Part shown: positions 1 to 64,000 of the stretch, one piece after another
How the letters are laid out: each line of letters starts with the position of its first letter
Position numbering within the stretch: position 1 is the stretch's first letter
Origin: a virus
Lineage: Duplodnaviria; Caudoviricetes
Reading direction: 5' to 3' (one strand)
IMG/VR virus record: IMGVR_UViG_3300010355_001062
Span: 1 to 64,000 of that record
Length of the DNA stretch: 64,000 bases
The notes under the pieces: model-generated
Databases searched by the model: none
What the model was told of the DNA's origin: nothing
What the model saw: only the letters and a program-made list of their open reading frames with translations
Made by a program: the position numbers and the translations under genes

Positions 1-380
1 CTTCCGATCTTATACTCAGCGCAACGTAATGTATTTTTAAGTTTTTGGATGTGAGTCTGCGTACGGCTATCATAGTGTATACGAGCATCTCCGATGGTAC
101 TATGAGCATACTTAGTTCTAGCCGTACCATTACACCATTTTACCTCGTGAGCATTTATATCAGCTACCCAATAACCTTTTGGTGTTACCTTAACGATGCG
201 CAGGATAAATAGAGCTGGGCGTGATTCCACTCGTTTCACCTTCCCTAGTTCTTCATCTATGGGTAAGTTACGAGTAGAATACCAGATACCGTCCTTACCC
301 AATAAGGCCGGCGCTACTTGGAAACGATAAGCTACACCTAAGTGGGTGGTGCCAAAATCAGCTAGTAGTTGCTTTTTCAT
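1..380 (-). CDS. Hypothetical phage protein, partial (runs off the window edge; not in the ORF track)
   Basis: Hand translation from ATG at 380: MKKQLLADFGTTHLGVAYRFQ...IVKVTPKGYW..., open to position 1. Confidence 0.7.
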   Translation of the reverse strand, partial: MKKQLLADFGTTHLGVAYRFQVAPALLGKDGIWYSTRNLPIDEELGKVKRVESRPALFILRIVKVTPKGYWVADINAHEVKWCNGTARTKYAHSTIGDARIHYDSRTQTHIQKLKNTLRCAEYKIG

Positions 381-393
381 AAGTTCGTTTTAG

Positions 394-466
394 TGGGCCA
401 TGTAGGATTTGAACCTACGACCACCTGATTATGAGTCAGACGCTCTAACCACTGAGCTAATGGCCC
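394..466 (-). tRNA. tRNA with CAT anticodon, most likely tRNA-Ile2 (lysidine-modified, reads AUA); CCA not encoded
   Basis: GGGCCATTAGCTCAGTGGTTAGAGCGTCTGACTCATAATCAGGTGGTCGTAGGTTCAAATCCTACATGGCCCA folds as a cloverleaf. It has G1-C72, C4-G69/C5-G68 and no initiator features. Confidence 0.9.
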
Positions 467-509
467 TAGAGGTGGGAAAGCCCACCCAAAAACTATTTAG
501 AATGCCTCT

Positions 510-1025
510 TTAGTAGTGTATAATGGCGTCGGGTGTCGGGCCTAATATAGCATTTGTTTTAACTATAATAGCCTGAAATTCTGAGTAGTCGATAATACTA
601 CCTAATTCCTCACTTAAGGCATCAGGTAAAAGTAACGCGTTATTCATTACAAAAGCCTCTCTATGGCTCAAACCTCGCTCAGACAGATATTTATACACCT
701 TTATGCTAGCATCGACTTCGGAAATATCCGTCTTTATAGCATAGTATATACGTAAAGCAGTACCGTATAGGGTACGTATTCCGATCTCTCCCTCGCAGAA
801 TGTAAAGAAAGAACCCCAAGGCATTACCTTAGGCCTCCACTCTAAGAATGGCCCAGCGATAATATCGTACAATTCGCTAGGACAGTCTTCATTGCCATGT
901 GAAAAATCTACAAACTTGATATTCCCTGACTTTACGAGGAATGATCTAGCGACGTATACATCACGTTCTGTGCCTACTACATGTATTCTTAAATTCATCA
1001 GAAATGCCATTTTGGGTGTTTCCAA
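510..1025 (-). CDS. Hypothetical protein
   Basis: 171-aa ORF in the tightly packed minus-strand operon. Confidence 0.7.
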   Translation of the reverse strand: METPKMAFLMNLRIHVVGTERDVYVARSFLVKSGNIKFVDFSHGNEDCPSELYDIIAGPFLEWRPKVMPWGSFFTFCEGEIGIRTLYGTALRIYYAIKTDISEVDASIKVYKYLSERGLSHREAFVMNNALLLPDALSEELGSIIDYSEFQAIIVKTNAILGPTPDAIIHY

Positions 1026-1249
1026 GTACTTTCGCTAAGAGCATTAGCTACTGATGACCAAGTATCGTTAGTTAGCGGGTATACTCCATAGTCCTCGTCG
1101 TCGATCTCCACACGTAGCCCCTTTATATCACCTATAACCTTTACTACTGAACCTCCTATTAAGCATTTAGCTCCGTAATCAGTTAGCTGTAAGCTAGGGT
1201 ATAAAGCCCTAGTGAATAACTCGGTTCTTTCAATTAGCTGTCCAGCCAT
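998..1249 (-). CDS. Hypothetical protein
   Basis: 83-aa ORF overlapping both neighbours. Confidence 0.65.
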   Translation of the reverse strand: MAGQLIERTELFTRALYPSLQLTDYGAKCLIGGSVVKVIGDIKGLRVEIDDEDYGVYPLTNDTWSSVANALSESTWKHPKWHF

Positions 1250-1829
1250 CTTGTAACTCGGTCATAAATGAAGGAAACTCCCAAGCTACGCTTGGCTGAT
1301 CTAACCCGCTCACCATAGCACTTATCGGAGCTAGGTAAAGCGAATGGAACTCGTAGTAAGTGTCGTCACAATCGGCTATTCTCAGAGCATAGGGGAATTC
1401 GCGTATATCCGACATCTTATCGCCTAGGCGCTTAAAGAAACGCCCTAGTATTGTAGCCTGCTCGTAAGTGCTTAATTTATGGAAAATTGCAAGCACTTCT
1501 GGGTTGCTTAACTCCTTCTTGCGCTTGCTATAAGGCAGATCAATTTGAGTAAGATGTTGCATATAGCTATGAGCCATTGCACACTTCATTTGGAATTTAC
1601 TATTATACCAATCCAGCCCATTGCTCACAGTAACTCCTGGTTGCATGATGATGGATAATTCCCCATAATGAAGTCCGGGCTTATCGCGGAAGCCATACCA
1701 ACTGCCTTTATCGATAGCTTCAAAATCGACTCGTACATACGTGCAATCATCGACCCTTAGTAAGCCGTCCGGCGCTTCTAAAATCAGCTTGGCGTAATCC
1801 TTTCTTTTCATATCAATGAATTTTATCAA
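1230..1829 (-). CDS. Hypothetical protein (true start probably ATG at ~1811)
   Basis: 199-aa ORF; the track's TTG start lies inside the promoter -7 box. Confidence 0.7.
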   Translation of the reverse strand: MIKFIDMKRKDYAKLILEAPDGLLRVDDCTYVRVDFEAIDKGSWYGFRDKPGLHYGELSIIMQPGVTVSNGLDWYNSKFQMKCAMAHSYMQHLTQIDLPYSKRKKELSNPEVLAIFHKLSTYEQATILGRFFKRLGDKMSDIREFPYALRIADCDDTYYEFHSLYLAPISAMVSGLDQPSVAWEFPSFMTELQDGWTAN

Positions 1830-1858
1830 AGATATTAATATTATTTGAAAATTCCAAT
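1827..1858 (-). promoter_or_regulatory. Bacteroidota-type sigma70 promoter
   Basis: ATTG-N20-TATCTTTG on the minus strand, matching the TTTG/TAnnTTTG -33/-7 consensus. Confidence 0.7.
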
Positions 1859-1862
1859 AATA

Positions 1863-2159
1863 TTAAGGATAAATAAAAAATTTCTTTATGCGATCTTTAG
1901 CGAAAACAGTAGCTTCCATCTTTTCGAAGTCCACCAGACCCGTAGTATGGTTATAGCTATTGTTCAAGCTATAGCCTATATAGCTGGTGTCCCTACCCTT
2001 TATGCAACGAGTAGCATGCACTGCGAATAGTTGTTCCTGAACCTCCGATAGCTTATATAAAGCGATGCCACGATCCAGTTGCACTTCACTAGCTGGCGTA
2101 GGGTCTTGATAAGAACACCCAGCTAATAGCACTAAAAACAATAGGTTAATCTTTTTCAT
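1863..2159 (-). CDS. Putative lipoprotein
   Basis: MKKINLLFLVLLAG-C lipobox. Confidence 0.7.
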   Translation of the reverse strand: MKKINLLFLVLLAGCSYQDPTPASEVQLDRGIALYKLSEVQEQLFAVHATRCIKGRDTSYIGYSLNNSYNHTTGLVDFEKMEATVFAKDRIKKFFIYP

Positions 2160-2460
2160 CGCCGTCGATTTTATTGATTAGTAAATTAATTCTGCCAACT
2201 ACCCAGGCTATAAATAAAATAACCCACACTAAGCCACCCATTATCGCCATCTTTATGAGATCGCTTGGTAACCAGTCCATGCCATATAAGCCGTTCACTA
2301 CTTTACGCCTTTTAATACTTCTTATAAAGCTACCGTATAGCTCGTAGTCGGTGTCGTAGCCCAAACTGGCTTTACCTGATTTTAGCCTAAGTAACTGCAA
2401 TATAGCCAATATCAATGTAGGTATAGCTCCCAAAACATAAAATAGTAGATATGCATTCAT
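2146..2460 (-). CDS. Small membrane protein
   Basis: Two hydrophobic segments. Confidence 0.65.
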   Translation of the reverse strand: MNAYLLFYVLGAIPTLILAILQLLRLKSGKASLGYDTDYELYGSFIRSIKRRKVVNGLYGMDWLPSDLIKMAIMGGLVWVILFIAWVVGRINLLINKIDGDEKD

Positions 2461-2804
2461 CGTATAGGTTTTAGCTGTTCAATGAATGCTAGAGCATCGA
2501 AATCATCCATTACGTATAGCTTAGCATACGGTTCCAGCTGTGCAGTACGCGTATCGTATACCCAGGGATTATAGCATTTAATAATAGCTAAGCCCTCTAA
2601 CGCCGGTTCCATACCACGCTCGTCCTTATAGAACTTAGAGAAATTAACCCAGAATGCACCTAATTCAGCTACATTCAACGTAGCCAAACGCGTAGAATCT
2701 ACCGCACTTATAGTAGCCGATGGCAATGTGCCCTTGATTGCTTCGGCTTCCCAATCAGCACCGAATAGCAGCATAAAAAGCTGTAATATTATCACGTTAC
2801 ACAT
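2457..2804 (-). CDS. Hypothetical protein
   Basis: 115-aa ORF with overlapping start/stop junctions. Confidence 0.6.
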   Translation of the reverse strand: MCNVIILQLFMLLFGADWEAEAIKGTLPSATISAVDSTRLATLNVAELGAFWVNFSKFYKDERGMEPALEGLAIIKCYNPWVYDTRTAQLEPYAKLYVMDDFDALAFIEQLKPIR

Positions 2805-3264
2805 TTAGTTGTTGTGTTATGTACGCGTCGATGTTATCGAAAATAATCTTCGTCACATCATCAAGTACTCTAGTATTTATAATAGTACGTCCTATAAAGT
2901 CCGTACGATGACCATTACTCGAAAAAGCAAATGAGCCAGGAGTAGGCGAATCATAAAACGCCATACTCTTAGCTATTTTGAAAGCACTTTCAAGCGAACC
3001 GAATCTTTTCTTTAGTCCTTCGATCAATTCAGAAAAAGCCCCGCGATTAGCTCCGAATGGTACTCTATCAGCCTTTACGCCCTTATCGATTATAAGGCCA
3101 TATTCTTCCATGTATATTTTCGCTACTAGCGTGTCACCCTCGGTAGCTACAACCACCTTCATATCAGCTAACTTACCGCTAAAATAGTGCCCTTGAGCTT
3201 TAAGCTCTACTACCAGCTCTTGCTTTAGCTTTGTACCAGCCTCTAATAATGTGAAACCCTTCAT
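2797..3264 (-). CDS. Putative neck/tail-completion (HK97 gp10-like) virion morphogenesis protein
   Basis: SGKL...EEYGLIIDKG pattern typical of this family. Confidence 0.5.
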   Translation of the reverse strand: MKGFTLLEAGTKLKQELVVELKAQGHYFSGKLADMKVVVATEGDTLVAKIYMEEYGLIIDKGVKADRVPFGANRGAFSELIEGLKKRFGSLESAFKIAKSMAFYDSPTPGSFAFSSNGHRTDFIGRTIINTRVLDDVTKIIFDNIDAYITQQLNV

Positions 3265-3433
3265 ACAAAAATATCAAGATGAATAATACAAGCAATAAAG
3301 GTGTAAGCACCACGAAGCTATATCTAGTGAATATAGCTATCGGTGACATAGCTCCAAAAACTATGCTGAGTAGCTCGCTCCATTCGTGCAACACAAATAA
3401 GAAGCATATGGCTGAGAAGTGGACTTTATTCAT
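3200..3433 (-). CDS. Small membrane protein
   Basis: Hydrophobic 77-aa ORF; 65-nt overlap with the next gene. Confidence 0.45.
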   Translation of the reverse strand: MNKVHFSAICFLFVLHEWSELLSIVFGAMSPIAIFTRYSFVVLTPLLLVLFILIFLYEGFHIIRGWYKAKARAGSRA

Positions 3434-3780
3434 TAATCAGCTATTAGCTTGATTTCCAATATTCTGATAGCATCGCAAGCTTGGTAGCTCATAATACCAC
3501 CGCCATCAACGGTTACTAGAAGCGAGCTATTATCCGTAGCGAATATGCCGAAATCAGTATCAGTATCGTTAGTCATCACTTCCATAGTATCAAGTTGCCC
3601 CTCTGTTCTTTGAAATACAACAGACCATAAGTATTCTTCATGTGGAACTACAGGTGGCTTGATATTAGTTCTCTTGCACTCAGCTAGTTCAGCCTGTTCT
3701 CTCTGCACTTTAAGAGCTACCCATGTGAAGCCACTAGCACAGACTATGAATGTAGCTATTAAAAGTATTCGCTCAACCAT
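3433..3780 (-). CDS. Membrane-anchored hypothetical protein
   Basis: N-terminal TM helix. Confidence 0.65.
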   Translation of the reverse strand: MVERILLIATFIVCASGFTWVALKVQREQAELAECKRTNIKPPVVPHEEYLWSVVFQRTEGQLDTMEVMTNDTDTDFGIFATDNSSLLVTVDGGGIMSYQACDAIRILEIKLIAD

Positions 3781-4336
3781 TGATGTATTTTTTGTATTTT
3801 TTAGTAATTACTTGACTCATGTGGCCTATAGCCCTAGCTCGTTGCAGTTCGTCCGGCGTCATTGGTTTATCCGGTTTATCCTCTTCACCTCTCAATGAAG
3901 GCCCGTACATATCTTGTGCGTGTATATAAGCTACCATGAATAGCTCGCTCTCCTTATCGTAATTGTCGCTATGGAATGCGAAATATTGCTGAAACTCAGC
4001 AACTAGCTGCAAAGGGCCGAATACTTCAAATTCAGTCTTTACTATATTACCATAACGACTGTATACAAACGAATAGTTCTCCCAATAAGCTTTACCAAAT
4101 ACTACCCATAAGGAATGATAGAAAAGCTTCTTATGATGTAATTTTATCCGCAGCTTTATCATAGTGTGCTTATTACCTAACCATTCGTCGTATGTCAAGC
4201 CTAGCTTTTCCAGATATTTAAGAAAAGCAATTCCAGCAGCGTTACGTTCGTGTATACTGTCCGACTCATTACTCTTTCGGTACAGGGCGCTAAGTTGCTC
4301 TATTTTCTTTTCGTCGATGTCGTTTATGTGCTTCAT
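3773..4336 (-). CDS. DUF2786-like domain protein
   Basis: N-terminal KIEQLSALYRKSNESDSIHERNAAGIAFLKYLEKLGL helical hairpin resembles DUF2786. Confidence 0.55.
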   Translation of the reverse strand: MKHINDIDEKKIEQLSALYRKSNESDSIHERNAAGIAFLKYLEKLGLTYDEWLGNKHTMIKLRIKLHHKKLFYHSLWVVFGKAYWENYSFVYSRYGNIVKTEFEVFGPLQLVAEFQQYFAFHSDNYDKESELFMVAYIHAQDMYGPSLRGEEDKPDKPMTPDELQRARAIGHMSQVITKKYKKYING

Positions 4337-4839
4337 ATGTAGTAAGTTTTCTCTGTGTATGCCAAACCACGTAGAGCACTAATAATAGCAGCTAGTTTTA
4401 ATAGCTTGCTACTAGAATAAGTAAATTCTGGGCCTACTCGTTCTGCATCATATAGTAGCTTGTACATCTGCTTATTACGGTAACGGCTAGCTATAATGCG
4501 TACGCCGTAATTACGGCCACTGGTAGTTGTGAATACTACAGTACCAGAACGATGCTTTTCTAGCACTTCTCTAATATGGGAAGTAGTTAGTTTAATACTC
4601 GTTATCTCAGCCTTTACGCTGATAGGCACTTCGAGAGCTTCGATAGTGCGGCTTCTGTGATCTATTTTAAATCCAGTAGGGCACCACCACTCAGCGTATT
4701 TCACTACTACCGTTCTAAATAATTCCTTAGGCCCTGCAAAAGTTATTTTCTCCACCTCGCCGTCTAGCTTATGAAGTTTATAGACTCTTGTGATTGTAGG
4801 CTCCTGAGAATTCAAGCCAGATGTATCTTCTACATTCAT
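4333..4839 (-). CDS. Hypothetical protein
   Basis: 168-aa ORF. Confidence 0.65.
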   Translation of the reverse strand: MNVEDTSGLNSQEPTITRVYKLHKLDGEVEKITFAGPKELFRTVVVKYAEWWCPTGFKIDHRSRTIEALEVPISVKAEITSIKLTTSHIREVLEKHRSGTVVFTTTSGRNYGVRIIASRYRNKQMYKLLYDAERVGPEFTYSSSKLLKLAAIISALRGLAYTEKTYYI

Positions 4840-4886
4840 CGATATAGATTATGGAATGATGAAATTAATCGACCAGGCTCGAAGGG

Positions 4887-5171
4887 TTATACCTTAGGCT
4901 TGATTCTTTCAGGTTTCTTGTGCCAATCATAAGCAAACATTAACAAAGCTATAAATATAGCTATGAAGAAGGCTGAAACGAAGTAACGACCGGAGCCTAT
5001 AGCGTCCCATACAACCCTAGCCATATAGCACAGCGTAATGCCGAAGCTAATAGCCGTAATAGCCGAAGCTAGTTGAAAAAGTCTGTATTTTAGCATAGTG
5101 TGCATTTTGTTACCCCTGTTATGGGGTATAGTTGTTGTTCTTGTATTTCTAGGGTAGCTACACATTTGCAT
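4887..5171 (-). CDS. Small two-TM membrane protein (true start probably MHTMLKY, ~5105)
   Basis: Two hydrophobic helices. Confidence 0.6.
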   Translation of the reverse strand: MQMCSYPRNTRTTTIPHNRGNKMHTMLKYRLFQLASAITAISFGITLCYMARVVWDAIGSGRYFVSAFFIAIFIALLMFAYDWHKKPERIKPKV

Positions 5172-5758
5172 AATGTAACTTCAATTCCCAGATATATGCC
5201 TCCATTATAAGTGCGATCGAGTTCACGAGCTTCGCCGTACTGAATATCCAATTCGTCATGTATACACTTTATAGTATTCGCTTCCTTAGCTATTTTGTAG
5301 TCCGCGTAGTACAACCATGCGAATGCTCCAGAAAAATATTCTACGCGTACTATCTTTGTTAATTCGTTCATTATAGAACCTAACATTAACCTTTGCCAGA
5401 TGCGCGCTTGTGTAGGAGTTTGCTTACATGCAGGTGGGCAATAAGAGCAATCAGGTAGTACTCCTATAGCGAGCATACCAGTGAAACATGGGCCCTCAAA
5501 TGCTAGGTCTTTACGAAATGATACTGGGCCATTAGCCCATAATAACATGGGAAATCTAGCTACTAGTTTGTCGATACTGGCTCCAGCCGACACCCAGTAG
5601 CGCGACCAGAAATGCCCATTATTATAATCCTGCCATGTTTTACCTAAATTAGCAGCCGAAAATTCGTCGTCTGTATTGATGACAGCGAATGTATCGAAAT
5701 TGAGGCATTCAGTGCCTCTTATAGTCTTTGCGAGTTGCAATAATATTGTATCAAGCAT
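5090..5758 (-). CDS. Hypothetical protein, possible tail terminator/completion protein
   Basis: 222 aa; call rests mainly on context near the chaperone and neck genes. Confidence 0.35.
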   Translation of the reverse strand: MLDTILLQLAKTIRGTECLNFDTFAVINTDDEFSAANLGKTWQDYNNGHFWSRYWVSAGASIDKLVARFPMLLWANGPVSFRKDLAFEGPCFTGMLAIGVLPDCSYCPPACKQTPTQARIWQRLMLGSIMNELTKIVRVEYFSGAFAWLYYADYKIAKEANTIKCIHDELDIQYGEARELDRTYNGGIYLGIEVTLCKCVATLEIQEQQLYPITGVTKCTLC

Positions 5759-5957
5759 TTTGTGCCTTTTTATAAGCTCTTAAATTACGCGCTCCTGCTA
5801 CGCTTCTGCGCACTTGAGCCTTAGCTGAATCAGCGTCCACGTCTAGTACTTCTTTACTTTTCCAAACATGCCCTACCGTATACTCAACTAGGAATCTAAA
5901 CATGTCATTTATATTTTGATCATTCCATAAATATAAATAAATTCTCTGAATAATCAA
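5751..5957 (-). CDS. Hypothetical protein
   Basis: 68-aa ORF. Confidence 0.55.
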   Translation of the reverse strand: MIIQRIYLYLWNDQNINDMFRFLVEYTVGHVWKSKEVLDVDADSAKAQVRRSVAGARNLRAYKKAQNA

Positions 5958-5981
5958 AATATTTTATGAAAAATATATTAG

Positions 5982-6916
5982 CTACCAGGCTTGAGCTATA
6001 TTTAATCTAGCTATTAGGTCAACAGCTATCTCAAAGTCAAATTCCCAAGCTGCTAACACAGGACTTACATGCTGTTCAGCTGCCCAGCCCTTTTCAAGCA
6101 CTAGATCATACACCGAGTGCCAACCCAACATCAATGCTTTTTCGTGGGAAATTTCCGCCGCTTTGGCTTTGGCTTCGCGCTCTTGTGATGTTGCCGGGAT
6201 GGTGAAGCTGAGCTCATTCCAGAAAGCAGCGTATCGCGTGTCTTTATATAACCTCTCAATGTACGACGAAAAAAAAATCGCACCTTTAACACTTCGCTTA
6301 GCGGCAAATCTTCGAATAGCCTACCGCGCTCTTCTAGCCATTTGTCACGCTCACTAACGTTTATAGGCAACACTTCGCCTTCGCGTCTAGCCAATACTGC
6401 TATTTCCAGTAAACCCAATGAAAAAGCGAAATTGCCTTCCATGTCACCCTTTATATCTATAAGCTTTTGGAAATGCTTACCAAGCTCCATAGCTACTATA
6501 GCAGCACCTACCTTAACCTTGCCTGTACCCTTTAGTATGTCCGTAGAGTCTAGCAAATAGCGCTCACCAGCATACTCAATTACGTTATCGGCTGACTCAG
6601 GTCGGTATGATTCTATTACTGCGTATATATGATTGTACACACTTAGCGTATCGAACTCCATGTCGATAGTCAGGAATTCCGGTTGTATTGGCCTAGGCGT
6701 CTCGCCACTAGCCGGCTCGTACATTTCCAACTCATTCAGGGCCTCAGCTCCTATAATGGGCTCCAATATCATAGGCAATGCTCTATAGCCGAATGTCTGA
6801 TCAGCGAAATAAGCCTGCTCTACGGCTTTCATATCTATAAACTGCCTAAACCGTAGCTCGCTAGCTACGGTCGGCAATTCACAAGTTTTACCATTGTCCA
6901 GTCGGTAAGTTATCAT
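5982..6916 (-). CDS. Tail assembly chaperone, long (-1 frameshifted, gpGT-like) form of about 311 aa
   Basis: T9 slippery run at 6269-6277; the -1 frame continues 95 codons (SSYIERLYKDTRYAAFW...LGWHSVYDLVLEKGW...AW) to TAG at 5982-5984. Confidence 0.65.
6131..6916 (-). CDS. Tail assembly chaperone, short (gpG-like) form
   Basis: 261-aa ORF with VRFFF at the slippery site, followed by a low-complexity K/R/S/P tail. Confidence 0.6.
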   Translation of the reverse strand: MITYRLDNGKTCELPTVASELRFRQFIDMKAVEQAYFADQTFGYRALPMILEPIIGAEALNELEMYEPASGETPRPIQPEFLTIDMEFDTLSVYNHIYAVIESYRPESADNVIEYAGERYLLDSTDILKGTGKVKVGAAIVAMELGKHFQKLIDIKGDMEGNFAFSLGLLEIAVLARREGEVLPINVSERDKWLEERGRLFEDLPLSEVLKVRFFFRRTLRGYIKTRDTLLSGMSSASPSRQHHKSAKPKPKRRKFPTKKH

Positions 6917-7560
6917 GCGGGTGTATCGTTATAGGCATGTATGGCCTTAAGCACAGAAATATGATCACGATTGGTTTTTGACGAATAACGCTTACCTGTT
7001 AACGTAAAGTAAAATTGCAATGCACTATCCAAATCAGGTAGTGTAGTGAGTAAGCCCGCCCATTTCTCGTCTGTAGGTAGGGTCTCAGGGCCATGTACTC
7101 CATCATAAGTAATAATAGAGCCGACTTGATCGGAAGATACCGGGCCAGCGGGCAAGTCCATAGCTCCTGGTTCCAAGCTAGCTGTACTAGCACCGCTTGT
7201 TTGTAGTTTCACCATCTGCACTACAGCGGCTCCGGCCACCATTGACTGGTCAACCTTCTTACCACACGTAGGGCACTCGGGTTCCACCGGCCTAGGATTA
7301 CTCATTTGGCGTATACTGACATCACCAGTACGCACCACTTTACGCACCGGTAATGAAGGTATAGCCACATTGAGAGCTTCTTTATGTGACGGGAATACTA
7401 CACCCAATGTCATTATGACACCCTGAAAAGCTGCTCCCTGAGCCTTAGCTCCGAAATTAGGACGCAGCGCTATCATAAGTGCTATAAATTGCTCCAGTGC
7501 TGCATCCAGCGCCTCGCCTTCAAGCGGCAAAGCTTCTATGTTATTTTCCATTTTGCACAA
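6913..7560 (-). CDS. Hypothetical protein with a CPTC motif
   Basis: 215-aa ORF. Confidence 0.65.
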   Translation of the reverse strand: MCKMENNIEALPLEGEALDAALEQFIALMIALRPNFGAKAQGAAFQGVIMTLGVVFPSHKEALNVAIPSLPVRKVVRTGDVSIRQMSNPRPVEPECPTCGKKVDQSMVAGAAVVQMVKLQTSGASTASLEPGAMDLPAGPVSSDQVGSIITYDGVHGPETLPTDEKWAGLLTTLPDLDSALQFYFTLTGKRYSSKTNRDHISVLKAIHAYNDTPA

Positions 7561-8038
7561 TTGTTTTAGCTGCTACATGTATACTCTTGCCATAGAGTAC
7601 GTCCTCACCATAAATGAAACCATAATCCAAGCCAGCTTGCAATACGTTACCTTCAGTCACTCTATTGTAGAAATCACGTGAAACTGGTAGCACTATAGTA
7701 AAAGCTCGTTCTGTAGAATCGACTCTAGTATGGGCTAGCTCCAAGTTTATGTCAGTACATTGGAATGTCACCAGATAGATGAATCTACCACCGGCTTTTA
7801 TGGAATCGGTTTGTTGCAATTGAGCATTTGCTTCGTATAAGGCTATACGAGCTTTGTAAAGCTCTGAGCTTACTTTGGTATACTCAGCATTCAACGAGTC
7901 CAAATCATTCTGTATAAATTCAGCCTCTGGGCTACTGCTAAGGCCTAAAGCCTTGGTGTGGCTAAAATACTGATAAGCAAAAGTAGCAATACTCAAGCCT
8001 ATAATAGTAAATAGCAAGTTTCTAACGACCTTGTTCAT
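7541..8038 (-). CDS. Membrane-anchored coiled-coil protein
   Basis: N-terminal TM, coiled coil and beta-rich C-terminus. Confidence 0.65.
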   Translation of the reverse strand: MNKVVRNLLFTIIGLSIATFAYQYFSHTKALGLSSSPEAEFIQNDLDSLNAEYTKVSSELYKARIALYEANAQLQQTDSIKAGGRFIYLVTFQCTDINLELAHTRVDSTERAFTIVLPVSRDFYNRVTEGNVLQAGLDYGFIYGEDVLYGKSIHVAAKTIVQNGK

Positions 8039-8053
8039 ATGCTTTGGTTTAAG

Positions 8054-9280
8054 TTACACTGAATAAGCTTGTTCTTCGTAGGGTGGCAATTCGGGTACAG
8101 CTAACTTACCTAAAGCCCAGTAGCGTAAAGCATCCCATATGTGGTTGTGCTTAGTGCTATATGTCTCTTCCCCATTCAAGCTTTTTGATGGTATTATCAC
8201 ATATTGCTCTTGTTCTTTCATCCAAGCTGTATGAACTACTAGATACAATGTGTGCTCTTTTATTATGCCCACTCCACGTTTAATGGAGCCACCACGTCTG
8301 TTAGCTGATTTTATGTTGAAGCCATTCTCTTTCTTTAATAAATCAGCCTGCTCTTTAGCTACTGCATCATCCATTTCTACCTCAGTGTAGCCTACGCCGA
8401 CTTCGTCCATCATTTTAGCCAGCTCTGGTCTAGTTATGTAATTACCATAAATAGCACACCTAGCGTAAATGCGATTAGGGTAATCCATATCACGCCCTGC
8501 TTCTACCATAGCTAATGGGTCACCGTCATAACCATAATCTAAGCCGTAGCCCCTATGAGTTAGCATACGAGCTTCGAATTCGTGGTTTAAAATCCAGCGC
8601 ACATTAGGATAAACAGCTCCTTCAACTACACCTGTGAGACCTAAGCCATACACACGCCATTTATTAGCATCAGTAGCTTTATAGCTCATTATCGTAGCTA
8701 TAATATTAGGCGAACAATACGGGTTATCCATGAAAGTGGATATTAGTAGTATTGCTCTAGCCTGTTTTTGCACATGTGTATGAGCCCAGAACTTTGCTGT
8801 AGGGTTAAAATCCAGTATTACTTTATTCGTAGTCCGTAAACGAAGCTGATCATAAATGCTGTAGGCTATACCATTAGCTTCGTTTATAAATAAATATTGC
8901 CGTTTACCTGATTTAGCTCCTTGCTCTGTCTCAAATACCCGAAATTCGATAACTGACCCTGTATCAAATAAATACACATGATTAGTGCGATTGAACTTAA
9001 CTACACGATCCTTGACTTCCGGCGTTACAGCTAATATATTAGCTATATCGCGTATAGGCCCACTACGCATGTTCGGAAAGCTTTCTCCCGTGATCGTTAT
9101 CACAGCATTAGCCTCGGTTATAGCTATTAATAATAACCATTGCAGGGCGGAATAAGTTTTCGAAGAGCTTGTACCGCCCTGCAATATTATGGTATCGTTA
9201 TCCTGCCAAGCCTTAGCGAGCTGCCAAAATACTCTGGTAGTATTATGCTCATTGAACGGGGCTGGCGCGGCTACACTCAT
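8054..9280 (-). CDS. terL: Terminase large subunit (PBSX/Terminase_3-like)
   Basis: Walker A LQGGTSSSKT, FINEA Walker B, LDFNP, nuclease GLDYGYDGDP and HIWDALRY. Confidence 0.92.
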   Translation of the reverse strand: MSVAAPAPFNEHNTTRVFWQLAKAWQDNDTIILQGGTSSSKTYSALQWLLLIAITEANAVITITGESFPNMRSGPIRDIANILAVTPEVKDRVVKFNRTNHVYLFDTGSVIEFRVFETEQGAKSGKRQYLFINEANGIAYSIYDQLRLRTTNKVILDFNPTAKFWAHTHVQKQARAILLISTFMDNPYCSPNIIATIMSYKATDANKWRVYGLGLTGVVEGAVYPNVRWILNHEFEARMLTHRGYGLDYGYDGDPLAMVEAGRDMDYPNRIYARCAIYGNYITRPELAKMMDEVGVGYTEVEMDDAVAKEQADLLKKENGFNIKSANRRGGSIKRGVGIIKEHTLYLVVHTAWMKEQEQYVIIPSKSLNGEETYSTKHNHIWDALRYWALGKLAVPELPPYEEQAYSV

Positions 9281-9804
9281 TAATTAAGCTTTTCGATGTT
9301 ATATGCTACTACTACTTCCAGTAGAATACCGCACTCGGTAAGGTATGCACATAAAGCGACTAATGTACAAGCTAAGCGAAATTTAATAGCTTCAGCACGG
9401 GCTAAGCTCAATACGCCGTCATCGTCGCGCTGTGCTTTTTTCCATACATTAGCTATCTCAGTGCCATTAGCTACAGCGTGCATTAGTGGTGCATTTAACA
9501 TGTGTATTTCCTTGGCCATTTCGGTCAAAGCTTCCTGCGCCTTATCTAGGCTTTCCACGTATATATCCACCATAGCTAACAAGTCAGTTAGCTTTAGCTT
9601 TAGCTCATGGGCTACAACAGCTATATACCATAGCACGTCGCCAGCTTCGTCTACTAGCTTATTCGACATCTTATTGAGATACTGCTCACGCAGAAGCTCA
9701 CCCAATTCTCCGCATAAGCCCAGCACTGGGTAATTAAGATTAGCTCCAACATTAGGGTATCTAGCCGTTTTCAGGGCGGCCTTCTGATAATCGTTGATTT
9801 TCAT
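9280..9804 (-). CDS. MazG-like nucleoside triphosphate pyrophosphohydrolase
   Basis: DYQKAALKT...LGLCGELGEL...DEAGDVLWY; a second degenerate MazG half; ends YNIEKL. Confidence 0.85.
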   Translation of the reverse strand: MKINDYQKAALKTARYPNVGANLNYPVLGLCGELGELLREQYLNKMSNKLVDEAGDVLWYIAVVAHELKLKLTDLLAMVDIYVESLDKAQEALTEMAKEIHMLNAPLMHAVANGTEIANVWKKAQRDDDGVLSLARAEAIKFRLACTLVALCAYLTECGILLEVVVAYNIEKLN

Positions 9805-10339
9805 TGATTGGAATTAGATGTCCATATCTTTCGATAATCTCTGCCTCAACCATGTCGGACTCGCCTTCCGATGTTATTAGCCGAACATTACCTATAGAAT
9901 CTGGCATTATCAGTTTAAATGAATTTATAGTTAAGCTAGAAGCTTTCTCAACTGGTACGCTAGTCGTAAAATTACGCTTATAGCTCCAGTGTTTCTCCAG
10001 CATAGCTAATCGCTTGGAAACTTCTGGCATAGATTTGGCCGCGTCCAAGCGATTGAATTGGTTCAATGTAGCTTGGTGTAGTCGCTCATAGAATGCATCG
10101 ACAAAATCGATCAAATAGCCGAATTCCTCACTGAAGTAAGGATGCTCTAAACCCGATTGGTCATAAGCGTCGAGGACTGCTTTTAGCTTCACATGATCTA
10201 TACGACACGGTTGGCCTGTAACCTTACCGTGACGCCTAGCTAGTACACATAACATCTGGATAGATAAGCTGAATGCTTCTACATCATCCATTCGCTCAAA
10301 TGCTTGTAAAGCTACTGTGCAGTCCTCTGGGCTTATCAT
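9761..10339 (-). CDS. Hypothetical helical protein, possible terminase small subunit
   Basis: 192 aa, helical, close upstream of terL. Confidence 0.35.
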   Translation of the reverse strand: MISPEDCTVALQAFERMDDVEAFSLSIQMLCVLARRHGKVTGQPCRIDHVKLKAVLDAYDQSGLEHPYFSEEFGYLIDFVDAFYERLHQATLNQFNRLDAAKSMPEVSKRLAMLEKHWSYKRNFTTSVPVEKASSLTINSFKLIMPDSIGNVRLITSEGESDMVEAEIIERYGHLIPINENQRLSEGRPENG

Positions 10340-10908
10340 AGTCTGGTATTTGGATTAGCTACGGGTTTCGAATGGCCATCAGCTCGCCATAATTCGAAAT
10401 TCTCAATTAATTTTATGAGTTTGCGTACATAGTGAGGGTCTTCCGCATAACCTACACGTTTTAGCCGGTATGCCCAACCCTTGTAATTATTACCGGATAA
10501 GCTTAGGATATGCGCGTAGGAGCCGCTAGTTAATAGTTTAGAATGATGTCGAAAGCACCACCAAGTGCTAGCGTATTTAGCAAAATCGCCTTCGCTAAAC
10601 TTCACTTTACCTATAGCTAGCTGTACGAATAAAGGATTACCGTCCTTGGCTTTTATGCCAAAATGGTTATTAGCTAGGCGCACATGGTCACTAGTGCCGG
10701 CGGCTGACTCCAATAAGCCTTGAGCTAGTGTGATACTAGCTGGTACTCCGAATAAGCTATGCTCAGTGGTAGCTACTGTTATGTGTTCCTCCACATAAGC
10801 TTTGAAATGAGCTGGCATTTTGTGATATGCCGGAGCCCCAATGGATTTACGGCCATATAAGCCAGTAACCAATAGTAATAAAATCAAAACATTAATAGTG
10901 TTCTTCAT
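10336..10908 (-). CDS. GH73 glucosaminidase (FlgJ-like) lysin with an N-terminal signal/anchor
   Basis: GVPASITLAQGLLES, NNHFGIK, GYAEDPHY; hydrophobic N-terminus. Confidence 0.88.
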   Translation of the reverse strand: MKNTINVLILLLLVTGLYGRKSIGAPAYHKMPAHFKAYVEEHITVATTEHSLFGVPASITLAQGLLESAAGTSDHVRLANNHFGIKAKDGNPLFVQLAIGKVKFSEGDFAKYASTWWCFRHHSKLLTSGSYAHILSLSGNNYKGWAYRLKRVGYAEDPHYVRKLIKLIENFELWRADGHSKPVANPNTRL

Positions 10909-10911
10909 GAC

Positions 10912-11427
10912 TTAGTTGTTTTGCCACCACCAGGGCTGGGGGCCGTGTGCCCATCGAGCGAACTTGCATTTATGAATTGAATAATAAGTTCTGTAAGCAG
11001 CTACTGCGCATTCATTACGGCATTCATCCGGCATAGCCTGTGCGAATGCCGTAAGCCCTATATCAGGCACATTAATAGTGTCGATAGTATCAGCTATACT
11101 CAGTAATCTAGCATTCATAGGCTTACCGAAGCGGAATGTGTATTCCACTAAAGTAGCACGTAAATGAGTATTTAACCATTGCACATTACTTAATGATTGC
11201 CTAAGCCATACTGCACATGGGTGATTTATATGTGTAGCTTTCATCAAGAATTCGTGCATAATTTGCTTGTTACTGTCGTATGTCTGGTATATAGGCTTTT
11301 CTATACCCAGCGAACGCAGATAAGTGCTAAATAGCTAACCATATTCTAGCGACATTTTTACTACGTGCTGGTCGCACATATAAGACGCCGCTAGTTCTGG
11401 GTCATAATCAAGTACAAATATATTCAT
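10912..11427 (-). pseudogene. Pyrimidine-dimer DNA glycosylase/endonuclease V-like gene interrupted by one in-frame TAG
   Basis: MNIFVLDYDPELAASYMCDQHVVKMSLEYG*LFST...HINHPCAVWLRQS...QAMPDEC...AYRTYY; the TAG at 11335-11337 sits at the usual Gln of LExAQLLST. Confidence 0.75.
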
Positions 11428-11518
11428 ATTTTCGGATTTTTCAAAATTATTTTTCAATCCCTAAAGATATGAATATTTATCCTGAAATTCCCTATATCAT
11501 CCTTAAAATCCCTGAAAA

Positions 11519-11728
11519 TTAAACATTTTCGGGGATTTTAAGAATCAATTTATCGTAATCTACTTGGTGCTCTTTGTATACACTTTCTATGAACTCTCGT
11601 AGTAGTTCTGGGTGATGTAGCGCTATATAAGCTAGCATAGCTCCTGGCACCCAGCCTAAATCGTTTAGCCATAAAGTATAGTCATCACAAACTATAATCT
11701 GACCAGAGCTGGTTGTCCAATTTGGCAT
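11519..11728 (-). CDS. Hypothetical protein
   Basis: 69-aa ORF with TAATG-type coupling. Confidence 0.6.
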   Translation of the reverse strand: MPNWTTSSGQIIVCDDYTLWLNDLGWVPGAMLAYIALHHPELLREFIESVYKEHQVDYDKLILKIPENV

Positions 11729-13083
11729 TATACTACCATTATAACATCTTGCGATGCTCTAGTAACAGCTGTGTATAACCAACGCCTTTTCTCATCGTAG
11801 CCCCAGTTAGCATCGCTAACTTGTAGTAGATTATTCAATAATACTATGGACTTATTATAAGTCGAACCTTGTGCTTTATGGCACGTGGTAGCATAATTGT
11901 AACCGACTTGAGCAAAAGTGCTCAATAGCCTTTTATAATTAGCTGCTGCTGCCGAATACGCCGGAGTGCCTTTACGATGTTGTGTTTGCATACTCTTAAA
12001 ATAAGTAAGCAACATATCGTAATCAGCTTGCGAGTCCTCATGCAATATGCGAATATCGACTTCGGTTTCCTGATCTATGAGTAGAGCATGCGCATTATAA
12101 ACTTTGAACCTAATCTGATCAGTCAGATCATAGTTCTCTACAGTATACGATAGAATTTTAATCTGATCGTTATTGCCCAGTACTACATTATCATCCACTA
12201 CGTGCCTGCCATTCGCTATAAGATTCTCACCATATAAAATCTTAGATTCGTGCACGGAATCGCCGTATATGTAGCTACGTAATGTATCATTCATTTTACT
12301 GGTCATATTCACAGTAGCACATATGACACGCGCAAAGTTAGTGTTATCCCTATATTCACGGCTAGAAAAAATATCTAGCAGGCATTCTCTGAACCATGTA
12401 CGTTCATCACTAATAGCTGAATCAGCTAAATATGTGCCGTGCCCTTCGTGCAGATTAAGCACGAATTTATCAGGCACACTAAAATCAGTCAGTAGATGCG
12501 AAGCTAGCTGTATAATCGGTGATAACTTACCTTGCCTGACTATCTCGGTCAAACGTACACCTTTTATATCATCGGATTCGTAGAATACATTAGCTTGTTG
12601 CCCTTTAGGTGGCAGTAGTTGTTCTACGTCACCAATAAATACAAATTTACATTTACCTTGGTGCTCTATAAGAGAGCTAAACATATCATTATTAAGCATA
12701 CTGCTCTCGTCGAAGAAAATAGCATCATAGTATTTGATAGCTACATCAGCTGCTTTTATGAAATCTGGCTCAAATTCGTTTTCGTTGTCTCTCAAGCCTA
12801 GTAAGCTGTGTACAGTACGGAAGCCTGAAATAGGAGCATCTCCAAGCTTAGCTTTGAGCACGTTTATAGCTTTTCCGGTAGGAGCGCTTATGCATATTTT
12901 CATACGCTGCGCCATACCTCTAGCTATATCAGTAGTTATGAGTGTTTTTCCAGTACCAGCAGGGCCTGTAATCCATACCCAGTTTAGCTTTAATTTACCC
13001 ATTAGATAACTGCGTACCAGCGTATGTGCTTCTTGCTGGCCTGCAGTATAACTAATAACGGGCTGTGTAGTAGAATTAGCCAT
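11728..13083 (-). CDS. Dda/RecD-like SF1B helicase
   Basis: GPAGTGKT, APTGKA, FDESSM, IGDVEQL, IVRQ, YATTCHKAQGST, YTAVTRA. Confidence 0.92.
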   Translation of the reverse strand: MANSTTQPVISYTAGQQEAHTLVRSYLMGKLKLNWVWITGPAGTGKTLITTDIARGMAQRMKICISAPTGKAINVLKAKLGDAPISGFRTVHSLLGLRDNENEFEPDFIKAADVAIKYYDAIFFDESSMLNNDMFSSLIEHQGKCKFVFIGDVEQLLPPKGQQANVFYESDDIKGVRLTEIVRQGKLSPIIQLASHLLTDFSVPDKFVLNLHEGHGTYLADSAISDERTWFRECLLDIFSSREYRDNTNFARVICATVNMTSKMNDTLRSYIYGDSVHESKILYGENLIANGRHVVDDNVVLGNNDQIKILSYTVENYDLTDQIRFKVYNAHALLIDQETEVDIRILHEDSQADYDMLLTYFKSMQTQHRKGTPAYSAAAANYKRLLSTFAQVGYNYATTCHKAQGSTYNKSIVLLNNLLQVSDANWGYDEKRRWLYTAVTRASQDVIMVV

Positions 13084-13417
13084 TTTTACTCAGTTGTGTT
13101 AGTTGGTGTAATGTATAGTTAGCTATCTGAGCATCCAATTCGACGCCCATTATCTCAGCGAATTCCAAATGATCAGCGATTTGCGACTCGTCGCTTATTG
13201 CTTCATTCTCACACAGCTCATGATGATGTCTACATAAAGCCATCAGCTTTTCTGGTATGTCTAATAGCTTAGAGCCACCTGAGCCTCTACCGCCTATATG
13301 GTGTATATCCTGAGCTTGTCTTTCCACCTCCGATAAGAAACATATTTCGCATATAGGTGCTACAGTGGTATCGCCGTCGTAAAAATGGTCAAAATATACT
13401 TTAGTGTGGTTTTTCAT
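13076..13417 (-). CDS. HNH endonuclease-like protein
   Basis: CEIC...DIHHI...LMALCRHHH. Confidence 0.7.
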   Translation of the reverse strand: MKNHTKVYFDHFYDGDTTVAPICEICFLSEVERQAQDIHHIGGRGSGGSKLLDIPEKLMALCRHHHELCENEAISDESQIADHLEFAEIMGVELDAQIANYTLHQLTQLSKNG

Positions 13418-15198
13418 TTCATCACAGTTTGCTTGTTAACTAATTCGAAAGTATATGTCTTGGAATTCGGAAATTCACCAAGTTGTTGATCGATAATAAA
13501 TATAGCCCTATCCTTGGATAACACAGGCATTAACTCCATTATAGCCATACACGCATCCTCGTCTAGCCCTAAGAATGGTTCGTCGATTAGCATTAGAGGC
13601 CATCTGCCATCTGCTATCAAGTCGAATAAACCCAATTGTAGCGTTAGCTGGACTCTAGTTACTTGCCCTTGTGATAAATCACCGTAAGGTATAATAACTC
13701 CATCTGCTCTAGCTATAATCAATTCAGTTTTAGTACGTGTAGCTTCTGCATCGATAGTGAATCTTACAGCCAAGCCAAATAGTTTGGAATAGCGGTCAAG
13801 AGCTTTATTTAGTTTGACAAATAGAGCCTTAGTAACATGGGCTTTAATTCCATTCGGCCCTAGAGCATCAGTATACCAAAAATTGGCTAACTCGAATTCC
13901 TCATTTAATGAAAGTATATTTGACTCTAGCTTTTCTTTAGCTTGTATAGCCTCGTATAATTCCAGAGTAGCTTTTTCTATGTATTCCGAGTAGTCGGTAG
14001 GCTTCGCTAGTAGTTTAGCTCTATGAGCAGCTTGTGCCATCTCGAATTTTAGCTTAGCGCTATTATGAGCTTGTAATTGTTCATTATACGTACGCTCTAG
14101 TGCTTTATGCGCATCCGTCAATTGCTTTATATGAGCGATTATACCATCTGCTCCAGCTCTAGCCAATTTATAACTATCACGCAATTGGCTCAGCTCTTCA
14201 TTGAGTTCATCTATCTTAGCTAGTTTAATCTTTTCAGCTTCTTCTGCCTCCAGCAAGGCTTTATCATAAGTAGCTCGAGCTACACATAATGAATCATGGT
14301 CGAATTCCCTACCGCAAGCCGTACAACCTGTAGCTATTGGTTTTGGCTTCGTTATGGTTTCGCTCTTTATGTGTGACAATCTAGTATTACCTCTAGCTAG
14401 GTCTGTCATAAAACCCATAGCTACTTCCTCAGCTTCTTTTAACTGAATCTGCTGTAATTCCAGCGATAAAGGAGCTAGTGCTGATGGCTCTGGTAAATTA
14501 CGAAGAACATGGTCGGCTTGCGTGAATAGCTTAGTAGCTTCAGCTAGTTGCTCCGCGTAAATAGCCTCTGCCTCAGCTTGTAATTTCTGATAATTACCTA
14601 AATTCGAATTAGCTGTAGTCTGGCGCTGTGTAGCTGAATTTAGCTGCGCAGTAGCGCTACTTAGTTCGGCTTTTATACGATTATAGTCTACTTGTACTTT
14701 AGCTCGTAGTGCATCAACCCAATCCAAATCGAATAATGACTTGAAAAATTCACGTCTTTCATTCTCATCATAGTCGCCCAATCGCCGAGAAGCTGATGCC
14801 ATTATAATGGCATTCTGAAATTGCATGGCAGTCATACCAAGTAGCTCAGCTATCCTGGCATTAATGTCTTTGATATATAAGCCCTCTGGTTTATAATTAC
14901 CTTCGAATTCTTTCAGAAGCTCGACTGATTTAGCACCGCGTGTGAGCTGGTAGTTAGTGCCGTCGACACTGAAATGTAATGTAACTTTTACTGAATTGCC
15001 GGTTAGATTGGATTGTACTGTCCCACCTGATTTTATGGATTTATTATACAGGCAAAAATATAGAGCCTCCATCACACTGGTCTTGCCTGCTCCATTCTTT
15101 CCCCTAAATCGAATAATTCCCTTATCTGGAAAAGATATGATCTTAGGCTCGATTATAGATCGGAAATTTTCAATCCTTAGAGTATGTAGTTTTATCAT
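13414..15198 (-). CDS. SbcC/Rad50 (T4 gp46-like) ATPase
   Basis: GKNGAGKTS, coiled coils with CTACG zinc hook, LSQGQ signature, LIDEPFLGLD. Confidence 0.92.
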   Translation of the reverse strand: MIKLHTLRIENFRSIIEPKIISFPDKGIIRFRGKNGAGKTSVMEALYFCLYNKSIKSGGTVQSNLTGNSVKVTLHFSVDGTNYQLTRGAKSVELLKEFEGNYKPEGLYIKDINARIAELLGMTAMQFQNAIIMASASRRLGDYDENERREFFKSLFDLDWVDALRAKVQVDYNRIKAELSSATAQLNSATQRQTTANSNLGNYQKLQAEAEAIYAEQLAEATKLFTQADHVLRNLPEPSALAPLSLELQQIQLKEAEEVAMGFMTDLARGNTRLSHIKSETITKPKPIATGCTACGREFDHDSLCVARATYDKALLEAEEAEKIKLAKIDELNEELSQLRDSYKLARAGADGIIAHIKQLTDAHKALERTYNEQLQAHNSAKLKFEMAQAAHRAKLLAKPTDYSEYIEKATLELYEAIQAKEKLESNILSLNEEFELANFWYTDALGPNGIKAHVTKALFVKLNKALDRYSKLFGLAVRFTIDAEATRTKTELIIARADGVIIPYGDLSQGQVTRVQLTLQLGLFDLIADGRWPLMLIDEPFLGLDEDACMAIMELMPVLSKDRAIFIIDQQLGEFPNSKTYTFELVNKQTVMK

Positions 15199-16178
15199 TT
15201 GCCTATGAATTGTTGAATGTAAACAAGACGCTTATCGCTGGCTACTCCCTTCGAATACTCATCAAGTATATCCCAGATAACTGGCCTACCATATACCTGT
15301 TCTGTAGCTTCCTCTTGTGTAGTTTCAATAGCAGCTAATTGTTGTACAATGTGCGGACGCACAGTAGTGTAATTAGTGGGTATAGCCCTTAGCGAACCGT
15401 CAGCTAGCAATATGTAAATACATTTATTCTGGCCTAAATCATCAGCAGCTAAATGACATGGGCTGCCTAATATGCGCCCTTTAATACCAATAGCTGGTTT
15501 GTGTATATGCCCACTTAAGTAGGAAATTCTTTGTGATTGTATGGCCTCACCATCGAAATCCGCTGGTAAGTTTAACGTGTTGATTGAGGGAGTTTGGTGT
15601 ATAACCAAGTAGCCACGATAATCTTCAGTAGCTTCAACTAATTCCGTTAATTCGCGTAATGTAGATGCGATAGCTGATTGCGGTTGCAACATATAAGGCA
15701 CAAAACGAAAAATAGCTTTACGAGTATATAGCTCAATATTGTCGGCTATAATAGCTAATTTAGCATGCGCCAGTAAGTTTATGGAGGAATGCTCTACTTG
15801 TGATTGGTCAATATTACGAGTACCAAGATCATGGTTACCAGTAAGGCAATAGAATTCTAATGGGTAGTTAGCCTGCAATCTGGCTACCAAAGCCAGTGTA
15901 CTATCAATGGCTCTTATTGAGATAGTATAAGCTTGATCGAATAAATCGCCGGCGCAAATCATTTTGCGTATCTCCAGTTTTTCACAAGTAGCCCATAGAT
16001 CAATTAATACTTTATGAGTGCGCTCCAGCATATCCTCATCGCCTTCCACTCCACGAAAAACTCCGGGCCCTATATGAAGGTCACTAAATATTAGGACTTC
16101 GGGGTTGCACTTAAAATCGTTTATGTTAATGTCAATCATATTATAAATATTGCGGAAAGCCGAATGGCAGTATACCAC
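15195..16178 (-). CDS. SbcD/Mre11 (T4 gp47-like) metallophosphoesterase nuclease
   Basis: FSDLH, AGDLFD, GNHD, SGHIH, GSP motifs. Confidence 0.9.
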   Translation of the reverse strand: MVYCHSAFRNIYNMIDININDFKCNPEVLIFSDLHIGPGVFRGVEGDEDMLERTHKVLIDLWATCEKLEIRKMICAGDLFDQAYTISIRAIDSTLALVARLQANYPLEFYCLTGNHDLGTRNIDQSQVEHSSINLLAHAKLAIIADNIELYTRKAIFRFVPYMLQPQSAIASTLRELTELVEATEDYRGYLVIHQTPSINTLNLPADFDGEAIQSQRISYLSGHIHKPAIGIKGRILGSPCHLAADDLGQNKCIYILLADGSLRAIPTNYTTVRPHIVQQLAAIETTQEEATEQVYGRPVIWDILDEYSKGVASDKRLVYIQQFIGK

Positions 16179-16195
16179 CCGACTTTCCGTAATTA

Positions 16196-17107
16196 CTAAT
16201 TGGCAGCATCCTGTGGCGCCTCTGGGGTCTCTGTAGCCGCTGGCTGTTGGTCGACAGGCAGTTGAGCTGTAGGAGTTTCGGCGGTGCCCTCGGTCTCAGG
16301 TGCTGTGAATGGCACTTGAGTAGCTGGTGTGCGGGTTCCCTTTTCTTTGAATGGCATAGGTCTTGGGTCAAATCCACCAACCATTTCATCCACTTGAACC
16401 ATGAACATGGATTTCCAAGCCGTGGGCAATGGAACGCCTTCGTCAGGTTTAACGGTCACCCAAAGCCCTTGGTGGTTCTTCTCGAACCGGGCAGTAACAG
16501 TGCCTTGGAAGGTGGATGCACCACCCAAAAGGGCTTTCTGGCCGGGTGAGGCTTCAACGGTTACTTTGGAACCCTCGCCTGGAATCAAGGAATAGGACTT
16601 GCTGGTTTCATCCCAATTGGCTGTGGAGTCCATGACTACTTTGGCAGCCTCGCCTTCGCCTTCGATAAGCTTTTTGGGAGCACCGTGCTTGCGCACAACT
16701 TCTTTCTTGGCTTTTGGCTCTTTTGGAGCTTTCGGTGCCTTTGGTTCCTTCGGAGCTTTTGGCTCTTTAGTGGCCTTTTCCTTGGTGGCCTTGGGTAGTT
16801 TAGCACCGGCTTTTGGCGCATTGGCCTCAGCTTTTACGTGAGCCACGTAAGCCTGGACTTCCTCAGGAGCCCGCTTTACGTATTCATCCAACAGGGACTT
16901 GCCACGATCAAATTCGATGACCAATCGGCAGACTGCCGCAACCGCGACGCTCTCGTCGAATTTCGCTGCGTTACCGTTAGTGCCGTCGGCACTGGTCATC
17001 ATTAATTGCATGACCGTCATGCCGGCCACATTTGCTGCGAGCACTTCTGGTGTAGCCGTACCACCATCCGCTTCAGCGACCCAGTTCTTAATCAAAGGCT
17101 TTTCCAT
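16196..17107 (-). CDS. Protein with a histone H1-like K/A/P/E-rich repeat linker
   Basis: KATKEKATKEPKAPKEPKAPKAPKEPKAKK; distinct codon usage; has its own promoter. Confidence 0.75.
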   Translation of the reverse strand: MEKPLIKNWVAEADGGTATPEVLAANVAGMTVMQLMMTSADGTNGNAAKFDESVAVAAVCRLVIEFDRGKSLLDEYVKRAPEEVQAYVAHVKAEANAPKAGAKLPKATKEKATKEPKAPKEPKAPKAPKEPKAKKEVVRKHGAPKKLIEGEGEAAKVVMDSTANWDETSKSYSLIPGEGSKVTVEASPGQKALLGGASTFQGTVTARFEKNHQGLWVTVKPDEGVPLPTAWKSMFMVQVDEMVGGFDPRPMPFKEKGTRTPATQVPFTAPETEGTAETPTAQLPVDQQPAATETPEAPQDAAN

Positions 17108-17161
17108 CTTCTTTTAGATTTTGGTTTAAAAAATCAATATGATCTAAATCATTTCGGAATT

Positions 17162-17193
17162 CAAATTTAAGATAATAAAATAAGAATTCCAAA
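17162..17193 (-). promoter_or_regulatory. Bacteroidota-type sigma70 promoter
   Basis: TTTG-N20-TAAATTTG. Confidence 0.75.
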
Positions 17194-17211
17194 TAAAACG
17201 GGCAATTATTT

Positions 17212-18054
17212 TCAGAAATATCGAATTTCTTTTAAGCCGGACAAATTTTCCTTATTATCAAGCATCCATTGTTTAGCTTGAGCGTAAGGAGCCGGGCAGA
17301 ACATGTTATAAATAACCTCACTGTAGCCCGTGAGCAGATAATTATCGAATAGGTAATTATAGGCCGAACTAGGTAAGTTATTGTATACGCAAATACAGTT
17401 CAATACATCATCCACAATACCGGTACGTAAAAAGTGTTCTTTGGTTTCAGTGTCAATCTCTTTTATACACGCACTGAATCGCTGGAATTGCGATTCATTA
17501 TATACTGGAGGCACGTTATCACCTGGACAACCTAGAAAAGCTTTCTTCACATTAGCCTTAACGGCTATGTCAATAGCTATTGAGTGATCATTAGGTAACC
17601 TGTATTCCTTCCTATCAGAATATTTCAGCCAGCTATGGCCATGCCCACGTACCATAGCTTCGAAATCGCCATCATTGCTTACTAATCGAGCTATAGCATA
17701 ATGGCTAGTCAATATGTAAGCTAAATCATCGGCTTCTAAGCCTTCGATACCGAAAGTGAGAAAAGCACCAGCCAACCTTTCCTCAGTCTCCGGCCGTATT
17801 TCCATGTATTTTTCGTTACCCACTCTGCCATTTTTATAGCTAGGGCTTAAAGCCTTTCTCCAAGCACGTCCCTTATCCATCACTAGCACTGTAGCATGTT
17901 TATTGGATTGTGTCTTAGAGCTTAGCTCCAGTGCTTTAACTGCCTCAATGACTTTATTAGCTAGTTGCTCTGCTGTTATGTCTTCTTGTGCAGTGTATTT
18001 ACTGATCACATAGTAGTTAGCTAGAGTGACGATAGAGTTATCTATTATTAACAT
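17212..18054 (-). CDS. 5'-3' exonuclease/flap endonuclease (T4 RNase H/T5 D15-like)
   Basis: LIIDNS, MDKGRAWRK..SPSYKNGR, GLEADD, SNDGDF, GCPGDNVP. Confidence 0.88.
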   Translation of the reverse strand: MLIIDNSIVTLANYYVISKYTAQEDITAEQLANKVIEAVKALELSSKTQSNKHATVLVMDKGRAWRKALSPSYKNGRVGNEKYMEIRPETEERLAGAFLTFGIEGLEADDLAYILTSHYAIARLVSNDGDFEAMVRGHGHSWLKYSDRKEYRLPNDHSIAIDIAVKANVKKAFLGCPGDNVPPVYNESQFQRFSACIKEIDTETKEHFLRTGIVDDVLNCICVYNNLPSSAYNYLFDNYLLTGYSEVIYNMFCPAPYAQAKQWMLDNKENLSGLKEIRYF

Positions 18055-18973
18055 TGTGTAGTTGTTTTTGTCTTAGAAAATTAGTTAGTTTCTGATCTAC
18101 GATCTCGCTTTTGTAGTAAAACACTCTAGCGAATTCTGGGCCTCCTAGCTCTAGCAATTCGCATATGCAAAGTAAGTATTTGAATACATCTATGGCTTCT
18201 TCTACTGCATGATTCCTATCGATAGTAGCAGGCCCTGGCTGATGTAGTTTATACTTCGTAGCCCTTAGTAGCTCGAAAGTCTCGTCGGTTAACGCAAGTA
18301 TATATTCGTGCACGCGCTTAATCTTAGCTGATTTGCTCATGCGCTTCACATCGTAGATGCGTGAATTAAAAGCGCTTTGTACTTGCATAAATTTCGCTAA
18401 GTCAATAGCGGGTTGTACATCTGGAGTTATCAAGCGCTCACAAGCTGTCATAACTCCTTGTAATGAATCTTGCGGTGCAATCAAGCGATAGCTAGCAAAA
18501 CACTTAGCTTCGTCTAGCATCGACTTACGTAAGCTATAGAAAGCTTCCTCTGAATAGGTAAGGCCATTTTTCTCGGCTGCGCCACGTTCGATATAAAGGT
18601 CGTACGTATTATCCAGAATTAATAATGTATAATCAAGTGCCTTAAGTCGACTACGCAAATCTTCTGGCGGGATTATCATAGCCTCCAAGCCTATATTCTT
18701 TTGGCGAATAGGGCCGTATACCAATTCAGTAAATGGCGAACGATCGCATAGAATAATAGCATCCTCAGGCATGTTATCAACAAAACCGTAGAAAGCCTCC
18801 ACACATCCAGCATAAAAATATGCTATATGCTCTCTAGCATATTCAGGTATATTATCCTTCATCGAATATAAGAAAGCATTATAGCCTTGTTGCTTTAGCT
18901 TAGTGGTAAGCAACGCAGCTACAGTTGTTTTACCAGTTCTGGGTAAGCCGTCAAATAGGATTACTTTTTTCAT
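18038..18973 (-). CDS. Fusion of a dNMP kinase (thymidylate kinase-like) and a dimeric dUTPase/dCTPase-like NTP pyrophosphatase
   Basis: N: FDGLPRTGKTT, CDRSPFTELVYG. C: QVQSAFN...LALTDETFELL...KYKLH...VEEAIDVFKYLL. Confidence 0.8.
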   Translation of the reverse strand: MKKVILFDGLPRTGKTTVAALLTTKLKQQGYNAFLYSMKDNIPEYAREHIAYFYAGCVEAFYGFVDNMPEDAIILCDRSPFTELVYGPIRQKNIGLEAMIIPPEDLRSRLKALDYTLLILDNTYDLYIERGAAEKNGLTYSEEAFYSLRKSMLDEAKCFASYRLIAPQDSLQGVMTACERLITPDVQPAIDLAKFMQVQSAFNSRIYDVKRMSKSAKIKRVHEYILALTDETFELLRATKYKLHQPGPATIDRNHAVEEAIDVFKYLLCICELLELGGPEFARVFYYKSEIVDQKLTNFLRQKQLHNVNNR

Positions 18974-20064
18974 GTGTTAAGTGCTTTTAATAGAGCGCTC
19001 TCCAGCTCTGTATGATCATTTATTATCCATTCGTGATCCGGTATTTCGTCATTCGGTACTGTAATTATAGTATTACCGTAGTCTAGCGCTTCGTAACAAG
19101 TGTAGTGTAGGCAATGATGCATAGGTTCTAGTAATGGTATTATACAACCGGCCCCATACTGTAATAGGCTATGATAAGTAGCCTTATCCGAACTATAGAT
19201 GGTGTTGCCAATGCTAACGCCATTGGAATCGTGCAATACGTACGGTGAGTATACTTTATAGCCTTGCTTTAGTAGACCATGTAGCACATTAGCTATTATA
19301 GGTACTTTATAAGGCTCATGCGATGGTTTCCAAGGTACTAATATAAAAGGAGCTGTAATGTGCTTGGGTTTTGCCATAACAGGGGCTATACCGCGTACCA
19401 AAAGATCACCTGATTTATAACCCTTGGTTATTCTACTAGCTTCTGGGTATAGAGCTAATTGGTCTAAAGTACCAACCAGCATTGGTATATTGTTATAGAG
19501 CTCCCCATCTATGTATTTCATTTTACGATATGACTCTATAGTGCACTCCGCGCCAGCTATAGCATAAGCAAGATATACTATGTCGATATTTTTGTATGCT
19601 TTTATTGCATCTAATAGCGACAATGCTGCTTTCTGTGGAGCAATATAGATAGTATTGAAGTAACGTAATATAGTGTGTATTTTGCACATATCGTTGATAT
19701 GTAGAGAGCGTGTATGGCGTGGGTCTTCGCCATAGGTCATAAATAAATACACTATATTTATACCACGTGCCCACATGTTTTCCTGAATGCTTGCAAGATA
19801 GCCTAAACCGGCTGTGGTAAGTTTCTCGGGTACAGCTATACAATATAATGTATCATTGTCGGCTATAGTTTGTATAAACCCAAGCACTGTCAGTAAATTA
19901 CCATCACGCTCTATATTATAAAAGCCGTCGCTCCTATAGCCATAAACAGGTATGAATAAGCTCTTTTGTGCAAAATTACCGTGAACTCTGTCATAGCTAT
20001 TTAGTAATAAGCTTGGAGTTAATGCCCAGTATAATCCACTTATTTTATCAGAGTAAGCTAGCAT
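18970..20064 (-). CDS. Putative GT-B glycosyltransferase-like DNA modification enzyme
   Basis: 364 aa, two-domain size, C-terminal YEALDYGNTIIT resembling GT-B E-A-x-x-x-G; context in the modification cluster. Confidence 0.45.
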   Translation of the reverse strand: MLAYSDKISGLYWALTPSLLLNSYDRVHGNFAQKSLFIPVYGYRSDGFYNIERDGNLLTVLGFIQTIADNDTLYCIAVPEKLTTAGLGYLASIQENMWARGINIVYLFMTYGEDPRHTRSLHINDMCKIHTILRYFNTIYIAPQKAALSLLDAIKAYKNIDIVYLAYAIAGAECTIESYRKMKYIDGELYNNIPMLVGTLDQLALYPEASRITKGYKSGDLLVRGIAPVMAKPKHITAPFILVPWKPSHEPYKVPIIANVLHGLLKQGYKVYSPYVLHDSNGVSIGNTIYSSDKATYHSLLQYGAGCIIPLLEPMHHCLHYTCYEALDYGNTIITVPNDEIPDHEWIINDHTELESALLKALNT

Positions 20065-20770
20065 GCTTTGTCATTACTACGATGAATGTTTTATATTTGT
20101 CGTCTCGCTCTATGATTCGGAAGTCCCACCCTTTCTTTATGGCTATATTCTCAGCAGTATACACATTCATGTAATCGATGAAGCCATCACGAGCTGCATC
20201 ATCGCAGTGGTACTCCATCATCACAAACTCAAGTTGTGAAGCTAGGAGCTCGTCGAAAAAAGTATGCTCAGCTCCCTCGACATCAATCTTTGCACACTTA
20301 GCGTTAGTCATATTCATGACATAGCTGAATTGTAATGCTTTGATAGGTAGCCGAGTCACGGAATGTGTATCGCTTAAACCCGGTGCCAGTGTGTGCCTAC
20401 CTGAATTGGTGCCGAGATTACCATATAATATAAATTGCTCCAGATTATTAGGCCCTACGATTGCATAATTCAATGGCACTATATCGTCGTAATACGCTGT
20501 ATTCTTCGACAATAGCGCAAAATTGAATGGCTCTGGCTCGAAAGTATAAATGCGCGAAGCACCTCGTCTATGTATTTTAATAGAGGAGCTACCTACATGC
20601 CCACCTATATCTAACCAGATAGGTTGTATAAATTGGCTCTCACTGCCTTCGTGGCTAACCATGCTTTTAGCTAAGTACTCTTTATAAAGAGTATCTAGTA
20701 TATTATCGTATGCTTTCTCAGCTACCACGAAAGCATCGGCTTTATGTTCTCTTATTAACCTCACTAGCAT
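20048..20770 (-). CDS. FkbM-family SAM-dependent methyltransferase
   Basis: LDIGGHVG, YTFEPEPFNFALLSKN, KIDVEGAE. Confidence 0.85.
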   Translation of the reverse strand: MLVRLIREHKADAFVVAEKAYDNILDTLYKEYLAKSMVSHEGSESQFIQPIWLDIGGHVGSSSIKIHRRGASRIYTFEPEPFNFALLSKNTAYYDDIVPLNYAIVGPNNLEQFILYGNLGTNSGRHTLAPGLSDTHSVTRLPIKALQFSYVMNMTNAKCAKIDVEGAEHTFFDELLASQLEFVMMEYHCDDAARDGFIDYMNVYTAENIAIKKGWDFRIIERDDKYKTFIVVMTKHASLL

Positions 20771-21588
20771 CCTATAAGTTTTTTCGCTTGTTCAATATTG
20801 TTTGCATAGATGTGCGACGAAGCTATTTGGAAACTCAATGAATTAAGTTTATAGCTTACTGTATCAAGCCTACCAAGCGCTGTGACAAATGCTTCTACAA
20901 ATTTGCTTATGTTATACAAATCATATAGCATAGTTATATAGGCATTGGATGACCTGAATGTAGCCACTACATCGATATTGTAGTGGAAGCCTATATCGGC
21001 GTCGCGCTTGAATATGACAATATCGCTACAGCACGGATATTCCAAATTAGTGTTAATATCGCGCAAGAAATCATCGGACTTATCCAGTATATGAAATACT
21101 ACACGTCTGGAGTTATCGCGCTGTATTTCGCGCAGGTTACCTTCCAATTGGCTCAATAACCTAGGGCCGTAAGCCGTAGAGAAATTAGCTGGTATCTCAG
21201 CTCCCGGCATGAAACGACGCACGCTAGGATTTATCTGAGCTAGCTCCTCCATGTCAGTGGAGCCGGACATCATCCAATCGCAGAATTTTTGCGCGTAAGC
21301 ATAATTCCAGTGCGGAAAAGCTTTATTCATGTGTTCCCAAGAATGAGGCCATTCGCATTTGAATGAGTAATTTATAATCTCATTCATATAGCCGAGCCGG
21401 CTATCGCATACATAATCAGGATGCTGTATTAACTCAGTGAGCAGGGCCATATAGCTCCTTACTAAAGATGTGTCCTTTGTCGGTTTCATAGAAATGATAT
21501 TGAAAGTTTTCAGCATAATAGCGAATGCATAATTCGATAAGTGCTGCAAATAGATGTTTGTCGAATTTGGATGATTTAGGCTTAACAC
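20764..21588 (-). CDS. Thymidylate synthase-fold, dCMP-type nucleotide-modifying enzyme (true start probably ATG at 21489)
   Basis: AYGPR, NSRR, YPC catalytic Cys, FRSSNAYITMLYD (Asp at TS N177), SSHIY. Confidence 0.85.
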   Translation of the reverse strand: MLSLNHPNSTNIYLQHLSNYAFAIMLKTFNIISMKPTKDTSLVRSYMALLTELIQHPDYVCDSRLGYMNEIINYSFKCEWPHSWEHMNKAFPHWNYAYAQKFCDWMMSGSTDMEELAQINPSVRRFMPGAEIPANFSTAYGPRLLSQLEGNLREIQRDNSRRVVFHILDKSDDFLRDINTNLEYPCCSDIVIFKRDADIGFHYNIDVVATFRSSNAYITMLYDLYNISKFVEAFVTALGRLDTVSYKLNSLSFQIASSHIYANNIEQAKKLIGC

Positions 21589-21988
21589 CGGCTAATAAAC
21601 TTACATCCCAATCCAGCTTACGAAAATTGCTTTCTAAGTCTGCTAGTGTAACGCCGAACACAGTAAACTGGAAATTACCCTTAGTTATGAGTTGTGGTCT
21701 GACACCGAATACATGCTCCATATTAAATGAATGTACCTCAGCATCCGCCCAAGAGTCGCCGGTCAATTCACGCATTATTTTCATGCCTCCGCGCACTATA
21801 GCACCGAAATAGAAACGATTCTGGTCTAGCGTACGTAGCTCTTTCTTCTCAGTACACTCAACCGTAAACTCTGGCTCGGTTGAATGGTATATAATCGATT
21901 TATTGATCAATGGGCTATTTACTTTTAAGTAAAGCTCATTATCGATTATTACTTTAGTACAGTTTAGCTGAATTGGTTTCATAGACAT
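21434..21988 (-). CDS. NinB/YbcN-like protein
   Basis: RTLDQNRFYF and SSKFDKHLFAALIELCIRYYAE. Confidence 0.55.
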   Translation of the reverse strand: MSMKPIQLNCTKVIIDNELYLKVNSPLINKSIIYHSTEPEFTVECTEKKELRTLDQNRFYFGAIVRGGMKIMRELTGDSWADAEVHSFNMEHVFGVRPQLITKGNFQFTVFGVTLADLESNFRKLDWDVSLLAGVKPKSSKFDKHLFAALIELCIRYYAENFQYHFYETDKGHIFSKELYGPAH

Positions 21989-21992
21989 AGTT

Positions 21993-22023
21993 ATAGCCGA
22001 AGGTAACGTGTACCTTCGGCTAT
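21993..22023. repeat. Perfect 13-bp stem-loop downstream of the SSB gene
   Basis: ATAGCCGAAGGTA-ACGTG-TACCTTCGGCTAT; no U-tract on the minus strand. Confidence 0.75.
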
Positions 22024-22027
22024 TTAG

Positions 22028-22927
22028 TTATTTCTTCAATTTACCCATCAAGCCTCCGCCTGTCCCGCTGCCACCAAATTGTTGTTTCTTCTTTTCTTCT
22101 TTCAATGGTCTAGCATTCTTGGGGCGCGGCTCGCCCTGAAAGATGTAGTTCATCCATTCCATGCGCTCTTCGGCTGGTGTGACGCCTTCTTTGAAAAATT
22201 CATAAGCTCCACCGGTCTGCCATTCTAGCAGTTCAGCTTTGTGAGCTTCAGTGAAAGACGGCGCTGTTTCCGGGTTGAACGTGAACTCGATACGCTCGGT
22301 TTTATACCTAACTTGATTGTTTTCGTTGGTCTTCAATGACTGCCAAACACGCGCATCAGGCCCATATACTGTAACCCCAGGGTTGTTAAAAGCATTCTGC
22401 GTTACTGTAAGCACCTGCGTCCAAAGGCTTTCACGGAAGCAGCCCATGCGGATTGCTTTCTTCGGGTCTTCGTCCACTTCAAAAGCATTCATAAATATAC
22501 CGTTTTCGATCACAGGTTTCAGTTCGATGACTGGAGCCAAGTATTGCGATGAGAATTGGAATTTGGCATAATTATCCTTATGGATAATCGCCGCTATACC
22601 CTCGTCGGTTTTGGCCATTTCCAAAGCCGCTAGATACATGTCCATTGCATCGTCCTGCTCTCCAATAGAAGTAGCCGATACGATACGATGGTGTTCCAGA
22701 AACCAGCCGACCTGGTCAAAATAGGTCAGCCCGTTGGCTGGAGTAAGATCGAACGGAATCAGTCTATAGAAGACTTCATCCGGGTAGCCTTGCTTACCTA
22801 CTTGGTCGACGTATAACATTCTTTTGTCAGCTCGCTCTCCATACTGAGCTTTTGCACGTTCGGCGATCGCTTCCTGAGCTTGTTTGACCTTATTAAGGTC
22901 TAGATTGAATTCAAAGCCTGTTGCCAT
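22028..22927 (-). CDS. Single-stranded DNA-binding protein (T4 gp32-like)
   Basis: YRLIPF motif, ~300 aa, own promoter, high-expression codon usage, next to the polymerase. Confidence 0.6.
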   Translation of the reverse strand: MATGFEFNLDLNKVKQAQEAIAERAKAQYGERADKRMLYVDQVGKQGYPDEVFYRLIPFDLTPANGLTYFDQVGWFLEHHRIVSATSIGEQDDAMDMYLAALEMAKTDEGIAAIIHKDNYAKFQFSSQYLAPVIELKPVIENGIFMNAFEVDEDPKKAIRMGCFRESLWTQVLTVTQNAFNNPGVTVYGPDARVWQSLKTNENNQVRYKTERIEFTFNPETAPSFTEAHKAELLEWQTGGAYEFFKEGVTPAEERMEWMNYIFQGEPRPKNARPLKEEKKKQQFGGSGTGGGLMGKLKK

Positions 22928-22956
22928 TGTGTGAGTTTATGGATGAATTAATAAAT

Positions 22957-22987
22957 CAAAGATAAAATAATTCTATTGAAATTCAAA
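22957..22987 (-). promoter_or_regulatory. Bacteroidota-type sigma70 promoter
   Basis: TTTG-N19-TATCTTTG. Confidence 0.8.
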
Positions 22988-23011
22988 GAATTATTTTATC
23001 TTTTTCAAATT

Positions 23012-25648
23012 TTATTCAAGTTTAATGAAGCAATTTCTGATGGCTGATGCTATTTGATCAGCACTATCGTATTTGATGTCCTTGAACTCGTGCCAGTTAG
23101 TTTTAGTAACAGACCAGTCTATATTCATAGGCACAACTAAACGTGAAACATCCACATTCAGATAGTCATCGGCTCTTGGGTTAACCATCAAATCTTCATA
23201 AATCGGAGCTAGAATATCCATAAAAGCATCGGACATATAGATGTGAACAGAGTCATGTATCGTATTACTAAATCTGGACATATCGTGGGGTATAAGCTTA
23301 CTTAATACCCCCATAGCGAATATAGTCCACTCGCCAGACGATCCTTGAATTGGTGAGTTAATAGCTTGACGTTTAGCTTTAGCCACGAGCTTACGGTCGT
23401 ATGAGTAAATATCCGGCAGTCTCCGCTTACGGCCGAAAATAGTACGTACATAGCCGAATTTCTGTGCTTTGGCTTTATATATTTCCCACCATTCAGGTAG
23501 CCGTTTGTAGACTTTCAGCAACCCATCTAATTGCTTCCTAGCTTCCTCTTCGCTTATGATCTTACCATTGGTAGCTCTACGCACATAATCAATATAGCCG
23601 AATACGCTAATACCGTATGTACCAGAAAAATTACCCATCTTTCCCCAAGTCCTGCCCTGTTTATAAGCTACTGGATCAGTTACGGCTAGCGCTTTGAATT
23701 CTTCTAGCGATAATTCCATAATACCTGAACCAGATACTGAGTGCAAATCTTGCTTATCCAGATAAGCTTGTTGCATAGTTTCATCGCCGGAAACGTTTGC
23801 AATCAAGCGTAGCTCAGCTTGCGAATAATCGATCTGAATAAATGTCTGCGGGCCGTATTTATTCGGCGGTGGGCATATAAAACATCTACGCACAGTATTT
23901 ACACCCCACACCAAATCCTGATCATCGCGTATATATACGTGATTACTGATATTTTGCAGATTGGGGTTGGAGGCGGAAACCCTACCAGTCCGTGTGCCAT
24001 GACATTTATACTCAGTATGCAGAAATCCTTGTGGGTCGGGTAGAGTATCGAAAGCTTTGTAGTAAGTATTGCGCAGCTTAGTTACCATCTTAATGGTTGA
24101 GAACGTAAGCAAAATATCCGAGTTAAATCTCTGAGCTAATTCCAATATATAACCTTTGTCGGTCTTAGCTTCTTTCTCACCCTTCATACCAACTTTCATC
24201 GGCATGTCCATAAACTCATAGCCATATAACCATTCTCTAACTTTGATAGGCGAACCTAATGAAAATTTTACTTCCGGCACGGAAGTTCTAGCAGCTACAA
24301 TATCATCACTCCATTTCGTCAGAAATCGCTGTCTAGGTAATTCTTTAGCTCGCTCAGCGTCAATCTTAGCTTGTATAGCCGCTATGGTAGTTTGCTGAGC
24401 TTTATCTTGTAAATATAGCAAATAAGCTTTAACTTTCGGGTGAGCATAAAATTCTCTAGTCCTTCGCTCTATCGCTTCTGAGCATTTTTCAATAGCCTCG
24501 GCAACCTGGGCTTTATTGATTAATGACCCTCGAAATGATGTCCAAGCTAATGCCCAAGCTGATGGCATTACATGTGATCTGAATAAACGATATAATGTGC
24601 CATCGCCATCATCAGTTAATAGCATCCACTCGAATTGTATGCAAGCTCTGATAGTCATATCAGCATCAGTAGCTCCGTATGCTGCTAGCTCTTTCATTGG
24701 AATAGCTGCCCAGTCTGTATCGGGTGGTAATTCACGCTGGTAGCCAGCGAATTCAGGAAAATAAGTCTCGGTGATTATTTTCAAGCCGTTCAATGTATTC
24801 TCGTCTAATACATGTGAGGCTAGCATTACATCAAACCATTCGCCGTAAAATTTGGTCATTCCCATTTGCATGCACCAAATACCTTCCATCATTAGGTTAT
24901 GCACGACTTTTCTTATCGAGGTATTAGCGAAAATCTTTTCTTCGATCTCAGAGTTGATATAAGCTATCCTGTCCATTATGGACCACCCCTCCCATTCCAC
25001 AGTCTCAAAATGCATATACGGTATAATTACCGCTTTGCCTGGACGCGTCGCTACGGACATGATAGTTACATAGCCTAGCCATGATTTCAAGCTAGTTGTC
25101 TCGAAGTCAAATGCCCATAGTTTGTCGATCTGAGCTTGCGCTATCAAATCGTCGAATTCAGCTTTAGTAGTTATAATAATATGCTCAGTAAGAGCGGGCT
25201 TTGCTCTAGCTTGCTCCAAACCTGTAACAGCGAAATATAATTCATCGAATATCCTTTTCGCTATCTTCTGCTCGTAAGCTGGGTTCTGCTCAACAGCAGA
25301 AGGTGAATAGCAAGGAATCCATGTAGTGCCATTTTCTTGCACTATACGCTGCTCTACTAATTCGCTCATCTTGCCGACCAGACCGAATACTTTGCTTACT
25401 CTAGCTCCGAGTAAAAATATTACTTGGTAATCAGCATACTTATTAAAGTCTACTGATTTCCTAAGCTGAGCATCCGATAACTTCAACTCGCTATCGGTAT
25501 TTAAGTATTGATAATCGAAAGTTATATGTTCCGGTACTTTTATAGCACCTGTATCGAATAATGCACGGCACAGATAGTTATAGCCACGGCTGAAATCACC
25601 TCGGTTATCTACTCCAGGTCTATTGTCACTTAGAAATAGAACTCTCAT
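23012..25648 (-). CDS. polA: Family A DNA polymerase with an N-terminal UDG-like domain and 3'-5' exonuclease
   Basis: Exo DFETT/HNL/YGATDAD; motif A DYSQAELR; motif B KMGNFSGTYG; motif C IHDS; N-terminal FLLGARV...CYSPSAV. Confidence 0.95.
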   Translation of the reverse strand: MRVLFLSDNRPGVDNRGDFSRGYNYLCRALFDTGAIKVPEHITFDYQYLNTDSELKLSDAQLRKSVDFNKYADYQVIFLLGARVSKVFGLVGKMSELVEQRIVQENGTTWIPCYSPSAVEQNPAYEQKIAKRIFDELYFAVTGLEQARAKPALTEHIIITTKAEFDDLIAQAQIDKLWAFDFETTSLKSWLGYVTIMSVATRPGKAVIIPYMHFETVEWEGWSIMDRIAYINSEIEEKIFANTSIRKVVHNLMMEGIWCMQMGMTKFYGEWFDVMLASHVLDENTLNGLKIITETYFPEFAGYQRELPPDTDWAAIPMKELAAYGATDADMTIRACIQFEWMLLTDDGDGTLYRLFRSHVMPSAWALAWTSFRGSLINKAQVAEAIEKCSEAIERRTREFYAHPKVKAYLLYLQDKAQQTTIAAIQAKIDAERAKELPRQRFLTKWSDDIVAARTSVPEVKFSLGSPIKVREWLYGYEFMDMPMKVGMKGEKEAKTDKGYILELAQRFNSDILLTFSTIKMVTKLRNTYYKAFDTLPDPQGFLHTEYKCHGTRTGRVSASNPNLQNISNHVYIRDDQDLVWGVNTVRRCFICPPPNKYGPQTFIQIDYSQAELRLIANVSGDETMQQAYLDKQDLHSVSGSGIMELSLEEFKALAVTDPVAYKQGRTWGKMGNFSGTYGISVFGYIDYVRRATNGKIISEEEARKQLDGLLKVYKRLPEWWEIYKAKAQKFGYVRTIFGRKRRLPDIYSYDRKLVAKAKRQAINSPIQGSSGEWTIFAMGVLSKLIPHDMSRFSNTIHDSVHIYMSDAFMDILAPIYEDLMVNPRADDYLNVDVSRLVVPMNIDWSVTKTNWHEFKDIKYDSADQIASAIRNCFIKLE

Positions 25649-25997
25649 AAGCTAGTTTGGCTTTAATGATTTTTAATCTATATTCGGCAAGAATGCGTGT
25701 GCTTTTACAATTGTACATTATGTCCTCTACTATGTCGTTGTCGTCTAGTATGCCCGACGCTAGCATTTCAGCTATTCTAGTATCTGTTACAAGCTCGAAA
25801 TTAGTGAGATCAAAATAAGGCTTATCCGAGCCTACTTCATCGATCTTAGGTCTTATAACTTTATTATAGAAGTCAAACATACATAAAGCGCTAGCTAGAC
25901 ACGCTGTGCAATTTATGTCCCTAGCATCGAATACCAAGCCAAAGCATGCTGGCTCTTTGGCATTAGGCTCGGTTTGTGCTGTTCTTTCCATTTCCAT
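25626..25997 (-). CDS. Cys-containing hypothetical protein
   Basis: CFG...CTAC...C putative Zn site. Confidence 0.65.
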   Translation of the reverse strand: MEMERTAQTEPNAKEPACFGLVFDARDINCTACLASALCMFDFYNKVIRPKIDEVGSDKPYFDLTNFELVTDTRIAEMLASGILDDNDIVEDIMYNCKSTRILAEYRLKIIKAKLAYESSISK

Positions 25998-26013
25998 CGA
26001 TAGAATATTTTAT

Positions 26014-26044
26014 CAAAGATAATCAAATTTTTGGAATATCCAAA
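26014..26044 (-). promoter_or_regulatory. Bacteroidota-type sigma70 promoter
   Basis: TTTG-N19-TATCTTTG. Confidence 0.75.
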
Positions 26045-27510
26045 GATAATTTATCATTTTTATAAATAGTAGCTAAAGACGGTTCTAACGAACCTATCTT
26101 AGTAGCATATTGGGCAGTTATTTTATAGCCGTATCTTTGATATATGGCTATGCGTTCTTTCGATTGTTTTTCGCAATATTTTCCATCATCGTAAAAATCG
26201 TAAACATATTTATTGGCTGATGTTAATCTACCCATACGCCCTAGATATTGCACCAACTCTATCTCTGATGAACCTGCTTGAGCATATATAAGTACATCCA
26301 TAGCTATATTAGCTCCTTCTTGCCATATATTAGTTATAAGTACTCTACGCCCTTCGGGTTTTGTAGAGAACTTAGCTAATAATTCACGTATCATATATTC
26401 CGGTTGCCCACCGTTTAGCATTATAACTTCAGCTTCTGGATAAGCTTGCATCACTGCTTCGCCTATCTTCATTGTGTGAACTAGCTGATTTACAGTAATC
26501 ATAATATTACCCTCGGTATGCTTGCCTACGGCTTCCATTATAAGCTTCAATCGGGCGGGTGATTCTATGATATTAGCTGCGTATACTTCGGCGTATTCCA
26601 TATCAGTTTTACTACCGGTAATTATAGGGGCGCTATGGTATAGTAAATTAACATGTAATGTAGCATTTATACCCGCCTCATTTAATCTTTGTGTAGATAC
26701 TTTATGCACTATATCGCCAAAGCTACTCATAACACGTATCTTAGCTGCATTGTGCTTACTTGAGAACGGCGTACCGGAAAAACCTATACGTGTAGCTACA
26801 CCTAACGAATTTATTAGCAGGTAGTATTCATTACCGCCCGCTCTATGACATTCATCTACTATTAATAAAGTAGCTTCATTCACAAGCCATACTAATGTAG
26901 GTTCGAATTCATGGTGCCTATTTATGACTGATTGATACATGCAGACAATAACTTGTCCGGGTATTATCTGCTTACCTCTTATTGAGCCTACTGTAAATCC
27001 GGCTTTCTTGAGGAAATCAATTAACTGAGTGTACAAAGTAGCATCATGTACCAGAATAAAAGCATAGCCCTCTTCCAGAGCATCTAAAAGAGCTGCTATA
27101 ATATAGGACTTACCACTATTGGTAGCATGGTCAAAAATAGCTGATTCTTTGAAATCAGTAGTAGTTAATCTTTCAGCGTAAGCTAATAGAGCTTCAGCCT
27201 GATGCTCACGCATAGAGCCAAAGCTCTTAACTGGATTAGTTAATTTAGCTTTATCGAATACGGCTATATTGCGTCTATAATCTGCTATATCGTACTCGAT
27301 TTCGAGCTCCTGCAAGTACTCAATAGCATCGGGCAATAAGCCCAATGGTATAGTACCATCAGGCAAGATAAAACACTCGGTTGAGTCGTAGTGCCCGGCT
27401 CTTGGGTTGAATAGCTTATCTGTTATGCTGAAATAAGCACGTAGTTTACCGAATAGTTCATCGTCATCGGTGTCTAATAAGGCATGCGAGTTAAATATTT
27501 CTATATTCAT
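26023..27510 (-). CDS. SF2 DExH helicase (UvsW-like)
   Basis: ATNSGKS, DECH, SGT, QYLGRMGR. Confidence 0.9.
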   Translation of the reverse strand: MNIEIFNSHALLDTDDDELFGKLRAYFSITDKLFNPRAGHYDSTECFILPDGTIPLGLLPDAIEYLQELEIEYDIADYRRNIAVFDKAKLTNPVKSFGSMREHQAEALLAYAERLTTTDFKESAIFDHATNSGKSYIIAALLDALEEGYAFILVHDATLYTQLIDFLKKAGFTVGSIRGKQIIPGQVIVCMYQSVINRHHEFEPTLVWLVNEATLLIVDECHRAGGNEYYLLINSLGVATRIGFSGTPFSSKHNAAKIRVMSSFGDIVHKVSTQRLNEAGINATLHVNLLYHSAPIITGSKTDMEYAEVYAANIIESPARLKLIMEAVGKHTEGNIMITVNQLVHTMKIGEAVMQAYPEAEVIMLNGGQPEYMIRELLAKFSTKPEGRRVLITNIWQEGANIAMDVLIYAQAGSSEIELVQYLGRMGRLTSANKYVYDFYDDGKYCEKQSKERIAIYQRYGYKITAQYATKIGSLEPSLATIYKNDKLSLDIPKI

Positions 27511-28232
27511 TGGTTCTTCAATTTACTACGATAATCAGCGTATCTACCATATGCTGAACCATCGTATAAATTACTGGGCTTAGGAAATTCCCTACCCCAG
27601 TTTATGTGGAATTGCGCATAGAATAAATCAGTCAAATCGGCACCAGTCATATCTGCTAGATCGACTAGCTTAGCAAATGGCTCTAATGAAACTACAGCCA
27701 TTTTTACGTACTCATGTAATCCCTTGCTCTCAGCCATTTTTATGTAAGCTGCTTGTAGCTGCTTGAATGTAGCTGCATTTATATCATCGTTTAATTGCAG
27801 TGCATTCAAGCGCTCTTGCAATTCCGTAGCTAGATGTTGTTTGAATTCGCGCTCCTTCACAAAGCGCTTAAATATGGAGGCGAATATACTTTCCAGCTCC
27901 ATAGCTATATTCGATTTCTTTAGCTCAGTTAATGTCTGTAGTTGGGTTAACTCGCGCTGAAATTTAGCCCAGTCATTTCTTATCAATGGGGCGTAACCTC
28001 TCTTGCTAGTATAGCGCGCATAGATTGTAATAAAAGCGGCTTTCGATTCAGGCAGTATCGTAATCGAGCTATCAACAAAAATGGCTTCGCTTTTCTTTAT
28101 GCGTTTAGCTACAGTTGCCTTAGCTTCGCAGCGGCTAAGTATAGCTACAAGAGCTTCTTCGGGTATCTGGTACCCGGATGCCCATAGCTCGAATAGCAAC
28201 TCGTTTGGAGCTATCGTTTGTATATCTTTCAT
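27507..28232 (-). CDS. Hypothetical protein
   Basis: 241-aa helical ORF between the primase and helicase. Confidence 0.7.
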   Translation of the reverse strand: MKDIQTIAPNELLFELWASGYQIPEEALVAILSRCEAKATVAKRIKKSEAIFVDSSITILPESKAAFITIYARYTSKRGYAPLIRNDWAKFQRELTQLQTLTELKKSNIAMELESIFASIFKRFVKEREFKQHLATELQERLNALQLNDDINAATFKQLQAAYIKMAESKGLHEYVKMAVVSLEPFAKLVDLADMTGADLTDLFYAQFHINWGREFPKPSNLYDGSAYGRYADYRSKLKNQ

Positions 28233-29128
28233 AGAGTACTATATGTTAGCAGGGCTGTTTCCGCAGTTGTGTAACGTACTACATCAGCTCCCAAATCGTT
28301 AACGTCTTTGATTTTGCCAGAGTAAGGTAATTTCAGCAATTTTACCTTTTTACGGTGCTTCATTAATTGTATAGCCAATTGCTTGGCTTCGGCATAAAAG
28401 CCTCTATCAGGAGCTAGCACGAATGTGCCGTCATATTTTAGTAATAATTGCAATTGTTCAGCACTTATTTTCCATTTATATAAACCTATAGCATTCGGGT
28501 ATAATGTGAGTACATCAAAACATCCTTCCTGTATGAATATTTCAGTGTGCCTTCTATACAATGCATTTTGATTATACAATGTATCAGCACTACCCCTATT
28601 AAACGTGCTAAAAGCTTCATTTTTGTGTTTAGGATAAGCTGCTAGAAAAGCTCGGCCGCTAATATACTCCAAGCGGCCGAGTACCATATTCGGAAAGATA
28701 ACATATCCAAACCAAGGTGAAGTACGTAAAGTTACATAGCCTAACATAGCTTCCTGAGCTACGTCTAATGGTATTTTACGCACTTCAGTAACGTAGTGTA
28801 GCACACGCTCACCTAGATAATCTATATCACTACCAATGAGCTTAAAACCCTCAGGTAAATGCATTAGCAACTTATCAGGGCGTTTGGGTTGTTTTACTAG
28901 AGTGTTGCTATGTACCTCAGCATAATCCACATAAACACCGCGTTGTCGCAGGTAGCTGACTATACTACACGATAAACCAGTTCTAAAATCATTGACCCAA
29001 AAAGTCTCGAAATTAAAACATAGTGTTTTATCAGTATGTGTTTCATCTGCATTACATCTCCACCAGCCCTTCGTGCCTGGAGATATATCTGGATGAATTA
29101 TTTTAATCTCTTCAAAAATCGAGCTCAT
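28229..29128 (-). CDS. DNA primase (TOPRIM)
   Basis: IFIQEGCFDVL, APDRG, KDVND. Confidence 0.85.
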   Translation of the reverse strand: MSSIFEEIKIIHPDISPGTKGWWRCNADETHTDKTLCFNFETFWVNDFRTGLSCSIVSYLRQRGVYVDYAEVHSNTLVKQPKRPDKLLMHLPEGFKLIGSDIDYLGERVLHYVTEVRKIPLDVAQEAMLGYVTLRTSPWFGYVIFPNMVLGRLEYISGRAFLAAYPKHKNEAFSTFNRGSADTLYNQNALYRRHTEIFIQEGCFDVLTLYPNAIGLYKWKISAEQLQLLLKYDGTFVLAPDRGFYAEAKQLAIQLMKHRKKVKLLKLPYSGKIKDVNDLGADVVRYTTAETALLTYSTL

Positions 29129-29141
29129 AGTATCTGGTATA

Positions 29142-29210
29142 GAGCCTAATCGATTTTATCCCCCTATCTAATATCCATTATCAAGGGATAAAATAAAATC
29201 GAATAGGCTC
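29142..29210. repeat. ~70-bp intergenic element with GAGCCTAATCGATTTT inverted arms
   Basis: Left arm 29142-29157 vs right arm 29195-29210, 15/16 match; related copy at 36892-36961. Confidence 0.75.
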
Positions 29211-29222
29211 GATTATTCGATA

Positions 29223-30800
29223 TTATTTCTTGGGTTTCTTTAGTGAGCGCATGATATGCAGACTAACTCTAGCACGAGTATACGCTACATACTCAAGATT
29301 ACGTGCTTGCTCCAGCTGCCATGGTTGTTCCCCATTGCGCCGTCGTGTTAGTAGCTCCGGCTCCATGATGAAAACCCTATTCCATTCAAGCCCCTTAGCT
29401 TTGTGTACTGTAGAGAATAATACACCTTCTGTCTGCTCACCAAAAAGTGTTTTAATAAACTTGCATAAGCTACCGGTATCATTAACATCCGGCACATTAT
29501 AGATCATGTGATTCACACAATCAATTTTGTCCTTTAGGTTAGAATAGCTGGGTGTCTCGACTACTTCGTCTAAACTCATATTAGGGAATACTCGCATGAG
29601 CTTATCAAGAGTCTCGCTCAGTTTAGAAGCCATTAAGCTATTCAATTCCGGTAGGTCATTAGCTTTAAAGCTCTGAACAAATTTTATTAAATTAGCTCCG
29701 ATGTCGGTACCTTGTATCATGGCTTTCTTGCCCTCGGCAATAAGAGAATAGCAACCCTTGATTAGTGGAGCTGTATTACGACATAACACTACATCACCAG
29801 GTCTCACCATATCTAATGTTTGGTCATGGTAAACCATTCCATCAATGGCAGTATCAGCAGCCTTTATTTCTGTGTCTATTCTATTTGTATACTCTATCAC
29901 GGCTTTCGAGCACCTCCAACATACTGATAATGGTAATACCTCAGCCTTTTCAGCGTAGTCATTCCAAGCACCTACATCAGCTCCTGTGAAGCCATAGATA
30001 GCTTGTGAATTATCACCTACAGCTATAATCTTACCATCAGCAGCTAGAGCACGTCTGTATAAGCGCCATTGAGCAGCATTCAGGTCTTGTGCTTCATCTA
30101 TAAAGATGTATTTGAATTTACGTAGTAGTAATTTTTCTTCTGGTAATGTAGCGGCCAGAAATAACATATCCGTGAAGTCAATGTTAGCCACATCATTATA
30201 TAATCTCTTGCATAATTCCCTTCCGGCATCGCGCTGAGCTGCATCTAGTATGAGACCATGCTTTTTGCATAAAGCTATTATTTTTTCCGACGTGGATGCT
30301 AGCTCTAAACGAATTAGATTTGCTAGTGCTTTAACGCCCTTTAGCACATTCTCACGATCCTCAACTGACTTAAGCCATTCCCATTCGTTTTCTCGCAACA
30401 TATTATCGAAATGACGGTTGAGCTTATGCTCGTCCATTCTAAGCTTAGAAGGCAATAAGGAACGACCAAATGAATGTGATGTTCTACAATCAACTCCAGG
30501 TATTCCCTTTAACCGTTCGGCTAATTCTTTTTGTATATTACGATTAAATGCTCCGATCAGAATGGAGGAACCAGGTGGTAGAGCTTTGACTGCCATTACT
30601 ATAGTAGTAGTTTTACCCGACCCGGCTTTTGCGTTAAGCAATATGTCTTTGATCTGTGGTGAGATCGTAGCTTCGAGAAATAGTGTCTGTTCGATTGTTG
30701 GTGTCATCTTCCGATTTTTTTCTTCCAGATCAAAGATAATAATAATTATTCTAAAATCAAAAATTATTTTTATTATTTTTAAAGAATTCCACATACTCAA
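29223..30800 (-). CDS. UvrD/Rep SF1A helicase (true start probably MTPTIEQ, ~30707)
   Basis: AKAGSGKTT, DEAQD, GDNSQAIYGFTG, STVHKAKGLEW, YVAYTRA. Confidence 0.93.
   Translation of the reverse strand: MSMWNSLKIIKIIFDFRIIIIIFDLEEKNRKMTPTIEQTLFLEATISPQIKDILLNAKAGSGKTTTIVMAVKALPPGSSILIGAFNRNIQKELAERLKGIPGVDCRTSHSFGRSLLPSKLRMDEHKLNRHFDNMLRENEWEWLKSVEDRENVLKGVKALANLIRLELASTSEKIIALCKKHGLILDAAQRDAGRELCKRLYNDVANIDFTDMLFLAATLPEEKLLLRKFKYIFIDEAQDLNAAQWRLYRRALAADGKIIAVGDNSQAIYGFTGADVGAWNDYAEKAEVLPLSVCWRCSKAVIEYTNRIDTEIKAADTAIDGMVYHDQTLDMVRPGDVVLCRNTAPLIKGCYSLIAEGKKAMIQGTDIGANLIKFVQSFKANDLPELNSLMASKLSETLDKLMRVFPNMSLDEVVETPSYSNLKDKIDCVNHMIYNVPDVNDTGSLCKFIKTLFGEQTEGVLFSTVHKAKGLEWNRVFIMEPELLTRRRNGEQPWQLEQARNLEYVAYTRARVSLHIMRSLKKPKK
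30731..30761 (-). promoter_or_regulatory. Bacteroidota-type sigma70 promoter
   Basis: TTTG-N19-TATCTTTG. Confidence 0.75.
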
Positions 30801-31278
30801 AATATAATGCTTCTAGAGCTTGTGCAAAGAAGCTATCACGGACTGCTTCAGTCCTGCCGTGTTTACCAAAACTTCTGCGATCCTTATATGGAATATTTAA
30901 AGCTAAACATTCCTTACGCCATAATTGCACCTGTAAGCTAGCGTAGCTTTTAGTTAACTCGTTTACCGCTGTTAGTAGATATATAAGAACAGCTGTGTAA
31001 TCAGTTATATTAGCGCTATAAGTAACCAATTCGAATTTGCCTCTTTCGATACGAGTGATGGTAGTACTCTCGTCCATGAATTGAGCTAACAAACGTGCTA
31101 TAGCAAAATAATTACTAGATGTATAGCTAGCTATATCAATTATTAAACGATTACATATAGCTTGCTTTTCTCTAGGCGCTACTTTTAGTATACGCATAGC
31201 TATTTCAGCCCATTGTGAATAATTAGACAATGGCATTTCGCTTATTCTTTCTAGCTCGACTTGTACTTCGCTTTTCAT
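30757..31278 (-). CDS. Hypothetical protein
   Basis: 173-aa ORF. Confidence 0.65.
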   Translation of the reverse strand: MKSEVQVELERISEMPLSNYSQWAEIAMRILKVAPREKQAICNRLIIDIASYTSSNYFAIARLLAQFMDESTTITRIERGKFELVTYSANITDYTAVLIYLLTAVNELTKSYASLQVQLWRKECLALNIPYKDRRSFGKHGRTEAVRDSFFAQALEALYFEYVEFFKNNKNNF

Positions 31279-31451
31279 GTTTCGCTTTTGTCGGCTTCGT
31301 GCACACGTGTATATGCGCGTACACGCGCGGGCCTTTATTAAATTTATAATATATTTTATTCATTATTAGATAATAAAAACAAAGATTTTATATCTCCAAA
31401 TTTATTTTCAATTATTTTTAAAATAAATTTTTTTGTTTTATTTCTCCTAGG

Positions 31452-31614
31452 AATTTTAAGCTTCGCTTAAAATTAGTAATCGCAAGCGATTACTATAATA
31501 AATATACTAATCGCTTGCGATTAGTATAGTTGCGCTACGCGCAACTCCATATTGAGCTGCAAGCTCTTAAAATATTTGTCTTTTATAATTATATAAGAGC
31601 TTCCAGCTCAATAT
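31452..31614. other. Array of five abutting palindromes; putative replication origin or structured RNA
   Basis: Stems at 31452-31474, 31475-31494, 31504-31527, 31528-31546 and 31549-31614, in an AT-rich gap near the DnaB gene. Confidence 0.6.
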
Positions 31615-31622
31615 TTCCGAAG

Positions 31623-31850
31623 CTAAGTCGGCTTGATTTCGAAAGTTACGCTATCATTTGTCAAATAGACATTGCGAGCTAGCATATAGCCATGCATATA
31701 AGCTATAAATAGTCGGTTTACTTGGCCTTGTTTATAGAAACTTTGTAAATGATATACTTCTTTAGCTTGTCTAGCTGGTTGCATATGGCTAAATAGCTTT
31801 TCGAACTCAGCTATAAGCTCGTGAAATTCCTTTGTGTCTGTGAATTGCAT
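31623..31850 (-). CDS. Hypothetical protein
   Basis: 75-aa ORF. Confidence 0.6.
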   Translation of the reverse strand: MQFTDTKEFHELIAEFEKLFSHMQPARQAKEVYHLQSFYKQGQVNRLFIAYMHGYMLARNVYLTNDSVTFEIKPT

Positions 31851-31865
31851 AGTTGTGAATTAAAG

Positions 31866-31889
31866 CAGGGTCGGCAATTGCCGACCCTG
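31866..31889 (-). terminator. GC-rich palindrome, probable terminator
   Basis: CAGGGTCGGCAATTGCCGACCCTG followed by CTTT on the minus strand. Confidence 0.5.
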
Positions 31890-31931
31890 TACAACGATTA
31901 AAGTCCTGAGAAAAAGGGTTAGCAAGAAAAA

Positions 31932-32303
31932 TCAGTAAGTTGACATTGCTTCCATAAATCTTGGAAGCAATACAAATTTTTGGTCTTCTTGGCGTACTAC
32001 TCCTTTCAGTAAAAGTGCCCTACTAGCAGCATACATTGTTTGATAAGGCAGATTGTACAGACGGGCAATATCGCTCAAGCCTAGTATGCAGGCTGGTTCA
32101 TTATCGCCAAGTGTGTAAGGCAGTATACTGTAAGTCTGATATATAGCAGAAGCTAATTCCAGCTCACTGTTACGCAAATCCAACAATTGCGTAAGTCGCA
32201 CCCTGTCTATGGACAGGGGCACCGACGTTTGGTTATTAAGGTTATTGCCCATAGCTATTTTAGTTTTGATCATCCAATTTATAATAAATTTTCCATTTAT
32301 CAA
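31932..32303 (-). CDS. Winged-helix DNA-binding protein
   Basis: LSDIARLYNLPYQTMYAASRALLLKGVV HTH-like segment. Confidence 0.5.
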   Translation of the reverse strand: MINGKFIINWMIKTKIAMGNNLNNQTSVPLSIDRVRLTQLLDLRNSELELASAIYQTYSILPYTLGDNEPACILGLSDIARLYNLPYQTMYAASRALLLKGVVRQEDQKFVLLPRFMEAMSTY

Positions 32304-32320
32304 AATTTTTATTGATAAAT

Positions 32321-33730
32321 TTATTTATCGTCTAAAGAATCGAAATTTATTTTAGACTTAAATGAGAATTCTGTAGTTGATTGAGGATTGGAATTACCAC
32401 CGTTACTTTCATAAGCTTCTAACATAGCTTCTACCTCATCTTTATTCACTACTCCGAGTATTCTTTGTGTAGCTGGTTCGACTCTTATGTAGATCATATT
32501 TGCTCCATCGTCATCTTCTACGCCTTCACGCTGAGTTACTGGAGCTAGTCGGCGTAGCCCTAGAGCTCTTTCTTCTTTAGTTCCTAGCAATGAGAATATG
32601 CCATGAGCGTGATGTACTTTAGCTATAGCTTGGCCAAGAGCTCCTTTATCGATGTATTTGTCGGATTTTATATACTCCGCTTTTATTTGTGATGCTGTCC
32701 ATGAAGCCGTGCTATATTTCATATTAACGCCTATCAAATCCAGATAAACTTGAGCGGCGTTCTTATGGCTTTCTCTTGTCATATGTACTGGAACCATATT
32801 ATCAGCATAATCGTAGATAATCATACCTATTATTATGCCTTGAGCAGCTAGCTCCTCCAGCTCCTCTTCAATATCCTGATATGTAGCTTGCCCTGGCCTA
32901 AACCCACGTATATATACATCACAACCATATTCCTGTAGCATAGCTAGAGCTATCTCGGTAGCTTTGTCTATTGAATAGGTAGTGAATGAAGCTCCAGTGA
33001 TATTCTGAGCTCCGCGTTGATGTATATTAGCTACGCCGTTTTCAGTATCAATATAAAGTACATTGATTTTATTCATTAGAGCGAAATCGATACCCAACCC
33101 TAGTAGAGTCATTGTCTTCAATGCTTTAGGTGGAGCAGCTAGCACGTATAGCTCAGGAGCATAAAAACCTCCCTTGGTGCGCCATGCATTTATCTCGTCG
33201 ATGGAGCTTTTGTATACATTGTGCTTGGTAAAATTAGTAGCTGTTAGATTTATGTCAGCTAATAATCTACGCCTTTCTACTTGTTGATCAGTAGCTGTTA
33301 TATTTGCTATACGCCCTAATTCACGCGATAAGCCATTGATGTCAAATTCGGTATCAGCTGTTGTCATAGCTACCAGATGCTTATTGAATACAGCAAAAGC
33401 TTGTAGCTTCTGAGCCGTACTTACAGCTAGTGGTTGTAGGTAACTAATATCCAAACGTGGTGGCTCGAATGCGCTGCGTATGATATTAGTTACATCGCCA
33501 AATACAGTCTCACTATCCATGTGCAGACTAGCTGCATAATCGTTCATGAACATATATACTGTATCAAAGTTACTCGGTAATACTCCATACTTCGTATTAT
33601 AAGCATCAAGTACCTGATAAGTGGCTCCTATTACAACGTCCCATGCATCCTTATGATATAAGCTGAATAGCTTAGGTCTAGTACGGATATAGCGCAATAA
33701 ATCCAGCTGCAATTTTTCATCGATTTCCAT
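32321..33730 (-). CDS. Replicative DnaB/gp41-like helicase
   Basis: AAPPKALKT, IDTEN, IIYDYAD, TASQ. Confidence 0.8.
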   Translation of the reverse strand: MEIDEKLQLDLLRYIRTRPKLFSLYHKDAWDVVIGATYQVLDAYNTKYGVLPSNFDTVYMFMNDYAASLHMDSETVFGDVTNIIRSAFEPPRLDISYLQPLAVSTAQKLQAFAVFNKHLVAMTTADTEFDINGLSRELGRIANITATDQQVERRRLLADINLTATNFTKHNVYKSSIDEINAWRTKGGFYAPELYVLAAPPKALKTMTLLGLGIDFALMNKINVLYIDTENGVANIHQRGAQNITGASFTTYSIDKATEIALAMLQEYGCDVYIRGFRPGQATYQDIEEELEELAAQGIIIGMIIYDYADNMVPVHMTRESHKNAAQVYLDLIGVNMKYSTASWTASQIKAEYIKSDKYIDKGALGQAIAKVHHAHGIFSLLGTKEERALGLRRLAPVTQREGVEDDDGANMIYIRVEPATQRILGVVNKDEVEAMLEAYESNGGNSNPQSTTEFSFKSKINFDSLDDK

Positions 33731-33792
33731 TCATTATAAATTTTATCAAAAATAAAAAATTTATCTGATAATAGAAAATAATTTTAAACAAA

Positions 33793-33824
33793 TTTGGATT
33801 ATTCAATCTTTTATCTTATATTTA
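33793..33824 (+). promoter_or_regulatory. Plus-strand promoter, possibly giving a leaderless mRNA
   Basis: TTTG-N20-TATATTTA, ending 4 nt before the ATG at 33829. Confidence 0.5.
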
Positions 33825-33828
33825 GCTT

Positions 33829-34338
33829 ATGGAAAACAATTTATTAAACAAAGCTTTTCCAGGAGCTAGGACTGGAAAATCCAAGACAGGAGCTAATTCC
33901 CGCAAGAAAGGTGTGGATAATGAAAAAGTACTAGCTAAAAAATTAACTGAGTGGGTAGGTGTTAAATTCATGCGAACTCCAGGTAGTGGTAGCTTAGGTA
34001 AGATGGCACGTTTTATGAGCATGGATATTATGATTACGGAGGGCCATTTCCCATTCGGTATAGAGACAAAACGTTACAAGGATATGGGGCGCACTAAGCT
34101 ACTAAGAGTATGGGAAAAAGCTAAGACTGAGCACGAATTCCCGTTGCTTTTTGTAAAGCTAGATGGTATGCGCCATTGGTGGGTATACACTGATAAAGAT
34201 TTAGGCTTGCCTATCGATCATACGATAGCTGATTTGCATGGTTATTCTTCTAATGAACTGTTTAAAATCAATTATAATGACTTCACAACTTTTTGCTCAA
34301 ATCTCTACGGTACTAGCGAGCACCGATATGGCGCTTGA
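33829..34338 (+). CDS. Holliday junction resolvase (Hjc-like PD-(D/E)XK)
   Basis: SRKKG..NE, RTPGSG, D...IETK. Confidence 0.75.
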   Translation: MENNLLNKAFPGARTGKSKTGANSRKKGVDNEKVLAKKLTEWVGVKFMRTPGSGSLGKMARFMSMDIMITEGHFPFGIETKRYKDMGRTKLLRVWEKAKTEHEFPLLFVKLDGMRHWWVYTDKDLGLPIDHTIADLHGYSSNELFKINYNDFTTFCSNLYGTSEHRYGA

Positions 34339-34828
34339 TGCTGGTACGGTTAAAAGCATTAGCGAGGCATTGCTTAATCAAGAGCTGCTATCAAGTGCTT
34401 TGAAATTCTATGGCTTGAAGGAAATTCCAGGCCCAGCTTCCAGCCCCACAATCACTTCATGGTTGGCTAAATGGCTGAAAATAGCTAACGTCAAAGCTTC
34501 CAAAAACGACGACCAAACGGCTTGGTGTTCAGTTTTCGTGAATGAGATTGCTGAACAGTGTGATTGCACATTTAGCGGTAAGATCAACGCACGTTCCTGG
34601 CTTGATGTTGGCCAAGAAGTGGCTATGGACGAGGCAATGCCTGGTGATGTAGTTATCCTATGGCGTGTTAAACCTTCGAGCTGGGAAGGCCATGTGGGAT
34701 TTTTCGTGCGCAAAGGCCCTGGCGTAGTATGGATGCTGGGTGGCAATCAGTCAAACCAGGTCAATATCATGTCTTTCAAAGACAGTCAGGTATTGGGCAT
34801 TCGGCGCCTAGCTAAAATCGCTAAATAA
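34238..34828 (+). CDS. TIGR02594-family NlpC/P60-like cell-wall peptidase (true start probably a downstream Met)
   Basis: TAWCSVFVN, ARSW, PGDVVILWR, GHVGFF, LGGNQSN. Confidence 0.85.
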   Translation: MVILLMNCLKSIIMTSQLFAQISTVLASTDMALDAGTVKSISEALLNQELLSSALKFYGLKEIPGPASSPTITSWLAKWLKIANVKASKNDDQTAWCSVFVNEIAEQCDCTFSGKINARSWLDVGQEVAMDEAMPGDVVILWRVKPSSWEGHVGFFVRKGPGVVWMLGGNQSNQVNIMSFKDSQVLGIRRLAKIAK

Positions 34829-34956
34829 TGTTCTGGTACGGCGTACTCACAGGAGTAGTGAGCACAGTCTTATTAGCCATCTTATTCTTATATGGGTTGC
34901 GCAAAGGATTAGTGCAGCTTATATCTGATGCTATAGGAAGGTTGCTAGGACTATAA
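34828..34956 (+). CDS. 42-aa membrane peptide (not in the ORF track)
   Basis: MFWYGVLTGVVSTVLLAILFLYGLRKGLVQLISDAIGRLLGL, TAATG-coupled to the peptidase gene. Confidence 0.65.
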   Translation: MFWYGVLTGVVSTVLLAILFLYGLRKGLVQLISDAIGRLLGL

Positions 34957-34989
34957 AAAAAGGGTCGATAACCGAAGCTACCGACCCTC
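34955..34989 (-). terminator. Intrinsic terminator ending the structural operon
   Basis: AGGGTCGGTAGC-TTCG-GTTATCGACCCT followed by a T-tract. Confidence 0.85.
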
Positions 34990-35010
34990 TATACCATGAT
35001 GTGAAATGGA

Positions 35011-35601
35011 TCATTCAATACTTTGAATACCAGCTTCTTGAGCCTCTTTTGCTGGCACTAAACTTACCTGATCTAATATAAAGCTAGTTCTAGGGGTTAT
35101 CAAACACATTAGAACATAGTTCACTCCGATCAGAATCTTGCCGAATAATGGAGCTACGCAGATATTCAACTCGGCGCAATTGGTTAGCGCGAACGCTACT
35201 ATACCGAGTACGAATTGCACCAGCAAGAATACTTGCGGATTTTTAACCCTGAATTTATCGAGTATACCCGCTAAGAGAGTTTGTAGCAAATCAGGCTTAT
35301 CCCTAGTAGTAAGTGAATTACCATAAGTGCCTTGGTTATAGGCCATGAGTACTGAAGCGGTCTTCGATGATAGCAGGACTACCAGAATATAGTTGGCTAT
35401 TAGCAACACCTTACCGAATAGCGAATTGACGCAAACGCCTATTTCCTGACAGTTGGTAAGTGCATAAACAATTACGCCGAGAGCAAACTGTATCAACAGG
35501 AATAGTCCCGGATTGTTTACTCTGAACTTGGAGAGAATACCGGCCAATAAAGTCTGAATCATATCAGGCTTTTGGTCTACGGGAGCGAGTGCCTTTGACA
35601 T
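35011..35601 (-). CDS. Internally duplicated multi-TM membrane protein (holin-like)
   Basis: Two ~72-aa repeats KPD(M/L)xQTLLAGIL...CxExxxCV..LFGK. Confidence 0.7.
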   Translation of the reverse strand: MSKALAPVDQKPDMIQTLLAGILSKFRVNNPGLFLLIQFALGVIVYALTNCQEIGVCVNSLFGKVLLIANYILVVLLSSKTASVLMAYNQGTYGNSLTTRDKPDLLQTLLAGILDKFRVKNPQVFLLVQFVLGIVAFALTNCAELNICVAPLFGKILIGVNYVLMCLITPRTSFILDQVSLVPAKEAQEAGIQSIE

Positions 35602-35941
35602 TGCTTGTTTGTATTTTAGTATTACTTAAATTATTTTCCAGAGCTTCTATACGTAACTCTAGCTCATCGATGTGCTTCAGTAGTCGTTCGTTAAAGAACT
35701 TTTCGGTTGCTAAAGCTTTTTCCAAAGATATTACATGCTCAGCTTTTGAAGCTTCGGATGCCTTTATCTTCATCAAGGTGAAGCGAGTATATACAGCGCC
35801 TACTGTTGTTATAATCGTAGCTACTCCGCTAACGATAACAGCGGTATCACTTACTAGTACTGATAGTATAATCATATCCAAGTAATTCAGGGATAAGCGC
35901 GCCACCAAACCCATAATATTCGTCACGACCTTTGATTCCAA
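35564..35941 (-). CDS. TM plus coiled-coil protein (holin/antiholin-like; true start probably ~35875)
   Basis: Hydrophobic N-terminus, coiled coil, basic tail. Confidence 0.55.
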   Translation of the reverse strand: MESKVVTNIMGLVARLSLNYLDMIILSVLVSDTAVIVSGVATIITTVGAVYTRFTLMKIKASEASKAEHVISLEKALATEKFFNERLLKHIDELELRIEALENNLSNTKIQTSNVKGTRSRRPKA

Positions 35942-36869
35942 GGTCGAGTGTAGCTTCAGGCAGACGCTTATACAGTTCTTTGAAATCTTGTTTTACTGAA
36001 CCGTATAGAGCAATTATAGCCCCTATGTGCGGTGTAGCCATTGAAGTACCTGAAAGTACCTCGAAACCTTCATTTGGGTATGTTGACAGAATACCGTCGC
36101 CTGGCGCAGCTACGAAAACCTGTGGCCCGAAAGTACTAAAAGCACTACGTATATTTCCCTTCGATAACGAAGCTACACCTAAAGTATACTTGGAACAGCC
36201 CGGGTAGTTAACGCCTCTGCGATAACTATTACCAGTAGCAGCTACTGAGATAATGCCTAGCTCGTGCGCTTGGCGAAGTAATTTATCCGTAGCTGCCCAT
36301 ACAGATGTCCCACCTCCCAAAGAAAAGGAAAATATTATACATTCTCCACGATCAATGTATTTTTTCGAGTCACTGATAGCCCAACTTATACCAGCATTGA
36401 TACCGAATTGTGTACCCACATTTTTATGAAGTACTTTTACAGGTATTACGCCGATCAAATTCTTTTCAACAAGTACTTTACATATACCTAGTTCGAAATC
36501 AGTTACTCCGATATAAGAACCAGCTACATGTGTTCCGTGACCATCTACATCAGCAACACCGCCACCAGTAAAATCTTTACCCTTAAGCGCTTTCAAGCAA
36601 CTATGTGAGTATTCGCCAGCTGTGTCGAAGATATAAACTTTAACTTTGTGTTTAGCTACTTTTTGCAAGTAACTCTCTACTTTATCGGCGCCTAGCGCTG
36701 TGTAAGCCCAATTACCCATTTCGCCCATAGGTATAAGCTGTGGCATGGTTTCTATTGGGTCAATTACCACATCGTATTTTTTCTCCATCAGGTCAGCTAC
36801 TAATCGCTTACCTATTAGTTCAATACGATCTTTCCCCCTGAAAGGGGAATTCATAATATATTGGATCAT
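35847..36869 (-). CDS. Subtilisin-like S8 serine peptidase
   Basis: FDTAG, DGHGTHVAG, AATGN, SGTSMATPH catalytic motifs. Confidence 0.93.
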   Translation of the reverse strand: MIQYIMNSPFRGKDRIELIGKRLVADLMEKKYDVVIDPIETMPQLIPMGEMGNWAYTALGADKVESYLQKVAKHKVKVYIFDTAGEYSHSCLKALKGKDFTGGGVADVDGHGTHVAGSYIGVTDFELGICKVLVEKNLIGVIPVKVLHKNVGTQFGINAGISWAISDSKKYIDRGECIIFSFSLGGGTSVWAATDKLLRQAHELGIISVAATGNSYRRGVNYPGCSKYTLGVASLSKGNIRSAFSTFGPQVFVAAPGDGILSTYPNEGFEVLSGTSMATPHIGAIIALYGSVKQDFKELYKRLPEATLDLGIKGRDEYYGFGGALIPELLGYDYTISTSK

Positions 36870-36891
36870 CGAGCCTAGGTTTATAGGTTTA

Positions 36892-36961
36892 GAGCCTAAT
36901 CAATTTCTTTTCCCTTAATCAATAGGGAATAAGGATAAAGAGAATAAAATTGATTAGGCTC
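36892..36961. repeat. ~70-bp intergenic element with perfect 15-bp inverted arms GAGCCTAATCAATTT
   Basis: Arms at 36892-36906 and 36947-36961; extra GAGCCT at 36871. Confidence 0.78.
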
Positions 36962-36972
36962 GATTATATTTA

Positions 36973-37794
36973 TTAAAATTTATCAGCCATTATGGTTATT
37001 GCTTGAGAAGCAGGCCCACCATATTGACCATTCGAGTTATTCTCACCGCCGTGCCATAACCAGATAGCTTTACAAGGTTGCCATTTGAATTCAACTGGAG
37101 GGCATTCTTGTACAAACAACTGATTACCTTTCCTATCGGTAGCCCAAATAATCGGATGTATTTTATCCTTTTCTTTGCGTAGCCATTGTACATACAATCG
37201 GTAAACCACACGCACATCAAATACAATAGGGCTGGAACGAATAAAAAATGCTTTATCGATATTCTGGTACACACAAAGCTCTAGCTTGAATGAGTCCTTG
37301 GCACATCGTCCTGCTACCATCAAACCATTTTTATCGTTTGGCTCGAGTAACGGGCTTAGTCCGAATAGCTTATAGCTCCAGTCGTGAATATCCTGATCTT
37401 GAGTACCATCGGGCAGCATCCAGTCATACCAGCAGCTAGGCGTGAATTCGAAAGCGGCTCTTGGTGCTGATTTACCACCAAATAACCAATAAATAGAAGG
37501 AGCTACAGTTTTAGGTTTGAAATCATTGGCGCCTGGTTCACATACGTAAGTGGGTAGTTGCTTAGCAGTCTGCGCTCTGACCTGAGTATTACGTAAGTAA
37601 TGTGGTACTATTGTGTCCTGAGTGAAAAAAGGCAGTACAGCAGGAGCTGTGTGGTACTCGGTCGTAGTAATATAATTACGAGATACACTACCACTGTAAT
37701 CAGCAGTAGGGTGCATAGGATGACGTCGAACTGTTCCACTAGCCTGGCTAAATAACTGCAGGCTCGAAAGCATAAATAGAATGAGTAAGCGCAT
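36973..37794 (-). CDS. Signal-peptide-bearing hypothetical protein
   Basis: MRLLILFMLSSLQLFS|Q. Confidence 0.75.
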   Translation of the reverse strand: MRLLILFMLSSLQLFSQASGTVRRHPMHPTADYSGSVSRNYITTTEYHTAPAVLPFFTQDTIVPHYLRNTQVRAQTAKQLPTYVCEPGANDFKPKTVAPSIYWLFGGKSAPRAAFEFTPSCWYDWMLPDGTQDQDIHDWSYKLFGLSPLLEPNDKNGLMVAGRCAKDSFKLELCVYQNIDKAFFIRSSPIVFDVRVVYRLYVQWLRKEKDKIHPIIWATDRKGNQLFVQECPPVEFKWQPCKAIWLWHGGENNSNGQYGGPASQAITIMADKF

Positions 37795-37812
37795 AGTTTA
37801 TGATTTAGCGGG

Positions 37813-40023
37813 TTAATTATCTTTCAAAAAGTAGTCCACAGTAATGCTGGCTGAGGTTAAGCAATTACAAGCTAGACTAAGCACCTGAATAGTAGCGCTG
37901 GTAGTTGACTTGGAAGTAACTGCCACCACCACATATAACGAGCTTCTTGATATAGGTTGAAATGTATAGGAAACATCGGGCATAGTAGTAGCGAATGTCA
38001 CAGTGGCGTTACCTCCACCATCTACAGACACGCCAACTTCCCGACTTTCTTCTACCCTAACTGTTTCAAAAGCTGATGTAGCGGCGCTACCAGTACCAGT
38101 CCAAACTGGAATTGACTTTACACCTGTTGTGTATGATGGATTAGTGGCAGGTAATGGGTAGCCATCATTAATAATTACACTTCCGGTAGAACGTAGGTTT
38201 ATCTTACTATAATTACTAGACCCTATACTTATTTCACCGATTTCATCAGCTAGAGAGTTTCTACCAATGGCAATGGTGTGATCTGTTGTTGCATCAGCAT
38301 TGTGGCCCAACCCAATTGCGTATTGCCCGCTCGTATTAGAACTATAACCTAACGCCATCATAAAATTAGTCCCAGAAGAATTGGCTGTAGCGATTCCACC
38401 TATTGCTATATTACCTGTACCTCCATTTGTACCGTTTAATGTACCGTTCAGAATTGTGTGGTAGTTATCAAAACTAGGGGCAGTAATACCAGAAGCCCCG
38501 TTTCCAGGGTTATACATTAATAATGAGGTATTGGAACTTTTGAATATAGTTTTATTTAGGTAAGCGCTGTCATTAGTGATTCTAAAAACATTACCAGACC
38601 CATTTTGTATTCTAAAGCTTCCTCTAAAATAGCTAGAATCCCCTTGAGCATGGTGTACAAAACTAATACGTCCACCGTTAGGGTTTTCTGGTTTTTGCAT
38701 TTGGAATTTACCATCAGTAAAAATGGTAAGATTATTGGCAGCTCCTCCGTTACGTCTATGAGTGAATGATGGTTGTGTAGCACTTACACCCATACGACTA
38801 AAGAAAACAAACTCCCCACCTCTTGTATAATTATGACCTCCCCGGAATTCATGGGATACCCCAATATCACTACTACCATGAACCAAATCTTCAATCCAGC
38901 CAAACGTGGGTACAGAGTCGTAGCGTAGTACCTGTGGCCAAATATACCCTATACGTGGTGTATATACCCCATGAGCAAAAGCAAATCCATTAGAATTTGT
39001 ATAGGAACCCCATAAATTACGAAAATCATACTCCCACCAAACTTTAGCTCCTTTAGTAGTATTAAACATACCTATAGAAGGAGCAAAGCCCCCATCATTA
39101 TGTAAGTCTATCCCACGAGTATTAGTGAAAGTAAGTCCTTCATTATTGGCGTCGTAATTAAGCTGCCCTGCTTGCATAGCTGCCCCTAAAGCAGATACAA
39201 CATCTCCGGTACTTTTAATACCATCTGGTATGTCACTAACTATGTCAACTTTCCAACGATGCTGATCATATACATTATCATATACAGCTTTAATTATAGC
39301 TTTTTGTCCTTTAGTAAGTGTATAGGTTGAGGCTATGTTACTATAAGTCCCATTACTTAACATTGAAAGCTGTACTGCGTTTGAATCAGCTTTCACATTA
39401 TAAGTAACTCCTTCGTATTCTTCAACCGGAAAAGGTATTGATAAAAAAGCTACATTAGCTAAAGCGGAGCGGCTAATAGCTGCTATATCAATATTATTGA
39501 ACTTAGCTGCTGGGTTAACTATAGCTGCATCTACAATATAAGTACCGCCTGTTGCTTTTACAGTAGTATCCTTTTTAGAGACTTCAGCACTACCCAGCAT
39601 ACTTGTTAGTCGGTAATTGTAGACTTGCTGATCTGCTTGAACAAGCCCTGCAATGTATTGAGAATAACCATTAGCGCCTAAGCGATATATAGCACCAGTA
39701 CCCGTAGGTACAGCTCCTACACCAGTGATTCCTACATTAGATACTTTAACAACAAATGATGGGGGAAATGCAGATACTATTTCAGTAATCGGCAAATGAT
39801 AGCCGTAGCCACTATCGACAAAGAACAAATAATCTCCCACTGCAATAGAACCAGAGTCATAAAGCCCTGATTCATCGGTGAAAGTTCCAGATACTTGCCA
39901 GTACCCGGAACCACCACCTGATTGTGCACCAGAATACTTACCCACTAGTGTGGTAGTATCCTGCATCTGAGCGTAAGCTATTCCACTAATAAGCAGAAGA
40001 GCTACTAACAGTAAATTTCTCAT
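37813..40023 (-). CDS. Signal-peptide-bearing fibre/adhesin-like protein with YadA-head-like repeats
   Basis: MRNLLLVALLLISGIAYA|Q; AIGLGHNADA..HTIAIGRNSLA repeats. Confidence 0.75.
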   Translation of the reverse strand: MRNLLLVALLLISGIAYAQMQDTTTLVGKYSGAQSGGGSGYWQVSGTFTDESGLYDSGSIAVGDYLFFVDSGYGYHLPITEIVSAFPPSFVVKVSNVGITGVGAVPTGTGAIYRLGANGYSQYIAGLVQADQQVYNYRLTSMLGSAEVSKKDTTVKATGGTYIVDAAIVNPAAKFNNIDIAAISRSALANVAFLSIPFPVEEYEGVTYNVKADSNAVQLSMLSNGTYSNIASTYTLTKGQKAIIKAVYDNVYDQHRWKVDIVSDIPDGIKSTGDVVSALGAAMQAGQLNYDANNEGLTFTNTRGIDLHNDGGFAPSIGMFNTTKGAKVWWEYDFRNLWGSYTNSNGFAFAHGVYTPRIGYIWPQVLRYDSVPTFGWIEDLVHGSSDIGVSHEFRGGHNYTRGGEFVFFSRMGVSATQPSFTHRRNGGAANNLTIFTDGKFQMQKPENPNGGRISFVHHAQGDSSYFRGSFRIQNGSGNVFRITNDSAYLNKTIFKSSNTSLLMYNPGNGASGITAPSFDNYHTILNGTLNGTNGGTGNIAIGGIATANSSGTNFMMALGYSSNTSGQYAIGLGHNADATTDHTIAIGRNSLADEIGEISIGSSNYSKINLRSTGSVIINDGYPLPATNPSYTTGVKSIPVWTGTGSAATSAFETVRVEESREVGVSVDGGGNATVTFATTMPDVSYTFQPISRSSLYVVVAVTSKSTTSATIQVLSLACNCLTSASITVDYFLKDN

Positions 40024-40025
40024 AG

Positions 40026-41468
40026 TTAAAGGTTAGTGATTTTTAAATTGAAGCCTTGCGCGCCTACTGATAAGCCACCAACACGAATAGTTATAGCGTT
40101 ACTACCAACGTCAGTCACCGACACAGCAGGGTTGTTGTCTGTGTCCAGTGTAGCTGCATTAGTCAACGACAAAGCCCCAGAGTTAGGAATAGCCAATTTT
40201 TGCACAGTAGGCATCCTGAGATCAGTTAAGCCGGTGTTGAATGGAGTACCCTCAAATCGAATACGAGTCCAGTTAGTCACACCACCAGCATCAGCCGATG
40301 ATTGTATATCAGCAGCTACTAAGCGCCAGTCAGCAGCATGTACTGTAGTGCCAGCTGGTATAGTTACCGTAAGCTGATTGGAAGCATAAGACGCAGTGAC
40401 ACCCAGCTTACTAGCTGTGATGAATAGATTAGAACCAGAATTAGCTCCTGAAACAGTTACTTGGTATGTGAACGGCCCAGCGATAGCTTGCACCACTGAA
40501 TCAACAGGCAGGAATTTAGCTACGTGAGTTGAGCCATTCCATTCCCAATATGCTATTTCATCGACATTCAGTGTTAGCTCCTCTGCCGGCAGCTCATAGA
40601 TATATACACCCGCTCCAGCATTACCACCTATAGTAATATTACCGGCAGAGCCTACTTGTACTTCCGAGCCTAATCCAGCAGTATTATAAGCTTCTAAATG
40701 AGCATACATACCGCCTGGGCCGTAGGTCATAAGTACCTGAGCTATACCGCCACCACCGGGTAGCGTTGGTAATGCCGTAAGTGTGTGCTCGACTTGAGCC
40801 TGATCGGGCAGATCATTAACGACTTTATTGTGGTATATGAATTCACCACCATTTGTCACAGAAGTCCATTGATTACCCCATCCATTATTATGCCTCCAAT
40901 AGCCTGTGGATGTACCATCATTGACTTGGCCAGGGTAAATATTATAGCGCATCACACTGGAATCCACGGCTATACTATCCGATAGGAATTGAATACCATC
41001 CGCCGGGAAATAGGTAGTTCCGCCACCTCCGATATTATCAATCAAGTCCCAAGCATACGCCAGATAGGTTTGCTGATCTGGATTAGTAAGACCACTAGCG
41101 AATGGGTTGATCAAATGATTTGGCCGTCCCTTAAAAATAGCTCCAGAGCCTGTAGGTACTGCTCCCACTCCTGTGATCCCTACATTAGAAACACGGACTG
41201 TGAATGACGGAGGTGTTGCAGATACAATTACAGTAATAGGCAAGAAATAGCCATAGCCGGCGTCGCCAAAGAATAGGATGTCGCCTACTTCGATCTGGCC
41301 GGAATCGTATAACCCGGACTCATCCGTGAATGTGCCAGTTACTGTCCAGTAGCCAGCACCACCGCCTGATTGGGAGCCGAAGAATTTCCCCACTAGAGCT
41401 GCAGTATCCTGCACCTGTGCAGTTAATGAGACACTAAGGAATAAGAATAACCACAATAGATTTTTCAT
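40026..41468 (-). CDS. Signal-peptide-bearing beta-rich fibre-like protein (mosaic of its two neighbours)
   Basis: MKNLLWLFLFLSVSLTA|Q; N-domain shared with 37813-40023, C-domain shared with 41478-43214. Confidence 0.75.
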   Translation of the reverse strand: MKNLLWLFLFLSVSLTAQVQDTAALVGKFFGSQSGGGAGYWTVTGTFTDESGLYDSGQIEVGDILFFGDAGYGYFLPITVIVSATPPSFTVRVSNVGITGVGAVPTGSGAIFKGRPNHLINPFASGLTNPDQQTYLAYAWDLIDNIGGGGTTYFPADGIQFLSDSIAVDSSVMRYNIYPGQVNDGTSTGYWRHNNGWGNQWTSVTNGGEFIYHNKVVNDLPDQAQVEHTLTALPTLPGGGGIAQVLMTYGPGGMYAHLEAYNTAGLGSEVQVGSAGNITIGGNAGAGVYIYELPAEELTLNVDEIAYWEWNGSTHVAKFLPVDSVVQAIAGPFTYQVTVSGANSGSNLFITASKLGVTASYASNQLTVTIPAGTTVHAADWRLVAADIQSSADAGGVTNWTRIRFEGTPFNTGLTDLRMPTVQKLAIPNSGALSLTNAATLDTDNNPAVSVTDVGSNAITIRVGGLSVGAQGFNLKITNL

Positions 41469-41477
41469 AGTTGCTTA

Positions 41478-43214
41478 TTAAATGCCAGAGAATTTAAGGT
41501 GGTAACCCTGAGTACCAGCGGCTATACCGCCTATGCGCAATGTGATATTACCGGAACCATTAGCAACTGCCGATACGGCCGGGTTATTATCGTAATCAGC
41601 TGTAGCAGCATTGGTAAGCGATAATGCTCCGGTAGCTGGTATAGCTACTTTCTGCACCTGTGGTATACGTATATCAGTAATGTCTGTGTTACCGCTAGTG
41701 CCTATGAACCGCACTAACACCCAGTTAGTGGTTCCAGCCGCATCGGATGTAGCTTGCACGTCAGCAGCTACCAAACGCCAGTCAGCCGATACTACACGTA
41801 CACCTGCGGGTATGGTTATAGTCAGCTGGTTGGAGCTATAAGAAGCTGTGACAGTAGTATTAGTGGCTACGATGCGTAGGAATGATCCAGTATTCGAACC
41901 AGTAATAGCTACGTTATACTCGCTTAGACCTGAGTTATCATCTACCCATTGTGGAACATTACTTACCCATTGTAGCTTGCGTGTGCCTACTCCCGGATTT
42001 GTATATGGTAAATACCACGCTGGATTACCAGTGCCACCGTTCAGATATAAGCCATTACCCTTTATGACCACTGCATCAGCTAGTGTAGCTACCGGACTCG
42101 CTTTACCCACAGCGAACCCTATCTCAGAGGTAGTATTAGTGGGAATGTCCGAGCCTACGTAGCGTATATACATAGCGGCGGGTAGCTCTACAGTAGCTCC
42201 AGATACTAGAGCGTCACCACGAACACTACCGACAATACTTCCAGCAGGGCTATTCGTAGGGCTGGCGTAAGTCCCTCCTATATGGCTAAAGCTTAGCTTG
42301 GGATCACCATCAGCGGCTCCTATAACAACTCCACCACTACCACTTGAGAATGTACGGCCTACTCCGAATGAGCCAGGGTCGTAAGTTTGTAGGTTGGGAG
42401 TATTTACAGTAGCCGACACGCCGATCATAGGATGATAATTAAGCGGATTCGCTACGCGTAGCACTACACCAGCAGCTGACGAGTCCAGCTTAAAATAATT
42501 ACCTGATACGGGATCGTTACTAGCATTGTAGTATACGATAGTTCGCGCTGTACCGCTAATAGTACCGCCGCCTCCACCGACTATGCTGGAATTTATGTTG
42601 TCTAGTACTGTTTGTAGGTTAGTAATATCTACGCCGCCTACTGTCGGGTCGTCAACTTTGCCTTGAGTAAAAGGCGACCATACCGCAGCTGAGCCATTCC
42701 AATTGGGAAACGAATTAACAGCTGCACCGGCTCCATCGAACGATATAGTAACAGTACTACCACTAGCTACAGTCTTTAACAAGCTACCTGTATTTACGGT
42801 TAAGCTACTGGTCACACTACCTGTACCCGTATCACCATTAATAGTGAATGGGCCACCGCCTCCACCGCCTATGACTGGGCAATTACAGGTATTAATCACA
42901 TTCAATACAGCACTTAAGCTACCGTGCACAGTTTTGGTAGCATCAAATGTGATATTATCACCTGTATAGGATGTGAGTGTTACGAATGGGCCTTTTACAG
43001 TAGTGCGGAATGGCTTGTAAATGAATTTCTTGCTATTCGGGCCCATGGTATACATGATACCATTACCGAATTCGGTTGATGCTAGGCCTGTCATGCAAGG
43101 TGCACATGCTTCTTTCGGTAGAGCAACGCAGCTATAACAATCCAAGCGAGCTGTCTGAGCTTCGCCTGTAATTAGTGTAAGCATGAAAAGCGCAAAGGCT
43201 ATTAAATATTTCAT
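41478..43214 (-). CDS. Signal-peptide-bearing G/T/S-rich fibre-like protein
   Basis: MKYLIAFALFMLTLITGEA|Q; Cys-rich N-domain. Confidence 0.75.
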   Translation of the reverse strand: MKYLIAFALFMLTLITGEAQTARLDCYSCVALPKEACAPCMTGLASTEFGNGIMYTMGPNSKKFIYKPFRTTVKGPFVTLTSYTGDNITFDATKTVHGSLSAVLNVINTCNCPVIGGGGGGPFTINGDTGTGSVTSSLTVNTGSLLKTVASGSTVTISFDGAGAAVNSFPNWNGSAAVWSPFTQGKVDDPTVGGVDITNLQTVLDNINSSIVGGGGGTISGTARTIVYYNASNDPVSGNYFKLDSSAAGVVLRVANPLNYHPMIGVSATVNTPNLQTYDPGSFGVGRTFSSGSGGVVIGAADGDPKLSFSHIGGTYASPTNSPAGSIVGSVRGDALVSGATVELPAAMYIRYVGSDIPTNTTSEIGFAVGKASPVATLADAVVIKGNGLYLNGGTGNPAWYLPYTNPGVGTRKLQWVSNVPQWVDDNSGLSEYNVAITGSNTGSFLRIVATNTTVTASYSSNQLTITIPAGVRVVSADWRLVAADVQATSDAAGTTNWVLVRFIGTSGNTDITDIRIPQVQKVAIPATGALSLTNAATADYDNNPAVSAVANGSGNITLRIGGIAAGTQGYHLKFSGI

Positions 43215-43238
43215 TGAGTTTGTGTTTTTAGCTAAATG

Positions 43239-43265
43239 AAGGGGCGCCAGTCGCGACGCCCCCTA
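43239..43265 (-). terminator. GC-rich hairpin after 43286-44089, possible weak terminator
   Basis: AGGGGGCGTC-GCGACT-GGCGCCCCTT with a poor U-tract. Confidence 0.4.
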
Positions 43266-43285
43266 GTATAAAACCCGACTGTTCG

Positions 43286-44089
43286 TTAAGCGCAAACGAA
43301 CTCCTCGCTTAGATCGCAATATACCATGAATACATCGTCGATAGCGGGCGGAGTCACTGTTTGCGTGTATACTTTGATGCTGTAACCTCCGGCAGCATTG
43401 GCAATGCTGACTTCTACCCTTTCATAGGTATAACCTGTCAAAGAGTCAAGCGCCGTAGCCATATCAGCTTGTAACTGAGTAGCCGTAGCCGCATCTGTCA
43501 GAGCTACACCGGTGTAATCGTATGGGTTATTAGCCAGAGCAGCAGTGTCACCATTATAAGTGACATCACCTACTACACCAGTCACCGTAGCCTTATACAC
43601 CTGCAAAGCTACCAGTGTACAGCAGCGTGTGGTACTAACAGTAGCTCCAGTGCTATAGGTGATAGACTTCAGCTTGGTCTTGCCGATGTGAGTGATAGCT
43701 AAAGTACCGCCACTGTAAGTGACGTCTACCTTGATGTCATACTCATAAAGCTCGAGAGCTTTCCAGAGGAACTTCTGCAATAAAGTAGGATTGGTAACAG
43801 GGATCAAGCCGAATGTGTCAGCGATAACTTTACCATTAGCCTGCTTGATCGGAGCAGTCGTAAGCACGGTGGTCAATGTGCCATCAGCTTGTTCGATAAC
43901 GATACTAGCCACTAGCAAAGCGTTGCTTGTAGTGGCTGAGTATGTGTCCTCACAAGTGGGGATCGAGCTAGCTCCGCAACACCAATCGGCTGAGAGCTTA
44001 GCAAGATTACCAGGATTGGCGAGTGCGTTCCCACGCAGTCTACCAAATTGTTTTTTGTCCAGTAACATTGTTAAGTAAGTTGTGGCCAC
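43286..44089 (-). CDS. Putative virion structural protein
   Basis: 267 aa, T/A-rich, in the structural operon. Confidence 0.5.
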   Translation of the reverse strand: MATTYLTMLLDKKQFGRLRGNALANPGNLAKLSADWCCGASSIPTCEDTYSATTSNALLVASIVIEQADGTLTTVLTTAPIKQANGKVIADTFGLIPVTNPTLLQKFLWKALELYEYDIKVDVTYSGGTLAITHIGKTKLKSITYSTGATVSTTRCCTLVALQVYKATVTGVVGDVTYNGDTAALANNPYDYTGVALTDAATATQLQADMATALDSLTGYTYERVEVSIANAAGGYSIKVYTQTVTPPAIDDVFMVYCDLSEEFVCA

Positions 44090-44421
44090 TTGCTAAGATC
44101 GCAAGTGACGATTTCACGAATATAATTGGCATCGTCAGAACGTATCGCTTCGATAAGCTCCAACATAGTTACAGGCTCTCCCACATTTTCTTCGAGCCTA
44201 AGGAAAGATTTCAATTTCCCCTTAGTGTCCAATGGGCACCCACATATGGTGCAACCAGGCAGGACTAGAAGTGGGATAGGCTCCACTTTTCCGAAGGACG
44301 GGCACCCATGACATATGGTTTTCCTTTCTTCGAATTGTTCGTTAGTCACGAACTCGGAACCTTTGAATAAATGCTCTACTAATTTATCGGTTATCCAGCT
44401 CATGCGAATTCGTATATCCAA
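44071..44421 (-). CDS. Small Zn-binding protein
   Basis: RKTICHGCP...CTICGCPL..K...CDLSKW. Confidence 0.65.
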   Translation of the reverse strand: MDIRIRMSWITDKLVEHLFKGSEFVTNEQFEERKTICHGCPSFGKVEPIPLLVLPGCTICGCPLDTKGKLKSFLRLEENVGEPVTMLELIEAIRSDDANYIREIVTCDLSKWPQLT

Positions 44422-45086
44422 CCACTTGCTTTAGTGCAACCACACTTAGTTTTTGCACAACCACAAGTATTGCAGGTGAATGCCATAAATCCAGCATAAC
44501 AGGTGTTAGCTTTATTATCCTCCATAAATTCTACTAAAGCCTGCCATGAGAGCTGCACCATAGCAGCTGCTCCAGCCTGTAGTGAATTGTAGTCATGCTC
44601 ATTAGCTGCGTCAAAATTAGAGGATTTATTCTTTATAAGTCCAGTGCCGCCTATCTTCGTATTAATGAAGGGTAAACGCCTGCGGACAGTAACCCAAGCT
44701 AAATAAGTAGCTAACACGGTACAGAATAATACATTATAGCATTCCGTAGTAAATCTTTGCGCTAGCTCCCATTTTGTATGGTCGACAGGTAGGCTACCTA
44801 CAGTTACTGCAATAGCTACGTATATAGTACCATCATAGACGACTTTATCGCCTATGTCATAAGCCATAGTATTAGAGTAGGCTCCAGCTGTAGGGTATTC
44901 AGCCAGATCATCCACCATAGCCTTATACAAGTCTCTACCTAAGCAATTGCGAGCTTCAGCAGTTTCGAATGTATAAAGCTGAGCAAAATCACATACCGGA
45001 TGAGTCACTTCCAGATTTGCGTGCTTTATTACCAGGCTTGGAGTCATTAGTGTTTTTACCATCAGTAACTTCGAATAGTGGATCAA
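44400..45086 (-). CDS. Putative head-tail connector/adaptor (start probably MVKTL, ~45062)
   Basis: Follows the portal; contains a YSNTMAYDIGDKVVYDGTIY..W carbohydrate-binding-like insert. Confidence 0.5.
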   Translation of the reverse strand: MIHYSKLLMVKTLMTPSLVIKHANLEVTHPVCDFAQLYTFETAEARNCLGRDLYKAMVDDLAEYPTAGAYSNTMAYDIGDKVVYDGTIYVAIAVTVGSLPVDHTKWELAQRFTTECYNVLFCTVLATYLAWVTVRRRLPFINTKIGGTGLIKNKSSNFDAANEHDYNSLQAGAAAMVQLSWQALVEFMEDNKANTCYAGFMAFTCNTCGCAKTKCGCTKASGWIYEFA

Positions 45087-46329
45087 GTACAGAAACTAGC
45101 CGAATGTCGTAAACATTCTTCCAGCCATATACTTTAAATATTTGGCGAACAATATCAGATGCTATATTACCCCACATTATCTGCGAAGGTTTTATGACAC
45201 CTATATTTTTTATTTTCAGAATTGACAAGTAGACATCACCACCGTTATTGGCTCCTACGGTCTCAAGACCCGATAATTGCCTATCCCAGTGATGTGCAGC
45301 ATAAATGTAATCAGCAGCTCGTGATGTAGTAAACCGCAAATACTCGGAATCACGAGCTAGATTCAATTTCATTAATTGTGGAGGCTTACCACCGTGCGGG
45401 TATTGTACTCCAGATAATACTTTAGCATTAGCGCCTTCAACAGTAGTGACTTTACGCATTTCGCGCATTTTCTCTTTGAATGCAGTTGTTCTAACTTTAG
45501 GGTCGTCTACCTGGCGCTCTGGTGGTGGCTCTTCGAAAGCCATTATCATTTGCGATATGAAATCGCTACCGGCTATGCGTACGGTTTGATCACCCGCAGC
45601 TACTTCAATAAACATCCAGAATAAAGCCGATAGTGTGCGAGGTCTACCGTAATAACGTGAACCACGTGGCGAGCGTATATGCAGAATAGTTTGATAGCCA
45701 TCCCTAATAGGCTGCCAGTTATACTCACGCTCTGGCGTAGACACCCATATCAAACGAGGCGGCTTCTTTTTCCAGTAAGCCTCATCCCATTGCTCTGTGA
45801 CTACACAAACTTTAGGGTCTTTCTTATTCTTGGGTTCTAGGAAAGCTACCTCGCGATAAGGTAGTACACTTATAAATACCTGGCGTACGCTATTTAGTTT
45901 TGTTACTTTGATCAATAGATAAGCATTACCGCTATCGCGTAAAGAATCATCAAGCTGTTCTATTACTGATTGGTAATGTAAGGGTGAAAGGCCTAGTAAT
46001 TGTAGTTGTTCTACGAAAATGGCCTTTTCAGCATCCGTTATGGGCTTATCCTCGTCGGAATAACGTACGCCAGGTATACGCGGTGTAACATAATCAAAAC
46101 CACCACCAAATACGTAAGAGTTGATGTCTTCTTTGCAAGCCTGATGGCTAGGGCTTAATTCAGATAAGTCGGCTATAACACGCAGCATACTATGGGAAGT
46201 AGCTTCACTCGTACCATAGTACGGTATGATGCTATAATCCTTGAATAGCTGTACCATTTCGGCGGGATCATTGATCGACGCCGGTATCGGATTGTGTAGC
46301 TCTAATATCTGCTCGTTTGGCTGCATCAC
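44989..46329 (-). CDS. Portal protein
   Basis: 446 aa; DSLRDSGNAYL, YYGRP, YIYAAHHW; size and context. Confidence 0.75.
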   Translation of the reverse strand: MMQPNEQILELHNPIPASINDPAEMVQLFKDYSIIPYYGTSEATSHSMLRVIADLSELSPSHQACKEDINSYVFGGGFDYVTPRIPGVRYSDEDKPITDAEKAIFVEQLQLLGLSPLHYQSVIEQLDDSLRDSGNAYLLIKVTKLNSVRQVFISVLPYREVAFLEPKNKKDPKVCVVTEQWDEAYWKKKPPRLIWVSTPEREYNWQPIRDGYQTILHIRSPRGSRYYGRPRTLSALFWMFIEVAAGDQTVRIAGSDFISQMIMAFEEPPPERQVDDPKVRTTAFKEKMREMRKVTTVEGANAKVLSGVQYPHGGKPPQLMKLNLARDSEYLRFTTSRAADYIYAAHHWDRQLSGLETVGANNGGDVYLSILKIKNIGVIKPSQIMWGNIASDIVRQIFKVYGWKNVYDIRLVSVLDPLFEVTDGKNTNDSKPGNKARKSGSDSSGM

Positions 46330-46537
46330 TTTTACTTACTAGATGGGTTAAACCTTGCTCGAAGAGCATTTTGTATTCATCAGGTGTAGCTTCTGCTACA
46401 GTGTACTCGGCGGGTAGTTTAGGCGGCTGATTCTTCATCTGAATTGCTCCACCTATACCAACCCACTTCTGCGATTGCTCGATAAAGTACCGCCTTGGCG
46501 TTGATATAGCCAAGGCGGTTGGGCGATAGGTACTCAT
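46268..46537 (-). CDS. Hypothetical protein
   Basis: 89-aa ORF between the tail tube and portal genes. Confidence 0.6.
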   Translation of the reverse strand: MSTYRPTALAISTPRRYFIEQSQKWVGIGGAIQMKNQPPKLPAEYTVAEATPDEYKMLFEQGLTHLVSKSDAAKRADIRATQSDTGVDQ

Positions 46538-47247
46538 TAGAGCGGTAGCGTGGCCAGGTTAATGTTAGCGAACATTGGTTCAGCGTCAGATTCACCCACC
46601 AAGATAACATCGTTACCTGGTTTCGTAGACCCCTTCAAGCCTGAACGGCTGATGTGAGTGCCGAAACGCAGAGTCTTTGTTTGCTTGATAAATTTAACGC
46701 CAGTCCATTCAACTCCTACCAAGCGTTGCTGGCAGTTATTGTCAATGATCAGTAAAACCAGGTTGCAACATTTAACACTCTTAGTGAACGCTAGACGCAT
46801 GTCATTCGATGTACCTTCGAAGTTCAGTGCAATTTCCTGTACGTAGACATCCGTTTCTTCAGTCCACGTAAACGTGTACTGCGCGGTCTTGCGTTCAGGT
46901 GTGATAGGTTTCCACACTGCGCTTAGTAGCATAGTTGGAGTACCTATCAATTGCTGGGTTGTTGGGTTGAATTTAGTGGGATCAGCGGCTATGGTTACCC
47001 AATCTACATCGCCGAACTGGCACCAATAAGCTTCCTGTATGCCACCTGAGAGATTGCAGTCATCATTCGAGACTAGGGCTTGCAATTCACAAGTAAAAAC
47101 ACATAGGAACAAGGCATCCAGAGGACGTGTACCCGCTGATAATCCAGTTAGTGCCATAGCCAACATAGCCGTCGGATAGTCAGCCGTCAAAAAGCCACAA
47201 AATGTGACTAGTGCTAGGACTATTTTAATTAGTTGCATTTGCTTCAA
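46537..47247 (-). CDS. Major tail (tube) protein with a hydrophobic N-terminal extension
   Basis: C..SGGI...YVQEIALNF...LLIIDNN...LVG tube-like pattern, directly after the capsid gene. Confidence 0.6.
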   Translation of the reverse strand: MKQMQLIKIVLALVTFCGFLTADYPTAMLAMALTGLSAGTRPLDALFLCVFTCELQALVSNDDCNLSGGIQEAYWCQFGDVDWVTIAADPTKFNPTTQQLIGTPTMLLSAVWKPITPERKTAQYTFTWTEETDVYVQEIALNFEGTSNDMRLAFTKSVKCCNLVLLIIDNNCQQRLVGVEWTGVKFIKQTKTLRFGTHISRSGLKGSTKPGNDVILVGESDAEPMFANINLATLPL

Positions 47248-47280
47248 TTAAAGGATGAATAATGCAGTCGGGTTTTACGT

Positions 47281-48471
47281 TTACTCGGTATACGCTTGAG
47301 CACCAGTTATGAAACGCAGATCAGCAACGCCTGTAGCGAACATAGCCTGAGAGCTGATGTAGATTTTGCCCTGATCCTTGATGTCCATGCTTTTTTGGAT
47401 CGTAACCGCGATCGGATCGTCCAGTGATGGAATATCGCCGAAATTGCCACCAAGGTTGATGTTGCGGCCCAATGTCAGGTAGGCGAAATGGTATTGCCCA
47501 GTCATGTACTGAGTATATTCATTTGCCTGAGCTTGTGGTATGAGTGGTACATTGTCTACGTAGTATACGTAGATGGTGCTACCCTTCCAAGCAAATTCCT
47601 TACGAGTAAGGCGCGGGTTAACACAGGTGATATTGATGCATTGCTCTCGGTATTGCTTAGCAGCCCGGTTGAGCATGCTAGGCGAGCAAACGATCATAGG
47701 GCTGGGTACAATGCCATTAATCATGGTACCACCTAAGCCGCCTTCATCCAGAGCATTTTGTAGCGGGCCTTTCGCTGCTTCCTGCAACATATCCTTTACA
47801 TCCACGATGTCACCTACGAAAGTGTTACCATCGAACATAGCGGCTGTGAAGAAATTGGGGATGTTCACATGGGAGTTACTGGGTTGAGCTCCTACAGTGC
47901 GCAGAAGTTCCAGCCAGCCTTTACATGTGCTGCTGGTGCGCACGATGAGGTCTTTAAGCTCATTGGTCACGCCGGCTTTCCAGGTAATATCGTTGAAATT
48001 GAACAATTGCCCAACAGCTAACAAATTACGAGCGGCCATCGTGTAGTTAGTGGTAAGCACGGTGTACATTTGGTTGATGATGGCGATACCAGCCGCATCG
48101 AGCTTGCGTTGGCCATTATTCCAAGTCCATAGTACCTTCAAACAGTCATTCAGCAATTCGTCATCACACAAGCCCTCATTGAGCTTTGCGTAACACGGTG
48201 AGATTTCGGTGCGATCCATACGGAGCGAGCCGGTTTCATCCCAACTACAGCTGGTATCAGGTTGCCACACAAAAGGGTGAGCATACATGCTGTGTAGCAC
48301 GTATTTCAGCATCTTGTTGAACGGCATCCAATTGAATATGCCGAAAGTTGCTTGGTAAAAATCCGAGTTGTCCCTGATCTCCTGGGCCATGAACATATTG
48401 AGCTCCCCTGTAGGAATCTCGATTGTGTTACGTGCACGAGTATAAAAGGGAGCGATACGCAATGGTTGCAT
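47281..48471 (-). CDS. Major capsid protein
   Basis: 396 aa, high-expression codon usage, immediately downstream of the protease/scaffold. Confidence 0.7.
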   Translation of the reverse strand: MQPLRIAPFYTRARNTIEIPTGELNMFMAQEIRDNSDFYQATFGIFNWMPFNKMLKYVLHSMYAHPFVWQPDTSCSWDETGSLRMDRTEISPCYAKLNEGLCDDELLNDCLKVLWTWNNGQRKLDAAGIAIINQMYTVLTTNYTMAARNLLAVGQLFNFNDITWKAGVTNELKDLIVRTSSTCKGWLELLRTVGAQPSNSHVNIPNFFTAAMFDGNTFVGDIVDVKDMLQEAAKGPLQNALDEGGLGGTMINGIVPSPMIVCSPSMLNRAAKQYREQCINITCVNPRLTRKEFAWKGSTIYVYYVDNVPLIPQAQANEYTQYMTGQYHFAYLTLGRNINLGGNFGDIPSLDDPIAVTIQKSMDIKDQGKIYISSQAMFATGVADLRFITGAQAYTE

Positions 48472-48500
48472 TTGATTGAAGTATTAATGCCAGAAAAATA

Positions 48501-49853
48501 TTAAGCATTAACGCGTACGCGTTCGCCGAATGCTTTTTCTGTAACGGTTAAGTAATGATTGTTGTCGCCACCATCGCCGCTTCCCTCGCTATTAGCGCTT
48601 TCCAGCACTCTCTTCGAGAGATTGGCTTGTGCTTCCTGTGAAGCAGCTAGCTGAGTTTCGAGAGCTGTCATGCGCTCCAGCAAGGCAGTATTGTCAACTA
48701 CGGCCGGTTTCGTTTTCAAAGCTGCCTCAAGACGTGTAGTCATATCAGCTAGGCGTTCTTCCATCGGAGCCGTAGCAGTAGCCACAGCTGCGTTAACGCT
48801 CTCTTCGAGGCTAGCCATGCCCTCAAGCGCAGTAACAGCTTGTGCCATACCTTCATCGGTGCCTGGTACATTAATGCCCAGCACACGCAATAACTGGTTG
48901 CTGAACCTCTGTTGTAAAGTCATATCGTTTGTATTTAGGTTATTAAAGTCATCCTCGTCGAATGAATCGTCTTCGTTACGAGCGGCTAGTGCTGGAGAAC
49001 TCGCACTAGAGCCGAGTAACATCGAGGTTATTTTAGTTACATCGCTATAACCATCAGCTAGCTCCATTGCCATTGCTGTATCTCCTATATATAATCGGCC
49101 CTTTAGTGTATCAAGGCTTACTTTAGGGCGACTAGCTTTTACTTTCTGATGGAACACAGAAGCTAGGGCTGTAAGACGCTTTTCGTATAAATCCGTCTTA
49201 CCATCGACTATTAATTGCCTGAATTCCTCATTTTTCTCTTGCGAATTACTAGCATAAACATCTAGCACATTCTCACGATATAACTTAAGCATTTCTTTAT
49301 CCAAAGAAGCCATTGCGCCGATAGAACCTAGGCTAGAGAACTCGCTTTGCATGAAGACTTTAGTAGCTGCGCTAGCCGTAAGGTAGGCAGCTGATGCAGC
49401 TAGATGCACTAATGCATATACAGGTTTAGTAAGATTTTTGACAGTTTCGTGCATCAAAGCTCCGGCCAGGGCTTCGCCACCACCTGAATTAATTTCGATC
49501 AGGTGCCCTGCTACTTCTGGCATAGCATCAGCATTGCGCAAAAACGAGGATAAAGTCTTAGCTCCAAATGTATAGGAGCCGTCTTCCATGCGCATTACAC
49601 CACTTAATGACAGATGGCTAATTAATGAATTAGCTACTTCGGACTTACCATCAGAACGCGCTCCAGCCATATTGACAATAACTGGTCGCACGGCTTCACG
49701 AATAGTTGAAAACCCTAGATCGGCATACGTTGCTCCTTTTTCTAGCAAATCAAGCTGTGCTAGATAAGCATTAAGCTGCTGTAGGCCCCATACGGGTTCT
49801 ATTAGCCATTCAGCTGAAAGTAATAGCGCGTCTATCTGTCTGTTAGTAATCAT
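48501..49853 (-). CDS. S49 (SppA-like) head maturation protease with a C-terminal scaffold region
   Basis: INSGGG, AASAAY, GSIG; coiled-coil C-terminus. Confidence 0.88.
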   Translation of the reverse strand: MITNRQIDALLLSAEWLIEPVWGLQQLNAYLAQLDLLEKGATYADLGFSTIREAVRPVIVNMAGARSDGKSEVANSLISHLSLSGVMRMEDGSYTFGAKTLSSFLRNADAMPEVAGHLIEINSGGGEALAGALMHETVKNLTKPVYALVHLAASAAYLTASAATKVFMQSEFSSLGSIGAMASLDKEMLKLYRENVLDVYASNSQEKNEEFRQLIVDGKTDLYEKRLTALASVFHQKVKASRPKVSLDTLKGRLYIGDTAMAMELADGYSDVTKITSMLLGSSASSPALAARNEDDSFDEDDFNNLNTNDMTLQQRFSNQLLRVLGINVPGTDEGMAQAVTALEGMASLEESVNAAVATATAPMEERLADMTTRLEAALKTKPAVVDNTALLERMTALETQLAASQEAQANLSKRVLESANSEGSGDGGDNNHYLTVTEKAFGERVRVNA

Positions 49854-49877
49854 AAGTATGTATTATCGATCATAGTA

Positions 49878-49909
49878 CAATGATAGACAATATACCTGAT
49901 AAATCCAAT
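49878..49909 (-). promoter_or_regulatory. Variant promoter upstream of the protease/capsid operon
   Basis: ATTG-N20-TATCATTG. Confidence 0.5.
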
Positions 49910-49940
49910 AGACGCGATATAATCTAGGGCTATTAGTAGC

Positions 49941-50189
49941 TCACAATTCATGCAGCTTCAATAATACTTTAATTTTAGCCGTACTAATGCCCACATACTC
50001 CGATATGCGTCTATGTGACCAATTCTTTCTACGATAATGTAGTATAACAGGATGTGCTAGGTAATCAGCCTGCATATCCTGAAAGAATAAATAAGTCTTT
50101 TCTGGTATATCTTCGAGTCGGTTAACTCTTATACCAGTTAACACAAAATAAGCCTCAAGGTATAAGGCTACTAGCTTTGCGGGTTCCAT
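49941..50189 (-). CDS. Small HTH protein
   Basis: WSHRRISEYVGISTAKIKVLL. Confidence 0.55.
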   Translation of the reverse strand: MEPAKLVALYLEAYFVLTGIRVNRLEDIPEKTYLFFQDMQADYLAHPVILHYRRKNWSHRRISEYVGISTAKIKVLLKLHEL

Positions 50190-50194
50190 ACTAT

Positions 50195-50383
50195 TTAATT
50201 TAATGAGTTAATCCACCATTGCATCCATGCTATATATGTAGCATTATCCAAGCAACTAGCGCAGCTGGCTACTCCAGTAGCTTGCAGAAATCGCTTAGCT
50301 TCTACGTGCTCTTCATTAAGCCATAATTGTAACAATTGCTCAGCTTGCTCAATAGTCAGCATGCTAAAATTATAAGTTTTCAT
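50195..50383 (-). CDS. Hypothetical protein (CASC motif)
   Basis: 62-aa ORF. Confidence 0.55.
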   Translation of the reverse strand: MKTYNFSMLTIEQAEQLLQLWLNEEHVEAKRFLQATGVASCASCLDNATYIAWMQWWINSLN

Positions 50384-53187
50384 ATAAAAGCATTTTTAGT
50401 TACTGTAGGGCACCCATCGCCGAATGTCACCTCGCGTTTAAATTCATAGGGATAAAAAGCGTAGGGATTAGTACGGCTATCGTCCAATACTTGTAGTATG
50501 CTAGAACACCCAGAACCTCCTATATAAATAAGCTTTATAGCTCTTTCAACGATACCAGCTGGCGTAGTACGCACAACATGTACTATAATTGTACCTTCGC
50601 CTGCTACTATACCTGTGCTGAAATCTACGCTAGTAACAACATCAGCAAACATAGTTATCAAAGCGCCGGTGTTGTCCAGTAAGTGCACTGAGCCTAATAT
50701 ATCACCACAGCCCGAGGCATTTGTAATAGTTATGATACCACCAGTGCAGCTATATGTGAAGTCCATGAATTCGCGCACTTCACAACCACATAATGGTGCT
50801 GTATACTCTAGCCATATGCTATCGCCGACTTTACGATAATATAGCTTATCAGTCAAGCTAGGTGAAGTTATACCAGCTGTCGGATACGCTAATATGCAAT
50901 TGGTATCACGTGTAAGCTCGAAATTGGGTTCATTATCACAATTATATACAGGATCGCATATCGCATATAACTCGTTCTGTGGCCTAAAAGTAGCATCCGC
51001 TTTAGTGCCTGAATATTTATCCAAGCTAAGTAACCGCGCTACCATGTATGTATTGCTAACCTTGATATTGAAGAACCGTCGCATATCGGTCATATCAAAA
51101 TCAATTGGATTTTGCAACAACTGAATATCAAACTCTTCGTTACTAGCTAATTCTGCGAGAAAGCTACGCCAGAATGTACGTGATAAATCCTGAGCATTAA
51201 AATCATACGCAACATTCTGTAAAGCTACTGTAGCTGTCGGGCTAGAACCCAGAGCTTGAGTATTATACATAAAAGCGTACGGTATATTAGTTTCTATACC
51301 GGATTTGAATTTCCATTGCGCTACTATATCATTGCCGAAGCTATCTTTACCCCTATACTGCGGTGTTAGCCCGTAAGCTGTCAGCAAGCGCGGTTTTATC
51401 TTATTAGCTACTTTGAAATCCGCGCTATCCCAACACGCTGGTATCACTACAGAAGTATCTATAGTAGGTGCAAGTATATTAGTGTGCTGTAAATCTGTAG
51501 CTTGGATATTCTCAGTAGCTTCAAAGAACGGATTATTATTATACTCAGTGTCCTCTTCGTATCTAGTACCGAAATCAAGCCTACGAGCTTTGACTGGATT
51601 ATCATTGTCGAAACCGCGCGATTTCACATATTCATCATCTGGATTACTGTAGCCTAACGAATAGTAGCGTTTATCTACTATACGTCTGTATGTGAATTTG
51701 TAGGATGTGCAATCATAAGCTGCATCTACAGTTTGTGATTTGTAGAAAGCCTCCGGCCTTTGCCCGTCGAATAGCTCAGTAGCGTCTGACTGGTATAACC
51801 ATACTGTTCTGGTAAATTCATCAGATACCAATTTACCTTGTACCGCGTGGACTACGCCTTGTACAAATTTTTCGAACTCTAGCGAACAATCAAGCCAAGC
51901 TCGCAATAATACCAACATACCAGCTTGTAATTTCACGCTTACTGGATTAGCTTTCACAAATCCATTACTTATGCGATATATACCAAGCCCTGAACCACCA
52001 CTAGTGAAAAATACTGTTGTAGTGAAAGCTACACGCCAATTAGGGTTTATATCCAGCTCAGGCGTAGTCCAACGGAATTTACGCACATCGTTAGTTGATA
52101 TAAACTGCGGTGAGTTTATGGAGCCTACTAAAGCTCCAGGAAATGGTATAGTTGGGTCAAACACTAACATGGTAGCCTGAATTATAACAGTATCTCCGTA
52201 ATCTCTGGTGTCGAGATCGAATTCTATATCAAAAGAATATTTTCCAGACAAGCCACGTAAATAATAATAATTGAAGCCACCGTCTACTCTTATATCACCC
52301 GCTGTATTAGCTATATAAAAGCCAGCATCCGTACCTAACACGCTAGTATCAAGAAATTGTAGCTCGTCGGTGGGAGCTACCCATACTGGATTACCTGGCA
52401 AGCTTGGTGGATAGCCTGCTCCTACATTTAAGTAACTCTCAGTCTGGTACGCGGCTACTTTAAAACTTTCTAACGAATTATTGCCGGATAGGTCGACTAG
52501 TAAATAAGCTATCAAGCTACGCCCATACTCAGTCTCCAGTATAGGCGATCTGAATTTATAGCCTAGCTTACAAAAACCACGTTGCAATAATGCAAGTATA
52601 TGTACAAATGGCCTGAAATCAGCTTCCGTAGCTGTACCCATCGACTGTAATAAATCATCATCGTAAATAGCGGGTATTGACCAATTACCATAATGTATTA
52701 ATGGATAGTAGTAACCAGCATCACCATCATTGTATATAGCATTATTAGCCCAGTTATTGCGCAGATTAGCTTCAGTTAGTAGAAAATTAGGGAAGTCTAT
52801 CTGGCACAGCTTTAGTTTCTTTATGGATATAGCCCAGAAGTCTTCGGGCATTACTAACTCGGCTTCAAAACCACGACGTGTTTTATTATACACACGCAGA
52901 AATATTTGAGGCAATAGTATACCATCATCCCAAGCTTGTACATAAAAGCCTTTGGTTCCTAAGCCCTTTTCAGCGCCTATTGCATTAGTTATAGCCCATG
53001 TATTCTTTTCAGTATGCACCAGAAAGAAACCTAACACACCTTCCGATGAAATACGCTCTAGCGATACCTGATCTACTTTTTTGCTACGTTCGAACTTAGG
53101 ACAGAAATCCAAGCTCAAACTACCATTAGCATCCAGAAAATGCTCAGGAGTGTTTTCTGGTGTATTAAGCAATATTATTCTGTTCAT
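50380..53187 (-). CDS. Tail/baseplate hub protein
   Basis: 935 aa, two genes after the tape measure; YYYPLIHYG and DFRPFV patterns. Confidence 0.65.
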   Translation of the reverse strand: MNRIILLNTPENTPEHFLDANGSLSLDFCPKFERSKKVDQVSLERISSEGVLGFFLVHTEKNTWAITNAIGAEKGLGTKGFYVQAWDDGILLPQIFLRVYNKTRRGFEAELVMPEDFWAISIKKLKLCQIDFPNFLLTEANLRNNWANNAIYNDGDAGYYYPLIHYGNWSIPAIYDDDLLQSMGTATEADFRPFVHILALLQRGFCKLGYKFRSPILETEYGRSLIAYLLVDLSGNNSLESFKVAAYQTESYLNVGAGYPPSLPGNPVWVAPTDELQFLDTSVLGTDAGFYIANTAGDIRVDGGFNYYYLRGLSGKYSFDIEFDLDTRDYGDTVIIQATMLVFDPTIPFPGALVGSINSPQFISTNDVRKFRWTTPELDINPNWRVAFTTTVFFTSGGSGLGIYRISNGFVKANPVSVKLQAGMLVLLRAWLDCSLEFEKFVQGVVHAVQGKLVSDEFTRTVWLYQSDATELFDGQRPEAFYKSQTVDAAYDCTSYKFTYRRIVDKRYYSLGYSNPDDEYVKSRGFDNDNPVKARRLDFGTRYEEDTEYNNNPFFEATENIQATDLQHTNILAPTIDTSVVIPACWDSADFKVANKIKPRLLTAYGLTPQYRGKDSFGNDIVAQWKFKSGIETNIPYAFMYNTQALGSSPTATVALQNVAYDFNAQDLSRTFWRSFLAELASNEEFDIQLLQNPIDFDMTDMRRFFNIKVSNTYMVARLLSLDKYSGTKADATFRPQNELYAICDPVYNCDNEPNFELTRDTNCILAYPTAGITSPSLTDKLYYRKVGDSIWLEYTAPLCGCEVREFMDFTYSCTGGIITITNASGCGDILGSVHLLDNTGALITMFADVVTSVDFSTGIVAGEGTIIVHVVRTTPAGIVERAIKLIYIGGSGCSSILQVLDDSRTNPYAFYPYEFKREVTFGDGCPTVTKNAFI

Positions 53188-54584
53188 CGATCAAAGCGTA
53201 TATTAATGAAATAAGCGGTGTCGCGCTGATAGACCACGGTCTCGCCTGGTCGTAGATAGACATCTTTAAATCCTCCATTCTCATAAATCAAATATCTATC
53301 TGAGGCTAGAAACCTATACCAGCTAGCTCGAAACTCAGGAAAATTCCTACCTCTCATTGAAAGGATAAAATTTTCAGTTATTTCTTTGCGGGCTATTTTA
53401 TTTTTGCATGCATCACAATCAGCTGCTATTTCCAGCAACTCGTGACCGTCCTGAATAGCCATTTGATCATACTCGTCAAGCACGAATTGTTTCCAGCCAT
53501 TATCCAGATACCATACCGGCACGCATCTGCAATCCAAATCTTTGTAACGTACTACTAAACCTAGCGTTGGGTATATTGTAGTAGTGCCTAAGCCATCTAC
53601 GACATTAGCTCCAACAAAAACATGCCAATAACATGCATCAGTAGGTATGGCTATTGGGTAAGCTAGCGGTATCTGATATACACCGTCACCGCTCCATATA
53701 GCCGTAGTAGTTATAGTAGTCCTAACTCCTAGCTCATTATAGAAATCATACGCTATAACTAGATTATTCACACTATAGCCATATTCCTCCAGCGGTAATA
53801 TTAACCAACGTGATTCTATGGAACCAGGGCATATAGTAATCTCACGTTGCGGTACTAACCAAGGCCATTCACCAACTACGCCGCCGTTATTAGCATTATC
53901 ACCAAATATTAAATTAAAAACATTAGTTACATTAAATATACCGAAATCGGAACCACAAGCTACACCACGCTGTGAATCTCCATAGCGCACAAAGCCTGCT
54001 CTAGTAATATCGTAGTCGATAGCCGCTAGACCGTTAGTCACTATAGGAGCAGGCATTAACGGGTATTTGTATTCAAAGCACTGCCGTATAGATACGCCGT
54101 TAGAATATATTACCGGCACATTACTCATAGGCCCGTAAGGTTTATTATCTACAAATAGCTGGTAGTGCATACGATAACCTATCGGGGCATTCGGATTAGA
54201 GCCAGGATTTTGAGCTAGTACAGGCGGGAAGCTAAGTCCAGAAAAATCAAAAGTCCAGCTTGACTGAAATTCTTTTGTATAAGCCTCTAATAGTACTTGC
54301 CCTCCACCAATACTGGTAGCTATAGCACGTTGGAAAAATTCTGGTCTGGCATTTAACGCGGCAGCTAGATTTATAGCATTTGTACTACCTAGCGCTTGTG
54401 TGAGATCACACAATGGCCCGACTACTAATTTTACTCCAGCTACTGTTAGCATCTCATTGAGTACATTAGGCTCAGCATCATCGAATGTAATAAGTGCATA
54501 AGCTACTGTAGCTAGAAACTCGTTATCAAAGCATAATTTAGGGCATCCAGCCACATACTTAGGCGGTTGAGCTACTAGGTTCAT
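53184..54584 (-). CDS. Distal tail-like protein
   Basis: 466 aa directly after the tape measure. Confidence 0.55.
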   Translation of the reverse strand: MNLVAQPPKYVAGCPKLCFDNEFLATVAYALITFDDAEPNVLNEMLTVAGVKLVVGPLCDLTQALGSTNAINLAAALNARPEFFQRAIATSIGGGQVLLEAYTKEFQSSWTFDFSGLSFPPVLAQNPGSNPNAPIGYRMHYQLFVDNKPYGPMSNVPVIYSNGVSIRQCFEYKYPLMPAPIVTNGLAAIDYDITRAGFVRYGDSQRGVACGSDFGIFNVTNVFNLIFGDNANNGGVVGEWPWLVPQREITICPGSIESRWLILPLEEYGYSVNNLVIAYDFYNELGVRTTITTTAIWSGDGVYQIPLAYPIAIPTDACYWHVFVGANVVDGLGTTTIYPTLGLVVRYKDLDCRCVPVWYLDNGWKQFVLDEYDQMAIQDGHELLEIAADCDACKNKIARKEITENFILSMRGRNFPEFRASWYRFLASDRYLIYENGGFKDVYLRPGETVVYQRDTAYFINIRFDR

Positions 54585-57500
54585 CCTGTTATCAATTTTA
54601 GCCGTGCAAGACGCTCTTGAGCCGTGACTGCATCTTCTATGCCATCAACTATGCCGTCATGTGCAGCTGTTTGTAATCTATCGGCTATTATATTAGCCAT
54701 TAATTCTATTTGATCAGTGGTGAATAACGCTACGCTAGTAGTGCCTCTATCAGAATAAGACGACGGTGTACCGCCAGCGGGTAATACAAAGCCTCCAGTT
54801 GCGTAAGCTCTATAAGGCGCTCTGTCGCCCAGCCGTAAGCGCTCAGCAGCTCTAGCTAGAGCTGAACCTTCTGGCGTCATTAATACTCGCTTCGGCATTA
54901 CATATTCATCCTCGTGTACCACACCGACAGGACGATGGCCCGAGCTATCAGCTTTACCTTCGCCCTTTCCAGTATAACCACCTCCAGCAAATCCTTTGTT
55001 GCGTATATTGTTTACCTGTGTTTTATACTCTAAACTTAATGCTCCGATACGTATAGCTCTGTAAATAGCATCAAATGGTTGCACCAGCGATGATGGAGCT
55101 ATAAGTATATTTATGATACCCTGAGCATAAGCTATAGCAGCTGCCGCTATCTCGTATTTCTTGCGTTGTTCGAATTCTTTCTTACGTAACTCCTCATTCT
55201 TCTTAGCTTTCTCTTCCTCAAGCCGTGTGATCTCTTCTTTGTTACCACGAGCTTTTTCGATCTGCCTATCGTAGTAAGCATCTGACTCTAAGCGCTGGCG
55301 TTCAAATACTGAGCCTATATAATCGGATATAGCTGTAGCTGATTCTTTAGCTACATCCAACCACATATTTACCTCTTCTAGTTCAGCTATCGTTTCCTCG
55401 CTAAACCCATTAGAGCTACGTCGTGCTTTACGCTCGTTTTCGTGGGCTTCTTGTAGCTGAGCTATAGTATCTAAATGCTGTATAGTCAGCTCTTGCTCCT
55501 CTTCTAGCGATCCTTTAAAGTTTTTCAACTTTTCTTGGATCAGGAAAGCTTCTAAAGCTAGTTCTATTACAATTCTTTGAGCATTATATAACTCCTCGTC
55601 CCTAGTTTTAATCCCTATTATACGCTTATTAGCATTTATACGAGCTTCCGATTCACGACGTATTGCATTCGGGTCTAGTGCACCGAGATCAGCGCGTTTC
55701 GCTGCTAGATCATTCTCTATTTTTAAGTACTCGTCTGAGCCTTCTTGAAATAAGCGCTTGCGATTCTCTAGTAGCTGTATATCAGCAGTCAGATTTATAG
55801 CTTTCAGCTCTATCTGTAGCTCTTTCTCTACTTTTATGCGCTCATTAGCTGAACGAATAGCTAGCTGGCGCTGTTGTTCGACTACATTATTATCCGGCTC
55901 CAGGTCTGTTTCTAACACGGCTGTGAAATCAGCATTAGCCGCAGCTCTCTGTAGTCGTTTTATAGCGTTCTCTGCTTCGGTTAGTTGTTGTTGAGCTTTT
56001 GTGAGATCAGGTATTATTTGACCTACTTTGTCGGAATCAGCTTTGTTTAACTCTTCTTGTAAGCGTTTTACTAACTTAGTATAAGTCTCAATCGAGGTGC
56101 TTACTTCACCTAAACTGGAAGCACGCGCATCTAACAAAGCTTTCCATTCCTTTTCAGCTTTTGTTACCTGATCGGTAAGTGTAAAGTAGTTCTTTAGTTG
56201 TTCTGCATAAGGTTTACCTGCAAGTATATTATCCTGAATTTCGCCTTCAAGCCGACTTAACTCAGCTCGCATTTTCTCCAAACCCTGAGCTGCCGAGTCG
56301 GTATAGTCAAAAGCACTGAATGTACGATTAGATTTACGTCTAGTACGATCCAAGTCGAATTTATCCTGTGTTATATTTGTACCGGGTTTACCTAGTGCTT
56401 TATTTATTATGTCAGTAGCTGCAGCAGTCCCTCTTTGAAGTTTAGTTAAGTCTACTTTGAATATTTTATCCATAAAGCTTTCGCCCTGACCGGTAACCGA
56501 GCCTAGACCTAAGCTTTTTAGATTAGCTTCATTAGCTTTAAGATAAGCAGCTGTAGCTTCGCGCTGTCTTCTAGCTTCCTCAGCTTGAAGTGTAGCCGCT
56601 TTGCGTATTTCATCTTCACGTATAGCTTGGCGCTTTTCTGACTCCCGTCTTACTATCTCAGTATGTTCAGCTTCAGTTCTACCGGCTATCGTTGTGTAAT
56701 TATTACCTACCGATTCTATAGTCTGGCTAAAATTCTCTGATTCGAAACCAGCCTTAAACGCTTTACCTAAGTTCTTACCCAAATTACCTATGTTCTTAAA
56801 GAACTCGATAGGATTTGTGATGAATTGCCCGATAGTTTTAGCCAATTCTAGTACCACTGCAGTCACCCCACGAATGCCCTTAGAAAAATTGCTTGTGCCA
56901 TTAGCTGCCAGTAATAATCCTGATATTAGCGCACCTATAGCTGTAATTACAATACCAATCGGATTGGCATTCATAGCTATATTAAGCAAAGTCTGAGCAA
57001 AAGCAGCTAAACGCAATGCTGCATTAGATTTTAACAATGCTGCTATATAATTAGGTATAGCTGATATAGCGGCTACAATTAATTGTCTATTCTGTATGGT
57101 AATAGCCAGGGTTAAAGCACCCAAGAATGGCAATAACTTGGTTATAGTGGAACCTATACTAGCCAGTAATTGCTCAGCAGGCCCCAAATATTGAATCCAA
57201 CTAGCAAACCCACCGACTAAATCAGCTACAGCCCGTATCATTGCTGATAAAGGCTTTTCAACTAACAAACCTAGCGTGATACCCAATGTTTCAGTAGCTC
57301 CTTGTAGCTGATCCACTGAACCCTTTAGGTCTAAACGCATCTTATCGGCAGCAGCTTTGGAAGCTCCTTCGACATTATAAAGTTCAGCAATTAATTTTTC
57401 TACCTCCCCACGCTGTTCCGCTAGTGTTAATGCTACAACCGAAGCATCTTTTCCGAATATAGCGTTAGCCGTTGATAGCTTATTCTCAGATGCTAGAATG

Positions 57501-58579
57501 GTATCAAATGCCTCGCCTAGTGATTTACCGCTATTCGCAGTTTCGATAAAGATATTCCGCAATGACGTACCAGCTGTAGAAGCGTCGATGGAGTTGTCTG
57601 CTAGAATACCCAAAAGACCAGCAGTAGTTTGTAGATCGACTCCAACAGCCGCAGCTGCCGGGCCTACAATGGAGATACCTGTTTCGAACTTTTTCAAGTC
57701 CAGAGCAGTTCTATTGAATACACCAGCTAATATATCTCCAACAGCTGCTGCCCTGCTCGTTTCAATAGCGAAGATATTAAGTACAGAACCCACTAAACTA
57801 GCCGTCTGAGCTAAATCCTCACCTGCAAGAGTAGCTACATCGGTAGTGGCTGAAAGTACATCATTAATTTCAGTGGCTGTGAAACCCAATTTAGCATATT
57901 CGATAGCTAATTGAGCAATTTCCTGTGTAGTAAATTCAGAATTGGCGCCGACTCGCAGAATTTCTTCACGAACTTTAGCCATATCCTCAGCCGTAGCTCC
58001 AGAAACTGCGCTAATAGTGGATAATTGGCGACTAAACTTAACAGTATTTTCAAAAGCTGTACTCATAGCCTGAGCTACAAGCTGAATAGCCGTTATAAAG
58101 CCACCAGTAGCTATACCGAAAGTAAGTAAATCAGCTAATTCTCCAAGACCTTTGCGATAATTACCTATATTTCGTTGATAAAGTCCTATACGTTTATCAA
58201 TATCAGTAAGCTCATTAGATATTCTACCTATCTTTTGTTCGAGTTCTTTACCTTTAGCTGCTTTGAGTTCAGCTTCAGTAAGATTTTTATAGTCGTCGCG
58301 TAATTGTTCGAGTTGAGCGCTTAATTGTCGATAGTAACCACCGGCTCCTAATTTATTTATCTCTAAGCGAAAGCTTTTTGCAACACCTTCTAGTGCTAGT
58401 AGGTCTTTACTCTGTTTAACGAAACCCGGATCAGTGGATTTCATCAGCTTTAGCTCTTCACGAACTTGCTTTAACGACTTACGAATGTCCTCTGTTGTGT
58501 CTAGCACAACGGTACCACCCGCCAGTTGCATTGTTAATCCTAGTACTCTAGTAGCCATGTGAGCTATGTTATAGCTCAA
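54581..58579 (-). CDS. Tape measure protein (TP901-type core; true start probably ATG at 58558)
   Basis: 1332 aa; ISAVSGAT...TEFTTQEIAQL...GIS..AGTSLRN; FAGGGYTG near the C-terminus. Confidence 0.93.
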   Translation of the reverse strand: MSYNIAHMATRVLGLTMQLAGGTVVLDTTEDIRKSLKQVREELKLMKSTDPGFVKQSKDLLALEGVAKSFRLEINKLGAGGYYRQLSAQLEQLRDDYKNLTEAELKAAKGKELEQKIGRISNELTDIDKRIGLYQRNIGNYRKGLGELADLLTFGIATGGFITAIQLVAQAMSTAFENTVKFSRQLSTISAVSGATAEDMAKVREEILRVGANSEFTTQEIAQLAIEYAKLGFTATEINDVLSATTDVATLAGEDLAQTASLVGSVLNIFAIETSRAAAVGDILAGVFNRTALDLKKFETGISIVGPAAAAVGVDLQTTAGLLGILADNSIDASTAGTSLRNIFIETANSGKSLGEAFDTILASENKLSTANAIFGKDASVVALTLAEQRGEVEKLIAELYNVEGASKAAADKMRLDLKGSVDQLQGATETLGITLGLLVEKPLSAMIRAVADLVGGFASWIQYLGPAEQLLASIGSTITKLLPFLGALTLAITIQNRQLIVAAISAIPNYIAALLKSNAALRLAAFAQTLLNIAMNANPIGIVITAIGALISGLLLAANGTSNFSKGIRGVTAVVLELAKTIGQFITNPIEFFKNIGNLGKNLGKAFKAGFESENFSQTIESVGNNYTTIAGRTEAEHTEIVRRESEKRQAIREDEIRKAATLQAEEARRQREATAAYLKANEANLKSLGLGSVTGQGESFMDKIFKVDLTKLQRGTAAATDIINKALGKPGTNITQDKFDLDRTRRKSNRTFSAFDYTDSAAQGLEKMRAELSRLEGEIQDNILAGKPYAEQLKNYFTLTDQVTKAEKEWKALLDARASSLGEVSTSIETYTKLVKRLQEELNKADSDKVGQIIPDLTKAQQQLTEAENAIKRLQRAAANADFTAVLETDLEPDNNVVEQQRQLAIRSANERIKVEKELQIELKAINLTADIQLLENRKRLFQEGSDEYLKIENDLAAKRADLGALDPNAIRRESEARINANKRIIGIKTRDEELYNAQRIVIELALEAFLIQEKLKNFKGSLEEEQELTIQHLDTIAQLQEAHENERKARRSSNGFSEETIAELEEVNMWLDVAKESATAISDYIGSVFERQRLESDAYYDRQIEKARGNKEEITRLEEEKAKKNEELRKKEFEQRKKYEIAAAAIAYAQGIINILIAPSSLVQPFDAIYRAIRIGALSLEYKTQVNNIRNKGFAGGGYTGKGEGKADSSGHRPVGVVHEDEYVMPKRVLMTPEGSALARAAERLRLGDRAPYRAYATGGFVLPAGGTPSSYSDRGTTSVALFTTDQIELMANIIADRLQTAAHDGIVDGIEDAVTAQERLARLKLITG

Positions 58580-58608
58580 AGATAGGAATTAATCCCGAAC
58601 ATTCCAAA
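58577..58608 (-). promoter_or_regulatory. Bacteroidota-type sigma70 promoter in front of the tape measure gene
   Basis: TTTG-N20-TATCTTTG. Confidence 0.78.
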
Positions 58609-58662
58609 TTTAGGGAGATAATATAAATATAAGGGGATAATATGGAAAGGGAAAAATAATCG

Positions 58663-58694
58663 ATTAGGCTCGATATTAGAGGGATTAGGCTCGA
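58663..58694. repeat. Tandem ATTAGGCTCGA sites, 21 bp apart
   Basis: Starts at 58663 and 58684; same motif as the arms at 29.2 and 36.9 kb. Confidence 0.7.
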
Positions 58695-58748
58695 TTTTAA
58701 TGATCGATTCCCAATCCCTCATAAATTAAATGGGTCAAGGATAACCCA

Positions 58749-59030
58749 TTAGCGGCATGGCCAGATAGATAATAAAGCAGTCGCTCCAGATACTCGAATA
58801 TCACTTAAATAAGTTAGCTCGCCGAATCGAGCTACGCTCAAGTAATAACTACCTTCATCGCTAGCTGCATGTAGCCGTTCTTTTTCGAGTGCTGTCAATT
58901 GCAATGTAGCTTGCTGCACATTGCCTGATATATGCAAATATTCCACAGTATAGCACTGTCTTTGTGCTGACTGTGTAGGCTCAGAGCAAGCTACTAAGAA
59001 TAGCAGTAAAATAAGAAGCACAGGTTTCAT
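58749..59030 (-). CDS. Putative lipoprotein
   Basis: MKPVLLILLLFLVA-C lipobox. Confidence 0.7.
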   Translation of the reverse strand: MKPVLLILLLFLVACSEPTQSAQRQCYTVEYLHISGNVQQATLQLTALEKERLHAASDEGSYYLSVARFGELTYLSDIRVSGATALLSIWPCR

Positions 59031-59497
59031 ACGTTTATTTTGAGGATGATAAAATCAGTATGTCCGATGATAGTACATTTGTGCCCGGCCATTAGTACTC
59101 CTAGCAGTAATTTTCTAGCCGATGGTGGTATCATACCTCTAACATCCAGCATGGGAAACATAACACCAGTGCTCGCTTGTATTTGGTAAACTCCCTCACC
59201 TAGACGATATACATACCAAGTGGAAATCGGCTTGCCAATAACAAACATCTGACCTATCCTATGTGGCCAATAAGTCACCAAGTCTAGTATGTATTCTTCG
59301 TGAGCTTTCGAGGCCAGATTTAGGCTTTTCACATGTTGCTTAGCTGATTCACTACCATGTGCATGATATGTGGCGAATACATCAAATATAAACTTGTCAC
59401 TAAGGTCGCGAGCTACTTGTGTACTACAAGCCAATAATTTGTCGATGTCTTGCATTAGTGAGTGCATTTTGAGCGACATGTTGTACAACATGTACAT
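59027..59497 (-). CDS. Hypothetical protein
   Basis: 156-aa ORF. Confidence 0.6.
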   Translation of the reverse strand: MYMLYNMSLKMHSLMQDIDKLLACSTQVARDLSDKFIFDVFATYHAHGSESAKQHVKSLNLASKAHEEYILDLVTYWPHRIGQMFVIGKPISTWYVYRLGEGVYQIQASTGVMFPMLDVRGMIPPSARKLLLGVLMAGHKCTIIGHTDFIILKINV

Positions 59498-59649
59498 GAA
59501 TAAATTACCATAGCATTCTTAGGTGTTTTCGCACAAGCTCTAACGCCTCCTGGGCACGAACATTTCTCTTCGGTAGCTGTAGTAGTTTGTTTTGTTGCCA
59601 CCTTAGTTTTCACTACGGTTTCCGCTTTGGTTTTCTTCGTTCCGAACAT
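59455..59649 (-). CDS. Small Cys-rich protein (CxCCxxCRxxC)
   Basis: CSCPGG...CTCCTTCRSKC. Confidence 0.6.
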   Translation of the reverse strand: MFGTKKTKAETVVKTKVATKQTTTATEEKCSCPGGVRACAKTPKNAMVIYSCTCCTTCRSKCTH

Positions 59650-59651
59650 GA

Positions 59652-59903
59652 TTAAAGTTTTAAGCGTGAGTTAACTCGTTTTCCACATATTTCTCTACAT
59701 GATTCGCAACAGTCGCATAAGTCCATCACGAAATCATCAGTTACTCGTATACATGGTTGCAATTCACCTGGGCATTTGCAATCGCTAAAATCCGGTATAG
59801 GCTCAGCTGTAGCAGCAGTTCGTTTATTGCGTAACTCCCTTAGCGCAGCTTCGAGATCAGCTATTCTAGTTTTTAGCTTTTCGGTGTCTATCTCAATTTT
59901 CAT
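59652..59903 (-). CDS. Small Cys-rich protein (CxCCxxCRxxC) with an N-terminal coiled coil
   Basis: CKCPGE...CDCCESCREIC. Confidence 0.65.
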   Translation of the reverse strand: MKIEIDTEKLKTRIADLEAALRELRNKRTAATAEPIPDFSDCKCPGELQPCIRVTDDFVMDLCDCCESCREICGKRVNSRLKL

Positions 59904-60102
59904 CGTAAGGGTTTATAATGACTATTTGCCGATCCTTTATAGCCTGGTTCTCTTCCATTTCACGTTCTGTCAGATGCCCTAGCTCAAGTTCTACTGGACA
60001 CACATAGCCGAGGTCATCATAGGCAGCTACTTGCGTGTAGCCATCGGCTTGTAGTTGCTGTAGCATTTCGATCAATTTGTCGATGTCGTGTGTTACTCTC
60101 AT
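59893..60102 (-). CDS. Hypothetical protein, paralogous to the C-terminus of 61322-61753
   Basis: IDKLIEMLQQLQADGYTQVAAY. Confidence 0.65.
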   Translation of the reverse strand: MRVTHDIDKLIEMLQQLQADGYTQVAAYDDLGYVCPVELELGHLTEREMEENQAIKDRQIVIINPYDEN

Positions 60103-60344
60103 TGTTTAGGTTTTACGCACAATAACTTTACATCCTCGGTCTCGCCGTAATATCCTTCAACTCTGGACATGCCAGAGTTAGTGTAACCTTGTTCGATCAG
60201 CCATGTAAGCAATTTAGCATATGTAGCCAAATCAGCATCCGAGCCATCGAATAGGTTTATGAGTGATACCTCGGTGTAAGCTTTAGACTTTGTCGACCAT
60301 GTCTCAGCCCTAAGCCCGCATTCAAGTTCTACGAAATCAGCCAT
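60099..60344 (-). CDS. Hypothetical protein
   Basis: 81-aa ORF. Confidence 0.6.
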   Translation of the reverse strand: MADFVELECGLRAETWSTKSKAYTEVSLINLFDGSDADLATYAKLLTWLIEQGYTNSGMSRVEGYYGETEDVKLLCVKPKQ

Positions 60345-60627
60345 GTTTGTGATGGTTTATGCAATCCTGCTCGTTATCAAATACTAATTCTCTGCCTTTC
60401 AAGTCCAGTTCTATTTTCATCAAGCCAGCCATCGCTACGAATTCGTTTTCATGGCCTTTAAGTAACATGTGCCCTGCACATTGTTTCCTATCGCCCTTTG
60501 TTTTATGGCACGGAAATGTAGTGGCATCGAGTATCTCGGTCATTCGGTTCTCGCCTAACCAGCCTTTCAGTGTGTCTTTTCTGAAAGGGCAGTCAACGCA
60601 AGGAGTGTGCATGTATGGTAGTTTCAT
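60337..60627 (-). CDS. DUF6283-like Zn-binding protein
   Basis: PCVDCPFRKD...FPCHK...CAG. Confidence 0.6.
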   Translation of the reverse strand: MKLPYMHTPCVDCPFRKDTLKGWLGENRMTEILDATTFPCHKTKGDRKQCAGHMLLKGHENEFVAMAGLMKIELDLKGRELVFDNEQDCINHHKHG

Positions 60628-60941
60628 CGTTTAATTTTATCGAGTGACCAAGTTGTACCGATTTCACTCAATATACGCTGACGTAAGCTCTCTGTGATAC
60701 CATGACCATCGAAGTAATGGAAATCGCTAACTACGAAGGCGAATGATTTCACGAATACTTCGTTATGTACTACCAACGTACCTATGTCGGATGTGGTAGT
60801 GATATACATTGAGCCCTCGTAGCGGGCCGGCCATTCATCCAAAGTTACTTGTATAATGTGTACTGTGATGATGCCCACCTTAATAGTATAGAGTGGTATA
60901 CGTCGTTCGATCATAGCATTTTTATTAAAAGGTAAATCCAT
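60624..60941 (-). CDS. Hypothetical protein
   Basis: 105-aa ORF. Confidence 0.55.
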   Translation of the reverse strand: MDLPFNKNAMIERRIPLYTIKVGIITVHIIQVTLDEWPARYEGSMYITTTSDIGTLVVHNEVFVKSFAFVVSDFHYFDGHGITESLRQRILSEIGTTWSLDKIKR

Positions 60942-60975
60942 TGCTTACGACCTTTGGTGGTTTTTACTCGGTATT

Positions 60976-61329
60976 TCATTGTAATAAATTTAGCACTTTG
61001 TTAACGAATGGTGTTTCAACTGGTTGCCCGAGCATGGTCAATTTAGCAGGTCCTTCGCTCACTGTTAATGTGAAATAATGTACTCCATTAGTATAACTCC
61101 ATTCATGGTTGTGGTGCTTCACCCATTTGCGTAATAATAGGCTCATGAGCCTGCGATAGCGATCGGTATAGACTTCGGGCAAAGTCAGCTCAAACCATAT
61201 CATACGACTGGGCTTCGAGGCTTCGCCTACTAATGGGTGCTCAAAAGAATAGATGAAGCGGAAGCGTTCTGATGGAATATGATTAACTGCTTTTTCCATA
61301 AAAGCATCGAAAGCTGAAATATTACTCAT
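60976..61329 (-). CDS. Hypothetical protein
   Basis: 117-aa ORF. Confidence 0.6.
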   Translation of the reverse strand: MSNISAFDAFMEKAVNHIPSERFRFIYSFEHPLVGEASKPSRMIWFELTLPEVYTDRYRRLMSLLLRKWVKHHNHEWSYTNGVHYFTLTVSEGPAKLTMLGQPVETPFVNKVLNLLQ

Positions 61330-61753
61330 TGTCCCAAATGATTATTGTGTCAGGTAATGTTTTGTCAGGGTTGTCGTGCTGGTGCTCTGCGTCGACTTCC
61401 ATTTCCATCAGTTTCACGTTGATTAGCTCATAGTCGCATGAAGGATACGGTTTGTAGGCATAGACATCGGTGTAGCCTGCTTTTTGCAAGTCCTGTAGCT
61501 GAGCAATCAGGTTATCGATACCTGTACTTTTAGGTAGTTGAACTTCTCCAAGATGTGCGCGTAGCGCTTCGATGTCTTTTTGCAGTTTTCGTACCAAAGA
61601 GCCAATTGCTTCTTCATGGCTATTGAGATTGAAGATGTCTAGCTCGTAGTTAACACGGAATTTGAAAATTTTGAGCATTTCGCCCTGATTCGGAATTTCC
61701 GTATAAGCTCCAGCTAAGCCGTCGTTGAAGTCAAGGTTTTGTGGTTTGAACAT
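61322..61753 (-). CDS. Hypothetical protein
   Basis: 143-aa ORF. Confidence 0.65.
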   Translation of the reverse strand: MFKPQNLDFNDGLAGAYTEIPNQGEMLKIFKFRVNYELDIFNLNSHEEAIGSLVRKLQKDIEALRAHLGEVQLPKSTGIDNLIAQLQDLQKAGYTDVYAYKPYPSCDYELINVKLMEMEVDAEHQHDNPDKTLPDTIIIWDNE

Positions 61754-61755
61754 GG

Positions 61756-61971
61756 TCAGTGATTTAATAAGTAATTCAATCCTGCGGTAGTTAATAAGGA
61801 ACCAGTCCCGTCAACGAATCCTAAAACTTTTAGCAGCTTAAGTCGTCTAGGCCCTGGCCCGTATAATAAAGTCACTTGTTGTTTTAATGACTTTATAACC
61901 AGTTCTTCCAATGGCATTGGTGTAGCGCAGGCTTTATAGGCTTCCTCAATCTCAGGTGTAATGTGTAGCAT
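61756..61971 (-). CDS. Hypothetical protein
   Basis: 71-aa ORF. Confidence 0.55.
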   Translation of the reverse strand: MLHITPEIEEAYKACATPMPLEELVIKSLKQQVTLLYGPGPRRLKLLKVLGFVDGTGSLLTTAGLNYLLNH

Positions 61972-62084
61972 GATAGTAAATTTATTGATGAAGCCACTCC
62001 GCTATAGAAGCCCGTGTATGCAAATAAGATGGCCGCTATAGGAGGGCTAAAAATTGTGCGTGTGCATGAATCACCAGCAGGGAC

Positions 62085-62118
62085 AAAAAAGGGCGAGAGT
62101 CCCTAAGCACTCCCGTCC
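62085..62118 (-). terminator. Intrinsic terminator, preceded by a second 13-bp hairpin at 62129-62163
   Basis: GGACGGGAGT-GCTTAGGG-ACTCTCGCCC followed by T6. Confidence 0.75.
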
Positions 62119-62170
62119 AATTAATCAAGACTTTTGGGTCGAAGAAAGTCCAACCCAAAAGTCCTATTTA

Positions 62171-62704
62171 TTAGTTCTGGTGTACATGGCCACCTGGGCT
62201 CATTGCCTTAGCATCTTCTTGAGCCTTGAAGAACTCCGTCCGGGCCTGGTTGAATTGTTCGACCTGCTCTTCGGTAGCCTGAGCCAGGAACAAATTCAGG
62301 TTCTTCCAGTAGGGCTTCTTGTTGAAAGCCTCATACCGAATCCAGAACCCATTGGTCTGGATTTTGAAGCCCAGGACTTTCCCGACTCCCATCGTGTTCA
62401 CGTTATTCGGGTTGAGCTCGAAGGAAATCATGTCGCCCCTTTTCATCGAGCCGAATTTGTTCTCATACGTGATCACCTCATCGTTGGCTGGATTCGTCCA
62501 TTGTAGGGGGAAATTTACAGTCGAAAGGTCATGGAAGAGCTCAGACTTGAATGGTGGGTGGTTGTAGGAGCGTCTGATTGGAGCCTTGGGAGTAGCCTCG
62601 GTCATTTCTTTGACGATGGCGTCTACCATTGGGTTTTCTTGAGCGATCTCAAGGTTGGTTGAAGTTTCAACGATTGCTTCTGCGTTTTTGATTGACTTTT
62701 TCAT
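62171..62704 (-). CDS. Hypothetical early protein, probably strongly expressed
   Basis: 177 aa, distinct codon usage, tandem promoters upstream and terminator downstream. Confidence 0.75.
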   Translation of the reverse strand: MKKSIKNAEAIVETSTNLEIAQENPMVDAIVKEMTEATPKAPIRRSYNHPPFKSELFHDLSTVNFPLQWTNPANDEVITYENKFGSMKRGDMISFELNPNNVNTMGVGKVLGFKIQTNGFWIRYEAFNKKPYWKNLNLFLAQATEEQVEQFNQARTEFFKAQEDAKAMSPGGHVHQN

Positions 62705-62735
62705 CTTGATTGTTTTTGATGATGATTTGATAAAT

Positions 62736-62767
62736 CAAAGATAAGGAGGATTTTTGAAGATTCCAAA
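62736..62767 (-). promoter_or_regulatory. Bacteroidota-type sigma70 promoter
   Basis: TTTG-N20-TATCTTTG. Confidence 0.8.
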
Positions 62768-62844
62768 TTTTATCGGAAATTTTTTTTATTTTTTTTCCGG
62801 TTGATTTGGAGGGGATCGTTTTCCCTTTCCTTCCTTCGATGATT

Positions 62845-62876
62845 CAAAGATAGAAATAATGATTTAGATTTCCTAA
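62845..62876 (-). promoter_or_regulatory. Second tandem promoter
   Basis: TTAG-N20-TATCTTTG. Confidence 0.6.
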
Positions 62877-63033
62877 TAAAATCGGATAAATTTTTTATCT
62901 TTTTTCAATTTATTTTCTAATCGATTGGTTTTCAATGAAATAAAATAAAAATTAATTTTTCCGAACATCCTTAGAAAAGATCAATCCTTTTCCCCTATCT
63001 TTATCCTATTATATAGAAGGGATAAATAGTCTC

Positions 63034-63146
63034 GTGGTCGATCTTATTTCCCCTGTGGTCGAGACTTATTTTCCCTTTCCAAGATCGGGAAAAACATAAA
63101 ACAATTTGTTTAAATAGTTAGATGTTTAAACATAAAACAATTTGTT
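63034..63146. repeat. Two pairs of short direct repeats in the non-coding region
   Basis: GTGGTCGA..CTTATTT.CCC at 63034 and 63055; AAACATAAAACAATTTGTT at 63092 and 63128. Confidence 0.75.
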
Positions 63147-63371
63147 GAATTTGGTACTTTCAAACATTTCTGAAAGTTCAGTCATCTCAAACTTTTCAGA
63201 ACATAGCTTTTCAACAAGTCCAGCCCTACTCACCAGCCTATCTCACTCAGTTCATCCGTAGTTATAGTAGAAGTATAGTAGTAGCCAGCCTTTCTGCCAC
63301 CTTCAATGGACAAAACCCTATAGCCTTATCGACCATAGGGTTTCGCTACAGGTTTCGCTGGTAGTTCTTTG

Positions 63372-63716
63372 CTACAGGCTTAAGCTCATTCGAAGGTCAT
63401 CAGTGAGTGAAGCTAGTAGCTCTCCGAACAATACCGTATCTGCCCATTCAGCATAAAGCTCTGGGTCTTCGTTAGCGCAGTACATTCTGGACATGAATTC
63501 CAATGTCCCGTGCCCCTTGAGCTCTAGCTCATCGTCCTGGCAAGCTTCTAAGCCCTGGATTATGAGACTACTGAGCTTGAGCACAGTGGAATTCATACCT
63601 AATGTTACTCCTTTGAGCGCGAAACCCTTACCACCTAGCTTATTGAATTCAGCTAGTAGTATGTCATCAGTAAGTTGGTCGACTTCTAGCTCGATCGTTA
63701 TGATTTTAGTTGCCAT
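63372..63716 (-). CDS. Hypothetical protein
   Basis: 114-aa acidic ORF. Confidence 0.65.
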   Translation of the reverse strand: MATKIITIELEVDQLTDDILLAEFNKLGGKGFALKGVTLGMNSTVLKLSSLIIQGLEACQDDELELKGHGTLEFMSRMYCANEDPELYAEWADTVLFGELLASLTDDLRMSLSL

Positions 63717-63728
63717 GATGTTTTGTTG

Positions 63729-63890
63729 TTAGTCTGGTTCTTTAGCCAGTTCTTTGATTTCTTTTGAAATTTCAGCGTCATCCTCACACTCCTGTCTACA
63801 AGTAGGACAACATTTGCAGGTCCTGCCGTTGAGAGGGCAGGTCTTAGCCTTGCCCTCTTCATTCTCTTCACAGTTTACACATAAAGCCAT
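63729..63890 (-). CDS. 53-aa Cys-rich protein (CxCCxxCRxxC; not in the ORF track)
   Basis: MALCVNCEENEEGKAKTCPLNGRTCKCCPTCRQECEDDAEISKEIKELAKEPD. Confidence 0.7.
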   Translation of the reverse strand: MALCVNCEENEEGKAKTCPLNGRTCKCCPTCRQECEDDAEISKEIKELAKEPD

Positions 63891-64000
63891 TAGCCTAATC
63901 GTTTAGTCGTGATCTGGTATAGGGTATTACCCAAGTCCTTGACGCTAGTTACTGTGTACTCATATATACCCCAATCCAATGTATCCCCTACTTTGGGCTC
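63890..64000 (-). CDS. Partial hypothetical protein (3' end only)
   Basis: ...EPKVGDTLDWGIYEYTVTSVKDLGNTLYQITTKRLG*, TAATG-coupled to the next gene. Confidence 0.55.
   Translation of the reverse strand, partial: EPKVGDTLDWGIYEYTVTSVKDLGNTLYQITTKRLG

Follow-up and report, generated by a model that had tools for sequence, protein, structure and literature searches.

Gene organization of the locus

The window, i.e., the whole stretch of 64,000 nucleotides analysed, belongs to a phage of ~75 kb that is known from metagenomes alone, and the nearest relatives of which are environmental and wastewater metagenome assemblies. The features relevant to this report are the following:

23012-25648, minus strand: family A DNA polymerase with a 3'-5' exonuclease domain (PF00476, 2e-59; PF01612, 1.7e-12)
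20764-21489, minus strand: thymidylate synthase (TS)-fold enzyme of 241 aa, predicted flavin-type 5-hydroxy-dCMP (5hodCMP) synthase (homology, active site, tree)
20048-20770, minus strand: FkbM-family SAM-dependent methyltransferase of 240 aa, predicted O-methyltransferase (PF05050, TIGR01444, SAM motifs)
18970-20064, minus strand: GT-B glycosyltransferase (GT)-like protein of 364 aa, member of a proposed base-proximal 5-hydroxycytosine (5hoC) GT family (GT-B fold, profile homology)
18464-18973, minus strand: Tmk-like P-loop nucleotide kinase domain, residues 1 to ~170 of the fusion protein, predicted 5hodCMP kinase (PF02223, PHROG 761, P-loop)
18038-18418, minus strand: all-alpha NTP pyrophosphatase domain (MazG/dimeric-dUTPase-like), residues ~186-311 of the fusion protein, predicted to clear dCTP
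17212-18054, minus strand: 5'-3' flap exonuclease, downstream border of the cassette (PF02739, 37.1 bits, cut-off 34.3)

An ORF check recovered the four overlapping minus-strand genes of the preliminary description, encoding a TS-fold enzyme, an FkbM methyltransferase, a GT-B protein and a kinase–pyrophosphatase fusion. The ORFs extend over 18038-18973 (311 aa), 18970-20064 (364 aa), 20048-20770 (240 aa) and 20764-21588 (274 aa from a GTG codon), and neighbouring genes overlap, in coordinate order, by 4, 17 and 7 nt. The kinase-fusion gene overlaps the flap-nuclease gene by a further 17 nt. The overlap of start and stop codons indicates that the genes form one operon. Family matches agree with the polymerase and exonuclease assigned earlier to the flanks. 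The label "SSB", which had been given to the region separating the polymerase and TS genes, was not confirmed by family searches for either of the two genes found there. The 299-aa product had no match in these searches; the 184-aa product resembles NinB in Atlas, which is a lead only.

The TS start codon had been placed at the GTG at 21588. The gene itself stands, but the ATG at 21489, giving 241 residues, is the most likely start, because all relatives start at an equivalent "MKP.KD" motif. An N-terminal extension to the GTG would overlap the upstream gene encoding the 184-aa protein.

A neighbourhood comparison across this phage group revealed four divergent lineages in which the five functions encoded by the cassette adjoin one another. 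The domain assignments (pyrophosphatase, C5-modifying TS-fold enzyme, kinase and GT) support the view that the cassette is a cytosine replacement and hypermodification set following a T4-like logic.

The TS homolog resembles flavin-type 5-hydroxy-dCMP synthases

The TS-fold protein matches PHROG 160 (4.9e-17) and PDB entries 9iqc/9iqu (E 1.3e-32), the chain of which hardly differs from RB69 gp48 in the aligned stretch. In tblastn searches, RB69 ORF048c showed 31% identity over 99% of the query (E 4e-32); other matches were found in DLP3 (9e-30), Thanatos-2 (8e-25) and RL38J1 (8e-14). The closest relatives with a solved structure or from phage isolates are verified 5hodCMP synthases or orthologs of these. 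Alignments, in E. coli ThyA numbering, indicate that the active-site residues C146, R126/R127, R166, S167, Y94 and H207 are kept, and that E58F, W80R, L143E, D169N, G173T and N177D are changed. The Asp at the N177 position agrees with the earlier view that the homolog is cytosine-type.

The motif FRSSNAY places N169 in this homolog and in its close relatives. Asn in place of Asp169 of E. coli ThyA is the published diagnostic residue of 5hodCMP synthases (PMC13326640). The combination of D169N, N177D and L143E with the loss of the folate residues E58 and W80 is the pattern of four experimentally verified flavin-type 5-hydroxy-dCMP synthases. The relative L007 has Asp169, and thus D169N is not clade-wide. 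T4 gp42 has the folate-site residues E58, W80, D169 and G173 in common with ThyA, in contrast to F58, R80, N169 and T173 in this enzyme. In a maximum-likelihood tree of 18 rows, some on long branches, the enzyme falls within a 13-row clade with RB69 gp48, DLP3 gp80, Thanatos and RL38J1 gp216. A branch with 99/96 support sets this clade apart from ThyA, T4 gp42 and three other folate-type rows.

The TS homolog is hence predicted to be a flavin-type 5-hydroxy-dCMP synthase. The T4-like logic originally proposed fits, but the hydroxymethyl base suggested by the analogy with gp42 is not supported, as the enzyme carries a hydroxylase signature. The modified base is most likely 5hoC and not a hydroxymethyl base.

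The glycosyltransferase and the kinase–pyrophosphatase fusion

The 364-aa protein adopts in prediction the two-Rossmann-domain fold of GT-B enzymes, as had been proposed. Profile comparisons (hhalign) with the two halves of the RB69 enzyme (gp46:47) gave probabilities of 95.6% and 95.9%, and the GT-family HMM, run against a small ORF set, matched DLP3 gp79 (9e-26), TH2_066 (1e-25) and RL38J1 gp215 (3e-15). All 11 family-invariant residues are kept. Relatives of this GT in other lineages of the group are only 21–24% identical to it and yet keep the order TS-FkbM-GT, which bears out the supposed conserved linkage to a TS homolog. The gene order is TS-FkbM-GT-kinase in this phage, and TS-GT-kinase in RB69, DLP3, RL38J1 and Thanatos-2. 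No sugar-nucleotide enzymes were found in the genome of this phage.

Base-proximal activity of this GT family is a proposal even for RB69 and DLP3: single GTs, once purified, showed no activity on 5hoC-DNA, and the authors were unable to decide whether the first sugar is added to the nucleotide or to DNA (PMC13326640). The sole GT of Thanatos, a mono-arabinosylated phage (PMC13326640), belongs to the same family. In some phages of the neighbourhood survey, the GT is accompanied by a U32-family protein, and a TS homolog is lacking altogether. The survey offers independent comparative support for the notion that the GT family acts on 5-hydroxypyrimidines, and such phages bear on the role of the U32 gene in RB69-type clusters.

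In the fusion protein, residues 7-157 match Thymidylate_kin (PF02223) at 26.9 bits, marginally under the cut-off of 27, and PHROG 761 (2.5e-14); the P-loop reads GLPRTGKTT. An HMM of the kinase domain matched the GT-adjoining kinases RB69 gp45 (1.7e-7), DLP3 gp78 (7.9e-9) and Thanatos-2 TH2_067 (2.3e-8), and did not reach RL38J1 gp214. Residues 191-294 match dUTPase_2 (PF08761) under the cut-off (18.3 bits), and the domain matches PHROG 173 (5.4e-7). Among PDB sequences, it comes closest to generic MazG and dUTPase proteins (YpjD, 1.6e-5; 2q73, 3.9e-5; dimeric dUTPases, 1e-3; also 5ie9), and the match to dCTP pyrophosphatase 1 is weak (E 0.16-0.22). The invariant residues E46, E49, E74 and D77, numbered along the domain alignment, form the metal-binding E-x-x-E/E-x-x-D pattern. 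In L007 and L011 both domains are encoded by separate genes, and the pyrophosphatase is 115-142 aa long. RB69 and DLP3 encode dCTPases of the same all-alpha NTP-PPase superfamily (PMC13326640, Table 1).

The FkbM methyltransferase

The 240-aa protein matches PF05050 (34.2 bits, cut-off 22.7) and TIGR01444 (51.8 bits, cut-off 37.7). Alignments revealed the invariant residues D54-x-G56-xxx-G60, E78-P79 and K161-x-D163-x-E165-G166-x-E168. The glycine-rich SAM-binding motif (D54/G56/G60), the acidic motif II and the K-x-D-x-E-G-x-E signature are all intact. The sequence contains no DPPY/NPPY or PC motif. The predicted model has a class I Rossmann methyltransferase fold, and a fold search with it retrieved generic methyltransferases only, with no clue to the substrate. 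Characterised members of the family, FkbM and NoeI among them, are O-methyltransferases.

Each of the four divergent lineages in the group has the gene between TS and GT. The family per se is not a marker of DNA modification, because 78 of 80 other viral FkbM loci have neither TS nor GT nearby. On an unrelated viral contig, L054, an FkbM gene is found ~600 bp from a gp42-like TS (E58, D143, D169, D177). A literature search found no paper on FkbM within a 5hoC-type cluster.

Comparison with known modification systems

An arabinosyl-5-hydroxycytosine pathway has been described in Escherichia phage RB69/HY126 and Acinetobacter phage DLP3 (Lee et al., NAR 2026, PMC13326640). These phages share with the present one, where the functions are predicted, a 5hodCMP synthase featuring D169N, N177D and L143E, followed by a GT of the same family (gp46:47, gp79) and a Tmk-like kinase (gp45, gp78), as well as an all-alpha NTP-PPase dCTPase and a cluster located in the replication region, near the polymerase. 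In contrast, this phage lacks the arabinose-nucleotide genes (isomerase, kinase/pyrophosphorylase, phosphatase), the second and third GTs, the U32 protein and the T4 gp1-type dNMP kinase. It features FkbM between synthase and GT, and a kinase fused to the pyrophosphatase. RB69 and DLP3 are Straboviridae myoviruses with a family B polymerase, whereas this ~75-kb phage has a family A enzyme, and its TS is only ~31% identical to theirs.

The gene order is also that of Rhizobium phage RL38J1 (Pootjesviridae), the DNA of which carries hexosylated 5hoC: gp216 (synthase), gp215 (proposed galactosyltransferase 1) and gp214 (kinase). Other parts of the RL38J1 genome encode extra GTs and a UDP-galactopyranose mutase, and FkbM is missing from it. 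The likeliest donor type in the present phage is, as in RL38J1, a hexose from a common NDP-sugar.

In T4 (gp56, gp42, gp1, alpha/beta-GT), dCTP is likewise destroyed and dCMP is modified at C5 by a TS-fold enzyme, and the product is phosphorylated, incorporated and glycosylated. However, gp42 is folate-dependent and keeps the four residues replaced here, and T4 has no methyltransferase step. The predicted product in this phage carries a hydroxyl rather than a hydroxymethyl group, and therefore the sugar would be attached directly to the ring oxygen.

The SAM-dependent O-methylation of a 5-hydroxypyrimidine has precedent in tRNA. In the mo5U/cmo5U pathway, which is to our knowledge the sole precedent for a 5-methoxy product of the FkbM step, TrmR or CmoB alkylates the oxygen of a newly formed 5-hydroxypyrimidine, using a SAM-derived group. 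These enzymes work on RNA instead of a deoxynucleotide or DNA. Hydroxylation to ho5U is carried out by TrhP and TrhO (PMC6599085); these U32 and rhodanese-type enzymes are unrelated to the TS fold, as is the methyltransferase to FkbM.

The cassette had been put forward as a candidate new pathway. This applies to part of it only. TS pattern, GT homology and kinase match all agree, so the TS-GT-kinase core corresponds to the published 5hoC glycosylation pathway of RB69, DLP3, Thanatos and RL38J1 (PMC13326640). The novelty lies in the FkbM methyltransferase, in the fusion of kinase and pyrophosphatase, and in the phage lineage, which is small, PolA-type and has a Bacteroidota marker. The marker is a type IX secretion sorting domain on a phage protein, which makes the Bacteroidota host assumed at the outset plausible.

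Proposed pathway and alternative readings

We consider it probable that, through this cassette, an O-substituted 5-hydroxycytosine takes the place of cytosine in phage DNA; each step is deduced from sequence and homology. First, the MazG-like domain at the C-terminus of the fusion protein would hydrolyse dCTP to dCMP, removing the canonical nucleotide and feeding the TS-fold enzyme, which would hydroxylate dCMP at C5 with flavin and O2 to yield 5-hydroxy-dCMP. The Tmk-like N-terminal domain would phosphorylate this product, which host NDP kinase would convert to the triphosphate, and the phage family A polymerase would incorporate the modified dNTP. The GT-B enzyme may then add a sugar derived from a host NDP-sugar to the 5-oxygen through an ether bond, and the FkbM enzyme may transfer a methyl group from SAM. 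The outcome would be restriction-resistant DNA.

The chances are about even that FkbM makes an undescribed DNA base, either an O-methylated glycosyl-5-hydroxycytosine or 5-methoxycytosine. An O-methyltransferase is absent from every described 5hoC gene set, and therefore the base has probably not yet been described chemically. As to the target of FkbM, a hydroxyl of the sugar added by the GT receives half of our confidence; 5hoC that stays unglycosylated, giving 5-methoxycytosine, and some other target are each rather doubtful.

5-Methoxycytosine could instead be the main product, with FkbM directly methylating 5-hydroxy-dCMP or 5hoC in DNA and the GT serving only a subset of sites or another role. 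The position of FkbM immediately after the hydroxylase gene, with a 7-nt overlap, the lack of sugar-nucleotide genes and the conversion of ho5U to mo5U by TrmR in tRNA are in line with this reading; a literature search found no report of 5-methoxycytosine in phage DNA. However, the GT retains every residue invariant in its family and most likely itself needs a free 5-OH, because this family supplies the only GT of Thanatos, and full methylation would deprive it of its acceptor. The FkbM fold search gave no substrate information. We therefore regard 5-methoxycytosine as an unlikely main product.

A folate-dependent dCMP hydroxymethylase of the T4 type, with the GT and FkbM decorating 5-hydroxymethylcytosine to give glycosyl- or methoxymethyl-cytosine, is very unlikely. 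N177D and an acidic residue 143 are common to T4 gp42, Asp169 is retained in L007, and the L054 contig places FkbM close to a gp42-like TS. Against this stand the absence here of all four gp42 residues and the well-supported split of the enzyme from gp42 and ThyA in the tree. Moreover, T4 is absent among the 100 listed of 385 phage records matched (tblastn, E<=1e-3); those listed comprise RB69-, DLP3-, Thanatos- and RL38J1-type phages and a few weaker ones. The database labels (thymidylate synthase, thymidylate kinase, dUTPase) would fit ordinary dTTP synthesis and dUTP removal, next to an unrelated GT and FkbM acting on a host or virion glycan or protein. Glycans are the usual targets of FkbM and GT-B enzymes, and most viral FkbM loci have no TS nearby (78 of 80). 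This is barely credible, as the Asp at the N177 position and the lost folate residues argue against dTMP synthesis, the GT and kinase are homologous to proteins flanking verified 5hodCMP synthases, and the five functions stay adjacent across four divergent lineages.

Implications

DNA based on 5hoC was recognised only in 2025-2026, and the cases so far are confined to large myoviruses of Proteobacteria, in which the base bears arabinose or a hexose. The same core is now found in a small polymerase-A phage, probably of Bacteroidota, in a compact set of four genes. The conserved methyltransferase leads to the prediction of a chemically new form of DNA cytosine. A base of this kind would have consequences for restriction and CRISPR sensitivity, for base-calling by nanopore and PacBio in environmental and wastewater viromes, and for the range of enzymes with which modified DNA can be made. 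If FkbM does make an undescribed base, it would add a methylation branch, in Bacteroidota phages, to the hypermodifications of phage DNA that are built on 5-hydroxycytosine.

Genomic context of the cassette

The cassette belongs to a long run of minus-strand genes, in which it is placed between a polymerase and a flap exonuclease. From the polymerase to the exonuclease, the genes are:

23012–25648, minus strand: family A DNA polymerase, flanking the cassette
22028–22927, minus strand: 299-aa product, between the polymerase and the TS gene
21434–21988, minus strand: 184-aa product, between the polymerase and the TS gene
20764–21588, minus strand: thymidylate synthase (TS) fold protein (Pfam, PHROG and NCBIfam scans)
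20048–20770, minus strand: FkbM methyltransferase (same scans)
18970–20064, minus strand: 364-aa protein, no family hit
18038–18973, minus strand: 311-aa kinase fused to an all-alpha NTP pyrophosphatase (same scans)
17212–18054, minus strand: 5'-3' flap exonuclease, flanking the cassette on the side opposite to the polymerase

Successive cassette genes overlap at their ends by 7, 17 and 4 nt. The preliminary description of four overlapping genes between polymerase and flap exonuclease was thus confirmed, and its labels are backed by Pfam, PHROG and NCBIfam. A shorter TS gene, starting with the ATG at 21489, is indicated by the equivalent start of all its relatives. An "SSB" had also been placed upstream of the TS gene; this label could not be confirmed. 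The 299-aa product has no family hit, and the Atlas similarity of the 184-aa product to NinB-type recombination proteins (score 0.92) is no more than a lead. On the same lead, the 184-aa product was rejected as a flavin reductase partner of the TS homolog.

The IMG/VR virus contig spans 75,320 bases, with a completeness rating of 100%. When the cassette was compared by blastn with 50,697 phage records, nothing matched; hence no isolated phage in this set is a nucleotide-level relative. Related-locus searches of IMG/VR with either the TS protein alone or the three closest glycosyltransferases (GTs) found no relatives, and a nine-sequence GT alignment proved too divergent for deriving search patterns. 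Sugar-nucleotide genes, further GTs and a T4 gp1-type kinase were not found among the ORFs scanned, which comprised the larger ORFs outside the structural half of the genome.

The TS homolog as a probable 5-hydroxy-dCMP synthase

The only strong PDB match of the TS homolog (phmmer, E 1.3e-32) is a "thymidylate synthase" (9iqc/9iqu/9ir2). Over the stretch compared, 9iqc hardly differs from RB69 gp48; a literature search found no paper on 9IQC. Tblastn against isolated phages returned 385 records at E≤1e-3, including RB69 ORF048c (31% identity, 99% of the query covered), DLP3, Shewanella phage Thanatos-2 and Rhizobium phage RL38J1, while phage T4 is absent from the best 100 of these 385 records. 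RB69 gp48, DLP3 gp80, the Thanatos enzyme and RL38J1 gp216 have been shown experimentally to convert dCMP to 5-hydroxy-dCMP (Lee et al., NAR 2026, PMC13326640), using oxygen from O2 and with flavin bound. The diagnostic residue proposed is an Asn replacing E. coli Asp169, accompanied by N177D, which accounts for cytosine specificity, and by an acidic residue at L143 (PMC13326640).

In alignments (E. coli ThyA numbering), the window homolog retains the catalytic C146 as well as R126/R127, R166, S167, Y94 and H207, and features E143, N169 and D177. Residues E58, W80 and G173, which are kept by T4 gp42, are lost both in the window homolog and in the four verified hydroxylases. In a maximum-likelihood tree, which is small (18 homologs) and has long branches, one clade unites the window protein with its relatives and the four verified enzymes; 99/96 support separates this clade from ThyA, T4 gp42 and three further sequences of the folate type. 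Because of these matches, the active-site residues and the tree placement, the TS homolog is read as a putative 5-hydroxy-dCMP synthase, not a hydroxymethylase.

The TS homolog of one divergent relative (L007:4045-4758), which sits in an FkbM-GT neighbourhood, keeps Asp169 yet shares the other hydroxylase-type substitutions (F58, K80, E143, V173 and D177). Therefore, either the published D169N signature is not universal in the clade or the L007 lineage makes a different product.

The 364-aa protein belongs to a predicted GT family

A search of 1.84 billion representative proteins yielded just nine relatives of the 364-aa protein at E≤1e-3, and Pfam gave no hit. The AlphaFold model built on these nine relatives (pLDDT 80.4) shows a GT-B fold and gave 412 Foldseek matches at E≤0.001; among the matches listed, almost all are GT-B glycosyltransferases. 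The GT-family profile has no real hit among PDB sequences, and resemblance to 9iqz (HY126 GT) is at the fold level only. The family HMM matches DLP3 gp79 (9e-26), Thanatos-2 TH2_066 (1e-25), RL38J1 gp215 (3e-15) and both parts of RB69 gp46:47, which a sequencing error divides in the record (PMC13326640). Hhalign matches to RB69 gp47 and gp46 are collinear (~96% probability).

RB69 gp46:47, DLP3 gp79, the Thanatos GT and RL38J1 gp215 are the proposed first, base-proximal glycosyltransferases (Lee et al., PMC13326640). Thanatos DNA is mono-arabinosylated, and the single ara-GT encoded is syntenic with RB69 gp46:47 (PMC13326640); TH2_066 occupies this position. All 11 residues invariant in 14 family members are kept in the window protein. 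The 364-aa protein is a predicted member of this proposed base-proximal family, glycosyltransfer being putative for every member.

The kinase-pyrophosphatase fusion

The N-terminal domain of the 311-aa protein contains a P-loop, matches PHROG 761 (2.5e-14) and scores 26.9 bits against the Pfam thymidylate-kinase cut-off of 27. The kinase-domain HMM finds Tmk-like kinases downstream of the GT, namely RB69 gp45, DLP3 gp78 and Thanatos-2 TH2_067. The C-terminal domain falls into the superfamily of all-alpha NTP pyrophosphatases (PHROG 173, 5.4e-7), with PDB matches to YpjD (1.6e-5) and dimeric dUTPases (1e-3) and invariant E-x-x-E and E-x-x-D residues. From pathway logic, we infer specificity for dCTP. 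Kinase and pyrophosphatase are separate adjacent genes in two distant relatives, and the fusion is therefore a local event.

A second, separate MazG-like gene (9280–9804, minus strand; PF03819, 18.2 bits, below cut-off) adjoins the large terminase gene (8054–9280). Beyond the window, L026:4989-5510 shows a weak HD-domain match to YfbR-like 5'-deoxynucleotidases (21.4 bits, just under cut-off); its product could be a further nucleotide-pool enzyme of the phage.

Conservation of the cassette and comparison with 5-hydroxycytosine clusters

Close relatives from sewage and other metagenomes (TS identity 59–65%) have the whole replication module in common. The order polymerase, two small genes, TS, FkbM, GT is also found in three divergent contigs (L007, L011 and the P0015 contig), the GTs of which are only 21–24% identical to that of the window; the position of the two small genes is thus kept in all four lineages. 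L007 and L011 continue with kinase, pyrophosphatase and flap nuclease, while the P0015 contig ends just past the GT. The linkage of FkbM and GT to TS, on which a neighbourhood survey had been suggested, is consequently conserved at this distance. In close relatives, an extra 121-aa gene separates the kinase fusion from the GT (L003:10508-10873, with equivalents in the P0006 and P0007 contigs). This gene is missing in the window phage, where the GT gene runs 4 nt into the kinase gene.

The window shares its core order, TS-GT-kinase, with RB69 (gp48-47:46-45), DLP3 (gp80-79-78), RL38J1 (gp216-215-214) and Thanatos-2. Therefore, the window cassette is the published 5-hydroxycytosine (5hoC) core with three changes: an inserted methyltransferase, an attached pyrophosphatase and the absence of sugar-nucleotide genes.

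GT clusters lacking a TS gene

Distant GT-family members are found in phages with PolIII-alpha or another replication module, where they adjoin genes for a Tmk-like kinase, a MazG-like protein and a Peptidase_U32 protein (L008:6480-10035, L010:2166-5262, L014:5949-9084, and likewise L015-L021). Of eight such IMG/VR genomes searched with Pfam PF00303 and our own TS profile, seven yielded no TS-fold gene (five are at least 91% complete); the same profile recovered the TS gene in control genomes. The eighth genome carries a canonical ThyA.

U32 proteins also occur inside 5hoC clusters, as RB69 gp50, labelled only "sugar or heterocycle reductase" (PMC13326640), and Thanatos-2 TH2_068. Since TrhP, a factor required for ho5U in tRNA (PMC6599085), is a U32 protein, the family may offer another way of making a 5-hydroxypyrimidine in DNA; a literature search found no paper in which phage DNA is the target of such a protein. 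Apart from this possibility, the TS-less clusters link the GT family with 5-hydroxypyrimidine chemistry. A U32 protein was rejected as a cassette member, as the 75-kb genome encodes none. Also encoded on L008 are a dCMP deaminase, UDG, GT47-like GT and UDP-galactopyranose mutase.

Host

Beyond the window, the phage encodes a 481-aa protein (L026:8064-9509; 72064–73509 of the record) with a C-terminal sorting domain for type IX secretion (PF18962, 41.9 bits; cut-off 27). To our knowledge, type IX secretion is restricted to Bacteroidota, and the protein, as a marker, therefore supports the Bacteroidota host guessed earlier. It further contains the two domains that make up a copper type II ascorbate-dependent monooxygenase, and is an unusual phage cargo.

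Tenacibaculum phage PTm1, an isolated Bacteroidota phage, encodes a TS homolog with the hydroxylase signature. This protein, gp167, carries F58, E143, N169 and D177, as expected of a 5-hydroxy-dCMP synthase. Its neighbours are annotated as "guanylyltransferase" and "histidine phosphatase" (L024:2409-6606, gp163-gp167), and gp163 matches the GT-family HMM at 1e-15. PTm1 is predicted to carry glycosylated 5hoC.

The FkbM methyltransferase and its substrate

Scores above the curated cut-offs, together with SAM motifs and a class I fold, make FkbM family membership clear. The sequence has neither DPPY-type nor PC motifs and is therefore unlike a DNA amino- or C5-methyltransferase. Foldseek, which upheld the GT-B assignment suggested earlier for the 364-aa protein, returned for the FkbM model generic class I methyltransferases only, with no hint of the substrate. 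FkbM genes are common on viral contigs; 78 of 80 other viral FkbM loci have no TS or GT gene nearby, and the GT of the cassette was found at none of the 80. In the polymerase-A phage group, FkbM always lies between hydroxylase and GT. One exception among the 80 loci, on an unrelated IMG/VR contig (L054:2642-4620), is a second, independent FkbM-TS pairing; here, FkbM is followed after ~600 bp by a cytosine TS of the T4 gp42-like, hydroxymethylase type (E58, D143, D169, G173 and D177).

Characterised FkbM-family enzymes methylate hydroxyl groups. In the proposed pathway, the hydroxyls on offer would be the 5-OH of the base and those of the attached sugar. Although no computed result decides between them, a sugar hydroxyl, to which we give an even chance, is favoured over methylation of the base to 5-methoxycytosine, which seems rather unlikely, because the GT family would need a free 5-OH and the window GT keeps all invariant residues. 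Literature searches found no paper describing 5-methoxycytosine or methylated glycosyl-5hoC in phage DNA, nor any on FkbM in phage DNA modification or in a DNA hypermodification cluster.

The new cytosine hypermodification pathway envisaged in the preliminary description is thus new only in part. Judged by homology, from which all enzymatic steps are inferred, the cassette is a variant of the known 5hoC glycosylation pathway, which supplies its core. The novel element is the conserved FkbM, which would predict a methylated derivative not described so far.

Follow-up and report, generated by a model that had tools for sequence, protein, structure and literature searches.

The gene at positions 20764-21489, on the minus strand, very probably encodes a flavin- and O2-dependent dCMP 5-hydroxylase with the thymidylate synthase (TS) fold, i.e., a 5-hydroxy-dCMP (5hodCMP) synthase of the AfhB / RB69 gp48 family. 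The assignment is based on homology, signature residues, folds and synteny. The gene stands in a cassette with an FkbM-family methyltransferase, a GT1 homolog and a kinase/MazG fusion, and together these proteins may make a DNA base that has not been described: an O-methylated sugar on 5-hydroxycytosine (5hoC), or 5-methoxycytosine at some or all sites. This wider proposal, which also places the genome in a new ~75-kb phage lineage of aerobic Bacteroidota (Chitinophagales/Saprospiraceae), is put forward tentatively, with somewhat less than even confidence. The window, i.e., the whole stretch of DNA analysed, covers the first 64 kb of an IMG/VR record of 75,320 bp that is rated complete; nearly all of its genes are on the minus strand.

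The enzyme family as such is already known, and the expectation that its chemistry would be new was not borne out: it was published in 2025-2026. RB69 gp48 and DLP3 gp80 convert dCMP into 5-hydroxy-dCMP, bind flavin and take the oxygen from O2 (Lee et al. NAR 2026, PMC13326640); the same paper credits the HY126 crystal structure and in vitro reconstitution to He et al. (Nat Chem Biol 2026). In the known systems, the phage replaces cytosine with a sugar-coated 5-hydroxycytosine (PMC13326640). What is new here is the setting, both the lineage and the cassette. The enzyme would extend a recently found branch of the TS superfamily, where folate chemistry gave way to flavin/O2 hydroxylation, to a lineage far from the T4-like and Rhizobium phages. 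As for the base itself, if it is made, it would matter for how phages evade restriction and CRISPR, for enzymes that cleave or read modified DNA, and for the sequencing of environmental phage DNA.

Gene boundaries

The first-pass annotation had described the gene as the minus-strand ORF 20764-21588. This ORF was confirmed, with the motifs EYPCCS, RSSNAYITMLYD and YAQKFCDWM all inside it, and the gene is real; what found no support are its first 33 N-terminal codons (21490..21588, minus strand). The similarity to every relative begins at codon 34 (M34), that is, at the ATG at 21489 and not at the GTG at 21588. The N-terminus MKPxKD, common to five orthologs with 59-66% identity, begins at this same ATG, and the gene calls on related contigs are 237-238 aa long. 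Because the start of homology, the ortholog N-termini and the related gene calls agree, the gene is best read, on these comparisons, as 20764-21489 (-), 241 aa. The codons at 21490-21588 are probably not translated as part of the hydroxylase: they lie in the upstream 184-aa ORF (21434-21988), which overlaps the hydroxylase gene by 56 nt, and the same 56-nt overlap occurs in related contigs.

A later start at 21450, where AAGGAG precedes an ATG, was considered and rejected: no ortholog has a Met at that point, and all of them carry the MKPxKD N-terminus further upstream. Shine-Dalgarno use is low in Bacteroidota, and this would explain why no ribosome-binding site precedes the ATG at 21489.

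Homology and fold

Apart from the hydroxylase gene, no TS-family gene was found in the genome of 75,320 bp. The Pfam TS model PF00303 gives 15.8 bits against a cut-off of 24.3, below threshold, and the gene would be missed with Pfam alone as the detector. PHROG_160 ('thymidylate synthase') matches it with E 4.9e-17. The best match among solved structures is 9IQC/9IQU (together with 9IR2): the single sequence finds it with E 1.3e-32 and the profile with E 4e-39, so that the homology is well outside the range of chance. Their titles are informative: 9IQC is 'Monooxygenase dependent on riboflavin with dCMP and FAD', and 9IQU is the 'phage HY126 dCMP hydroxylase-AfhB' with its substrate dCMP. T4 gp42 and MilA match the profile at E 1e-5 and 4e-4, respectively, orders of magnitude weaker than 9IQC. 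An AlphaFold model of the protein, built from six sequences, is mediocre (pLDDT 64) and served for fold ranking only; in Foldseek it places 9IQC/9IQU at ranks 1-2, with a TM of about 0.6.

When 50,697 phage records were searched by tblastn, 389 matched at E up to 0.01. At the top are the RB69 ORF048c-type genes of Mosigvirus (E about 5e-32; 4e-32 for RB69 ORF048c), followed by Dhakavirus, Marfavirus, Lazarusvirus and Pootjesviridae. These best matches fall in lineages reported as 5hoC producers (PMC13326640), which favours the hydroxylase assignment. In a maximum-likelihood tree of 13 sequences, the query clade falls with the known hydroxylases (91/91) and apart from gp42 and ThyA; the branches are saturated, and the tree is given little weight. 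A word-indexed protein search returned the five orthologs only, and a pattern scan of IMG/VR added one distant locus, L015.

Over its full length, the query is about 31% identical to the characterised hydroxylases (31% for RB69 ORF048c, gp48), and its clade is separate from theirs. The known enzymes occur in Straboviridae or Pootjesviridae, whereas the query clade lies outside both: so far it is found only in uncultured ~75-kb phages with PolA, probably with Bacteroidota hosts.

Active-site residues

Three alignments were compared: MAFFT with E. coli ThyA, T4 gp42 and RB69 ORF048c (gp48); MAFFT L-INS-i with 13 sequences; and a profile-HMM alignment against PDB chains. The residue equivalences are identical in all three (the query is numbered from the ATG at 21489), and they bear out throughout an earlier alignment made by eye. 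That alignment had claimed a catalytic Cys, an Asp at the position of ThyA N177, and the loss of two residues of the folate enzymes. The nucleophile is indeed present, as C153 at the position of ThyA C146, and the dCMP-specificity position N177 is D190. The pterin-binding Asp (D169) is replaced by Asn, N182, in the motif RSSN, and the conserved Glu (E58; E60 in T4 gp42) by Phe, F69. Alignment with ThyA, gp42 and the dCMP hydroxylases restores neither the Glu nor the Asp. In addition, ThyA L143 corresponds to E150, and the residues that bind the dNMP phosphate or the nucleotide, R126/R127, R166, S167 and H207, are retained.

The diagnostic substitution of 5hodCMP synthases is D169N, in enzymes that also have N177D and L143E/D (PMC13326640). 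The query and its five orthologs all carry D169N, N177D, L143E and the catalytic Cys, and N182 is invariant in the six. RB69 gp48, DLP3 gp80, HY126 AfhB and RL38J1 gp216 have in common with the query the TS fold, the catalytic Cys, N177D, L143E, D169N and, furthermore, the change of E58 to Phe. The latter is also found in Lazarus gp076, P10VF_177 and the 9IQC chain, that is, in every aligned member of the hydroxylase group. Judging from these alignments, it may be a second marker of the family beside D169N, and prediction from sequence is supported by the two together. The E58 position is absent from the twelve residues listed in PMC13326640.

Among the fold matches there is also PDB 1bjg, a Lactobacillus casei TS titled 'D221(169)N mutant does not promote opening of the cofactor imidazolidine ring'. 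A D169N mutant that leaves the imidazolidine ring unopened fits the loss of folate chemistry in the query.

By homology, Cys153 would add to C6 of dCMP, and Asp190 would read the N3/N4 face of the cytosine. A reduced-flavin/O2 species would then hydroxylate C5, with no one-carbon unit coming from CH2-THF; the residues that activate the folate in TS and gp42, E58 and D169, are Phe69 and Asn182 here. The first-pass annotation had deduced specificity for dCMP, no use of folate and 5-hydroxy-dCMP as the likely product. All three points gain support from the similarity to the proven flavin/O2 hydroxylases RB69 gp48 and HY126 AfhB.

Product and alternative functions

Does the enzyme make the same product as its characterised relatives? 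The query clade has features that are absent from them: a Cys-Cys pair at the nucleophile (C154 in place of H147), Phe where ThyA has Q165 and Thr where it has G173, and an insertion of 6-14 residues, an extra loop that follows the strand of the catalytic Cys. With an active-site shell that differs in this way, an identity of 31% to the tested enzymes, and a cassette that includes FkbM, found in no described 5hoC system, one may imagine a flavoenzyme of the hydroxylase branch that forms another C5 adduct or acts on CMP or dCDP, with FkbM and the glycosyltransferase working on that product. This is improbable. The D169N homologs tested in the literature, diverse and including metaviromic ones, made 5hodC in 9/9 cases (PMC13326640); the query retains the arginines that bind the dNMP phosphate as well as the N177D switch; and the adjacent glycosyltransferase is homologous to enzymes proposed to use the 5-OH of 5hoC as acceptor.

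Even less probable is a folate-dependent dCMP hydroxymethylase like T4 gp42, with DNA that carries 5-hydroxymethylcytosine or its glycosylated form. T4 gp42 (PDB 1B5D/1B5E/6A9A) does have much in common with the query: the two have the same fold and the same Cys nucleophile, the position that sets cytosine specificity (N177) is Asp in each, and L143 is replaced by an acidic residue. They also both act pre-replicatively at the level of dCMP in order to replace cytosine, a role that is predicted in the case of the query, and several relatives are annotated 'dCMP hydroxymethylase' in GenBank. However, gp42 keeps Glu60 and Asp171 and uses CH2-THF, whereas the query has Phe and Asn at these two folate-activating positions (D171 being the D169 position) and is about 22% identical to it. 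The profile matches gp42 at E 1e-5 and the hydroxylase 9IQC at E 4e-39, and 'dCMP hydroxymethylase' annotations on RB69-type genes were experimentally shown to be wrong (PMC13326640).

The idea of a TS-fold protein that has lost catalysis and still binds nucleotides, e.g., a regulator or scaffold in a dNTP-synthesis complex, draws on the loss of the canonical folate residues, has force only if the hydroxylase literature is ignored, and is hardly credible: the Cys nucleophile and all the nucleotide-binding residues are invariant in the six orthologs, at 59-66% identity, and the same residue losses occur in proven active hydroxylases.

Identity with the thymidylate synthase ThyA was rejected. 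E. coli ThyA and the query have the fold in common, together with C146 and the phosphate-binding R126/R127, R166, S167 and H207. The query, 15% identical, has D, F, N and E at N177, E58, D169 and L143, respectively, and C at H147; the C-terminal segment that closes over the folate in ThyA is missing, and PF00303 remains below its gathering score.

The gene cassette

The dCMP 5-hydroxylase is followed by the methyltransferase, the glycosyltransferase and the kinase-MazG fusion, and these four genes overlap by 4-17 nt. The order hydroxylase, GT1 homolog, Tmk-like kinase is that of RB69 (ORF048c-047c/046c-045c) and Lazarus (gp076-075-074); P10VF 177-178-179 are in matching order, with 179 as the putative kinase. 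There are also differences from the known 5hoC systems: the core order is kept, but an FkbM gene is inserted between the hydroxylase and the glycosyltransferase, the kinase is fused to a MazG-like pyrophosphatase domain, and no genes for arabinose or other NDP-sugars are present among the ORFs scanned here. What is genuinely new is this variant of the cassette, FkbM and the kinase-MazG fusion included, and its occurrence in a new phage lineage.

The glycosyltransferase gene, at 18970..20064 (-), encodes 364 aa. Neither this protein nor nine members of its family match Pfam, and tblastn against the phages gave nothing; it was identified only by fold and profile comparison. An exhaustive HMMER search returned eight relatives of comparable length, plus a 2,002-aa protein that matches a short repeated stretch. 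The AlphaFold model built with those eight relatives has pLDDT 80 and pTM 0.81, and all of its top Foldseek matches in the PDB are GT-B enzymes, including MshA 3c4q, the reported structural match of RB69 gp46:47 (PMC13326640). In BFVD, the matches include RB69ORF047c as well as proteins from three other phages, Acinetobacter phage KARL-1, Serratia phage Muldoon and Shigella phage SSE1. With hhalign, Lazarus gp075 matches the family at 99% probability (E 9e-18), and P10VF_178 does so at 96% in its N-terminal half; in their phages, both of these genes directly follow the hydroxylase gene. On the evidence of the model and the profiles, the 364-aa protein is a GT-B glycosyltransferase homologous to the first 5hoC-DNA glycosyltransferase, of the type of DLP3 gp79, RB69 gp46:47 and RL38J1 gp215. 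For these three, which hold the same position, the role was proposed and not proven (PMC13326640).

The last gene of the four, at 18038..18973 (-), encodes 311 aa: a thymidylate-kinase-like dNMP kinase (residues ~1-160) is fused to an all-alpha NTP pyrophosphatase of the MazG/dUTPase_2 type (~189-295). Pfam recognises Thymidylate_kin with E 4.7e-6 and dUTPase_2 with E 0.003, PHROG_761 and PHROG_173 also match, and the PDB Tmk 4s35 is a weak match. Plausibly, the pyrophosphatase domain removes dCTP.

The whole cassette, FkbM included, recurs in contigs of the same lineage (L002-L004) from sewage and other metagenomes. It is also present in the much more distant L007, where the TS homolog is 29%, FkbM 25% and the glycosyltransferase about 24-27% identical, and where the kinase and the MazG-like half are two separate genes. 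The TS homolog of L007 has Asp at position 169, yet Phe at 58, and thus the D169N rule may not capture the family fully. A further contig, L008, has a U32 protein and no TS-fold gene in the 15 kb read. These two contigs are natural test cases for what defines cytosine hydroxylation.

The methyltransferase

The FkbM-family SAM-dependent methyltransferase, at 20048..20770 (-), has 240 aa, and its gene overlaps that of the hydroxylase by 7 nt and that of the glycosyltransferase by 17 nt. PF05050 scores 34.2 bits against a cut-off of 22.7, and PHROG_8156 matches with E 1.5e-12; in the translation, the SAM-binding motifs LDIGGHVG and KIDVEGAE are intact. The protein has no sequence relative in the PDB. 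Its orthologs hold the same position in L002-L004 and in L007. An O-methyltransferase between the hydroxylase and the glycosyltransferase, conserved in such diverged relatives, predicts a new methylated, hypermodified cytosine. PMC13326640 mentions no methyltransferase, and an FkbM gene beside a TS homolog was found in no cultured phage: the few FkbM matches, in pelagiphage HTVC112P, cyanopodoviruses and a spring virome, have no TS gene beside them.

Another question concerns the group that receives the methyl. The sugar is favoured, tentatively and by analogy, with somewhat under half of the probability; that some or all of the 5-OH groups are methylated directly, to give 5-methoxycytosine, is a serious if lesser possibility, with about a third; and the remainder would go to some other target. 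Methylation of the sugar is preferred because a GT1 homolog, which needs a free 5-OH, is kept in every relative. Two further points in its favour, on phage fusions of FkbM and glycosyltransferase domains and on the RfbT family, are leads only. The structural neighbours of the FkbM protein in the ESM Atlas include three all-viral clusters where an FkbM domain is fused to GT1-family glycosyltransferase domains, and some of the neighbouring clusters also match the RfbT O-antigen methyltransferase family.

Direct capping of the 5-OH to 5-methoxycytosine is chemically plausible by analogy with tRNA, where TrmR O-methylates ho5U to mo5U. TrmR is a precedent for a SAM-dependent O-methyltransferase that caps the 5-OH of a hydroxypyrimidine, as 5-methoxycytosine would require. 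It differs in that its substrate is RNA and that, as a member of another methyltransferase family, it is not linked to TS-fold hydroxylases. Natural 5-methoxycytosine in DNA was not reported in any paper that a full-text literature search returned. If the modification is real, the methyl cap would be a further layer against glycosylases or modification-dependent nucleases.

The computed isoelectric points of these two proteins, FkbM and GT, do not tell action on DNA from action on a small molecule, since the known DNA GT1 homologs are acidic too.

Proposed pathway

Gene content and conserved gene order suggest the following route. The MazG-like half of the 311-aa fusion would hydrolyse dCTP to dCMP, from which the hydroxylase would make 5hodCMP. 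The Tmk-like half would phosphorylate 5hodCMP, a host NDP kinase would complete 5hodCTP, and the phage PolA would incorporate 5hoC into the DNA. The 364-aa GT-B enzyme would then place a sugar on the 5-OH, and the FkbM enzyme would add an O-methyl group. The donor of the sugar would probably be a host NDP-sugar, because no sugar-nucleotide genes were found among the ORFs scanned. The route would probably end in an O-methylated glycosyl-5-hydroxycytosine, or in part in 5-methoxycytosine; neither base has been described.

Genome and host

A scan of the ORFs of 110 aa or more in the first 36 kb of the window, together with ten ORFs at 67-75 kb of the genome, found no genes for sugar-nucleotide synthesis, dCMP deaminase or a second TS; the scan stopped short of the structural region (36-63 kb), and many short or unassigned ORFs remain. 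A megablast of the 9 kb around the hydroxylase gene against the 50,697 phage records returned nothing, and the phage PolA is at most 27% identical to that of any cultured phage.

As for the host, one protein encoded in the tail of the genome resembles copper monooxygenases and has a type IX secretion sorting domain; the closest homologs of this protein, with 38-47% identity, are in metagenome-assembled genomes of Chitinophagales and Saprospiraceae. This protein, with its Bacteroidota homologs, points to an aerobic Bacteroidota host, and the genome is probably that of an uncultured phage of Chitinophagales/Saprospiraceae. A host of this kind is compatible with an O2-dependent hydroxylase.

A Related TS Homolog That Retains Asp169

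Replacement of Asp169 by Asn (D169N, E. coli ThyA numbering) has been published as a diagnostic feature of the 5hodCMP synthases, i.e., the family of RB69 gp48. This rule would, if applied to the sequence, leave outside the hydroxylases the TS homolog (L007:4045-4758) of a more distant FkbM-containing cassette, found on contig L007. Alignment of this protein reveals that Asp is retained at the D169 position (RSND), while the E58, L143, and N177 positions are occupied by Phe, Glu, and Asp, respectively. In the tree, the protein nonetheless clusters with the hydroxylases, its D169 notwithstanding.

The cassettes also differ in their additional ORFs. In L007, two ORFs of 201 and 55 aa separate FkbM from the GT; in L002 and L004, two contigs of the same lineage as the window, a 121-aa ORF lies between the GT and kinase-MazG genes, and the window is devoid of it.

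A Gene Cluster with a Distant GT Homolog

Another cluster occurs on L008 (5480-11170), a ∼98-kb metagenome phage contig, and on L009 too. On L008, P0012 is a distant homolog of the 364-aa GT of the window, and it is clustered with seven further assignable genes. Among these is a U32-family protein with 32% identity to RB69 gp50 (E 1e-57); the other members are a dCMP deaminase, a UDG, a Tmk-like kinase, a GT47-like GT, a UDP-galactopyranose mutase, and a dUTPase_2. The 15 kb of sequence that was read contained no TS-family gene. Perhaps it is a TS-independent, U32-type pathway to a glycosylated 5-hydroxypyrimidine.

Other Genes of the Phage

Remodelling of the dNTP pool may involve additional components: a second, stand-alone MazG-like protein (window 9280-9804, minus strand; weak match, E 0.003), and a candidate YfbR-like 5'-deoxynucleotidase with an HD domain (L014:5989-6510, genome 68989-69510, minus strand; E 2.5e-4).

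As for the host, the best clue, and an unusual auxiliary gene, is located outside the window (L014:9064-10509, genome 72064-73509, minus strand). Its 481-aa product combines the two domains of the copper type II ascorbate-dependent monooxygenases with a C-terminal sorting domain for type IX secretion, and its nearest relatives were found in Chitinophagales/Saprospiraceae MAGs.

The window also carries a replication and repair module on the minus strand (13414-16178, 11728-13083, 26023-27510, and 29223-30800), which includes SbcCD-like genes (SMC_N and Metallophos), two UvrD-like SF1 helicases, an SNF2/ResIII helicase, and a divergent DnaB. A single tRNA, tRNA-Met, is present at 393-466 (minus strand).
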